A stretch of DNA of 26,988 nucleotides from Planctomycetaceae bacterium. GTDB lineage: Bacteria > Planctomycetota > Planctomycetia > Planctomycetales > Planctomycetaceae. The stretch covers positions 1 to 26,988 of the forward strand of contig DAORWD010000001.1 in assembly GCA_035434085.1 (NCBI GenBank), read 5' to 3'. Below, one piece after another: positions 1-26,988 of this stretch. Each line of letters begins with the position of its first letter. Position 1 is the first letter of the stretch. The position numbers and the translations under genes were made by a program. The notes below the pieces were generated by a model. The model was given only the letters and a program-made list of their open reading frames with translations, did no database searches and was not told the origin of the DNA.

Positions 1-45
1 AAATGTTGCTACTTATTCTGACCCAAGAGCAATTTATTCCCGTGA

Positions 46-571
46 ACGGTTACGAATTATGATCATCGCAAGCAGTGGATCGACAATCAGCTGGTGCTTC
101 AGGCGAAACACTTCGGGATCGACTTGCTGTGTCAGGCGATCATGTCGAATCACATTCACCTCGTTCTGAGATCGAGGCCGGATGTGGTGAAAGAGTGGGA
201 TCACACTGAGGTAGCTCGGCGGTGGCTGATGCTGTGCCCGGTGCGGCGGGATGAACATCGGCAGCCGGAGGAACCGACAGAATTCGAACTCAACAACATC
301 CGGAACGACAAAGAAAAGCTGGCTGCCATTCGCAGTCGTCTCAGCGATATTTCGTGGTGGATAACGCGGAGCGACGCCGCAACATTTGGCTCCGCTCTTT
401 GATCGTCTGGGCGTGTCGTCGGACATTTGGTGCCATCTTGTGAAGAACTTCGGCAAACTGTTCAGTATCGTGGCGGGCCAGCCAAATCAGATCGATGGAC
501 ATCGCTCAAAAAACGGCTCGCACAAATACCGCGCTCGACGTGCCGTTCGAGAGCTGCTGAGTTCCGTTTAG
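46..571 (+). pseudogene. Decayed HUH (RAYT/IS200-like Y1) transposase, 5'-truncated, with a large internal deletion and frameshift
   Basis: Frame +1 from ~55 reads NYDHRKQWIDNQLVLQAKHFGIDLLCQAIMSNHIHLVLRSRPDVV...RLSDISWW, with the HUH motif H-I-H at 151-159 and in-frame stops upstream at 19 and 43. Frame +2 from 365 reads RGATPQHLAPLFDRLGVSSDIWCHLVKNFGKLFSIVAG...RELLSSV*, which resembles the C-terminus of the same family. The middle segment carrying the catalytic Tyr (YVDLNP-like) is absent. Confidence 0.75.
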
Positions 572-777
572 GGGCGATACGTTCAGCCCAGTCCATCGAT
601 TCAGGGTTGCGGCGGGTTCGCATGGCCTGTCAACCAGGCCTGTCGCTGCGCCAAAATGTCGCACAACACCTTGGCGCGGGCTTCGCCCGCAACCCAATTG
701 AGACATTGCCAACCGCTCTTCATTCGACCCTGTGTCCGGTGGGTGGGCGACTTTGGGCGACTTGTCGCGGCTACACC

Positions 778-1111
778 GACCCAAGCCCGAATGGCGTGGA
801 CTCAAGCTGAAATCAAGAGTCCAGACCCCATCCAGCTCGTCTGGATCGGTGAAAAAGATGGTGAGCTGGAAAATGCCTGTGCTCGATGCAGCTTGCCCCC
901 ATCCGCTTTACGCGGATGGTGCAGAAGATCGGTTGGCGATGTGTCAGTTCAGCCTCATCTCCTGATCTTGTCCACCGATCCGCACGAGGCGGATGGGGTT
1001 GAAGACGCATTTGTTGTGTTTGTTGCCAGCTCTCCATCTGGGCTCACCAATCCGGGCGAGCCGGATGGGGTCGCATGGAGCGATTTTGTCCACGCCATTC
1101 GACGCGGGGTC
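778..1111. repeat. Composite palindromic REP/REPIN-like cluster: outer inverted repeat plus four hairpin units (two +, two -)
   Basis: Exact 14-bp inverted repeat CGAATGGCGTGGAC at 788-801 and 1088-1101. Inside it are units of the form GACCCC-stem6-loop5-stem6-(Y)GGTG-N4/5-GAT at 824-869(+), 895-932(+), 961-1000(-) and 1026-1072(-). Confidence 0.8.
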
Positions 1112-1408
1112 CGTGGTGCCAGAAAACGCACAAGCAACTCGTCTCCCAGAAATCTTCTCAGGAAAACGCAATCTCAACTGTTTGCAGTGCAATGTGCGGC
1201 ACTTCAACAGCAGCGTCCCGCCGATCTCGCAGGATTTAGACAGGTGCCGTCGCCGATTCGTCTGGCAAAACCATCGTCTCGAGCTGATTCAATTTGGACG
1301 GTGTGTCGATCCTTACTGCGGAACTCGCTCAGTCATCTTGACTCCCAACGCCGTTTCGAAAAATGCTGTTGTACTTTAACGTCACGGAAATCAGTATGCT
1401 GACAGCTC

Positions 1409-1828
1409 TCAGGATGCGATTTCCGGAGTTGCGGCCACAGGGATCAGCTTATCCAGAATTCCGTTGACAAAACTGCTGGAGTGCTCGGTGCCGAATTCGC
1501 GGGCGATTTCAATCGCTTCATCGATCACAACTGCGGCGGGTGTTCCCAGTTTTGTCATTTCGTACAGGCCAAGCCGCAACACGTTGCGATCGGTGGGGGC
1601 CATTCGGTCAAGACGCCAGTTTGTTGCCGTACGGCAGATGACTTCGTCCAGTTCCGCTCTCGCCGCAATGACGCCGGAGAGCAGCGACCAGGCAAATTCC
1701 CGCAGCGGCGGGTCAGTGAATTCCTTGCGGAGTTCGATCTGCACGCGATCCAGATCCGCGTCAGGATTCTGGTCAACCAGATAGAGCATCTGCAGCACAA
1801 AACGACGAGCGTCAGAACGTCCGGCCAT
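1409..1828 (-). CDS. nusB: Transcription antitermination factor NusB
   Basis: RSDARRFVLQMLY...ATNWRLDRMAPTDRNVLRLGLYEM...VIDEAIEIAREFGTEHSSSFVNGILD; lies downstream of ribH. Confidence 0.97.
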   Translation of the reverse strand: MAGRSDARRFVLQMLYLVDQNPDADLDRVQIELRKEFTDPPLREFAWSLLSGVIAARAELDEVICRTATNWRLDRMAPTDRNVLRLGLYEMTKLGTPAAVVIDEAIEIAREFGTEHSSSFVNGILDKLIPVAATPEIAS

Positions 1829-1880
1829 AAGTGAATGAATTCAGGTAAAGAAAAAAAGTAGTAGTTCGTAACTGCCATCG

Positions 1881-1942
1881 TTTAACCCGAGCCAACGGCG
1901 AGGCTGCAAGGCAAAACGGCCTCGCCGCTGGCTCGGGTCAAA
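1881..1942. repeat. Intergenic palindrome (REP-like hairpin)
   Basis: 24-nt arms at 1881-1904 and 1919-1942 are reverse complements with 2 mismatches; 14-nt loop; no U-tract. Confidence 0.7.
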
Positions 1943-1995
1943 CGGCTTACACATGCCAGAATCTGTTCAGCGACACATTGCTTGCGACCATCCGA

Positions 1996-2460
1996 TTAGA
2001 TCAACTTCAACAAACTCACCATTTCGATCGCCGCCAGAGTCGCTTCGTGCCCCTTGTTGCCAACTTTGCCACCGGCCCGATCCAGCGCCTGCTCCATGGA
2101 TTCACAGGTGATGACGCCGAATGTGACAGGGATTCCGGTTTCACGCGTGATGCTCATGATCCCGGCGGCAACCTGGCTGTTGATGTATTCATGATGTGTG
2201 GTTGATCCCTGAATCACGGCTCCCAGACAGATCACAGCGCTGTACTTGTTGGACTTGGCGAGTTTGGACGCGGCGAGCGGAATCTCAAATGAGCCTGGAA
2301 CCCAGGCGATCGTGATTTTATCGGCACTGCCACCGTGTCGCACGATCGTGTCGATCGCTCCTTCAAGCAAGCGCTTCGTGATCAGATCATTGAAGCGCGA
2401 CACGACGATGGCGAATGAGGCATCGGCGGCGTTGAGTTGTCCGTGTAGTTCAGTAGGCAT
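1996..2460 (-). CDS. ribH: 6,7-dimethyl-8-ribityllumazine synthase
   Basis: AIVVSRFNDLIT, WVPGSFEIP, VICLGAVIQGST.H and GNKG motifs. Start reassigned to ATG at 2460 (MPTELHG); the longer ORF runs into repeat DNA. Confidence 0.97.
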   Translation of the reverse strand: MPTELHGQLNAADASFAIVVSRFNDLITKRLLEGAIDTIVRHGGSADKITIAWVPGSFEIPLAASKLAKSNKYSAVICLGAVIQGSTTHHEYINSQVAAGIMSITRETGIPVTFGVITCESMEQALDRAGGKVGNKGHEATLAAIEMVSLLKLI

Positions 2461-2509
2461 GGGAGAGATGGAGAATAGTGAATTGGGAATAGTAAATAGT
2501 TTATGACCT

Positions 2510-2623
2510 CGTTCCAGGGCTCCAGCCCTGGAACGCACCGCCTAGGAGGCTCCTGCCTCCCGGATCGACACAGGAGGCAGGAGCCTCCGGGCAGTTTGCT
2601 CCGAGGCTGGAGCCTCGGAGCAA
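2510..2623. repeat. Triple-hairpin REP/BIME-like element
   Basis: Three perfect stems: 2510-2535 (12 bp, loop CC), 2545-2588 (16 bp, 12-nt loop) and 2596-2623 (13 bp, loop GG). The first and third resemble each other in inverted orientation. Confidence 0.8.
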
Positions 2624-2640
2624 GGAGCAGATTGTGCATC

Positions 2641-4041
<1,401 letters not shown>

Positions 4042-4146
4042 GGCCGCGTCGGGCCTCCAGACAGGATTGAGGGAGAGTTACACCAGCGAAAAGAGACAGG
4101 TAATGTTGATCGATCGGAAACTGGTGCGATCCGGTCGAGCAAGAAT

Positions 4147-4812
4147 TCAAAGCGGATTGTTGGCGGTTTTTTGTTGAATAATCTGAGTCAGGATTTTCCG
4201 CATCTGCTCAGCCGCAGCGGCTGGTGATCCGGAGTTGTCCACAATATGCCCAGCATGTTCGCGTTTACGAGCAACGCTCCACTGAGACGATTCACGTCGC
4301 CGAAGTTCCTCTGGCGACCATCCCCGAGTTGCCCCAACTCGCTGCTGTCGTAACTCGACGGGCGTATCAATAAAAATTATTGAATCACATTCAGCTGCCC
4401 AGCCTGCTTCCAGCAGCAGTGCCGCGTCAAGAATGATGGCATCCACGTCATGCGGAACCTGTTGAATCGTTTGCAGGACTTTTTTGCGTATCTCCGGATG
4501 CAGAATCTCATTGAGCTGAATTCTATTCTTCGTCTGTTCAGTGGAGACACCAAAAATTTTCCGAGCCAGTTGCTCTCGGTCGATTTGTCCGGTGTTGTCG
4601 AGAACCTCGCTTCCAAAGACCCCAACAATTGTTTGAAGAATATCATCCTGTGTTAACAGGTCGTGCCCGATGCGATCCGCATCGATCACGCACAACTGAA
4701 CGCCCCCCCTAACTTCTTGAACGACAGAACTTTTTCCAGCGCCGATACCTCCGACAATGCCGACAATCGGAATGTTCGCAGACCTGGAAGAATCTGAGTG
4801 GACGGATGACAA
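4147..4812 (-). CDS. coaE: Dephospho-CoA kinase
   Basis: VGIVGGIGAGKSSV P-loop, IDADRIGH, IDREQLA, ILHPEIR, LDAALLLEAG, VDNSG. The TTG start is uncertain. Confidence 0.93.
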   Translation of the reverse strand: MSSVHSDSSRSANIPIVGIVGGIGAGKSSVVQEVRGGVQLCVIDADRIGHDLLTQDDILQTIVGVFGSEVLDNTGQIDREQLARKIFGVSTEQTKNRIQLNEILHPEIRKKVLQTIQQVPHDVDAIILDAALLLEAGWAAECDSIIFIDTPVELRQQRVGATRGWSPEELRRRESSQWSVARKREHAGHIVDNSGSPAAAAEQMRKILTQIIQQKTANNPL

Positions 4813-5223
4813 CGGTTGAAATCAATGAGAAGACGTGACTCGCGGATGCGAGAAATACTGGATGGGAATTTTCAGCGGGACGTGTGGCGTTCCTTTGCCC
4901 AGCACAAACCGGTTCGGGAGGTTCCGAATGCTTGTCTCGCGGAGCTTACCGCGCCAACGCATCTCGGCTGATCGGAGCAAAATTCGTCCGGCTTTCTCCT
5001 GTCGGACAAACTTTGCGACGTTATGTTGCTCGATGACATGTGCGTTGTCAAATGCCAGATTGGCGACCGAGATGGTTTTCGCGACTTCTTTTTGCGGGAA
5101 ACCTTGTTCCCAACCAAGGCTTTTGGCCCCTTCAGACTGGCTGAACACCGCCTGCCCTGAGAGCATTCTGCCCCGGAGACGATCTGCAAATGGCTTGTGA
5201 CGATCCATCAGGAACTGAAAACT

Positions 5224-7044
5224 ATGAGTGATGATGTGCTGGCATTGGTTGATCAGGCGGCTAAAAACGGACTACTGACGGCGGATTCCCCAGTGAACCT
5301 ACGTTCATGGCTGACCCGCGAGTGCTTCTCTCAGTATCGCCCACGAATCGTTGAACTCGTCAACGCTGGCGAATGGCAAAAGCTGGACGCCATGTTCTGG
5401 ACGGCCATCCCGTTTGGAACCGGCGGTCGACGCGGTCCAATGGGAGAAATGGGCCCAGCGACGATCAACGATCGAACCATTGCCGAATCCGCTCATGGGA
5501 TGGCGGTCTACCTGCGATCAACGGGCGTCACCTCGGGAGGTTCCGCCGTCATCGCTCATGATACGAGAAACAACTCTCCGCACTTCGCCAGAATCACGGC
5601 CTGCACGCTGGCCGCCCATGGCTTGAAGGTTTACCTCTTCGATGGACATCGTTCGACGCCGGAATTGTCTTATGCAGTGCGGAAACTCAACTGCAACATT
5701 GGCGTTGTAATCTCAGCGTCTCACAATCCGCCCGCAGACAATGGCTTCAAAGCTTATTGGAACAATGGTGCCCAGGTGATTCCGCCTCACGACAAAGGGA
5801 TTGTCAAAGAGGTTGAACGAGCCGACGTCATCCCGACCGTGGATTTTGCGACTGCGGTTGGCGACGGTCGGATTCAGATTATTGGTTCAGACATTGATCA
5901 GGACTACGTGGCTGAGGTTCTGAAACTGTCCGAATCGCCCGGCCGTTCCCTGAGCGCTGTGTTTACTCCACTTCACGGAGTAGGCGAGACCTCCGTGTAT
6001 GCCGTGATCAAGGCTGCGGGCTTCCACAACGTCGCGATCTTTGAACCACATCGCGCGGCGGATGGCAATTTCCCGAACGTACCCAATCATCTGCCGAACC
6101 CCGAAAACACTGAAGTGTTTTCGCCGGTCATCGATTGGATCAAAGCGACAGGACATCCCGCAGAACTAATCCTCGCGTCCGATCCGGACGCCGATCGACT
6201 CGGCGTCATGGTTCGAAATCCGGCGGGAGGTTTCACGCCTCTCAGCGGCAACCAGGTCGGCGCATTGATCACCGATTTCCTGTTTCGAAAACGCAAAGCG
6301 TCCGGACGATTTTCTCCTCAGGACTACGTCGTCGAAACGCTGGTCACGACGCCGCTGACGAAAGCCGTGGCCGAACATCACGGGGCGCGATGCTTCTCTG
6401 AACTGATGGTCGGTTTCAAATACATCGCCCAAACAATGGAAGAACAGGGCACCGATCACTTTGTGTTCGGAACGGAGGAATCGATTGGCTTCCTGGCTGG
6501 TTCGTACTGTCGCGATAAAGATGCCAGTGTCGCGGCCCTGTACATTCTGGAACTCGCCGAAGAACTCAAGGCCGAAGGCAAATCACTGCTCGATCAGCTT
6601 GATCAGTTGCACCGTGATTGTGGTTACCATTGCGAAGGCCAGAAGTCGATTTATTGCGAAGGGCCTACCGGCAAGGCAAAAATCGACGGCCTGATGCAGA
6701 CACTGCGAGATGCTCCACCAGCCCAGTTCGGCCCGGTGCGTTTCGCGGAAGCCCTCGACTACAAAACTGGCCGCGTCATTACAGTCCCGTCGGGCAGCCA
6801 GATCGGCGAAATCACGCAGCCGCGCGGCGACATGCTGATCTACAAGTCCGATGCGTCGCAGCCCGTTCGAATCCAAATCGCTGGCCGTCCGTCGGGCACG
6901 GAGCCGAAAATCAAATTCTATTTCTTCTGTCAGTCAGACATCGTGAACGGCGATCTGAACGCGGCTCGAACTGCCGGTGACAAAGCCATGAAGGACGTGC
7001 AGCAAGCCCTGAACGACTGGGCTCAGCAGCAGTTGAAGGGTTAA
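5224..7044 (+). CDS. Phospho-sugar mutase (phosphoglucomutase/phosphomannomutase family)
   Basis: FGTGGRRG, phosphoserine motif ISASHNP, metal motif DPDADR, FGTEESIG, RPSGTEPKIKFY. Start is 5224 (ATG) or 5197. Confidence 0.95.
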   Translation: MSDDVLALVDQAAKNGLLTADSPVNLRSWLTRECFSQYRPRIVELVNAGEWQKLDAMFWTAIPFGTGGRRGPMGEMGPATINDRTIAESAHGMAVYLRSTGVTSGGSAVIAHDTRNNSPHFARITACTLAAHGLKVYLFDGHRSTPELSYAVRKLNCNIGVVISASHNPPADNGFKAYWNNGAQVIPPHDKGIVKEVERADVIPTVDFATAVGDGRIQIIGSDIDQDYVAEVLKLSESPGRSLSAVFTPLHGVGETSVYAVIKAAGFHNVAIFEPHRAADGNFPNVPNHLPNPENTEVFSPVIDWIKATGHPAELILASDPDADRLGVMVRNPAGGFTPLSGNQVGALITDFLFRKRKASGRFSPQDYVVETLVTTPLTKAVAEHHGARCFSELMVGFKYIAQTMEEQGTDHFVFGTEESIGFLAGSYCRDKDASVAALYILELAEELKAEGKSLLDQLDQLHRDCGYHCEGQKSIYCEGPTGKAKIDGLMQTLRDAPPAQFGPVRFAEALDYKTGRVITVPSGSQIGEITQPRGDMLIYKSDASQPVRIQIAGRPSGTEPKIKFYFFCQSDIVNGDLNAARTAGDKAMKDVQQALNDWAQQQLKG

Positions 7045-7050
7045 CGGCCC

Positions 7051-8358
7051 ATGAAAACACTCATTCGCAACGCGACCGTGGTTCTGCCCGATGCCGTTGA
7101 AAAGCTCAACGTCCTGATTGATGGCGACCGCATTGCATCCATCGGCGCTCCGGATTCTTCGCGAGCTGATGAAGTCGTGGATGCGAACGGACTGCATCTG
7201 ATTCCTGGATTGATCGACGATCAGGTGCATTTTCGTGAACCGGGACTGACGCACAAGGAAGACCTGCACCACGCTACTCGCGCGTGTGCGAAAGGTGGAG
7301 TCACGTCATTCCTTGAAATGCCGAATACAAAGCCAACGACGACGACGCTGCAGGCACTGGACGACAAACTGACGCTTGCCGCCCAACAGTGCCACGTCAA
7401 TTATGGATTCTACATCGGGGCAACTCCGACCAATCTGGATGTCCTGAAAGCGGCCACACGAACGCCGGGTATCAAGATTTTCATCGGTTCCAGTACGGGC
7501 GATTTGCTCGTTGATGAGCAGGCGGCACTTGAGCGGATCTTCGCCGAAACTTCTTTGACGGTTTGTGCTCATTGCGAAGACGAAGCCACCGTCAAAGCAA
7601 ACGCCGCGCGACTCGAAGGAGGTCGGGACGTCTCAGATCACAGCCTTATCCGCGATCACAAAGCCGCGCTGATTGCCACAAAACGCGCCGTGGAACTGGC
7701 GGAGCGGCATCGGCACCGTTTTCATGTGCTGCACGTTTCGACAGCCGATGAAGTCGAATTTCTGCGAAGTACCAGTGATCTGATCACCGCCGAAGCCTGT
7801 CCGCATCATCTGTTTTTTAACATCGATGATTATCCTCGCCTGGGAACACTGGTCCAGATGAATCCGTCCATCAAGACGGCCGCCGACAACGCCGCTGTCT
7901 GGCAAGGTCTGCTGGATGGAACGCTGGAAGTTGTTGCTACGGATCACGCCCCGCATACTCTGGAAGAAAAACGCCAGCCGTATCCGAAATCCCCCAGCGG
8001 ACTGCCCGCCGTCGAAAACTATCTGGCGCTGCTGCTCAACCAGGTCAACCTTGGACGATGTTCGCTGTCCCAGGTCGTGTCCTGGACCGCCGCCGCGCCT
8101 GCCAGGGTCTGGAACATCAGGAACAAGGGGCATATTCGCGAAGGCTATGACGCGGACCTGGTTCTCGTGGATCTCAACAAACGTCAGACGGTTCGAAACG
8201 AAGACCAGCTGACCAAATGTGGCTGGACTCCCTGGCACGGCGAAACGCTCATCGGCTGGCCGGTCCGGACATGGGTCATGGGCCAAACCGTCTTTGCCAA
8301 CGGCAAAGTGATCGATGACATTCGCGGGGAAGAAATCCAGTACCAACGCGAAACGTAG
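7051..8358 (+). CDS. pyrC: Dihydroorotase (amidohydrolase superfamily)
   Basis: [53 protein letters not shown] motifs. Confidence 0.85.
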
Positions 8359-8452
8359 TGCCACAAGCGATGGCGTTGCTGGGAGGGTGTCTCGCAACTC
8401 TGCGACGCATTCCGCTGAGCAAATGTGACAGTTGATTGCTTGAGTTCACCAT

Positions 8453-9145
8453 ATGCAAAACATTGAAGCGTATCCTATCCCCGGCTTCCGGGAGCCATTC
8501 AGTTGCTTCACTCATCTCGCGGCAGCGCCTGTCTTTGCGGTGCTGGGTTATTTTCTTGTGCGCCGCGGGCGAGGAAGTATCAGTCGCACGGTGAGCCTCG
8601 CAATTCTGGTTCTTTCGTCTGTCTTCCTGCTTTCGATGAGCGGCACCTATCATCTGCTGGAACACGGCACCACCCGAGACGTCATGCGGCAGCTTGACGT
8701 GGCAGGCGTGTTTGTGCTGATTGCCGGAACCGTGACACCGGTGCATACAATTCTGTTTCGCGGTTTCGATCGTTGGATGCCTCTGCTGTTGATCTGGTCA
8801 GTGGCGGCGGCGGGGATCCTGTTGAGAACAATGTACCCGGATGGCCTTGCAACTGGATTTGCGACGAGCATCTTCTTGCTGATGGGCTGGGGTGGAATCG
8901 TCTCGTTCGTGCGGTTATGGAGGAGATACGGATTCTCGTTCGTCCGGCCCGTATTGTTGGGCGGCCTGTCTTACACGGCTGGCGTGTTTATCCTCGACCT
9001 GAATTGGCCAACGCCAATCCCCGGCATTATCGGTGCTCACGAGTTGTGGCATGTGGCCGTGCTCGCTGGCCTTGGCCTGCACTGGAAGTTTGTCTTCCAA
9101 TTCGCCGACGGACCGCCTGAGGATCAGCTTACTCAGCTGAGCTGA
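8453..9145 (+). CDS. Hemolysin III / PAQR-family membrane protein
   Basis: EPFSCFTH, SGTYH, LD..GVFVLIAGTVTP and HELWHVAVLAG...HW motifs; multiple hydrophobic segments. Confidence 0.9.
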   Translation: MQNIEAYPIPGFREPFSCFTHLAAAPVFAVLGYFLVRRGRGSISRTVSLAILVLSSVFLLSMSGTYHLLEHGTTRDVMRQLDVAGVFVLIAGTVTPVHTILFRGFDRWMPLLLIWSVAAAGILLRTMYPDGLATGFATSIFLLMGWGGIVSFVRLWRRYGFSFVRPVLLGGLSYTAGVFILDLNWPTPIPGIIGAHELWHVAVLAGLGLHWKFVFQFADGPPEDQLTQLS

Positions 9146-9162
9146 TGCCACCTATTAACAAG

Positions 9163-9702
9163 TCAAAAGGACCGAACAGCGATCTCCAGGGCCGGTTTGA
9201 GCCACGGTGCATATGTCTCCGGCCGTCGCTGCATGTCGGCCATCAATTCGCTGGTCTCGATCCATTTCCAATCTATGATCTCGTCCGGGTTCGGCCGCGG
9301 TTCGATTTCGCTGGTGGCGTGTCCGGTCAAGACCGTGTCGTGTTCATGTTCCACACCGTGATCAGCTTCCTCCGCGATGTACACGAAGCTGCCGACAATC
9401 TTTAATGGCACCCGAAAACCGAACTCTTCGTGCAGACGTTCCGCTGCCACTTCCGCCAAATCCTGTGCCGGACGACGCGGGTGACTGCAACATGTGTTCG
9501 CCCAGCGGGCGGCGAACAGCGGTTTGTCCGCGCTCCGCTGCTGGATCAGCAACTCACGGCCCCGGCTTCTGAAAACGAACACCGAGAACGCCTGATGCAG
9601 CATTCCAGGCGCAGTATGAGCTTCCATCCGATCGGCCATCCCGATGGGCTCGCCGTCCTCGCTACACAGGACGACTTGAACTGGTGCTGCCGCATTCATC
9701 AT
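9163..9702 (-). CDS. idi: Isopentenyl-diphosphate delta-isomerase type 1 (Nudix-like)
   Basis: AH..PGMLHQAFSVFVF, LLIQQRS..K, WANTCCSHP, EHEHD.VL and EIIDWKW motifs. A GAGGAG RBS precedes ATG at 9702. Confidence 0.92.
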   Translation of the reverse strand: MMNAAAPVQVVLCSEDGEPIGMADRMEAHTAPGMLHQAFSVFVFRSRGRELLIQQRSADKPLFAARWANTCCSHPRRPAQDLAEVAAERLHEEFGFRVPLKIVGSFVYIAEEADHGVEHEHDTVLTGHATSEIEPRPNPDEIIDWKWIETSELMADMQRRPETYAPWLKPALEIAVRSF

Positions 9703-9837
9703 TTGCACTCTCCTCATAATCGACGGAACCAAAATGCTCAGATCTTTCATTGTAGTACATGATGCAGTGGATGAGGCCGACGTGGAATCACTGGCTGTCG
9801 AGTTGGTCCAGACAAGCCTGGCGGTGCCACATCGCTA

Positions 9838-9968
9838 CAACCATCTCACGCTCTGCCCCTACCAAAGCGAGGCGGTAGGCCGAAAATCCCGCCGCACCTG
9901 CAACGCCTTTTCGAGCTTTCGGCTGCTGCGAATTCGCGTGAGGTTGCCGGGGCTTTCGCCCATTCCAT
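9838..9968 (-). pseudogene. Highly deleted IS1182-like transposase remnant
   Basis: RBS-like GGGAG precedes ATG 9968 (MEWAKAP). A frame shift at ~9945 leads to LTRIRSSRKLEKALQVRRDFR, resembling the DUF772 'IRSSRxLE...DFRWL' motif. WL follows after 12 extra codons that include a stop. Confidence 0.55.
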
Positions 9969-10080
9969 AACGATCAACTCCCTTTGTGTCGCTCTTGTAG
10001 CAATTCAAGACAACACCTCCAGGCCTGAATCGCAAACGACTTCAACGGCATTCTACTGCCAACAATTTCTAAATCCGCTC

Positions 10081-12654
10081 CTAACTTCCAGGCATTCCTT
10101 TTCGGCGCGGTTCCACCGCCTTACGGATCGAATGCTCGACCTCCTGCCAGCCTTTACGCTGGGGAGAATACTCCAGCACCGGTTTGGCGTTCCAGGTGGC
10201 GGTCTGGAACTTCTTCAATTCCTGCTCCAGCGGGACGTTGGAGTCCCAACCGTCGCGGTCGAGTGGAACGACGATTAGTGTGCAGGATTTATCCTCGGCC
10301 TTCGCACGTTTCACCGCTTCCGGTGCCTCGGTCTGCTGAATGAAACTCGAAGCACAGCTATTGATCGAGTGGAACAAGAGCACGATGTCCGCCCCGGCCA
10401 ATTCCTCCAGGATGCGCTCCTCCCATTCCTCGCCGGCCACCAATTGTTTGTCGTCCCAAGTCTGAATGTAGCCGCGCTCGCCGAGGATGGTCAGGTGCTT
10501 CGACAGCGGCCGAATTTTCTTTTCGTCGTCATGGGCGTAGCTGACAAACAGCCGCATCCGGGGCAATGCAGAGTCCCGATCGGCTTCGCAGGCTTGCGGG
10601 CTTTCGATGCTGTCCAGCGTCTCCGTCACCATCACCGTTGCCTGCTCTCCATCTTTGGTTTCTTCTTCGACTTTCCTGGTCCCTTTCTCTTCGAGCAACC
10701 GCAGCTTTCCCACTCGCACCCAGGAATCCCGGTGCTCTTCCATTTCCACTTCTTCCACCACTCGGACCTTGCCGTGCAAGACAGTCAGATGCGCGCGGAT
10801 CAAGTCAAACAGACTCTGCGGATCATCCGCCGTGTCATCGATGACGGCCACCTCGGTGCGGCGTTCGGTGCGGTTGAGACGGACCAGCGCCCGGCATTCG
10901 GCCCATTCCAGCACCACGCCGCTGCGCCAGCGCCAGTCGGGATGCTCTTCACTCATCTCGTGGGTCCGCACGATGAACCGCGGCAGCAGTCCGGGCGGCA
11001 GTGCGTCGGGATACGAGAATCGCAGCCGCCGCACCTGCGGACCTCGGAACTCCGTGAAGGCTTCCGGCTGTTCTTCGCGCAGCAATTCGGGAATCAGCCA
11101 GCCCGTGCCATCCAGCGGAAACGCCACCTCGAACTTCTCCATCAGTTCGAGCACGAGGCCGTGTTTGTCTTCCGGGTATTCGGCCGGGTCGAGCGCCTGC
11201 GTCATGGACGAAAGCTGCATCACGCCGTGGCAGTCCTGTTTCTGGACGAATCGGATCAGGCCGTAGATCGCTTCCGTGACCCATTTCGGCTTCAACACGC
11301 TGGTCGATCGCAGTCGATGGTGGTCTCGGAAATTGAGCGCGATTCCCAACCGGTGCAGCGTCTGCACCAAGCTGTCTTGCTTGCCAACGTCGTCCACGCC
11401 GGTCTCCTGGCACAACGCCTGGTAGTCCCGGTATTCCAGGAAACTCTGCGGCATCTCGGTCAGCTTTTGCTTCACGCGGTGCCACTTCTTCGACACGCCC
11501 AGCCACACGTCCCGCATGCCGCCCACGGTCTTCGCCAGCAGCTCGCGCAGCGTCTCAATTCCGCGCAGCGTGAAGGCACCCGTCTCGACGAACCCAGCGA
11601 TTTGCGGGCAGCGTTCCTGCAGACGGAAGCGATCGACCGAAAAGGGGTGATCGTCGTACTTCGTCAGAACCACGATCACCGGACTGTCGCCGCCAAAGCT
11701 CTGGATAAACCGCAGCCAGTAGTCGGTCTCCAATTCCCAATTGCTTTCCCGGCCCTGTAACACGAGCAGATAGACGCAGCGTTCGGCGAGAAAAATCTGA
11801 TGTGTGCCGTGCAGAAATTCCTGCCCGCCGAAATCCCACACATGTCCCGTCGCAGTTCCCTGCGCGCAGTTCAGGTCAAGCGGCAGCACGTTGATGCCCG
11901 GCGTCTCAAGTTCCTCTTTGTCCGTGGGCTCTCCGCGCAAGGCCTTCAAGAGCGATGTCTTCCCGACTCGCCCACGTCCGACCAACAGCAGCCGCACTTC
12001 CCGCATCGGCTCCTTACCTTCGGCCTGTCGCGAAAAATAGAAGTCGAGGATCGCCTGCGGATTAGCGGGTGGATTATTTTCGGCTGATTCGCTAAACATT
12101 GGCCCCAACAGTTCGGTGGGCAGTTCCAAGGCTTCGTTGCCGTGCAGTGTCAGTTCTTTGAGTGATCGTAGGTCTTTCAAACTTTCCGGCAGTTTTGTCA
12201 GCGCGTTGTTTTCCAGAATGAGCCGTTCCAACCCGGCCAACCGCCCGATCTCCGGTGGCAACGTGCTGAGTAGATTGCTGCCAAGGTAGAGCGACGTCAA
12301 CGCGGTAAACTTGCCGATCGCCTGCGGCATTGTGCTGAGTCGGTTGCCTTGCAGGACAAGCCACTTTAATGCCGTGAGGTCGCCGATCTCTGCTGGCAGT
12401 GTGCTGAGCTTGTTGCTGCTGACGTCGAGTGACGTCAACGCCGTGAGCTGGCCGATCTCCTGCGGCAGTGTACGGAGTTGGTTGCCTTGCAGAATAAGCC
12501 ACGTCAACCCTTTCAGCTGGCCGAGGTCCAGTGGCAGCGTGCAGAGGCCCAAATGGCTCAGATCGAGATGACGGCCGCCCTCCTCGCGACAGGCGTCGAT
12601 CCGTCGCTGGGCTTCGGCGTAGCCGTCATTGGACTTGCTGCTGGTCTTTGCCAT
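10081..12654 (-). CDS. LRR-Roc-COR-TIR (prokaryotic Roco) protein
   Basis: About 7 23-aa LRRs; Roc P-loop GRGRVGKT, switch II WDFGGQE, TKYD; COR region (LHRLG..L.F, VLKPKWVTEAIY, PPGLLPRFIVR); C-terminal TIR-like domain LFVSYAHDD...WDDKQLVAGEEWEERI...ADIVLL...SFIQQTE (10084-10554). Start reassigned to ATG 12654. Confidence 0.92.
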   Translation of the reverse strand: MAKTSSKSNDGYAEAQRRIDACREEGGRHLDLSHLGLCTLPLDLGQLKGLTWLILQGNQLRTLPQEIGQLTALTSLDVSSNKLSTLPAEIGDLTALKWLVLQGNRLSTMPQAIGKFTALTSLYLGSNLLSTLPPEIGRLAGLERLILENNALTKLPESLKDLRSLKELTLHGNEALELPTELLGPMFSESAENNPPANPQAILDFYFSRQAEGKEPMREVRLLLVGRGRVGKTSLLKALRGEPTDKEELETPGINVLPLDLNCAQGTATGHVWDFGGQEFLHGTHQIFLAERCVYLLVLQGRESNWELETDYWLRFIQSFGGDSPVIVVLTKYDDHPFSVDRFRLQERCPQIAGFVETGAFTLRGIETLRELLAKTVGGMRDVWLGVSKKWHRVKQKLTEMPQSFLEYRDYQALCQETGVDDVGKQDSLVQTLHRLGIALNFRDHHRLRSTSVLKPKWVTEAIYGLIRFVQKQDCHGVMQLSSMTQALDPAEYPEDKHGLVLELMEKFEVAFPLDGTGWLIPELLREEQPEAFTEFRGPQVRRLRFSYPDALPPGLLPRFIVRTHEMSEEHPDWRWRSGVVLEWAECRALVRLNRTERRTEVAVIDDTADDPQSLFDLIRAHLTVLHGKVRVVEEVEMEEHRDSWVRVGKLRLLEEKGTRKVEEETKDGEQATVMVTETLDSIESPQACEADRDSALPRMRLFVSYAHDDEKKIRPLSKHLTILGERGYIQTWDDKQLVAGEEWEERILEELAGADIVLLFHSINSCASSFIQQTEAPEAVKRAKAEDKSCTLIVVPLDRDGWDSNVPLEQELKKFQTATWNAKPVLEYSPQRKGWQEVEHSIRKAVEPRRKGMPGS
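12229..12504 (-). repeat. ~138-bp tandem duplication inside the LRR region
   Basis: GACGTCAACG occurs at 12293 and 12431 (offset 138) and the flanking sequence is closely similar. Protein repeats 2/4 and 3/5 are pairwise alike. Boundaries are approximate. Confidence 0.75.
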
Positions 12655-12959
12655 ATTTTGTTTCCTGCGTTTACCTCGATGGGTTCCGACGACCGCCGGA
12701 CCCACGCCTTGATGCGTTGCAATTCCGAGAGTTTCTCCACGAGTCTCTGGTCAGTGATTCTCGCGGCGGCCGACCTGTTGACTTGAAGCCAGCCCAATTT
12801 GCCCGCCATGATCCCAAGGGTACACCCGAAAGTCCATCACTGCCCCATTCGGCAACGGTGTGACGGATTTTTGTAGCCGAATTCGAAGTAGCTTGGGACC
12901 ATCGTCCCGAGCGAACAAGGAGTTTCGGACGGAACTTTTCGACTGTCCCAATTGCCAAA

Positions 12960-13140
12960 GACCCCATCCGGCTCGCCCGGATCGGTGAATCTGATGGAGT
13001 GCTAAGAACTCGCCCCCATCACCGGTTCCCTTCTTCCAGTCCTGCCGCCGAAGGCGGCAGGACTGGAAGAAGTGGGCTGTGGCCGGGCTCCTTTTCTAGC
13101 TCACCATCATCTTCACCAATGGCACGAGGCCATTGGGGTC
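12960..13140. repeat. Inverted doublet of the GACCCC-hairpin repeat with a central perfect hairpin (REPIN-like)
   Basis: Copy at 12960-13004(+) GACCCC ATCCGG CTCGC CCGGAT CGGTGA and copy at 13096-13140(-) GACCCC AATGGC CTCGT GCCATT GGTGA AGAT GATGGTGAGCTAG. A perfect 20-bp stem with a GAA loop lies between them at 13030-13072. Confidence 0.8.
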
Positions 13141-13142
13141 GA

Positions 13143-13301
13143 AGGAACCAAGCCATCGCGGGCGATCGCCAGATAGATTCGCGGCCCTGTGATCATATTG
13201 GAATTCGTTGCGCCGAATGTCGAGATCATCACACCGACCGCAGCAACTTTGGCCCCCACCGGACCGAACGTCACCTGAAACACGTCGACCGCGACGACGG
13301 A
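13143..13301 (-). pseudogene. Fragment of an APC-family amino acid permease
   Basis: 53 codons read SVVAVDVFQVTFGPVGAKVAAVGVMISTFGATNSNMITGPRIYLAIARDGLVP, matching the APC 'ISTFG..N.....PR...A.ARDG..P' segment. The rest of the gene is missing on both sides. Confidence 0.8.
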
Positions 13302-15440
13302 CTAATGCACGGACGTAAATTCACTGCTGTTGAGATAGGCCCAGAGCATGTCCTCGGTGGCTGTGCGGATGGCCTGATCGGCAGGCAGGGAACGAGTCAG
13401 TGCCCGGTAACGACTGCGGAAAACTTTTTCCTCTCCGGCGGATGGTTCACGATTCAGCGTTGCCATTGCGATACGCTCCAACGTTTGAGCAATTCCCTGA
13501 GGGCCGCTATGGACAGCTTTCGTCACTTCAGCGGCGGTCATGGGAATGGCGGCCTGCAGGTCTTCACCATTCATCATCAGCATCGCCTGAGCAATATTAC
13601 CCTCGAACGCCAGTTGTTCGTCGTTTTCGTCGGTCCCGTAGGCTCGCACAAACTGTTCAACCCATTCTCGACGATGCGTCGAGCCAATCGAGGAATCGAT
13701 CGGCTGGGCAGCGGCGGATCGGATCGCAATTCGAATCGAATCGTAAACCTGCTCTGGTGCCATCTGTCGCGGATACGCTCGAGAAAACAATGGCGTGCCG
13801 CCTTCTTCAGGATCATCCAATGCCAGAGAAGAAGCAGGCTGAACGCTGGACAGCTGAAACGATTGCGAAAGCGTCAGCCAACGCATTAGCCGCCTTACGT
13901 CATAGTCTGAATCAACAAATGACTGCGTGAGGAGACTGACTAGTTCAGGATGGCTGACTGGGTTATGGAAGCCCAGATCGTCGATTGGATTTGAAAATCC
14001 GTAACCAAAGACCTGCGCCCAGGACCGATTGACCATCGCCTTCGCCACCATCTGGTGACTGTCCGCCGCTAAAAGTCGTACAAGTTCCGAACGGCGTGAA
14101 CTTGAATCGTCCGCCGCCATGGCGTGGCCATCAAATTCGGGCAGCACGGCTTTCTCCTGGCCGCGCAGGGTCTCGTAAAACGTCATTCCCGCCGGGGCAG
14201 AATCGGAAAGCACAAGGACATTCTTCTCTCGTCCGTCCACTGTCTTTACCGCCAGTGGTTTTCGTTCGGCCTGTTTGAAAAATGCATTCAGAGACCAAAA
14301 TTCATCCTGGTGGCGATCTTTGGCGAACGGATGATCATGACACTGAGTACACTGCACTTGCTGACCCAGAAACAATCGTGCGGTCACGGCAGTTGCAGGC
14401 GTGGCTTTATCGTTCAAATGAGCAAGCAGAAAATTTGTGGCTCCGTTTTGATCACTCCGGCCTTCGGCGGCAATCAGATCTCCAACAGTTTCCATCCACG
14501 GGCGATTTGCTGAAAACTGCCGCAACAAGAAATCGTACAACGCGCCTTCATCCACTTTTCCAACGTTGCTGCGGCCGATGAGCAGATTGGTCCAGGTGAC
14601 CGAGAGACTTTCGGCGTAGCGAGGATCATCCAGCAGGGAATCAACCAGTTCGGAACGTTTCCTCGGAGACTTCCGGGCGACAAACGTGGACACTTCTATG
14701 ACGGTCGGAATCCGACCGCTCAGCGTCAGGTAGCAGCGGCGAACCCATTCGTAGTCGTCCGCCTGTTGTGCGGGGACGACATCGTTGTCGGCCCAGGCAG
14801 CGGCCACGAGTCGATCTATTTCAGCAATGACTGCCGCATCATCCAGCGCCACCGCTGGTGCGTCATCGGACGGAACACGCATTTCGCCAGGCGGCAAGGG
14901 TACGCCAGCGTCGTTTCGAGAAGTCGATGCAATGGAATCTGGCAACATGCCGTTTAATGGGAGTGGTGCCAGATGATTTGGCTCATCTGGAGGCACGACA
15001 TTCGGATTGGCAGCTGCGTTTTCACCTGGTACCCGATGTTCGATAGCTGAATTTGTTTTTGTGATGGACTGTAGATGAGTGCCAGCCACATTGATTGGTG
15101 CCGCTGGGTGCCAAAGAATAGACCCCAGTCCCGCAAGCAGCAGACATGCGGCGACCGCTGTCGCCATTCGAACGCTGAATCTCGACCAGGGCGATGCTAC
15201 GGGAGAAAGCTTGTACTGTAACGCTGTTGCTTCGGTCAGGACTGAAGTTAGATTTGAACCGGCCAGAACGCCGGCATCCCAGGCAAGTTGTCCGTGCAAC
15301 TGTGTGAACTCAACAAACATTAACTGAAGCGAACGGTCAGTCCGCAGCAATGACTGCAGTTCGAGCAAGTTCTCATCGGACAACTGCTGCTCGCACCACA
15401 GATTGCATAACGTCAGAAAATGTTCCTGCGGGTTGTTCAC
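13302..15440 (-). CDS. Putative anti-sigma factor fused to DUF1549/DUF1553 domains
   Basis: The GTG start at 15440 overlaps the sigma stop (GTGA) and has a GGAGGT RBS. Architecture: N-terminal helical domain (QLSDENLLELQSLL...FVEFTQLHGQL), TM helix (~15111-15167), Pro/Ala linker, DUF1549 (EWVRRCYLTLSGRIPT, CTQCHDHPF), DUF1553 (MVNRSWAQVFGYG, HPELVSLL, LWAYLNSSEF). Confidence 0.85.
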   Translation of the reverse strand: MNNPQEHFLTLCNLWCEQQLSDENLLELQSLLRTDRSLQLMFVEFTQLHGQLAWDAGVLAGSNLTSVLTEATALQYKLSPVASPWSRFSVRMATAVAACLLLAGLGSILWHPAAPINVAGTHLQSITKTNSAIEHRVPGENAAANPNVVPPDEPNHLAPLPLNGMLPDSIASTSRNDAGVPLPPGEMRVPSDDAPAVALDDAAVIAEIDRLVAAAWADNDVVPAQQADDYEWVRRCYLTLSGRIPTVIEVSTFVARKSPRKRSELVDSLLDDPRYAESLSVTWTNLLIGRSNVGKVDEGALYDFLLRQFSANRPWMETVGDLIAAEGRSDQNGATNFLLAHLNDKATPATAVTARLFLGQQVQCTQCHDHPFAKDRHQDEFWSLNAFFKQAERKPLAVKTVDGREKNVLVLSDSAPAGMTFYETLRGQEKAVLPEFDGHAMAADDSSSRRSELVRLLAADSHQMVAKAMVNRSWAQVFGYGFSNPIDDLGFHNPVSHPELVSLLTQSFVDSDYDVRRLMRWLTLSQSFQLSSVQPASSLALDDPEEGGTPLFSRAYPRQMAPEQVYDSIRIAIRSAAAQPIDSSIGSTHRREWVEQFVRAYGTDENDEQLAFEGNIAQAMLMMNGEDLQAAIPMTAAEVTKAVHSGPQGIAQTLERIAMATLNREPSAGEEKVFRSRYRALTRSLPADQAIRTATEDMLWAYLNSSEFTSVH

Positions 15441-16009
15441 TGAACACCTCCCGTTGCGAGATGACGGCGGATACATTCAAGCAGAACCCGGCGCACCCGT
15501 CCCAGGGACTGATACACTGAATTCGCAGGACGGCCAAGCTGCTCAGCCACGTCGTCCCCAGTTGAGCCCATCGCGTAACGACGGCGAATTAGTTCCTGAT
15601 CCTGCGCCCGCAATTTGCCGATGCATTCTGTCAATGCGTCCCGGCGCTGTTCAAAGTCGATCGGTTGTTCTTCAACCCGATCCGCAAGCAATTCAACCAC
15701 GTCGTCACCGAGTAAATGCATGCGATGATGACGCGATCTGCGGAACCGAAACACTTCAAGGCGTGCGATGGCCCGGCCCCAGGCAAGGAAGTTTGTTCCT
15801 GGTTCGAATTGAGTCCACTTACTGAGGATCACGACGTTTGTTTCCTGCAGCACTTCTTCGGCATCTGCTGTTGTTTGAACAAGTGGAAGGATAAATAAAT
15901 AGAGCGCGCGTTGAGACTGCGTAAACAACCGCACAAAGTCTTCGCTCGGACCCTGGTGGTTATCCGCAGAGACACTTGAAGATTGTCCTACCGAATCCGC
16001 CATGGACAT
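15437..16009 (-). CDS. ECF sigma-70 factor, Rhodopirellula/Verrucomicrobium type (TIGR02989-like)
   Basis: Region 2 (FVRLFT..QRALY.FI...DAEEVLQETNVV...WTQFEPGTNFLAW) and region 4 (CIGKLRAQDQELIRRRY...VAEQLGRPANSVYQSLGRVR). Start is 16009 or 16003. Confidence 0.93.
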   Translation of the reverse strand: MSMADSVGQSSSVSADNHQGPSEDFVRLFTQSQRALYLFILPLVQTTADAEEVLQETNVVILSKWTQFEPGTNFLAWGRAIARLEVFRFRRSRHHRMHLLGDDVVELLADRVEEQPIDFEQRRDALTECIGKLRAQDQELIRRRYAMGSTGDDVAEQLGRPANSVYQSLGRVRRVLLECIRRHLATGGVQ

Positions 16010-16041
16010 TCCCGCGACGTGAATTAGACAGTCGTTACAGC

Positions 16042-16076
16042 TCAGGAGCCCGGACTGCAACAGTTCGGGCTCCTGA
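16042..16076. repeat. Intergenic hairpin between the DUF1501 gene and the sigma gene
   Basis: TCAGGAGCCCGGACTG-CAA-CAGTTCGGGCTCCTGA: 16-bp stem with one mismatch/wobble and no U-tract. Confidence 0.65.
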
Positions 16077-16113
16077 TGTTACATCATCTCTTGCTCACCT
16101 GTCACGATGAAAC

Positions 16114-17415
16114 TTAGCCGATCAGTTCCTGAATCGGGGTTCCGCCGTTGGCCAGTTTCATTGGACGACCACGTTTTGACGTGTGGACGGTATTCACTGG
16201 AATACCCATAGCCAAAGCAACAGTTGCCCAAATGTCGCCTGGCAGGTACGCCTTGCTGCCTTCGGCAATCTGCAGTCCATCTTTATCGGTCGCACCAACA
16301 GCCTGACCATTCTTCAGACCACCGCCACCAATCATAACGCTCCATGAATTGGCCCAATGATCGCGGCCAATATCCTGGTTAATACGTGGAGTACGACCGA
16401 ACTCACCCATCCATACGAGAACGGTATCGTCGAGCATTCCCCGCTGTTTCAGGTCAGCCGTGATTGCGGCAATTCCTTTGTCAAGGACTGGCAGACGCTG
16501 ATTCTTCAGCGTGTCAAACACGCCAGCGTGAAGGTCCCAACCGCCCAGGTTGACTTCCACGAACGGCACACCGACCTGAACAAGGCGGCGGGCCATCAGC
16601 AGTCCCTGACCGAAGCCATTCTTGCCGTAGGCTTCTTTTGTGGCTTCCGATTCAGCTTCAAGGCCCAGAGTCGGATCGGACTTTGCAGCATCAAAGGCAG
16701 CCATCTGATTTGAGGTCATCAGGTTGACGGCGCTCGCGTAAATATCCTTGTGGGCCTTTGGCAATTCTCCGCGACGTGATGCCATGAAGCTGGATTCGAT
16801 TTCTTCCAGCATGGTGAGGCGATCACCAAGTCGGGTCTTGCCCTCTTCCGACGGCGAGTTACGAATCCGACCAGTATTATCGACCACGAACGGAGCGTGC
16901 GTCATGCCAAGGAAACCAGCCTGCCCAGCACCACCATCAACAGAAACGAACGCCGGGATTTCCAGAGCCTTACGGTTCTTGCCGAGCTCGTAACTGACAA
17001 CCGAGCCAAACGTTGGATGCACAACGGTTGGGTTAGGGACATAAGAAGTCTGCATGTAGTACCGCCCGCGGCCATGGTCCGCTTCACGAGTACTCATGGA
17101 ACGCACGATTGACAGATCACCAAACATTTTGGCTGTTTCAGGCATGTGCTCGCTAATCTGCACACCGGAAGCCGCCGTATCGATCGGCCTGAATTCTCCA
17201 CCATTCTTTGAACCTGGCTTCAGGTCCCAAATGTCGATCGTGGGCGGACCGCCACCCATCCACATCAGAATACAAGCCTTTTGCTTTGATCTGACGACGT
17301 CCGCATTTGCCTGAACGTGCGACAGAAAGTTCATGGCGGGCACCGTAGCCGCCGCAGTTGCCATATGCTGCATAAAATGCCGACGATTCATTCCGTAGTT
17401 ATTCCAAAGAGCCAT
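16114..17415 (-). CDS. DUF1501 domain protein with Tat signal
   Basis: NRRHF twin-arginine motif; [66 protein letters not shown]...GRDHW. Confidence 0.93.
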
Positions 17416-17490
17416 CTAAATCACTCCCGTAGGTGAAAAACATAAGTAAAAGCTGGTGCGACGGCGACACGCCGATCCGCGATCAAATCA

Positions 17491-19164
17491 TTAATGAATG
17501 AACACAAATTCATTCGAGTTCAGCAATGCCCAAAACAAGTCCTGATAGCCATTCAGTTTGTTGGTTCGGTAGCTGTTCCCGTTCAACATCTTCATGACCT
17601 TATTGAGTTCAAACTTGGTCGGATGACGACTGAGAGCCGCCATATACAACTCCTGTATTTTCTGAGGCTCCGTCCCCGGCTTACTAAACTCTTCAAACAG
17701 AAAACTTCCGCGTTCGACGCTGCAGGCTTTTTCAATTAACTCACTGTTCATCATCATCAAAGCCTGAGGAATCGTTCCATTGAACATTGTCGATTCGGCG
17801 TTCTCATCGTTGTCGAATGCGACCACAAACTGCTGCATCCATTTGCGACGCTGCTCTTCCTGAGCACTCCAGCCTCCACGGCCAGCCTGATGGGCGTTAC
17901 TGGCAACGATCAGCGAATCGTACATCTGTTCTGCCTGCATCTGCTTCAGATACATATGACTGAACAACGGCATTTCACCCGCAGCCGGATCATCGGACTT
18001 GTTCTTCTCGTTGAACTGACTCGTGAGTGCATAGGCTTCAGTGGCACAGATCGTGCGAATCAATTCTTTCAGATTGTAGCTACTGTTGACAAACTCACGC
18101 GACAACCGCTCCAGCAGTTCCGGATGACTGGCGGGATTGTGTGGCCCCATATCGTCCACGGGACGAGTGAATCCATATCCGAAGAAATGGCTCCACATGC
18201 GATTCACCATTGCTTGTGCGATATGCGGCGGCTGACCGTCAATTTCCTTCGTGAGCAATTTGCCAAACTCTATTCGGCGATCAGTATCCAGCCCAGGATC
18301 AACTTCCTGGCCTTCGAAACGCGGGAACGCCACCTGCATCATGCCGCTGCGTTTCTCGTAATAAACAGGTCCCTGAAAGTCCTGCCATACGACTTCTGAA
18401 TAGTCATCAACCATCCGCCCGGTGTTGGGATCCAGCTTTCGATGATCGCGCTTTCCAACCTGACGAAAAAAGCTGTTGTATTCCCAGAACTGATCCTGCT
18501 GCCACTTGTTGAACGGATGATTATGGCACTGTGTACACTGCACCTGAAGGCCAAGGAACAAACGCGTCGTCATCGCTGTAAGCTGAACTCCGTCGTCCTG
18601 ATTCTGCATCTGAGCCAGCGTGTAATTCACGGCACCATTCTCTTCGAAATGGCCCGAAGCCGTGACGGTATCGACGACAATTTCATTCCACGGACGATCC
18701 TTGGCAAATGCTTCGCGGAAGAACTTCTCCATCCCGACTCGGCTGACTCGACGCGGCGTAGCTCGACCAATCGTGTTGTTTGTCCAGACTGTCGTGAAAT
18801 TTCGGACGTAGTCCTCATCGGCAAGCAGCTTTTCGATCAGCACGAAGCGCTTGCGGGGACTTTTGTCATCCAGGAAGGCCTTCGTTTCTTCAAGAGTTGG
18901 AATACGCCCACACAGATCAAGGTAGATCCTGCGCACCCATTCCTCGCCTGATGCTGGCTCCGACGGAACGACTTCGTTGTCGGTCCAACCCTGACGCAAC
19001 TGCCCATCGACAAATTCGACGAGCGAACCTTCGGACGCTGCAGCGGGAACTGCCCCCTCGTCAGCAATTACGCGATCAAGAGAAATCAACCCCGCAGATG
19101 CCACTAGCGCCACCGCTGTGCAGACGATTCCAAAACGCGGTAACCGAACCCACTGAATCTTCAT
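17491..19164 (-). CDS. Secreted DUF1549/DUF1553 protein with CxxCH motif
   Basis: Signal-like N-terminus (MKIQW...AVALVASAGLI); EEWVRRIYLDLCGRIPT, CTQCHNHPF (18523-18537), MVNRMWSHFFGYGF, SHPELLERL, LFWALLNSNEFVFIH. Start reassigned to ATG 19164. Confidence 0.93.
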   Translation of the reverse strand: MKIQWVRLPRFGIVCTAVALVASAGLISLDRVIADEGAVPAAASEGSLVEFVDGQLRQGWTDNEVVPSEPASGEEWVRRIYLDLCGRIPTLEETKAFLDDKSPRKRFVLIEKLLADEDYVRNFTTVWTNNTIGRATPRRVSRVGMEKFFREAFAKDRPWNEIVVDTVTASGHFEENGAVNYTLAQMQNQDDGVQLTAMTTRLFLGLQVQCTQCHNHPFNKWQQDQFWEYNSFFRQVGKRDHRKLDPNTGRMVDDYSEVVWQDFQGPVYYEKRSGMMQVAFPRFEGQEVDPGLDTDRRIEFGKLLTKEIDGQPPHIAQAMVNRMWSHFFGYGFTRPVDDMGPHNPASHPELLERLSREFVNSSYNLKELIRTICATEAYALTSQFNEKNKSDDPAAGEMPLFSHMYLKQMQAEQMYDSLIVASNAHQAGRGGWSAQEEQRRKWMQQFVVAFDNDENAESTMFNGTIPQALMMMNSELIEKACSVERGSFLFEEFSKPGTEPQKIQELYMAALSRHPTKFELNKVMKMLNGNSYRTNKLNGYQDLFWALLNSNEFVFIH

Positions 19165-19659
19165 AAATTCACCCTGCATTGCCATGCGACTCCCGGAACT
19201 CCAACAATTCGAAAAACTGGCGGCACCAAATACAATACACCACACCCGGCTCCGGATGTTCGTGTGTTTCTAAAGGAATTCCACAGTATTCTACGGACTT
19301 CTGAACATTCCTGCATTCAATCACTGCTTTAGAAGCTCCGTTGTCGAAAAATCGCCCCATTCTTCTTTGCAGGATGTTCTGTTTCTGAATCACCAAAGAG
19401 CCGCGAAAAACTGAACGAATGAACATAATTTCGCTGCGTCATGCAGATCTTTCAGAACACTCCACGCTCCCCCAAATTCGGGTGTTATCTGCCAATACGT
19501 GGCAATCGAGTGAATCACAACCATCGCTGTCCTATACTCCTCACGTCGCGAATCAGTGCCTGTCGCCACTTGAACCGGTGTTTGGCGACTCAAGCCTGAC
19601 TTTCCGCCGAAGTTGATTTTTTTCGGTTTCCCAAAATCTCGTTTTTGAAAGTTATTTTC

Positions 19660-20502
19660 GTGCAACGCCCCCAAGGACATTTCACTCCGCTGCCTGAACC
19701 CACCGTCGTCATGTCCGAAGGCTGGCACTGCCTTCACATTTATTATCGCGTCAATCAGGCGGCTTTGCTGGCAATCGCCCCGCCGGATCGCGCTCATGGT
19801 CGAGCCGAAGTGATCGAAATCCTCAATCCGCAAGGGGACTATGTTCCAGCCCGAATGCAGGTCTCGGTCGTGTCCGGACACCGTGCTGATCTTGGCCTGA
19901 TGCTCATGGACGCAGATCCGCTCAAGATTGACGCCGTGGTTCAGCGGCTGCGGGCCAGTCACCTTGGAACTGTGCTCGAACCAACGTACTCATTCGTGTC
20001 GATCACCGAAGTGAGCGAATACGTCCCGACCCCCGAGCAATACGCCGAGCGACTGCAGCGAGAGGGAACTTCTGCGGATAGCCCCGCGTTTCAGGCTAAA
20101 TTGAACGCCTATCGGCAACGTTTGCCTGCGATGAATCAGCAACGCCTTTACCCGGACTTCCCGCCGTTTCCGGTGATGACGTTTTATCCCATGAACAAAG
20201 CGCGACATCCACTGGCGAACTGGTACGACGAGCCATTCAGTGTTCGCGGCGCACTTATGGCCGAGCACGCGACGTCCGGTATCAAGTTCGCGGGCCGTGT
20301 TTCGCAATTGATCACGGCGTCCACTGGATTTGACGACTGGGAATGGGGCGTGACGCTGTGGAGCCGAATGCCGGAATACGTTAAGGAGATTGTGTACACG
20401 ATGCGTTTCGACAAAGCCTCGGCTCGCTACGCAGAGTTCGGTCCTTTCTATGTCAGCTACATCATGTCCGCCCGTGAAGCTCTTGAGCACTTGAGAGTCT
20501 GA
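19660..20502 (+). CDS. chdC: Coproheme decarboxylase (HemQ/ChdC; chlorite dismutase superfamily)
   Basis: EGWHCLH, GHRADLGLM, SFVSITEVSEY, FYPMNKAR...NWY...R..LMAEH, STGFDDWEWGVTL, KEIVYTMRFD..SARYAEFGPFYV. Start is uncertain (GTG 19660 or ATG 19711). Confidence 0.85.
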   Translation: MQRPQGHFTPLPEPTVVMSEGWHCLHIYYRVNQAALLAIAPPDRAHGRAEVIEILNPQGDYVPARMQVSVVSGHRADLGLMLMDADPLKIDAVVQRLRASHLGTVLEPTYSFVSITEVSEYVPTPEQYAERLQREGTSADSPAFQAKLNAYRQRLPAMNQQRLYPDFPPFPVMTFYPMNKARHPLANWYDEPFSVRGALMAEHATSGIKFAGRVSQLITASTGFDDWEWGVTLWSRMPEYVKEIVYTMRFDKASARYAEFGPFYVSYIMSAREALEHLRV

Positions 20503-20547
20503 AGCCATCGGAGTCGCTACTGTCCGCAGTTTCAAATCTGAGATCTC

Positions 20548-21756
20548 ATGTCACTCAAAATGCCGCGTTACGATATTGCAATCATTGGTGGTGGTATTGT
20601 TGGACTGGCGACCGCGTGGCAATTGACGCGATTGAAGCCCGGAGTGAAACTGATTGTTGTCGAAAAAGAATCGACGTTGGCGTTTCATCAGACCGGTCGC
20701 AATTCGGGGGTTATTCATTCGGGAATCTATTATCGCCCGGGCTCACTGCGCGCCCGCAACTGCCGAGAAGGCAAGTCCGCGCTGGAAGCATTCTGTGACG
20801 AATACGGCGTGGCATGGCAGCGCACTGGGAAGGTCATTGTCGCCACGCACGAAAGCCAGTTGCCTCAGCTGCGAACGATCTTTGATCGCGGGCAGCAGAA
20901 CGGCGTCGAATGTTCCATGATCGGCGTTGACCGCCTCAAGGAGTTGGAACCGCATTGTGCAGGAATCGAAGCGATTCATGTTCCAGAGTCCGGAATCGTT
21001 GACTACCCCGGCGTTTGCCAAAAGCTGGGAGAACTCATCCAGTCCGTCGATGGAGAGATCCGCCTCAATTGCCGCGTGAACGCGATTGATCAACACACGG
21101 ATTTTGTCGGTCTCAAGACTTCACAAGGCGACATCGAAGCCGCTCAGGTGATCAATTGCGGCGGTCTGCACAGTGATCGGATCGCGCGACAAAGTGGATT
21201 GAAGATGAAGGAACGAATTATTCCTTTCCGTGGTGAGTATTTCGAACTGAAACCCGCTGCTCATCACTTGTGTCGGACACTGATCTACCCTGTCCCGGAT
21301 CTGCGATTTCCATTTCTCGGCGTCCATTTTACCCGCATGATCCACGGCGGAGTTGAATGCGGACCAAATGCCGTTTTCGCCCTTGCCCGAGAAGGCTACA
21401 ACTGGCGTACGATCAATCTGCGAGACGTTTTTGAATCCCTGACCTACCCAGGTTTTTTTCGGCTCGCCATGCGCAACTGGAAAACGGGACTTGGCGAAGT
21501 CTGGCGGTCGCTGTCTAAAGCGGCATTCGTGCGCGCACTCCAGGTGCTGGTCCCTGAAATCCGGGCTGAGCATTTGCATTCCGCGCCCGCTGGAGTACGC
21601 GCTCAGGCACTGGGGATGGATGGCAAATTGCTCGACGACTTCGTGATTCTTCGTCACGAGCGAGTGATCAACGTCTGCAATGCACCGTCACCCGCAGCGA
21701 CGGCGTCCCTGAATATCGGCAAGCATATTGCTGAGCAGGCGGTCGGGCTTTCCTGA
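20548..21756 (+). CDS. lhgO: L-2-hydroxyglutarate oxidase (FAD-dependent)
   Basis: [79 protein letters not shown]. Confidence 0.93.
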
Positions 21757-21910
21757 TAATGTTTAAGGGACTTGAAATACCGGTCGGGATTCATTCCCTC
21801 GATTTCGCTCAGGACTGGAAAATCGCGGCGGGTTCGCGAGAATGCAGGCGTGATTTTCTGAATGTCGTTTGCGCCATTCAGCCTTTCAATTTTTTTGGGA
21901 TCCAAGTTCA

Positions 21911-23971
21911 ATGAGTTCGACACGACACATATTCAATCTCCTGCGAATTTCCTCGCTTTTAAGTCTGACAATACTCGCTTGTCCGATTTTCGCTGACGAC
22001 GTGAGGCTCGATTCAGGTATCGATCCAGATGGTTTTGACACAACTGTGCGCCCCCAGGATGATCTGTTTCTGCATGTGAATGGTCGCTGGCTTCTGAAGA
22101 CAGAGATTCCTCCCGACAAATCCAACTACGGATCATTCACGGCACTGGACGATGCTGCTCGGGAGAACATCCGGACCATCATTGAAGAGTCCGTGAAGAA
22201 TCCGACCGACGCGAACAGTCAAAAGGTCGGTGACTTCTATCGCAGCTTTATGAATGAAAAGCTGATTGCTGAAAAAGGATTGCAGCCACTGGAGCAAAGA
22301 CTTGCGGCGATCGATTCGCTGACCACCACAGATGATGTGGTCAAATACTTCGGCCAGGTCAACATCGTCGGCATTGGAAGTCCATTCGGATTTGGGATCG
22401 GGACTGACGACAAAAATTCGTCGCGCTATCTGGCGGCGATTTCTCAGGGCGGAACGACGCTGCCGGACCGCGACTACTATCTGGAAGAGGACGAAAAATA
22501 CACACAGGCTCGCGCGGCACTGAAAGCCTACATCCAAAAACTGTACGAACTCGCGAAATTGCCGGACGGTGACACTGCCGCCGAAAACATCCTGACGCTG
22601 GAAACGGCTCTGGCAGAGGCCCAGTGGTCGCGAACCGAACTCCGTGATGCCGAGAAACGTTACAACCTCTATCAGGTTACGGATCTGAACAGGATTTCCG
22701 CAAAGCTGCCATGGTCAGCATTCTTCACAGCAGTGGGTGCGCCGCGACTGGAAGAAGTCAATGTCATGACACCCAGCTTTTTTGCCGCCCTGGAAAACAT
22801 TCTGGAAGAAACGCCGGTCGATACATGGAAACAGTACTGTCGATTTCGGTTGCTGGACGCAGCGGCAGACTATTTATCAACAGACTTCGTGGATGCCCAC
22901 TTTGAACTGCATGACCGCGCAATCACAGGCGTGCCCGAGCAGCAACCTCGCTGGAAACGCGCGGTGGATGCAACCTCCGGTGCCGGCGCGGGCGATTTTG
23001 GGGTCCTGGGCGAAGCTCTGGGACAACTGTATGTGCAGCGCTACTTTCCCGCCGAATCTCGCCGTCGGATGGATGAGCTGGTTGGAAATCTGCTCAAGAC
23101 CTACGAACAGAGCATCTATGAACTTTCATGGATGACTGAGGCAACGAAGGAAAAGGCACTCCATAAACTGAGCAAAATCACCACAAAAATCGGATACCCG
23201 AACAAATGGCGGGACTATTCAAAACTCGAAATCCGCCCTGATGACTTGCTTGGAAACATGACCCGTTCCGCTGAATTCGAACATTATCGGCAGCTGAATC
23301 GACTCAACGAACCTGTCGATCGCGCGGAGTGGGGCATGACGCCTCAGACCGTCAACGCTTACTACAATCCCAGCATGAACGAGATTGTGTTCCCCGCTGC
23401 CATCCTGCAGCCGCCGTTCTTTGATGCGAAAGCGGATGACGCCGCCAACTATGGTGGCATTGGTGCCGTGATTGGTCACGAAATCAGCCACGGTTTTGAT
23501 GACGAAGGCAGCAAATATGATGGCGATGGCAATCTTCAGAATTGGTGGACGGAAGCAGACCGCACGGCGTTCGAGGAACTTACCGGTCGGCTGGTTGCGC
23601 AATTTGATGGCTACGAGCCTTTGCCCGGACGCAAGCTGAACGGCAAGTTGACGCTTGGCGAAAACATCGCCGACCTCAGCGGCATGGCAATTGCCTACAA
23701 GGCCTATCGGATGTCACTCGGAGACAAAGAAGGTCCCGTGCTTGATGGACACACATCGGCGCAACGGTTCTTTCTCAGCTGGGCTCAGATCTGGCGTCGC
23801 AAATATCGTGAAGACGAACTCATTCGTCGTCTGGTGATCGATCCACATTCCCCGTCGAGTTTTCGAGCGAACGGTCCGATCTCCAACCTGGATGCATTCT
23901 ACGATGCCTTTGACGTGAGGTCCGGTGATAAACTGTTCAAGCCCAGGGCGGCTCGCATTCAAATCTGGTAA
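21911..23971 (+). CDS. Secreted M13 family zinc metallopeptidase (neprilysin/PepO-like)
   Basis: Signal peptide; VNAYYNP..NEIVFPAAILQPPFF, zinc motif GHEISHGFD, GENIAD, DPHSP..FR.NG. Start reassigned to ATG 21911. Confidence 0.96.
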   Translation: MSSTRHIFNLLRISSLLSLTILACPIFADDVRLDSGIDPDGFDTTVRPQDDLFLHVNGRWLLKTEIPPDKSNYGSFTALDDAARENIRTIIEESVKNPTDANSQKVGDFYRSFMNEKLIAEKGLQPLEQRLAAIDSLTTTDDVVKYFGQVNIVGIGSPFGFGIGTDDKNSSRYLAAISQGGTTLPDRDYYLEEDEKYTQARAALKAYIQKLYELAKLPDGDTAAENILTLETALAEAQWSRTELRDAEKRYNLYQVTDLNRISAKLPWSAFFTAVGAPRLEEVNVMTPSFFAALENILEETPVDTWKQYCRFRLLDAAADYLSTDFVDAHFELHDRAITGVPEQQPRWKRAVDATSGAGAGDFGVLGEALGQLYVQRYFPAESRRRMDELVGNLLKTYEQSIYELSWMTEATKEKALHKLSKITTKIGYPNKWRDYSKLEIRPDDLLGNMTRSAEFEHYRQLNRLNEPVDRAEWGMTPQTVNAYYNPSMNEIVFPAAILQPPFFDAKADDAANYGGIGAVIGHEISHGFDDEGSKYDGDGNLQNWWTEADRTAFEELTGRLVAQFDGYEPLPGRKLNGKLTLGENIADLSGMAIAYKAYRMSLGDKEGPVLDGHTSAQRFFLSWAQIWRRKYREDELIRRLVIDPHSPSSFRANGPISNLDAFYDAFDVRSGDKLFKPRAARIQIW

Positions 23972-24016
23972 GCTGTTGCCCTGTCCAACGTGTCGTGTGG
24001 ATGTTCTCAAGGAAAC

Positions 24017-25252
24017 ATGAGTATGAAAATTCGCCCTTTGGCTGCCATGGCTCCGGCCCTGAAGCCAGCGCGATCGAGGAGAATATTCACAAAAATTGGT
24101 ATCGTGCTTGCGATGTTCGCTGCTGCATTGACTGGCAGAGTTCACGGTGATGATACTTCCGACGCCATCGCCGTGCTTCGATCTGTTCAGCCGGGGGCCG
24201 TCGATTCTGCCAAGGCCCGGAAAGCCGTCGATCAGTTGACTTCCACCGGCGCACAAGCCTTGATTCCTTTGTTGCACGGCTGTCGCGATGCCAGTCCGCT
24301 GGCAGAGAATTGGCTTCGAAATGCGTTTGAACAAATCGTGGATCAAGAAACCAAAGCCGGTCAAAAACTGCCTCAACAAGGACTGGAGGCATTCGTGAAG
24401 GATCAGAATCAGTCTCCGTCTGCCAGGCGTCTGGTTTACGAGACGCTCAAACGGTCCGACGCTGGAATTGAAGACCGATTGATTCCGAAAATGCTGCTGG
24501 ACTCCAGTCCCGAATTTCGGCGGGACGCGGTGGCGCGACTTATTGGTGAAGCGAGTGAAGTCACCGACGCGACCAAAGCCACAGCACTCTACCGTCAAGC
24601 CTTCAGTGGAGCCGTGCATGAGGATCAGGTCAAGATAATTTCTGACGCTCTCCGCAAGCAGGGCGAACAGGTTGATGTTCAGACGCACTTTGGCTTCCTG
24701 TCGGAGTGGTCGATCGTCGGGCCGTTTGATAACAGGGAAGAAAAAGGTTTGGCGATTGCATACGGACCTGAGCTGGACATTGAGTCGGGCAAGGCTCCTG
24801 ATCCGCAGGCGGAATACGACGGACAGCTCAGCAAGGTTCGCTGGCAGGCGATCACCACGAAAGATGACTACGGTGTGGTCGATATTGCAAAGCAGATTGA
24901 GAACTATAAGGGCTCTCTGATGTATGCAATGACGATCTGGAAAAGTGACAAAGATCAACAAGTTGAGGTTCGTCTGGGCACGCCCAATTCGTGGAAGCTG
25001 TGGGTGAATGGCAAGTTGGTATTTGAACGCGAAGAGTATCACCGCAATTCGCTGTTGGACCAGTACCGCGTTCCTGTCCTGATGAAGGCGGGCGCAAATA
25101 CACTCATGCTGAAAATTTGCCAGAACGAACAGCCTCAGGACTGGGCTCAGCGGTATCAGTTTCAGATGCGAATTTGCACGAGCACTGGTTCCGCAATCAA
25201 GCCATCGACCAGCACGGCGCGCAACGAAACCAGGTCAGGAGTTCAGCCGTGA
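24017..25252 (+). CDS. Hypothetical exported protein (helical HEAT-like N-half, beta-sandwich C-half)
   Basis: Long ORF with a hydrophobic signal-like segment and an AGGA RBS before ATG 24017. The C-terminal part WSIVGPFDN...VRLGTPNSWKLWVNG..VF...GANTLMLKICQ resembles a jelly-roll domain common in PVC bacteria. The stop overlaps the next start (GTGA). Confidence 0.75.
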   Translation: MSMKIRPLAAMAPALKPARSRRIFTKIGIVLAMFAAALTGRVHGDDTSDAIAVLRSVQPGAVDSAKARKAVDQLTSTGAQALIPLLHGCRDASPLAENWLRNAFEQIVDQETKAGQKLPQQGLEAFVKDQNQSPSARRLVYETLKRSDAGIEDRLIPKMLLDSSPEFRRDAVARLIGEASEVTDATKATALYRQAFSGAVHEDQVKIISDALRKQGEQVDVQTHFGFLSEWSIVGPFDNREEKGLAIAYGPELDIESGKAPDPQAEYDGQLSKVRWQAITTKDDYGVVDIAKQIENYKGSLMYAMTIWKSDKDQQVEVRLGTPNSWKLWVNGKLVFEREEYHRNSLLDQYRVPVLMKAGANTLMLKICQNEQPQDWAQRYQFQMRICTSTGSAIKPSTSTARNETRSGVQP

Positions 25253-26457
25253 AGTCGATCCACACGATTCTGCTCATCTCCGCGACATTGATTTCGGTGT
25301 CGCATGCGGCGGACTGGCGACAGTTTCGCGGCAACGCTGCGAACTCCGTGGCCACCGGTGAGTCCCTGCCAACGGAATTCAGTGGTGATACGATTGCCTG
25401 GAAGGCCGACTTGCCCGGTCGTGGTCTTTCAGGGCCGATCATCGTGGGTGAGCAGGTCTTTGTGTCATCCAGTTCCGGGTACACGCAGGATCGACTCCAC
25501 GTGATTGGCATTGATGCGGCAAACGGTCACCAACAGTGGGAGCGGCAGTTTATTGCAACAGGCCGTACGATAACGCACGACAAGATGTGCAACGCAACCC
25601 CCACGATGGCCAGCGATGGCCAACGAGTGTTTGCGTTCTTTTCGAGCAACGACTTGATCTGCCTGGACCTTGCGGGAAATCTACAGTGGATGCGAGGACT
25701 CGGCAGCGAGTTTCCCAACGCCAGCAACAGTCTGGGAATGGCATCGTCACCTGTTGTTGTTGGATCAACAGTCGTCGTGCAAGTGGAAAGCGATGCTGAA
25801 TCTTTCGCGTGCGGAGTTGACGCTGAATCAGGTGTCACGATCTGGCAAATTGACCGCCCCCACGCGGCCAACTGGACGTCGCCATCGATTTTGCAGGCGA
25901 CCGATCATCAACCGGCACTTGTCCTGCTTCAATCCTCAAAGGGGCTGACGGCTGTGGATCCTGTCTCCGGCACCGTCGCATGGGATTTCGATAAAGGCGC
26001 ATCCACGATTCCTTCCGCAACGGTGGACGCTGGTTCTGTCGTCATCCCCTCAAATGGGCTGACTGCAATTCGACCAGGGGCTGATAATAAATTTGAGTTG
26101 CTCTGGAATTCATCGGAAATCAACCCCGCGACCTCGAGTCCGATAGTCGTCAATGGTTTAGCATTTGCGTTAAACAAAGGCGGAGTGTTGTCGGCAGGTG
26201 ACGCGGGTACTGGTGAGCGGCTGTGGCAACTTCGACTCCGGGGCTCATTCAGCAGTACTCCAATCACTGCCAACGGCTTTCTTTACCTCTTCAATGAGGA
26301 CGGAAATGCGTTCGTCGTCAAACCGGACCGAGACAAAGGCACGATCGTGTCGCAACTGGACCTGACCGAGAAAATCCTGTGCAGCCCCGGCGCTGCAAAC
26401 GGAGCATTGTACGTCCGCAGTGATCAACATCTCTTCAAGATTGCGAAACGGCCGTAA
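25249..26457 (+). CDS. PQQ-binding-like beta-propeller repeat protein (BamB-like)
   Basis: GTG start coupled to the upstream stop; signal peptide followed by DWRQFRG; repeated W-containing blades (IAWKADLPGRGLSGPII, SSPVVVG, SSPIVVNG, SSTPITANG). Confidence 0.92.
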   Translation: MKSIHTILLISATLISVSHAADWRQFRGNAANSVATGESLPTEFSGDTIAWKADLPGRGLSGPIIVGEQVFVSSSSGYTQDRLHVIGIDAANGHQQWERQFIATGRTITHDKMCNATPTMASDGQRVFAFFSSNDLICLDLAGNLQWMRGLGSEFPNASNSLGMASSPVVVGSTVVVQVESDAESFACGVDAESGVTIWQIDRPHAANWTSPSILQATDHQPALVLLQSSKGLTAVDPVSGTVAWDFDKGASTIPSATVDAGSVVIPSNGLTAIRPGADNKFELLWNSSEINPATSSPIVVNGLAFALNKGGVLSAGDAGTGERLWQLRLRGSFSSTPITANGFLYLFNEDGNAFVVKPDRDKGTIVSQLDLTEKILCSPGAANGALYVRSDQHLFKIAKRP

Positions 26458-26561
26458 CTCAAAGATTGACGAATTTGTGGGCGGATCGTGATTGCGGATC
26501 GGCGTCGATTTATCACGCGGGAAACATTGGCCATCTGTGCCGACCTGGAACAGAACTTATC

Positions 26562-26988
26562 ATGTCGGCACCTCATTTGTTTGCTCCACTTTCCAACGCC
26601 AACTCCAAAGCCGCCTCGCAGGATCCGAGGGCGGCATATCGGGCGCGGCAGGAAGAAATCTCGGTGCAGGTCAGGAAACTTACTCGCCGCGATAAGCGAT
26701 TTGTGCGCCTCCGCGTCGGGATTTTTCTCCTCGGGATTGGCCTGGCCATTCTGTGTCTTGGCGAGCCGGAATATGTTTCCTGGTGGTGGATTACGATCCC
26801 GGTGGGACTGTTTACCGCGCTGTTGCCATTTCATCAGTCCTGTTTGAAACGCTTGAAACGTGCCCATGCTGTTGGCTCGTTTCATGCCGGTCGATTGAGA
26901 AGGCTGGATCGGGAATTTGGCGTCGATGTTTCCAACGGCGCGGAATTCGCCAATGATTCCCATCCATGGACGCAGGATCTGGATGTCT
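26562..26988 (+). CDS. Partial membrane-anchored MutS-related ATPase (runs off the window end)
   Basis: Open frame from ATG 26562 to the window end, absent from the ORF track: MSAPHLF...RLRVGIFLLGIGLAILCL...WWWITIPVGLFTALLPFHQ...GAEFANDSHPWTQDLDV. Two TM segments followed by 'G.EF...HP...DLD' are typical of the N-terminus of these proteins. The ATPase domain itself lies outside the window. Confidence 0.7.
   Translation, partial: MSAPHLFAPLSNANSKAASQDPRAAYRARQEEISVQVRKLTRRDKRFVRLRVGIFLLGIGLAILCLGEPEYVSWWWITIPVGLFTALLPFHQSCLKRLKRAHAVGSFHAGRLRRLDREFGVDVSNGAEFANDSHPWTQDLDV

Follow-up and report, generated by a model that had tools for sequence, protein, structure and literature searches.

The six hairpin units in the window (i.e., the whole 26,988-nucleotide stretch of planctomycete DNA that was analyzed), which we named R1, are real and belong to a family of REP-like DNA hairpins that spans the genus. 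We consider it likely that they belong to a planctomycete system of the REPtron type, in which the autonomous locus is that of a Y1 transposase referred to here as Y1R and the copies in the window are dispersed inverted composites. The system is a novel form within the REP/REPtron kind, with neither a GTAG foot nor a class-2 RAYT, and Y1R appears to be undescribed, class 3 having been compared by its description.

Structure and distribution of the R1 hairpins

All six units of the preliminary description were found at the positions given there. Four lie in composite A (789-1100), in the order (+,+,-,-): the outer unit 1 at 824-869 on the forward strand (stem ATCCAG/CTGGAT, loop CTCGT, with a GATGGTGAGCT tail; 64.4 bits), the inner units 2 at 895-939 on the forward strand (ATCCGC/GCGGAT, loop TTTAC, no tail; 46.7 bits) and 3 at 955-1000 on the reverse strand (ATCCGC/GCGGAT, loop CTCGT, no tail; 58.8 bits), and the outer unit 4 at 1026-1072 on the reverse strand (ATCCGG/CCGGAT, loop CTCGC, with tail; 57.5 bits). 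Composite B (12938-13143) contains unit 5 on its left at 12960-13005, forward strand (ATCCGG/CCGGAT, loop CTCGC, with tail; 61.1 bits), and unit 6 on its right at 13096-13140, reverse strand (AATGGC/GCCATT, loop CTCGT, with tail; 61.4 bits), along with a perfect 20-bp central hairpin at 13030-13072. The strict pattern GACCCC-N17-19-GGTG-N4-6-GAT matched four times in the window versus 0.03 matches expected. The stems agreed with those listed earlier and were perfectly paired in all six units; units 2 and 3, described as more degenerate in their flanks, indeed differed in their 5' letters, and both lacked the GATGGNGAGCT tail. Both loci are intergenic, as were the other R1 loci that we inspected.

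When the six units were aligned with 20 others from the same genome, Watson-Crick pairing was present in 150 of the 150 stem cells (100%), both sides had changed at all six stem pairs, and no G-T/G-U wobble pair was seen; shifting the 3' stem partner by up to three columns cut the pairing to 13-43%. Invariant across these 26 units were CCCC 5' of the stem, T at the second loop base, GGTG 3' of the stem, and GAT ∼5 nt beyond. The proposal of a structure-selected hairpin with fixed flanks is thus borne out, as is the reported lack of a classical GTAG foot: a conserved GT[AG]G was absent from the 5' side of the stem base, where R1 possesses (n)nGA followed by the invariant CCCC. As read from the sequence, the helix is longer than 6 bp, with the stem-adjacent CC able to pair with the GG of GGTG. 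The stem variants were largely position-specific within the two composites, which are copied whole, so the six window copies do not represent six independent events.

A covariance-model scan, which had been suggested as a check, revealed further copies in the genome of origin and in the genus. We counted 95 R1 copies in the window's own 7.5-Mb MAG (G000), and the model detected R1 in 12 of the 36 genomes sampled within the genus and in 0 of the 24 sampled outside it. The presence of R1 was patchy among close relatives, and one genome (G061) had 113 units. A search of Rfam gave no curated family match to R1 and weak chance matches to the central hairpin alone.

These properties bear on whether R1 acts mainly as RNA or as a host regulatory site (e.g., a terminator or stabilizer hairpin, or a protein-binding RNA) kept by host selection, which we regard as very improbable. 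The intergenic setting of both loci would suit such a role, secondary functions of this sort are described for REPs elsewhere (PMC3333891), and contigs from a metatranscriptome run span 788-976 and 1069-1349, but such contigs cannot show transcription. The missing Rfam match, the 150 stem cells free of wobble pairs, the ability of the units to work in either orientation, the lack of a T-run after the hairpins, the patchiness in close relatives, and the absence of the composites from the matching sites of one relative all argue against it.

Y1R and the R1 arrays around its gene

In the preliminary description, R1 was tentatively proposed to be served by a RAYT-like HUH family represented in the window by a gene relic of the ∼376-aa type (61-402, forward strand; MSNHIHLVL), which has upstream stops and a frame that is broken after ∼402. 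Composite A lies only ∼390 bp from this relic, RAYT and Y1_Tnp models match intact homologues of the relic below threshold, and a close subfamily member occurs in all genomes of the genus with at least six R1 units; nevertheless, the assignment is largely refuted and we now give it almost no credence. The close relative G011 keeps the orthologous relic free of repeats, and among the 11 closest homologues of the relic none had an R1 unit within 1.5 kb or a CCCC-hairpin of any kind at its locus. The family was present in 36 of 36 genus genomes versus 12 of 36 for R1, and no homologue was found in G061 despite its abundance of units. The proposed co-occurrence of R1 with this family was weak (9/4/9/15, p = 0.09). 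On the evidence of the G011 ortholog, the 11 loci, and G061, the relic was rejected as the R1 partner.

The likely partner is Y1R, a low-copy Y1 (HUH) transposase of ∼265 aa with two Y1-like domains and 1-3 matches per genome. Four further MAGs of planctomycetes, of which three or more are long-contig assemblies, carry Y1R between R1 arrays. At the G065 locus (L246), six forward R1 units (735-1124) precede an intact Y1R gene of ∼272 codons, and six reverse units (1965-2344) follow it; the G061 locus (L213) contains three R1 units, a Y1R gene with one in-frame TAA, and three more units. Further R1-flanked cases were seen at L251, L248/L255, L256, and L247, and a Y1 gene lies between inverted sets of the same repeat at L246, L251, L213, L255, L256, and L248. 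The Y1R-adjacent units begin with CAGA-CCCC and are repeated directly in tandem every 69 nt, with as many as six per array; in several genomes, the arrays, in the order (+)n gene (-)n, reach right up to the start codon of Y1R on one side and its stop codon on the other. R1 had been said to occur always in inverted sets, which is true of the window copies but fails in general because of these direct arrays beside the transposase gene.

Other Y1R clades exhibited (+)gene(-) flanks composed of sister CCCC-hairpin types (G001, G013, G002, G028, G012, and G034), units on one side only (G027 and G010), or mixed-orientation units nearby (G014, G019, and G033), such that the unit type changes with the Y1R clade. 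The same ECF-sigma gene lies downstream of Y1R in G013 and G027. Y1R was detected in 13 of 13 unit-bearing genomes of the genus, with 6 genomes having Y1R only and 18 having neither (13/0/6/18), a table whose p-value exaggerates the association because kin genomes are not independent. The earlier suggestion of an undescribed REP class tied to a Y1/HUH transposase stands as far as the REPtron-like layout around Y1R is concerned, but the enzyme that it named was the wrong one.

Y1R matched Pfam Y1_Tnp with 50.8 bits (cut-off 23); its scores were below the cut-offs of the class-2 TnpA-REP model NF047646 (18.3 bits vs 80) and the IS200 model (44.2 vs 55). The C-domain resembled ISDra2/IS608 TnpA (Z 9.8, rmsd 2.0 over 113-115 residues). 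Invariant residues comprised H211xH213, Y257, and Y120xxxQ124; the canonical Y-x-x-x-Q motif belongs to the N-terminal domain, which has no HUH and precedes the HUH domain.

In the fragmented assembly to which the window belongs, we found neither an intact nor an R1-flanked Y1R gene but only a Y1R relic (C1068:186-407) with a sister hairpin type on its flanks. The short-read MAGs G011 and G018, also rich in R1, likewise showed no Y1R flanked by R1. The latter absence may be an assembly artefact: no contig is shorter than 1504 bp, and a ∼0.85-kb gene enclosed by tandem repeats would not reach that length. Since short-read MAGs may lose an enzyme gene that lies between tandem repeats, "orphan" REP families in MAGs should not be read as transposase-less.

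Comparison with known systems and a proposed mechanism

To our knowledge, descriptions of REP/RAYT systems are nearly confined to Proteobacteria and a small number of other phyla, and the foot is almost always GTAG. R1 and Y1R would add a second recognition code, non-GTAG and structure-selected with a conserved loop, from the Planctomycetota, and this hairpin-plus-foot code is comparable with those of TnpA-REP and IS608. The REP/BIME/REPIN repeats with their RAYT (TnpA-REP), together termed REPtrons (Nunvar 2010; Bertels & Rainey 2011, PMC3116915; Ton-Hoang 2012, PMC3333891; Messing 2012, PMC3479197), share with R1 the short GC-rich hairpins, fixed unpaired foot, high copy number, intergenic location, and inverted doublets or clusters that fold back, as well as a low-copy Y1 gene between inverted sets of its own repeats and a repeat type that co-varies with the enzyme lineage. 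R1 differs from them in having the nnGA-CCCC foot and a conserved CTYGY loop in place of GT[AG]G, in a two-domain enzyme that is not a class-2 TnpA-REP, in the direct tandem arrays of up to six units beside the gene, and in the many dispersed copies wrapped in DDE-type terminal inverted repeats (TIRs).

Class 3 TnpA-Y1 proteins have been reported chiefly in Planctomycetes and Acidobacteria and are described as ∼178 aa in length, with NHVH preceding YV[VI][AENY]EQ, i.e., with HUH before Y (Quentin et al. 2018, PMC6006769). The CAGA-CCCC start of the Y1R-adjacent units fits the CnGA foot of this class, but Y1R, at ∼265 aa and with Y-x-x-x-Q upstream of HUH, differs in length and motif order from class 3 as described. 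The CGTC-tagged REPs (Di Nocera et al. 2013, PMC3733652) likewise are non-GTAG tagged hairpins that form mostly head-to-head dimers and often have no adjoining transposase gene in a given genome; however, their tag, stem (8-9 bp starting A/T), and CCA tail do not fit R1, which does have a flanked Y1 gene. The IS200/IS605 elements and their PATE/MITE derivatives resemble the Y1R locus in the Y1_Tnp fold and in hairpins recognized beside the gene, whereas the hairpins at their left and right ends share one strand and the IS occurs in many copies; the Y1R flanks are inverted and arrayed, around a gene of 1-3 copies.

The mechanism that we propose starts from an autonomous locus with forward R1 arrays upstream of Y1R and reverse arrays downstream. 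Y1R would recognize, on single-stranded DNA, both the hairpin and those of its conserved letters that are unpaired or only weakly paired (the nnGA-CCCC foot, the CTYGY loop, and GGTG...GAT), which would explain why the stems change only as Watson-Crick pairs and the flanks do not vary. Cleavage and rejoining of the single-stranded DNA at R1 would follow, as modelled on the TnpA of IS200/IS605 and on TnpA-REP. The recognition and cleavage by Y1R are inferred, as is which enzyme moved which copy.

Active sites of IS200/IS605 transposases are built across the dimer. As a tentative extension, Y1R could be a single-chain pseudo-dimer with one composite active site, to which the N-domain would contribute its canonical Tyr helix (Y120xxxQ124) and the C-domain its HUH (H211xH213). 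It could function as a domesticated nuclease/ligase specific for hairpins in ssDNA; the CCCC-footed REPs of Y1R, in several coexisting lineages within the genus, might also be preferred landing sites and cargo of an IS4-family transposon. If true, this tandem Y1 fusion with one Tyr motif and one HUH would offer a direct test of the dimer active-site principle.

The window composites and their transposon ends

Unnoticed in the preliminary description, the R1 copies of the window are enclosed in DDE-type transposon ends, and both loci are later insertions. Composite A, of 312 bp (DNA fold z = -7.8), is a MITE sharing its ends with an IS4-family IS. Its 18-bp TIRs (789-806 and 1083-1100; consensus CAATGGCGTGGACTTAAG) are identical to those of a 1.6-kb IS in G025 and G017, the transposase of which matched the IS4 model NF033592 with 187 bits (cut-off 115). 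Duplications of 11 bp, the same length for MITE and autonomous IS, were found around the 1.6-kb IS, three other MITEs, and the C316 copy of composite A; a clean target duplication is missing from the window copy. Across the copies of composite A, the R1 cores were 90-100% conserved and the TIRs were conserved too, with spacers at 50-80%. The composite is nested in another hairpin-repeat element of the CACCGAC-N5-GTCGGTG type (∼718-783 and 1100-1195), and together they make up a lineage-specific inserted block (653-1190). At the orthologous G011 locus, the relic and nusB are kept and ∼20 bp replace window positions 653-1190.

Composite B is a two-unit (+,-) fold-back element of ∼205 bp (DNA fold z = -7.9). 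Its left end, (TTC)GACTGTCCCAA at 12938-12951, also occurs in a family of TA-flanked MITEs of ∼125 bp, and the window copy has a degenerate right end. We did not find the element at the corresponding G011 site, and both window composites landed after the split from that relative. Both are gene-less, and we take gene-less two- or four-unit fold-back composites, similar to REPINs and BIMEs, to be the putative dispersed form of R1. In composite B and the minimal doublets, two inverted units fold back into a single long hairpin and are copied as one, the arrangement of a REPIN.

These features could also fit an account that we find unlikely, namely that R1 units are mere passengers of DDE-transposon MITEs (the IS4 shell A and the TA-flanked shell B), copied by those transposases only, with the hairpins kept for some other reason (e.g., fold-back pairing or harmless insertion) and the adjacency of Y1R being secondary (e.g., an element pile-up). 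Besides the IS4-type TIR and 11-bp duplication of composite A and the MITE-family end of composite B, this account is favored by the location of most G000 R1 units within A or B and by the IS4 TIR, which tracks R1 with the same 13/0/6/18 table as Y1R. Against it, no R1 unit lies beside the TIR of the 1.6-kb IS itself, and the same hairpin design recurs in three or more unrelated shells as well as, at C593 and in the G011 doublets, without an A-type end. The ordered arrays that directly adjoin both ends of the Y1R gene in several genomes and the shift of unit type with Y1R clade also speak against it.

Under the preferred REPtron-type reading, the enclosure of the G000 composites in DDE ends (IS4-family TIRs with 11-bp duplications for A, a TA-flanked TIR for B) means that much of the present R1 copy number here was probably made by hitch-hiking. 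Y1R may even play no part in the window R1 copies, as the multiplied composites here bear DDE-type ends.

Insertion sequences targeting REPs, such as IS1397, were reportedly described by Tobes and Pareja in 2006. Similarly, the IS4-family element duplicates 11 bp of the form GGC-N5-GCC centered on hairpin loops, including those of R1 units of the unit-6 type, but it belongs to a different IS family than IS1397 and has also made MITEs with hairpins inside. Two transposition systems would be layered here, with REP-type hairpins serving as both target and cargo of the IS4-family element.

The R1 hairpin and its distribution

All six hairpin units reported in the preliminary description were found in the window, at 824-869(+), 895-939(+), 955-1000(-), 1026-1072(-), 12960-13005(+) and 13096-13140(-), and the strict consensus of this repeat family, R1, matched four times in the window versus 0.03 matches expected. 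When the six units were aligned with 20 more from the same genome, the six variable stem pairs were Watson-Crick in 150 of 150 cells, with two-sided changes at every one of the six pairs and no G-T/G-U pair among the 150 cells. The pairing was lost when the 3' partner was slid as a control. The letters that never vary in this alignment are CCCC on the 5' side of the stem, the second base of the loop, GGTG on the 3' side and, slightly beyond it, GAT. The helix can be extended by pairing of the inner CC with the GG of GGTG. The lack of wobble pairs, together with use of the units in both orientations, would fit an R1 substrate at the DNA level.

The units were counted with an R1 covariance model, the approach proposed earlier for a genome scan, which returned 95 in the window's own genome (a 7.5-Mb MAG of 1539 contigs from activated sludge, with genes typical of planctomycetes; all genomes compared were MAGs). 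Among 60 relatives scanned, R1 was present in 12 of the 36 same-genus genomes (1 to 57 copies each) and in 0 of the 24 genomes from other genera of the class. When the species collection was scanned for the exact pattern, R1 turned up in many more planctomycete MAGs, several of them with long contigs (up to 6 Mb per contig). Rfam, searched by gathering and E-value scans, contained no family matching R1. In public data, available as contigs, the repeat was 20-100 times deeper than its flanks. Contigs of an RNA library also run across the repeat and are uninformative on transcription; none of the public contigs gave trustworthy ends, strand or excision joints.

Composite elements carrying R1

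In the window's genome the units are grouped, not singly scattered, into two composites that are each copied whole. Composite A (window 789-1100), a 312-bp MITE, has terminal inverted repeats (TIRs) of 18 bp that enclose four units (+,+,-,-). Identical ends delimit six or more other short elements of this genome and, in relatives, a 1.6-kb IS that carries an IS4-family transposase gene (NF033592, 187 bits) and is flanked by 11-bp duplications. Perfect 11-bp duplications were present at the composite A copy on contig C316 and at three sister MITEs; the 11-mers that were duplicated read GGC-N5-GCC and fall on hairpin loops, among them those of R1-type hairpins. Across copies of composite A the unit cores are 90-100% conserved, like the TIRs, and the spacers have drifted to 50-80%. 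The IS itself is found at about 300-1900 of locus L053 (G025:C3:182110-184310) and at G000:C415:2-663 in the window's MAG, with a 485-aa transposase and the 18-bp TIR CAATGGCGTGGACTTAAG; its target duplications, 11 bp long, nearly always read GGC-N5-GCC and have a REP-like hairpin loop at their centre, and no fewer than seven distinct MITE families of the window's genome are bounded by its ends (80 TIR copies).

Composite B (window about 12938-13143, ~205 bp) consists of two R1 units (+,-) around a perfect 20-bp hairpin; microRNA-like Rfam matches to this central hairpin were discarded as chance. Its end, (TTC)GACTGTCCCA, is common to a TA-flanked 125-bp MITE family, and a search for its parent found no matching end on the DDE_3 (IS630-like) genes of the same genome. 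Only the 125-bp sister MITE shows a clear TA; in copies of composite B its distance varies, and target duplications for composite B are only suggestive. Both composites fold as long fold-back hairpins (z about -7.8). Several sister hairpin families are abundant in the window's genome, one of which builds its own four-unit (+,+,-,-) composite. That element (G000:C768:150-620, C1161:190-650, C983 and C703) consists of CCCC-hairpins and has stems TGCCAG, TTGG and TGCCGG, loops CTTGC/CTTGT, and an outer inverted repeat of its own, GGTGCGCGACAAATAGCA.

Both R1 loci of the window are later arrivals. The orthologous locus of the close relative G011 retains nusB and a relic HUH gene (window 61-402(+)), with about 20 bp in place of window 653-1190, and no composite B was seen at the corresponding site in G011. 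When 20 elements of G011 were compared with the window's genome for empty sites, one pair (L096/C494) looked like internal loss with the left end kept, a case that does not discriminate between mechanisms. Elsewhere in G011 (C463:3238-4134; L071/L076), about 900 bp of extra DNA, probably another insertion, stands at the 3' end of a DUF1549/DUF1553 gene; none is present at window 13295-13300.

The Y1R transposase and its linkage to R1

The preliminary description assigned R1 to the HUH family represented by that relic, a broken gene of a ~376-aa type whose Y1_Tnp and RAYT matches are sub-threshold. This assignment did not hold: 0 of the 11 closest homologous loci carried units or CCCC-hairpins of any kind, the family occurs in 36 of 36 genus genomes, and G061 has 113 R1 units without any family member. 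All ten Y1_Tnp loci of the window's genome were checked and no unit lay on any of their contigs; the RAYT-like proteins of C1428 and C1129 have orthologues in relatives at contig ends, without flanking units. Given the unit-free homologous loci, the genome that lacks the family and the unlinked Y1_Tnp and RAYT-like loci, the adjacency of relic and R1 in the window is coincidental. Also rejected were a CACCGAC-N5-GTCGGTG hairpin as the repeat of the HUH family (absent from its loci), the genes between unit sets in L097 and L105 as partners (ordinary, CsgG-like and porin) and the gap between unit sets at G033:C755 as a gene site (a non-coding insert).

In G061 (largest contig 6 Mb) a weak Y1_Tnp match lies exactly between R1 unit sets, in the order three R1 (+), a 277-codon frame with one in-frame TAA, and three R1 (-), the last unit abutting the stop. 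With this protein, Y1R, as query, homologues were detected in 18 of the 36 genus genomes (1-3 per genome) and in 0 of the 24 outside the genus. Y1R is flanked by R1 in four further MAGs, reached via the pattern scan. At one G065 locus, six R1 (+) with a 69-nt period reach the ATG of an intact gene of ~272 codons, which is followed by six R1 (-); a second G065 locus, three G064 loci and one G062 locus are alike. The linkage of R1 proper to Y1R draws on four MAGs of unstated relation to the window's genus; the contigs of three or more of them measure 0.7-6 Mb. In L248 and L255 (G064:C7:165461-171708) the R1-flanked Y1R gene appears split, with an insert of about 6 kb separating its N- and C-terminal parts.

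In other Y1R clades, sister hairpin families flank the gene in the same (+)gene(-) manner, each clade with its own type; these hairpins share a CCC(C) foot, a 6-7-bp stem and CTYGY-, TTCAY- or CCYGY-type loops. The full layout was seen in G001, G013, G002, G028, G012 and G034, units on one side only in G027 and G010, and mixed orientation in G014, G019 and G033. Y1R occurs in 13 of 13 R1-bearing genus genomes and without R1 in 6, and neither occurs in 18; as kin, these genomes are not independent of one another, and the co-occurrence table of the IS4 TIR with R1 is identical. The window's genome retains Y1R only as a relic (C1068:186-407) between sister-type units, of the kind that builds the second four-unit composite. 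Since the smallest contig of this MAG is 1504 bp, a 0.85-kb gene bounded by tandem repeats would be lost from it.

Y1R passed the Pfam Y1_Tnp model (50.8 bits) and fell below the cut-offs of the NCBIfam IS200 and RAYT models. All fourteen aligned intact homologues keep Y120 and Q124, which belong to the N-terminal half, as well as H211, H213 and Y257 of the C-terminal half. The AlphaFold model of Y1R, of high confidence (pLDDT 90.9, pTM 0.89), contains the beta-alpha-beta-beta-alpha-beta pattern twice, and in this predicted structure the C-domain (152-266) matches the ISDra2, IS608 and IS200 transposases (Z 9.8, rmsd 2.0-2.2). Taken by itself, the N-domain scored 15.7-31.1 bits against the final two thirds of the Pfam profile, as far as its Tyr motif, and HUH is absent from it. 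Either Y120 or Y257 may be the catalytic Tyr, and Y1R may be a single-chain pseudo-dimer. Examples of ~265 aa with two Y1-like domains are L216:1126-1926 (G027) and L246:~1123-1938 (G065); the canonical Tyr motif persists in the N-domain, which has lost HUH, and the C-domain retains HUH together with an invariant Tyr close to its end.

The best-supported explanation is that R1 belongs to a REPtron-type system with a Y1 enzyme. This enzyme would recognize R1 hairpins on single-stranded DNA, and the gene-less inverted sets, which in the window's genome ride in IS4-type and TA-type transposon shells, would be the dispersed, non-autonomous form. Recognition and cleavage are proposed by analogy with IS608/ISDra2 and TnpA-REP (PMC3333891, PMC3479197). 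The main rival, that the hairpins are mere MITE cargo, is weakened by the ordered R1 arrays that abut the Y1R gene, by unit types that differ from one enzyme clade to the next and by the existence of R1 doublets without a shell.

Known systems and other features of the window

The REPtron-type R1 system would work like REP/RAYT. It has neither the GT[AG]G foot nor a class-2 enzyme, two features that define REP/RAYT, and R1 is not a match for the CGTC super-family (PMC3733652). What comes nearest, compared by description only, is the little-studied "class 3" of Planctomycetes, REPtron-like and with atypical hairpins bearing a CnGA foot (PMC6006769). Gene-proximal R1 units start CAGA-CCCC, whereas Y1R differs in length and motif order from class 3 as described. 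Full-text literature searching turned up neither a tandem-domain Y1 transposase nor the R1 repeat.

Other features were noted in the window. At 10081-12705(-) lies a gene for one 874-aa protein with LRR, Roc, COR-A/COR-B and a C-terminal TIR domain; with window 12200-13900 as query, it had no match in G028, G029 or G009 and a partial match in G011 (73% identity). A 26-bp inverted repeat (92% complementary) at 1879-1944 separates nusB from the lumazine synthase gene. Since a similar repeat occupies the same place in G011 (L042:2168-2230), it may be not a mobile repeat but a conserved hairpin with a regulatory or terminator role. The stretch from the lumazine synthase gene to rho contains two strong hairpins of the GTTCCAGGGCTCCAGCCCTGGAAC type (2507-2625), similar to a ~164-bp repeat that is abundant in the window's genome (e.g., C59:4513-4697; more than 40 copies, 84-95% identity).

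Follow-up and report, generated by a model that had tools for sequence, protein, structure and literature searches.

The window analysed here, a 26,988-nt stretch of a contig from a Planctomycetaceae bacterium, carries on its minus strand an uninterrupted open reading frame that runs from an ATG at 12654 to a stop codon at 10081-10083 and encodes a protein of 857 aa combining leucine-rich repeats (LRRs), a Roc GTPase, COR and TIR (Table 1). A GTG located 51 nt upstream of this ATG would lengthen the protein by 17 residues, but its homologues begin at the ATG and not at the upstream GTG. The neighbouring genes in the window are those for dihydroorotase, TrhA and Idi together with an ECF-sigma unit, and the small ORFs in both flanking intergenic regions gave no Pfam match.

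Table 1 Coordinates of the gene and its features (window numbering; residues refer to the 857-aa protein).
Feature	Coordinates	Strand	Evidence
Whole LRR-Roc-COR-TIR gene (857 aa)	10081..12654	-	ORF translation, Pfam architecture, full-length homologues of the same architecture
N-terminal capping helix ahead of the LRRs, residues 6-25	12580..12639	-	Full-length model; family-consensus motif
LRR array (presumed sensor), seven 23-residue repeats, residues 28-185	12100..12573	-	Pfam, 69-nt repeats, model, entropy
Roc GTPase domain, residues 219-380	11515..12000	-	Pfam Roc, 4wnr alignment, motifs
P-loop GRGRVGKT of Roc	11956-11979	-	Read from sequence
Switch II DFGGQE of Roc	11818-11835	-	Read from sequence
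G4 TKYD of Roc	11653-11664	-	Read from sequence
COR-A, residues 389-525	11080..11490	-	Pfam PF16095, E 1.5e-32; same place in genome search
COR-B, residues 543-672	10639..11028	-	Pfam PF25497, E 1.2e-17; Foldseek to 3dpu, 3dpt
TIR domain (presumed NAD+-cleaving effector), residues 701-852	10099..10554	-	Pfam TIR_2, PADLOC ThsB1, model, Foldseek
Codon of E776, predicted catalytic Glu	10327..10329	-	Invariant column; aligned to Cat1 E74, AtTIR

All four modules named in the first-pass annotation proved to be real by Pfam, GTPase motifs, AlphaFold and Foldseek. The Pfam domain matches all exceeded the curated cut-offs, with LRR_8, LRR_4 and LRR_14 covering residues ~30-180, Roc covering residues 221-334 (E 3.6e-21) and TIR_2 covering residues 703-808 (E 2.3e-11), and the best PADLOC match of the TIR domain was ThsB1 (residues 701-851, 5.7e-21). 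In the DNA, the LRR array showed a 69-nt direct-repeat periodicity at 12225-12546, and the full-length AlphaFold model (pLDDT 82) placed seven strands at regular spacing in the array. In the family consensus, the capping helix has a motif, AY..A.RRI, whose conservation is loose. By Pfam, no STAND domain (NACHT or NB-ARC) was found in the protein, the Roc domain being its sole NTPase.

The N-terminus of the protein showed no signal peptide or transmembrane segment by sequence or model, which argues against a secreted LRR/TIR effector directed at a eukaryotic host, like the T3SS LRR effectors or the TcpB/BtpA-type TIR proteins. The weak NCBIfam LRR matches to XopAE, XopAC, XopL, SlrP and internalin, as well as the name "internalin A" that some sources give to homologues, are in line with such a role; however, these matches lie far under the cut-offs (27-90 bits versus 450-1600) and cover generic LRR only. 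The central Roc-COR switch is also foreign to known secreted effectors, and the hosts of the homologues are free-living environmental Planctomycetota and Verrucomicrobiota. Thus, we regard a secreted effector as extremely unlikely.

The Roc-COR switch

The G1, G3 and G4 motifs of the Roc domain, read from the sequence, were all intact; in 29 family members, the G/K/T of the P-loop and all residues of DFGGQE were invariant. Roc with these nucleotide-binding motifs is followed directly at its C-terminal side by COR-A and COR-B, the arrangement that defines Roco GTPases. The Roc-COR part matched Methanosarcina barkeri Roco2 (4wnr) at 39% identity by Foldseek and with E 2e-69 by sequence, and residues 45-658 aligned with the Chlorobium tepidum Roco protein CtRoco (6hlu) at E 2.4e-63. 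With the full-length model as a Foldseek query, 6hlu was also the top match (6.5e-35), followed by LRRK1 and LRRK2. Roc-COR modules bind nucleotides with weak affinity and are in a nucleotide-dependent monomer-dimer equilibrium. In CtRoco, this takes the form of a cycle between a nucleotide-free dimer and a GTP-bound monomer (PMC6337361). The CtRoco cycle alone does not tell which nucleotide state would activate a TIR domain.

The TIR domain and its predicted active site

Modelled alone, the TIR domain reached a pLDDT of 93.7 and was matched by Foldseek to the TIR domains of RUN1, TLR1, SARM1 and AbTir (probability 1.00, TM 0.5-0.64), so that the model predicts the flavodoxin-like TIR fold of TIR-domain NAD+ hydrolases. 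A phmmer search of the TIR domain alone against PDB sequences returned chance matches only, and a profile of 53 TIRs was therefore required for the alignment of active-site residues. The first-pass annotation had put the Glu of SFIQQTE at the catalytic position, and the alignment agreed: within the string SSFIQQTEAP this Glu, residue 776, was the only invariant column across the 53 diverse TIR domains, aligned with E74 of Cat1 and with the Glu in WCL-DEL, a motif of the plant protein AtTIR, and lies at the start of helix alpha-C, as does the catalytic Glu of TIR-domain NAD+ hydrolases. Three further residues, S705, D735 and S769, aligned with Cat1 S7, D33 and S68. In Cat1, S7, D33, S68 and E74 line the NADase pocket, and the alanine mutants D33A, S68A and E74A lose toxicity, S7 being outside the mutant set. 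Judged by these conserved NADase active-site residues, the domain is apparently NAD-cleaving. The two-copy complex prediction of the TIR domain, run without controls, scored 0.00 and carries no weight for or against self-association.

Genomic neighbourhood

The product of the adjoining downstream gene (9163-9750, minus strand) matches Pfam NUDIX, and the gene was considered as an ADPR-processing partner. We rejected this link because NCBIfam assigns the product to isopentenyl-diphosphate isomerase (149 bits against a cut-off of 127), and the gene was not seen again next to the homologues. Across 33 homologous loci there was no conserved partner gene, no neighbour family being present at more than four of them. 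Approximately 5 of the 103 immediate neighbours at these loci had PADLOC matches and the rest were metabolic or housekeeping genes, a count made without matched control loci and with a PADLOC collection that is thin for these phyla. By this measure no recognisable defence-island setting was found among the immediate neighbours across the 33 loci.

The neighbourhood also bears on Thoeris-like signalling, in which the TIR domain would make a nucleotide messenger, of the cADPR-isomer or His-ADPR type, for an effector whose gene is located elsewhere in the genome. The top PADLOC match of the domain, ThsB1, points in this direction, and the 23 TIR_2 matches in the host genome indicate that TIR-based systems are abundant there. 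However, defence sensors and effectors are normally linked, and no gene of the ThsA type (SIR2, Macro or TM with SLOG) was found here or in the 33 loci, nor did any SLOG, Macro or multi-TM gene adjoin the gene or recur beside its homologues. At the planctomycete locus there was no adjacent same-strand ORF with at least two predicted TM segments, and the one multi-TM neighbour across the 33 loci, a 359-aa, 2-TM ORF at locus L048, was non-recurring. Since the Roco-TIR gene is not accompanied by a gene for a receptor or an effector, NAD+ depletion is likelier than a second messenger as the output, and we consider Thoeris-like signalling quite unlikely.

Distribution and origin

Searching 24 genomes of the same genus with the whole protein recovered a close relative in only one, where the copy has decayed, and partial or distant matches in three others. 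The gene is compositionally foreign and horizontally acquired: its GC content is 59.7% versus 55.1% for the genome (99.6th percentile), its GC3 is 74.6% versus 61.5 +/- 4.0% (99.9th percentile), and in the tree of homologues Planctomycetota, Verrucomicrobiota, Acidobacteriota and other phyla are intermixed in well-supported clades. The host genome, which is 96% complete, has one COR-A match and hence a single Roco gene, while other genomes have two to five TIR-type Roco copies each. Vertical inheritance outside defence contexts had been named in the first-pass annotation as an outcome that would speak against an immune function; the inheritance turned out to be non-vertical, whereas the co-localisation with defence islands that it had suggested checking was not supported by the immediate neighbours at the 33 loci.

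Mobile-element scars bracketing the gene were considered and rejected. The 152-nt segment at 13144-13295 is what remains of an amino-acid permease gene, of which the closest genome, that of a sister species (G011), has an intact copy. The segment therefore marks a deletion rather than a transposon.

The orthologue in G011 has a frameshift, is interrupted by a stop codon in place of the switch II Gln and has lost 540 nt, which raises the possibility that the gene was recently acquired, is out of use and is heading for decay. Against this, the 857-codon frame is intact in the present genome with every catalytic and nucleotide-binding motif kept, and an intact copy, 96% identical, is present in another metagenome (P0002). 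We regard decay as very unlikely.

Variation of the sensor and conservation of the switch and effector

The pattern to be expected of an NLR-like receptor, a variable sensor joined to a conserved switch and effector, was recovered both among homologues and among paralogues. The x positions of the LxxLxLxxN repeat had an entropy of 2.4-3.2 bits versus 0.1-0.6 bits at the scaffold L and N positions, a difference that mis-registered repeats may inflate, and the length of the N-terminal region in the homologues ranged from 101 to 363 aa. Mean identity across the family was 55% for the LRRs, 80% for Roc, 67-70% for COR and 68% for TIR, and paralogues within one genome diverged most in the LRRs (39-54% identity versus 86-92% in Roc). 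Thus, the LRR array is the variable part, in both its exposed positions and its repeat number, and Roc, COR and TIR are conserved. In entropy, repeat number and paralogue divergence the family resembles AP-GTPase proteins with rapidly evolving N-terminal LRRs, with some uncertainty in the repeat alignment. At short range the LRR array is not the fastest-changing part, because P0002, the nearest copy, has the identical LRR and Roc but a different COR and TIR.

Identities of 67-80% in Roc, COR and TIR argue for purifying selection on these domains and would also suit a non-immune role, with the protein acting as a GTP-gated NAD+/ADPR enzyme or a scaffold in the bacterium's own stress, developmental or kin-recognition signalling. 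The housekeeping context of nearly all loci and the diverse signalling roles of eukaryotic Roco proteins (PMC6337361) are consistent with this possibility. However, the gene is patchy in the genus, decayed in the sister species and foreign in composition, the face and repeat number of its LRRs are hypervariable, and some genomes contain paralogue expansions with divergent LRRs. These features are typical of conflict genes and therefore argue for a conflict gene rather than a core regulator. A non-immune role appears unlikely to us.

Proposed mechanism

Taken together, these results lead us to favour, with modest confidence, a stand-alone cytoplasmic conflict sensor in which a GTPase gates NAD+ depletion within a single chain, a member of the LRR-Roc(AP-GTPase)-COR-effector class whose effector is a TIR domain competent for catalysis. 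The resting protein would be kept inactive, probably as a monomer with bound GTP whose LRRs fold onto Roc-COR, as in CtRoco. An invader-derived ligand on the LRRs, or a changed guanine-nucleotide state, would shift Roc-COR towards dimers or larger assemblies formed through COR-B. This shift could bring the TIR domains together to form a composite NADase site, and the ensuing depletion of NAD+ would cause the infected cell to stop growing or die (abortive infection). It is this chain from ligand through Roc-COR assembly to NADase that we infer for the protein.

More tentatively, Roc-COR may be the assembly gate of the TIR NADase, making the protein a GTPase-based counterpart of NLRs that integrates LRR ligand with GTP/GDP state, and immune sensing may have been the ancestral job of LRRK2/Roco proteins. 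Should the proposed mechanism be right, Roco-TIR would represent a second, STAND-ATPase-independent design for an innate immune receptor made of one protein, and NAD+ loss would provide a simple bacterial read-out of the Roc-COR switch; in human LRRK2, misregulation of this switch causes Parkinson's disease. The planctomycete copy would lend itself to such a test, being compact at 857 aa, free of a partner gene and intact in every motif.

Comparison with known systems

The architecture was already catalogued, as the first-pass annotation had supposed. Kaur, Iyer, Burroughs and Aravind (eLife 2021, PMC8195603) described LRR+AP-GTPase+COR+TIR as a computationally predicted counter-invader protein, with Npun_F6039 of Nostoc punctiforme as an example, and the planctomycete protein likewise combines the four modules in this order on a single chain, with a variable LRR at the N-terminus, a TIR as the C-terminal effector and a predicted immune role. 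It is a further example of this class, the idea is not new, and the existing predictions for the class are left unchanged. The present protein differs in belonging to a Planctomycetota/Verrucomicrobiota subclade and in having no partner genes, the class itself being a computational prediction. AP-GTPase-centred systems frequently, though not obligatorily, occur as multiple paralogues in one genome that differ in their effectors (PMC8195603), in contrast to the single Roco gene of this host. Consistent with the first-pass statement that no tested function was known, the literature searched contained no experimental test of any Roco-TIR family member.

CtRoco (PDB 6hlu, 3dpu and 8r4b) and M. barkeri Roco2 (4wnr) have the LRR-Roc-COR core in common with the planctomycete protein, including COR-B, the dimerisation module of CtRoco. 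The matched entries span LRR-Roc-COR or Roc-COR and none aligns to the TIR, whereas the planctomycete protein, likened to them by sequence and model only, has a TIR enzyme after COR-B. The TIR NADases Cat1 (9mud), AbTir, SARM1 and Thoeris ThsB share with it the TIR fold, the catalytic Glu and the Ser/Asp pocket residues, and by PADLOC it resembles Thoeris ThsB1. Its activating module, LRR and Roc-COR GTPase, differs from CARF/cA4 in Cat1, ARM-SAM in SARM1 and the separate ThsA in Thoeris, and its spacing from the aromatic position to the Glu is one residue longer (S-S-F-I-Q-Q-T-E versus S-x-W-C-x-x-E).

Brown-algal LRR-ROC-COR proteins, candidate immune receptors whose diversifying LRRs were proposed to serve as a repertoire (PMC11378527), share the Roco scaffold with variable LRRs; in contrast to the bacterial protein, they are eukaryotic, diversify through exon shuffling and have no TIR effector. 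Plant TNLs (Roq1, RPP1) and the bacterial Avs/bNACHT STAND proteins follow the common logic of a repeat sensor, an NTP switch and a TIR effector. In plant TNLs and Avs/bNACHT-type receptors, TIR activity depends on induced oligomerisation. The planctomycete protein, however, uses a small Ras-like GTPase with COR as its switch in place of the STAND ATPase of NLR-type receptors, and its domain order is opposite to theirs, with the LRRs at the N-terminus and the TIR at the C-terminus.

Domain architecture of the LRR-Roc-COR-TIR protein

The first-pass annotation had read the gene as coding for an LRR array, intact Roc GTPase motifs, COR and a C-terminal TIR domain retaining a Glu, and this was correct in every element, because the ORF, domain matches, structural matches and intact motifs were all found. 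The Pfam matches all exceeded curated cut-offs, and the PADLOC ThsB1 TIR model matched residues 701-851 (5.7e-21). The LRR array appeared as 69-nt direct repeats in the DNA and as seven regularly spaced strands in the structure predicted by AlphaFold. C. tepidum Roco (6hlu) aligned to residues 45-658 (E 2.4e-63) and M. barkeri Roco2 (4wnr) to the Roc-COR part (E 2e-69), and Foldseek ranked 6hlu first for the full-length model (pLDDT 82), with LRRK1 and LRRK2 next. The P-loop (GRGRVGKT), switch II (DFGGQE) and G4 (TKYD) motifs were intact, with the P-loop G, K and T and the DFGGQE residues invariant among 29 family members.

Locations of the gene, its domains and associated features (G011, closest same-genus genome, with loci L034 and L035)
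Feature	Location	Strand	Remark
LRR-Roc-COR-TIR (Roco) gene	window 10081-12654	minus	single uninterrupted ORF, 857 codons
LRRs	residues ~30-180		Pfam
Roc	residues 221-334		Pfam
COR-A	residues 389-525		Pfam
COR-B	residues 543-672		Pfam
TIR_2	residues 703-808		Pfam
Decayed G011 orthologue	L034:90-2133 (contig C463)	minus	
Segment deleted in G011 orthologue	window 10634-11173		540 nt
TrhA/haemolysin-III family gene	window 8453-9145		
Perfect hairpin	window 13030-13072		20-bp stem, 3-nt loop
Apparent permease gene relic	window 13144-13295		152 nt
Intact permease gene of G011	L034:2552-4123		
Dihydroorotase-Idi junction of G011	L035:8280-10141		
Host-genome TIR_2 matches (examples)	C796:754-1122; C178:7477-7836; C179:3050-3361		

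TIR active site

Relatives of the TIR domain numbered 17,596 cluster representatives at E <= 0.001, and the Glu of SFIQQTE (E776) was the sole invariant column in an alignment of 53 diverse ones. Compared with solved structures, the profile of this alignment matched Cat1 best (9mud, 1e-9), followed by TLRs, AtTIR, Roq1, PdTIR and AbTir. The profile alignments matched E776 to Cat1 E74 and to the Glu of the WCL-DEL motif in plants, and S705, D735 and S769 to Cat1 S7, D33 and S68; these four Cat1 residues line the NADase pocket, and the D33A, S68A and E74A mutants are defective (PMC12162218). In the TIR model (pLDDT 93.7), whose Foldseek matches were TIR domains, among them those of the NADases RUN1, SARM1 and AbTir, E776 was located in helix alpha-C, after strand beta-C. 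The proposed catalytic position of this Glu was thus supported by profile alignment and secondary-structure position, and because of its alignment with E74 and its place in alpha-C the opposite case, a Glu off the active site, fails. Judged from the alignments and the model, the TIR domain looks catalytically competent.

Sequence variation in the family

The full architecture was common to ~40 protein clusters, with TIR domains 56-90% identical, and 73 loci were found among species-representative genomes. Mean identity to the 857-aa protein was 80% for Roc, 70% for COR-A, 67% for COR-B, 68% for TIR and 55% for LRR (29 full-length members). The x positions of LxxLxLxxN, on the concave face, had an entropy of 2.4-3.2 bits and the scaffold Leu/Asn positions one of 0.1-0.6 bits, with the caveat that repeats may be mis-registered in the alignment. 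The N-terminal region ranged from 101 to 363 residues among homologues, and repeat number is therefore variable. Paralogues within one Chthoniobacteraceae genome shared 39-54% identity in the LRRs versus 86-92% in Roc. At the sequence level, a variable sensor with a conserved switch and a conserved effector is the pattern of immune receptors, with the qualification that the nearest copy differs in COR/TIR, not in LRR/Roc.

This copy (P0002, 857 aa, from an ENA metagenome contig) was 96% identical overall, 100% in LRR and Roc and 92-95% in COR and TIR, a distribution that suggests recombination between alleles. Single genomes held 2-5 paralogues with near-identical Roc and divergent LRRs, resembling a small receptor repertoire (loci L050, L052, L056 and L062 in Chthoniobacteraceae MAG SMAG_U4275; L048 and L049 in a Verrucomicrobiae MAG).

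Genomic neighbourhood

Co-localisation with defence islands, to which the first-pass annotation had looked, was not borne out: ~5 of 103 immediate neighbours of the homologues matched PADLOC, a raw count against defence catalogues that are thin for these phyla, and the families that Pfam matched among them were unremarkable metabolic and ribosomal ones. In the window the gene is surrounded by housekeeping genes, none of which matched PADLOC (RibH, Rho, CoaE, phosphoglucomutase, dihydroorotase, TrhA, isopentenyl-diphosphate isomerase and an ECF-sigma/DUF1549-1553/DUF1501 unit); the isomerase had passed as a 'NUDIX' gene. No neighbour family recurred in more than 4 of 33 homologous loci and no adjacent small multi-TM ORF was found, so that, with so few PADLOC neighbours, the protein is truly stand-alone. 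With ordinary neighbours on one side and receptor-like LRR variation on the other, a regulatory, non-immune role is unlikely; production of a Thoeris-like messenger for an effector encoded elsewhere, set between the ThsB1 match and the lone gene, is somewhat less likely still.

An intergenic perfect hairpin lies upstream of the Roco gene, on the downstream side of the DUF1549/1553 gene, and its stem sequence does not recur in the window (<=3 mismatches). A 152-nt stretch shares 91% identity with an internal segment of the 523-aa amino-acid permease gene of G011, intact there between the Roco and DUF1549/1553 genes, and seems to be a deletion relic, all that remains of the permease gene at this place. 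The TrhA gene separates dihydroorotase from Idi; G011 lacks it at that position, its dihydroorotase directly adjoining Idi, and past Idi carries oxidoreductase genes, not the Roco gene. The dihydroorotase-Idi-Roco region is a rearrangement hotspot between these two closest genomes.

Inheritance and the decayed orthologue

The host genome, a 7.5-Mb MAG (96% complete), gave one COR-A match and 23 TIR_2 matches; this TIR repertoire is unusually large, several matches lying within open frames of 900-1190 aa. Querying 24 same-genus genomes with the whole protein recovered a close relative in G011 only, and partial or distant matches in three further congeners (one Roc-COR-only at 28% identity, one TIR-only, one LRR-Roc-only). 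The G011 copy occupies the same location, adjoining the DUF1549/DUF1553 gene, and carries an LRR frameshift, a TAG at the Gln codon of switch II, and a deletion removing the end of COR-A and COR-B, breaks that may be MAG assembly errors. Its TIR part keeps an open frame (~87% identical). Decay of the window gene itself is very improbable, the broken sister copy standing beside an uninterrupted frame with intact motifs.

The four-gene block flanking the gene was also present in three other congeners, with no Roco gene in it. The gene was a compositional outlier in GC (59.7% vs a genomic 55.1%, placing it at the 99.6th percentile among windows of equal size) and GC3 (74.6% vs 61.5 +/- 4.0% in 1969 long ORFs, 99.9th percentile). 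A quick maximum-likelihood tree placed the protein in a well-supported 23-member clade including Verrucomicrobiota (13), Planctomycetota (8) and one alphaproteobacterial bin; in its sister clade, Acidobacteriota, Verrucomicrobiota, Planctomycetota and a Bacillota bin were intermixed on short branches. Some odd taxon labels are possibly mis-binned MAG contigs; several gene copies were carried on megabase contigs. Vertical inheritance, the outcome that would have spoken against the immune proposal, does not describe this single decayed relative, the outlying composition and the mixing of phyla, which are explained most simply by horizontal acquisition and later loss.

Discussion

Our analysis shows a protein with a GTPase switch and an NADase, both competent-looking, and a repeat sensor that diversifies; the gene is mobile and has no partner. 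CtRoco is a monomer with GTP and a dimer without nucleotide (PMC6337361), and the active site of Cat1 forms between two TIR domains (PMC12162218); because of these two precedents, we infer an assembly-triggered mechanism. LRR ligand binding, or a changed nucleotide state, would shift Roc-COR toward COR-B-mediated assemblies that juxtapose TIR domains, leading to NAD+ depletion and growth arrest. By analogy, we lean modestly towards this mechanism; action as a secreted effector is the most improbable of the roles weighed.

A 2019 review gave prokaryotic Roco proteins as LRR-Roc-COR only (PMC6337361). TIR is one of the at least 24 C-terminal effector domains that Kaur et al. 2021 reported for what they termed 'AP-GTPase-centred counter-invader systems' (PMC8195603), and the locus thus belongs to an already known, computationally predicted class. 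Their COR+TIR combination is shared with the 857-aa protein, and the string occurs ~580 times in their source data, for example in the Npun_F6039 entry (PMC8195603), in line with the earlier expectation that the architecture is present in databases. That no tested function was known also agreed with the literature searched, in which we found no experimental study of LRR-Roc-COR-TIR proteins. To this class the locus adds a Planctomycetota/Verrucomicrobiota clade without partner genes, clear compositional evidence of transfer together with a sister copy in decay, and support at the level of single residues for an active TIR.

Follow-up and report, generated by a model that had tools for sequence, protein, structure and literature searches.

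A planctomycete ECF sigma factor gene next to a candidate membrane anti-sigma factor that carries a paralogue of a neighbouring PSCyt2/PSD1 protein

The window analyzed here is a stretch of 26,988 nucleotides from a Planctomycetaceae bacterium (GCA_035434085.1, DAORWD010000001.1:1-26988), a planctomycete from activated sludge. Four co-oriented genes were found on its minus strand, as the original prediction had described: a PSCyt2/PSD1 (DUF1549/DUF1553) gene that we term A, a DUF1501 gene, an ECF sigma factor gene, and a gene for a membrane protein that we term S (Table 1). The start of A was placed at an ATG (19179) that is conserved in the upstream alignment of relatives and is provided with an AGGAG ribosome site, which replaces the earlier boundary at 19164; the likely start of the sigma gene (16003) also is an ATG conserved in relatives. 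The sigma TGA and the GTG start of S, which is the start used by database relatives, overlap by 4 nt as GTGA, and a GGAGG site lies 6 nt upstream of the GTG; the translational coupling that had been proposed for these two genes is therefore plausible. The gap between the DUF1501 and sigma genes is 12-47 nt in other genera, and such short distances imply co-transcription. An ORF upstream of A (19390-19962) lacked conservation and is probably not a gene. A search of Rfam over positions 13000-20600 returned only sub-threshold miRNA-like matches, located on a palindrome at 13016-13083.

Table 1. Coordinates of the genes, domains, and other elements of the four-gene unit, counted from the first nucleotide of the window.
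Feature	Position	Strand	Basis or remark
Gene A	17491-19245 as ORF; 17491..19179 from conserved ATG	minus	PSCyt2/PSD1 (DUF1549/DUF1553); exported or anchored
DUF1501 gene	16114..17415	minus	Pfam; twin-arginine signal; alkaline-phosphatase/sulfatase-like
Conserved stem-loop between DUF1501 stop and sigma start	16043..16075	minus	Folding; relatives
ECF sigma gene	15437-16060 as ORF; 15437..16003 from likely start	minus	Pfam; TIGR02989
S gene (membrane protein)	13302-15476 as ORF; GTG start 15440	minus	
S N-terminal anti-sigma-like domain, predicted cytoplasmic (residues 13-72 of ORF)	15261..15440	minus	Conserved block; profile; complex model
S single transmembrane segment (residues 102-123)	15108..15173	minus	Hydropathy
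S periplasmic PSCyt2/PSD1 domain, putative sensor (residues 206-724)	13302..14861	minus	Pfam; likeness to A; AF2
ECF-type promoter-like motif upstream of A	19236..19262	minus	Conserved in relatives

Pfam matched the A protein to PSCyt2 (2.6e-40) and PSD1 (3.6e-37), and hydropathy analysis revealed a single N-terminal hydrophobic segment. Both A (18523-18537) and S (14337-14351) encode CTQCH, an instance of the CXXCH motif, and its two cysteines and histidine were invariant among 25 sequences; judged by the motif, this is a putative heme-binding site in each protein. All of the peptide strings originally quoted for the two proteins, among them CTQCHNHPF for A and CTQCHDHPF for S, were present in the translations. 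The DUF1501 protein (Pfam, 1.5e-92) possesses an RR pair at residues 11-12 that is invariant in 12 relatives, in agreement with the Tat signal ascribed to it earlier. Its structure was modeled poorly (pLDDT 55.6), and the top PDB matches were all sulfatases, LtaS, and other members of the alkaline-phosphatase superfamily; with a model of such low confidence, the likeness to the sulfatase superfamily is a lead only. Sequence searches of the PDB with A and with DUF1501 yielded no match, and the protein atlas provided only DUF1552 clusters for DUF1501, below the 0.9 level. PSCyt2/PSD1 and DUF1501 genes each number approximately 70 in this genome.

The sigma protein contains regions 2 and 4 only (Pfam sigma70 r2 and r4_2) and scored 139.7 bits against TIGR02989, the Rhodopirellula/Verrucomicrobium subfamily, for which the cut-off is 124.55; its sequence thus places it as an ECF (group 4) sigma-70 factor of that subfamily. 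In S, one hydrophobic segment separates a 90-residue N-terminal part from the PSCyt2/PSD1 part, and alignment of relatives revealed a variable, proline-rich linker after this segment. The N-terminal block exhibited the invariant residues L23, L44, R45, H61, L64, and W66, and no HxxxCxxC zinc motif was observed in the N-terminal alignment. Residues 13-215 had no match in Pfam or NCBIfam even at E 10, and hence none to a curated anti-sigma model (zf-HC2, RskA, DUF4880, etc.). A profile built from S residues 13-80 matched 69 of 401 genomes of the phylum and all 20 examined in the family. Over its first 60 residues, S is matched by planctomycete FecR/LamG anti-sigma factors at their own N-termini (E values of 1e-10 to 1e-15 with the profile), and ORFs outside the family that carry the motif have FecR (PF04773) along with Laminin_G_3 or CBM96; when ten motif ORFs were scanned, FecR was matched in seven, six of them above the Pfam cut-off. 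At each of 39 loci (39/39), the ORF with the N-terminal motif directly follows a sigma gene.

The complex of sigma with the N-terminal domain of S, a check suggested along with the original prediction (AlphaFold-multimer), was modeled with a score of 0.90 compared to 0.27 for the best control, a value that could reflect memory of solved sigma/anti-sigma complexes. Of 78 solved complexes, 51 attained the mark used for such scores, as did 2 of 108 mismatched pairs. Contacts in the model involve sigma residues 51-67, 114-132, and 139-197 (region 2 and region 4) and S residues 18-72. Binding of sigma by this domain is thus predicted in silico, and the model together with the unbroken adjacency to sigma genes is consistent with the anti-sigma role that had been assigned to S. 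The remainder of S matched only PSCyt2 and PSD1 in Pfam, the periplasmic FecR domain (PF04773) being absent. The AF2 model of this putative sensor domain (pLDDT 78, pTM 0.81) included, at low confidence, a strongly conserved stretch just before CXXCH. No fold match among solved structures was obtained with Foldseek (best E 0.13), and the best VIA-align hit (Z 7.2) covered a short helical part only. We propose that S is a single-pass anti-sigma factor in which a PSCyt2/PSD1 domain of the A subfamily has taken the place of the FecR/LamG part.

The relationship between A and S was evident by BLASTP, with 38% identity over 543 residues (E 2e-120), so the alignment along the extracytoplasmic part that was noticed initially holds, and the likeness of the two sequences is far beyond chance. 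Among the ~70 paralogues of this genome, A and S were reciprocal best matches (361 bits, compared to 229-267 bits for the next paralogues), and in a tree they formed a clade (SH-aLRT 100) that left out 15 other paralogues from the same genome. Within this genome, the fused domain is therefore closest to its neighbouring paralogue, as had been anticipated. The A and S sub-clades mirror each other in the tree. S changes ∼1.8 times faster than A, and purifying selection acts on it from end to end, with CXXCH kept; the faster rate combined with the retention of invariant residues fits a sensor-like regulatory copy. When S and a second class of tethered sensors (described below) were constrained to one clade with world-wide sampling, the AU test did not reject the grouping (p 0.47), and we therefore do not claim direct descent of S from A. 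An origin from A and one from an older tethered-sensor lineage are both compatible with these data.

The order A-DUF1501-sigma-S was identical in every relative with enough flanking sequence (∼19 related contigs and 10 further family genomes), and sigma adjoined S in every relative whose sequence extends upstream of S. Loci L001-L018 provided 15 complete modules, the other three being interrupted by contig ends. In loci L019-L022, where S identity is 45-52%, the same order and the same 4-nt sigma/S overlap occur amid unrelated flanking genes. One complete genome (G270) has kept A-DUF1501 and possesses neither sigma nor S. The fused form was not found outside the family, where ten long motif-bearing ORFs from other families all lacked a PSCyt2/PSD1 part. 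The second class of sigma-coupled PSCyt2/PSD1 proteins has a different N-terminus (LDxCLEEVLGGxxPPDL) and is paired with a different, shorter sigma.

Upstream of A lies the sequence CGAACAT followed, after 14 nt, by TGGTGTA, an ECF-like candidate promoter that the sigma encoded in the unit may use. All related loci (16/16) had the motif at the corresponding position; the pattern CGAAC[AG]-N15-17-GGT[AG] occurred in 12 of 27 upstream regions, with 0.1 expected from shuffled sequences, and the motif was recognized in five further genera of the family. Several genera (e.g., L066 and L067) displayed no clear copy. The stem-loop between the DUF1501 and sigma genes has a fold energy of -36.6 kcal/mol (z -3.9), and a hairpin occupies this junction in nearly all related loci, with differing sequences in L011, L020, and L021 and, in L020, also a T-run. 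RNA-library contigs, which show neither transcript ends nor levels and may include DNA, extend to 19221 and none beyond, and one of them (15912-16417) bridges DUF1501 into sigma.

From the observed gene order and its conservation, the paralogy of A and S, the membrane topology, and the promoter-like motif, we consider that A, DUF1501, sigma, and S probably form a self-regulating four-gene operon in which S keeps the sigma at the membrane; in the following scheme, what we infer is the cue, the proteolysis, and the link of promoter to sigma. S would retain sigma at the membrane by its cytoplasmic N-terminal domain while its CXXCH-containing domain detects the periplasmic cue on which A and DUF1501 also act, a substrate, product, or redox state being the candidates. 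Inactivation of S would follow, with regulated proteolysis as its most likely route and an RseP-type M50 protease acting last; the genome encodes M50 proteases. Once free, sigma would start transcription at the promoter ahead of A (CGAACAT...GGT(G)TA) and raise the levels of A and DUF1501. Transcripts that continue past the hairpin would raise sigma and S as well, with positive feedback first and a reset later.

A different use of the sensor domain is possible, if unlikely: the periplasmic domain of S may bind DUF1501 at the interface used by A and measure free DUF1501 or the A:DUF1501 ratio, such that release of sigma follows assembly of the complex and not a small ligand. The invariable adjacency of A and DUF1501 and the co-inheritance of the four genes are consistent with such partner sampling, as is the conservation of DUF1501, which exceeds that of the other three proteins (mean pairwise identity of 0.84, versus 0.73 for A and 0.57 for S). 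The 87 residues that are invariant in both the A and S clades, including CXXCH, could encompass a shared interface; however, the positions fixed differently in the two clades are concentrated directly ahead of CXXCH (S residues 340-361), a pattern that suggests retuning of a pocket more than conservation of an interface. S has an invariant His353 at the place occupied by Gln212-Met213 in A. Moreover, the second sensor class at locus L076 occurs without adjacent A-DUF1501, and sensors of this type therefore do not need a DUF1501 gene beside them.

We regard as improbable a second alternative, in which sigma and S are a genuine pair that controls genes elsewhere; they would owe their place behind A-DUF1501 to the duplication in which S arose, and another sigma would use the motif ahead of A. 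Genome-wide pattern searches do not separate the site from chance matches: in 41 family genomes the strict pattern gave counts like those of the reversed control and, elsewhere in these genomes, was at chance level, so it cannot define a regulon, and a weight-matrix scan of the own genome placed the A site, itself part of the training set, as the top match. The genome also yielded 38 ECF-like sigma matches, which could read a GAAC-type promoter. No second motif copy was found in front of the sigma gene, and autoregulation thus depends on read-through of the strong hairpin. What argues for control of the neighbouring genes is the retention of the four-gene order across many genera with small gaps and changing flanks, the RNA-library contigs that cross the DUF1501-sigma junction, and the absence of the motif upstream of A in G270, the one lineage without sigma and S. 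It is very improbable that S is simply a membrane-anchored working paralogue of A whose N-terminal peptide recruits or sequesters sigma as a side effect or not at all, for although its purifying selection, kept CXXCH, and lack of a curated anti-sigma match are compatible with that role, its N-terminal motif is common to FecR/LamG anti-sigma factors and always beside a sigma gene, its start overlaps the sigma stop, the complex model passes controls, and its faster rate fits a regulatory copy.

The self-regulating operon that we favor resembles several known systems. RseA of sigmaE and RsiW of sigmaW are single-pass membrane anti-sigma factors of ECF sigmas and are inactivated by regulated intramembrane proteolysis. 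The unit described here shares with them a two-domain ECF sigma and a co-transcribed, plausibly translationally coupled partner, in which a single transmembrane helix connects a sigma-binding domain predicted at the N-terminus to a putative sensor outside the cytoplasm, as well as M50 proteases in the same genome. In contrast to those systems, S matches no curated anti-sigma model or zinc motif, sigma and S are situated at the operon end behind their presumed target genes, and the sensor is a 520-residue PSCyt2/PSD1 domain. The FecI/FecR-like pairs of TIGR02989 sigmas with FecR-LamG anti-sigmas are similar in that the sigmas of both exceed the TIGR02989 cut-off and the anti-sigmas share the 60-residue N-terminus, whereas S has PSCyt2/PSD1 in place of the FecR (PF04773) and lectin domains. 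Unlike FecI/FecR, the four-gene unit has no TonB-dependent transducer gene, and Pfam detected none in the other ORFs of the window that were scanned. In SigI/RsgI of Clostridium thermocellum, the outer sensor of the anti-sigma is a carbohydrate-binding or glycoside-hydrolase-like module related to the enzymes induced by the sigma (PMC4711584, PMC10328401). The likeness to that system is functional only: the sigma and anti-sigma families are unrelated, with no SigI/RsgI family among the Pfam and NCBIfam matches here, and its host is Gram-positive and its sensor folds are known, whereas the sensor of S is a full-length copy of an uncharacterised adjacent gene. A-DUF1501 is a two-gene form of the PVC module of DUF1501 and PSCyt/PSD1, with a CXXCH protein beside a Tat-signal DUF1501 (Kamneva et al. 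2012, PMC3542564). In Rhodopirellula baltica, the ECF sigma RB10049 was proposed to regulate the PSD1/PSCyt2 protein RB10051 (Studholme et al. 2004, as cited in PMC2754498). In the accounts of the PVC module available to us (PMC3542564, PMC2754498), no PSCyt2/PSD1 protein is described as being an anti-sigma itself or as having its working paralogue next door.

The signaling proposed for this locus is ECF/anti-sigma signaling of known type, and its novelty is the PSCyt2/PSD1 paralogue as the sensor domain. We know of no function assigned to PSCyt2/PSD1 or DUF1501 in about twenty years, and the unit offers a testable handle on these two very abundant families: a dedicated sigma/anti-sigma pair with a copy of the working protein as its sensor would provide a genetic read-out, and with a promoter fusion for A one could screen for the cue to which the family as a whole responds. 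The results also suggest that a common planctomycete anti-sigma N-terminus, missed so far by curated models, can carry sensors other than FecR/LamG. A broader reading, which we consider doubtful, is that planctomycetes repeatedly build ECF switches from a tethered PSCyt2/PSD1 copy, which would either imitate a subunit and compete with the working protein for DUF1501 or sense through heme, and in this way read the assembly or redox state of A-DUF1501. If true, it would offer a first route to the function of hundreds of DUF1501 and PSCyt genes. Such a general design rule is hinted at by the distribution of the PSCyt2/PSD1 domain, which is carried by at least two unrelated sigma/anti-sigma pairs and by one FHA-domain protein.

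The unit comprises four minus-strand genes, namely A, encoding a PSCyt2/PSD1 (DUF1549/1553) protein, a DUF1501 gene, an ECF sigma factor gene, and S, whose single-pass membrane product has an outer PSCyt2/PSD1 domain (residues numbered from ORF 13302-15476). This set, the coupling of S, and the likeness of A to S had been recognized in the original prediction, and all three were seen in the sequence; its details were also correct except for the likely start of A, which was placed at 19164 rather than at the conserved ATG. The S start codon and the sigma stop codon overlap as GTGA, with GGAGG 6 nt upstream, and the PSCyt2/PSD1 domains of A and S share 38% identity over 543 residues (E = 2e-120), both retaining C-T-Q-C-H. 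In the S protein, an N-terminal part of 90 residues is followed by a single hydrophobic segment (102-123), a variable proline-rich linker, and the PSCyt2/PSD1 domain. The sigma factor scored 139.7 bits against TIGR02989 (cut-off 124.55), and the RR of the DUF1501 N-terminus was invariant among relatives.

Features of the four-gene unit and its surroundings
Feature	Position	Strand	Remarks
A, PSCyt2/PSD1 protein	ORF 17491-19245	minus	conserved start in relatives, ATG at 19179, preceded by AGGAG
DUF1501 gene	16114-17415	minus	product N-terminus NRRHF
ECF sigma gene	15437-16003/16060	minus	Pfam sigma regions 2 and 4
S	13302-15440	minus	GTG start used by database relatives
Sensor stretch (S residues 337-362)	14396-14473		most conserved of the sensor; invariant in S, differently invariant in A
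ECF-like motif CGAACAT-N14-TGGTGTA	19262-19236	minus	~60-100 nt upstream of A
Palindromic hairpin	13016-13083		immediately 3' of S stop; only sub-threshold miRNA-like matches in Rfam
LRR-Roc-COR-TIR protein (Pfam)	10081-12705	minus	just downstream of the unit
Chlorite-dismutase-family gene (Pfam 5.5e-48) and DAO-type FAD oxidoreductase	19645-21756	plus	divergent from the unit

The unit is real, old, and well conserved, with an identical gene order wherever the flanks were long enough to read. The full order was present in 15 of 18 related contigs (L001-L018), the remaining three ending at contig edges, and, of the relatives looked up, the four most distant (45-52% S identity) kept it amid surrounding genes that all differed. 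Ten more family genomes, covering about eight genera, also possessed the unit; because the DUF1501-sigma gap in those genera was often just 12-47 nt, the four genes most likely form one operon. One complete genome, G270, encoded A and DUF1501 without sigma or S, and since its A protein fell within the A clade, this absence looks like a secondary loss.

The window's own assembly (96% complete, 1539 contigs) contained about 70 PSCyt2/PSD1 and about 76 DUF1501 paralogues. Within it A and S were mutual best matches at 361 bits (the next-best match scored 267 bits with A and 229 bits with S), and S was the sole PSCyt2/PSD1 paralogue seen adjoining a sigma gene. A queries of complete family genomes returned the module's A first and the neighboring S second in four of five cases, both far above the remaining copies. 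In trees with 15 other own-genome paralogues the A and S clades joined with an SH-aLRT of 100, and their sub-clades mirrored one another, a pattern that indicates a single ancient duplication followed by co-inheritance. When world-wide representatives were included, A plus S was still the best grouping (support 94), but the AU test did not reject a tree joining S to a second class of tethered sensors (described below; p 0.47, with log-likelihoods differing by 1.4); our claim from these comparisons is thus limited to S and A belonging to one subfamily and being nearest paralogues in the genome, and direct copying of S from A is not claimed. DUF1501 was the best conserved (mean pairwise identity 0.84), followed by A (0.73), sigma (0.67), and the sensor domain (0.57), with S changing at ∼1.8 times the rate of A. 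The two proteins have 87 invariant residues in common, and positions at which each clade has its own fixed residue are concentrated in S residues 340-361, directly before CXXCH.

The S N-terminus matched no curated model. A profile of residues 13-80 had matches in 69 of 401 phylum genomes and 20 of 20 own-family genomes, often several per genome, and the motif began the ORF immediately 3' of a sigma gene at all 29 best loci and all 10 further loci. Outside the family, the motif-bearing ORFs were FecR-domain proteins with Laminin_G_3 or CBM96, and their paired sigma factors likewise exceeded the TIGR02989 cut-off. Because the motif is common to these FecR/LamG ORFs and lay behind a sigma gene at all 39 loci, S is predicted to be an anti-sigma factor of the FecR/LamG type with a swapped periplasmic part. 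When sigma was modeled in complex with S residues 13-100, the score was 0.90 (best control, 0.27); among solved complexes 51 of 78 attained that mark, and among mismatched pairs 2 of 108. The modeled contacts touch both sigma regions; the model supports, but does not prove, binding of sigma by the S N-terminal part. The genome also encodes M50 site-2 proteases. Downstream of each of the two sigma genes in this genome that are closest to the unit's own (C700:2619-4156 and C1192:1-2435) lies an overlapping ORF with a similar helical N-terminal pattern and without a PSCyt2/PSD1 domain.

The sensor domain was modeled with fair confidence (pLDDT 78, pTM 0.81) as mainly helical with a small sheet, and had no match among solved structures. 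Its most conserved stretch, right before CXXCH, was modeled poorly (pLDDT below 50), as would fit a missing cofactor or a missing partner. The DUF1501 model was weak, and its top matches were all sulfatases, LtaS, and other members of the alkaline-phosphatase superfamily.

Among the best 150 representatives from a library of 1.84 billion proteins, 79 carried the S N-terminal motif, and 70 of these had at least 600 residues and a PSCyt2/PSD1 domain too. Most of the other 71 were 700-850 residues long and combined a single transmembrane segment and PSCyt2/PSD1 with a different N-terminal motif, LDxCLEEVLGGxxPPDL (examples are among proteins P0191-P0263 and at loci L074, L075, and L076). At all three loci looked up, this second type of sensor gene had a 4-nt overlap with a shorter ECF sigma gene, whose 173-residue product was 24% identical to the unit's sigma and fell below the TIGR02989 cut-off. 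No A-DUF1501 pair and no adjacent DUF1501 were present beside the sensor in L076, the only long-flanked locus. As this class has a different N-terminus and sigma, the PSCyt2/PSD1 domains of the A/S subfamily serve as outer modules in at least two sigma/anti-sigma lineages. Two proteins of ∼1070 residues, P0192 and P0214, combine an FHA-like N-terminus with a C-terminal PSCyt2/PSD1 domain of the same kind; P0192 has a hydrophobic segment, and its PSCyt2/PSD1 domain lies inside the A clade.

ECF promoters typically have a GAAC-type -35 element. The ECF-like motif upstream of A was kept in 16 of 16 related loci amid varying DNA, and five additional genera had CGAAC[AG]-N16-17-GGTA. The combined pattern occurred in 12 of 27 upstream regions versus 0.1 expected from shuffles, a significance that is overstated because relatives are not independent. 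G270, lacking sigma and S, had no copy of the motif upstream of A; in its place (L073:1255-1330) are five tandem copies of the 14-nt repeat GTTTGATTTC(T/A)CTG, which may be a binding array for another regulator. Elsewhere in family genomes the strict pattern occurred at chance level, so the motif defines no regulon. A strong hairpin between DUF1501 and sigma (z -3.9), retained in relatives with differing sequences and having a T-rich tail in some, is probably a partial terminator or stabilizer. The same spacer in L002, L005, L008, L016, and L018 has a conserved 30-nt block, absent from the window and several relatives, in which CGAACAT or TGAACAT occurs as its reverse complement. In four RNA libraries from activated sludge, contigs covered A, DUF1501, and a portion of sigma, and one spanned DUF1501 into sigma; none extended past 19221 toward the promoter, and the S body was almost without coverage. 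Because such contigs are blind to transcript ends and levels and may derive from DNA carry-over, this coverage is consistent with the model and goes no further.

The proposed circuit, in which S is predicted to sense a cue and sigma is putatively linked to the promoter, is plausible and agreed with all checks made. We regard the unit as a novel form of ECF/anti-sigma signaling, not a novel kind of system. According to PMC2754498, Studholme et al. (2004) had earlier connected an ECF sigma factor with a PSD1/PSCyt2 protein in Rhodopirellula baltica; we found no published description of a PSCyt2/PSD1 paralogue as the sensor of an anti-sigma factor.

Divergent from the unit, the chlorite-dismutase-family gene possibly encodes a coproheme decarboxylase. 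It and the DAO-type gene were kept at the same place in close relatives only, and the occurrence of a heme-related neighbor next to CXXCH proteins may be a coincidence.
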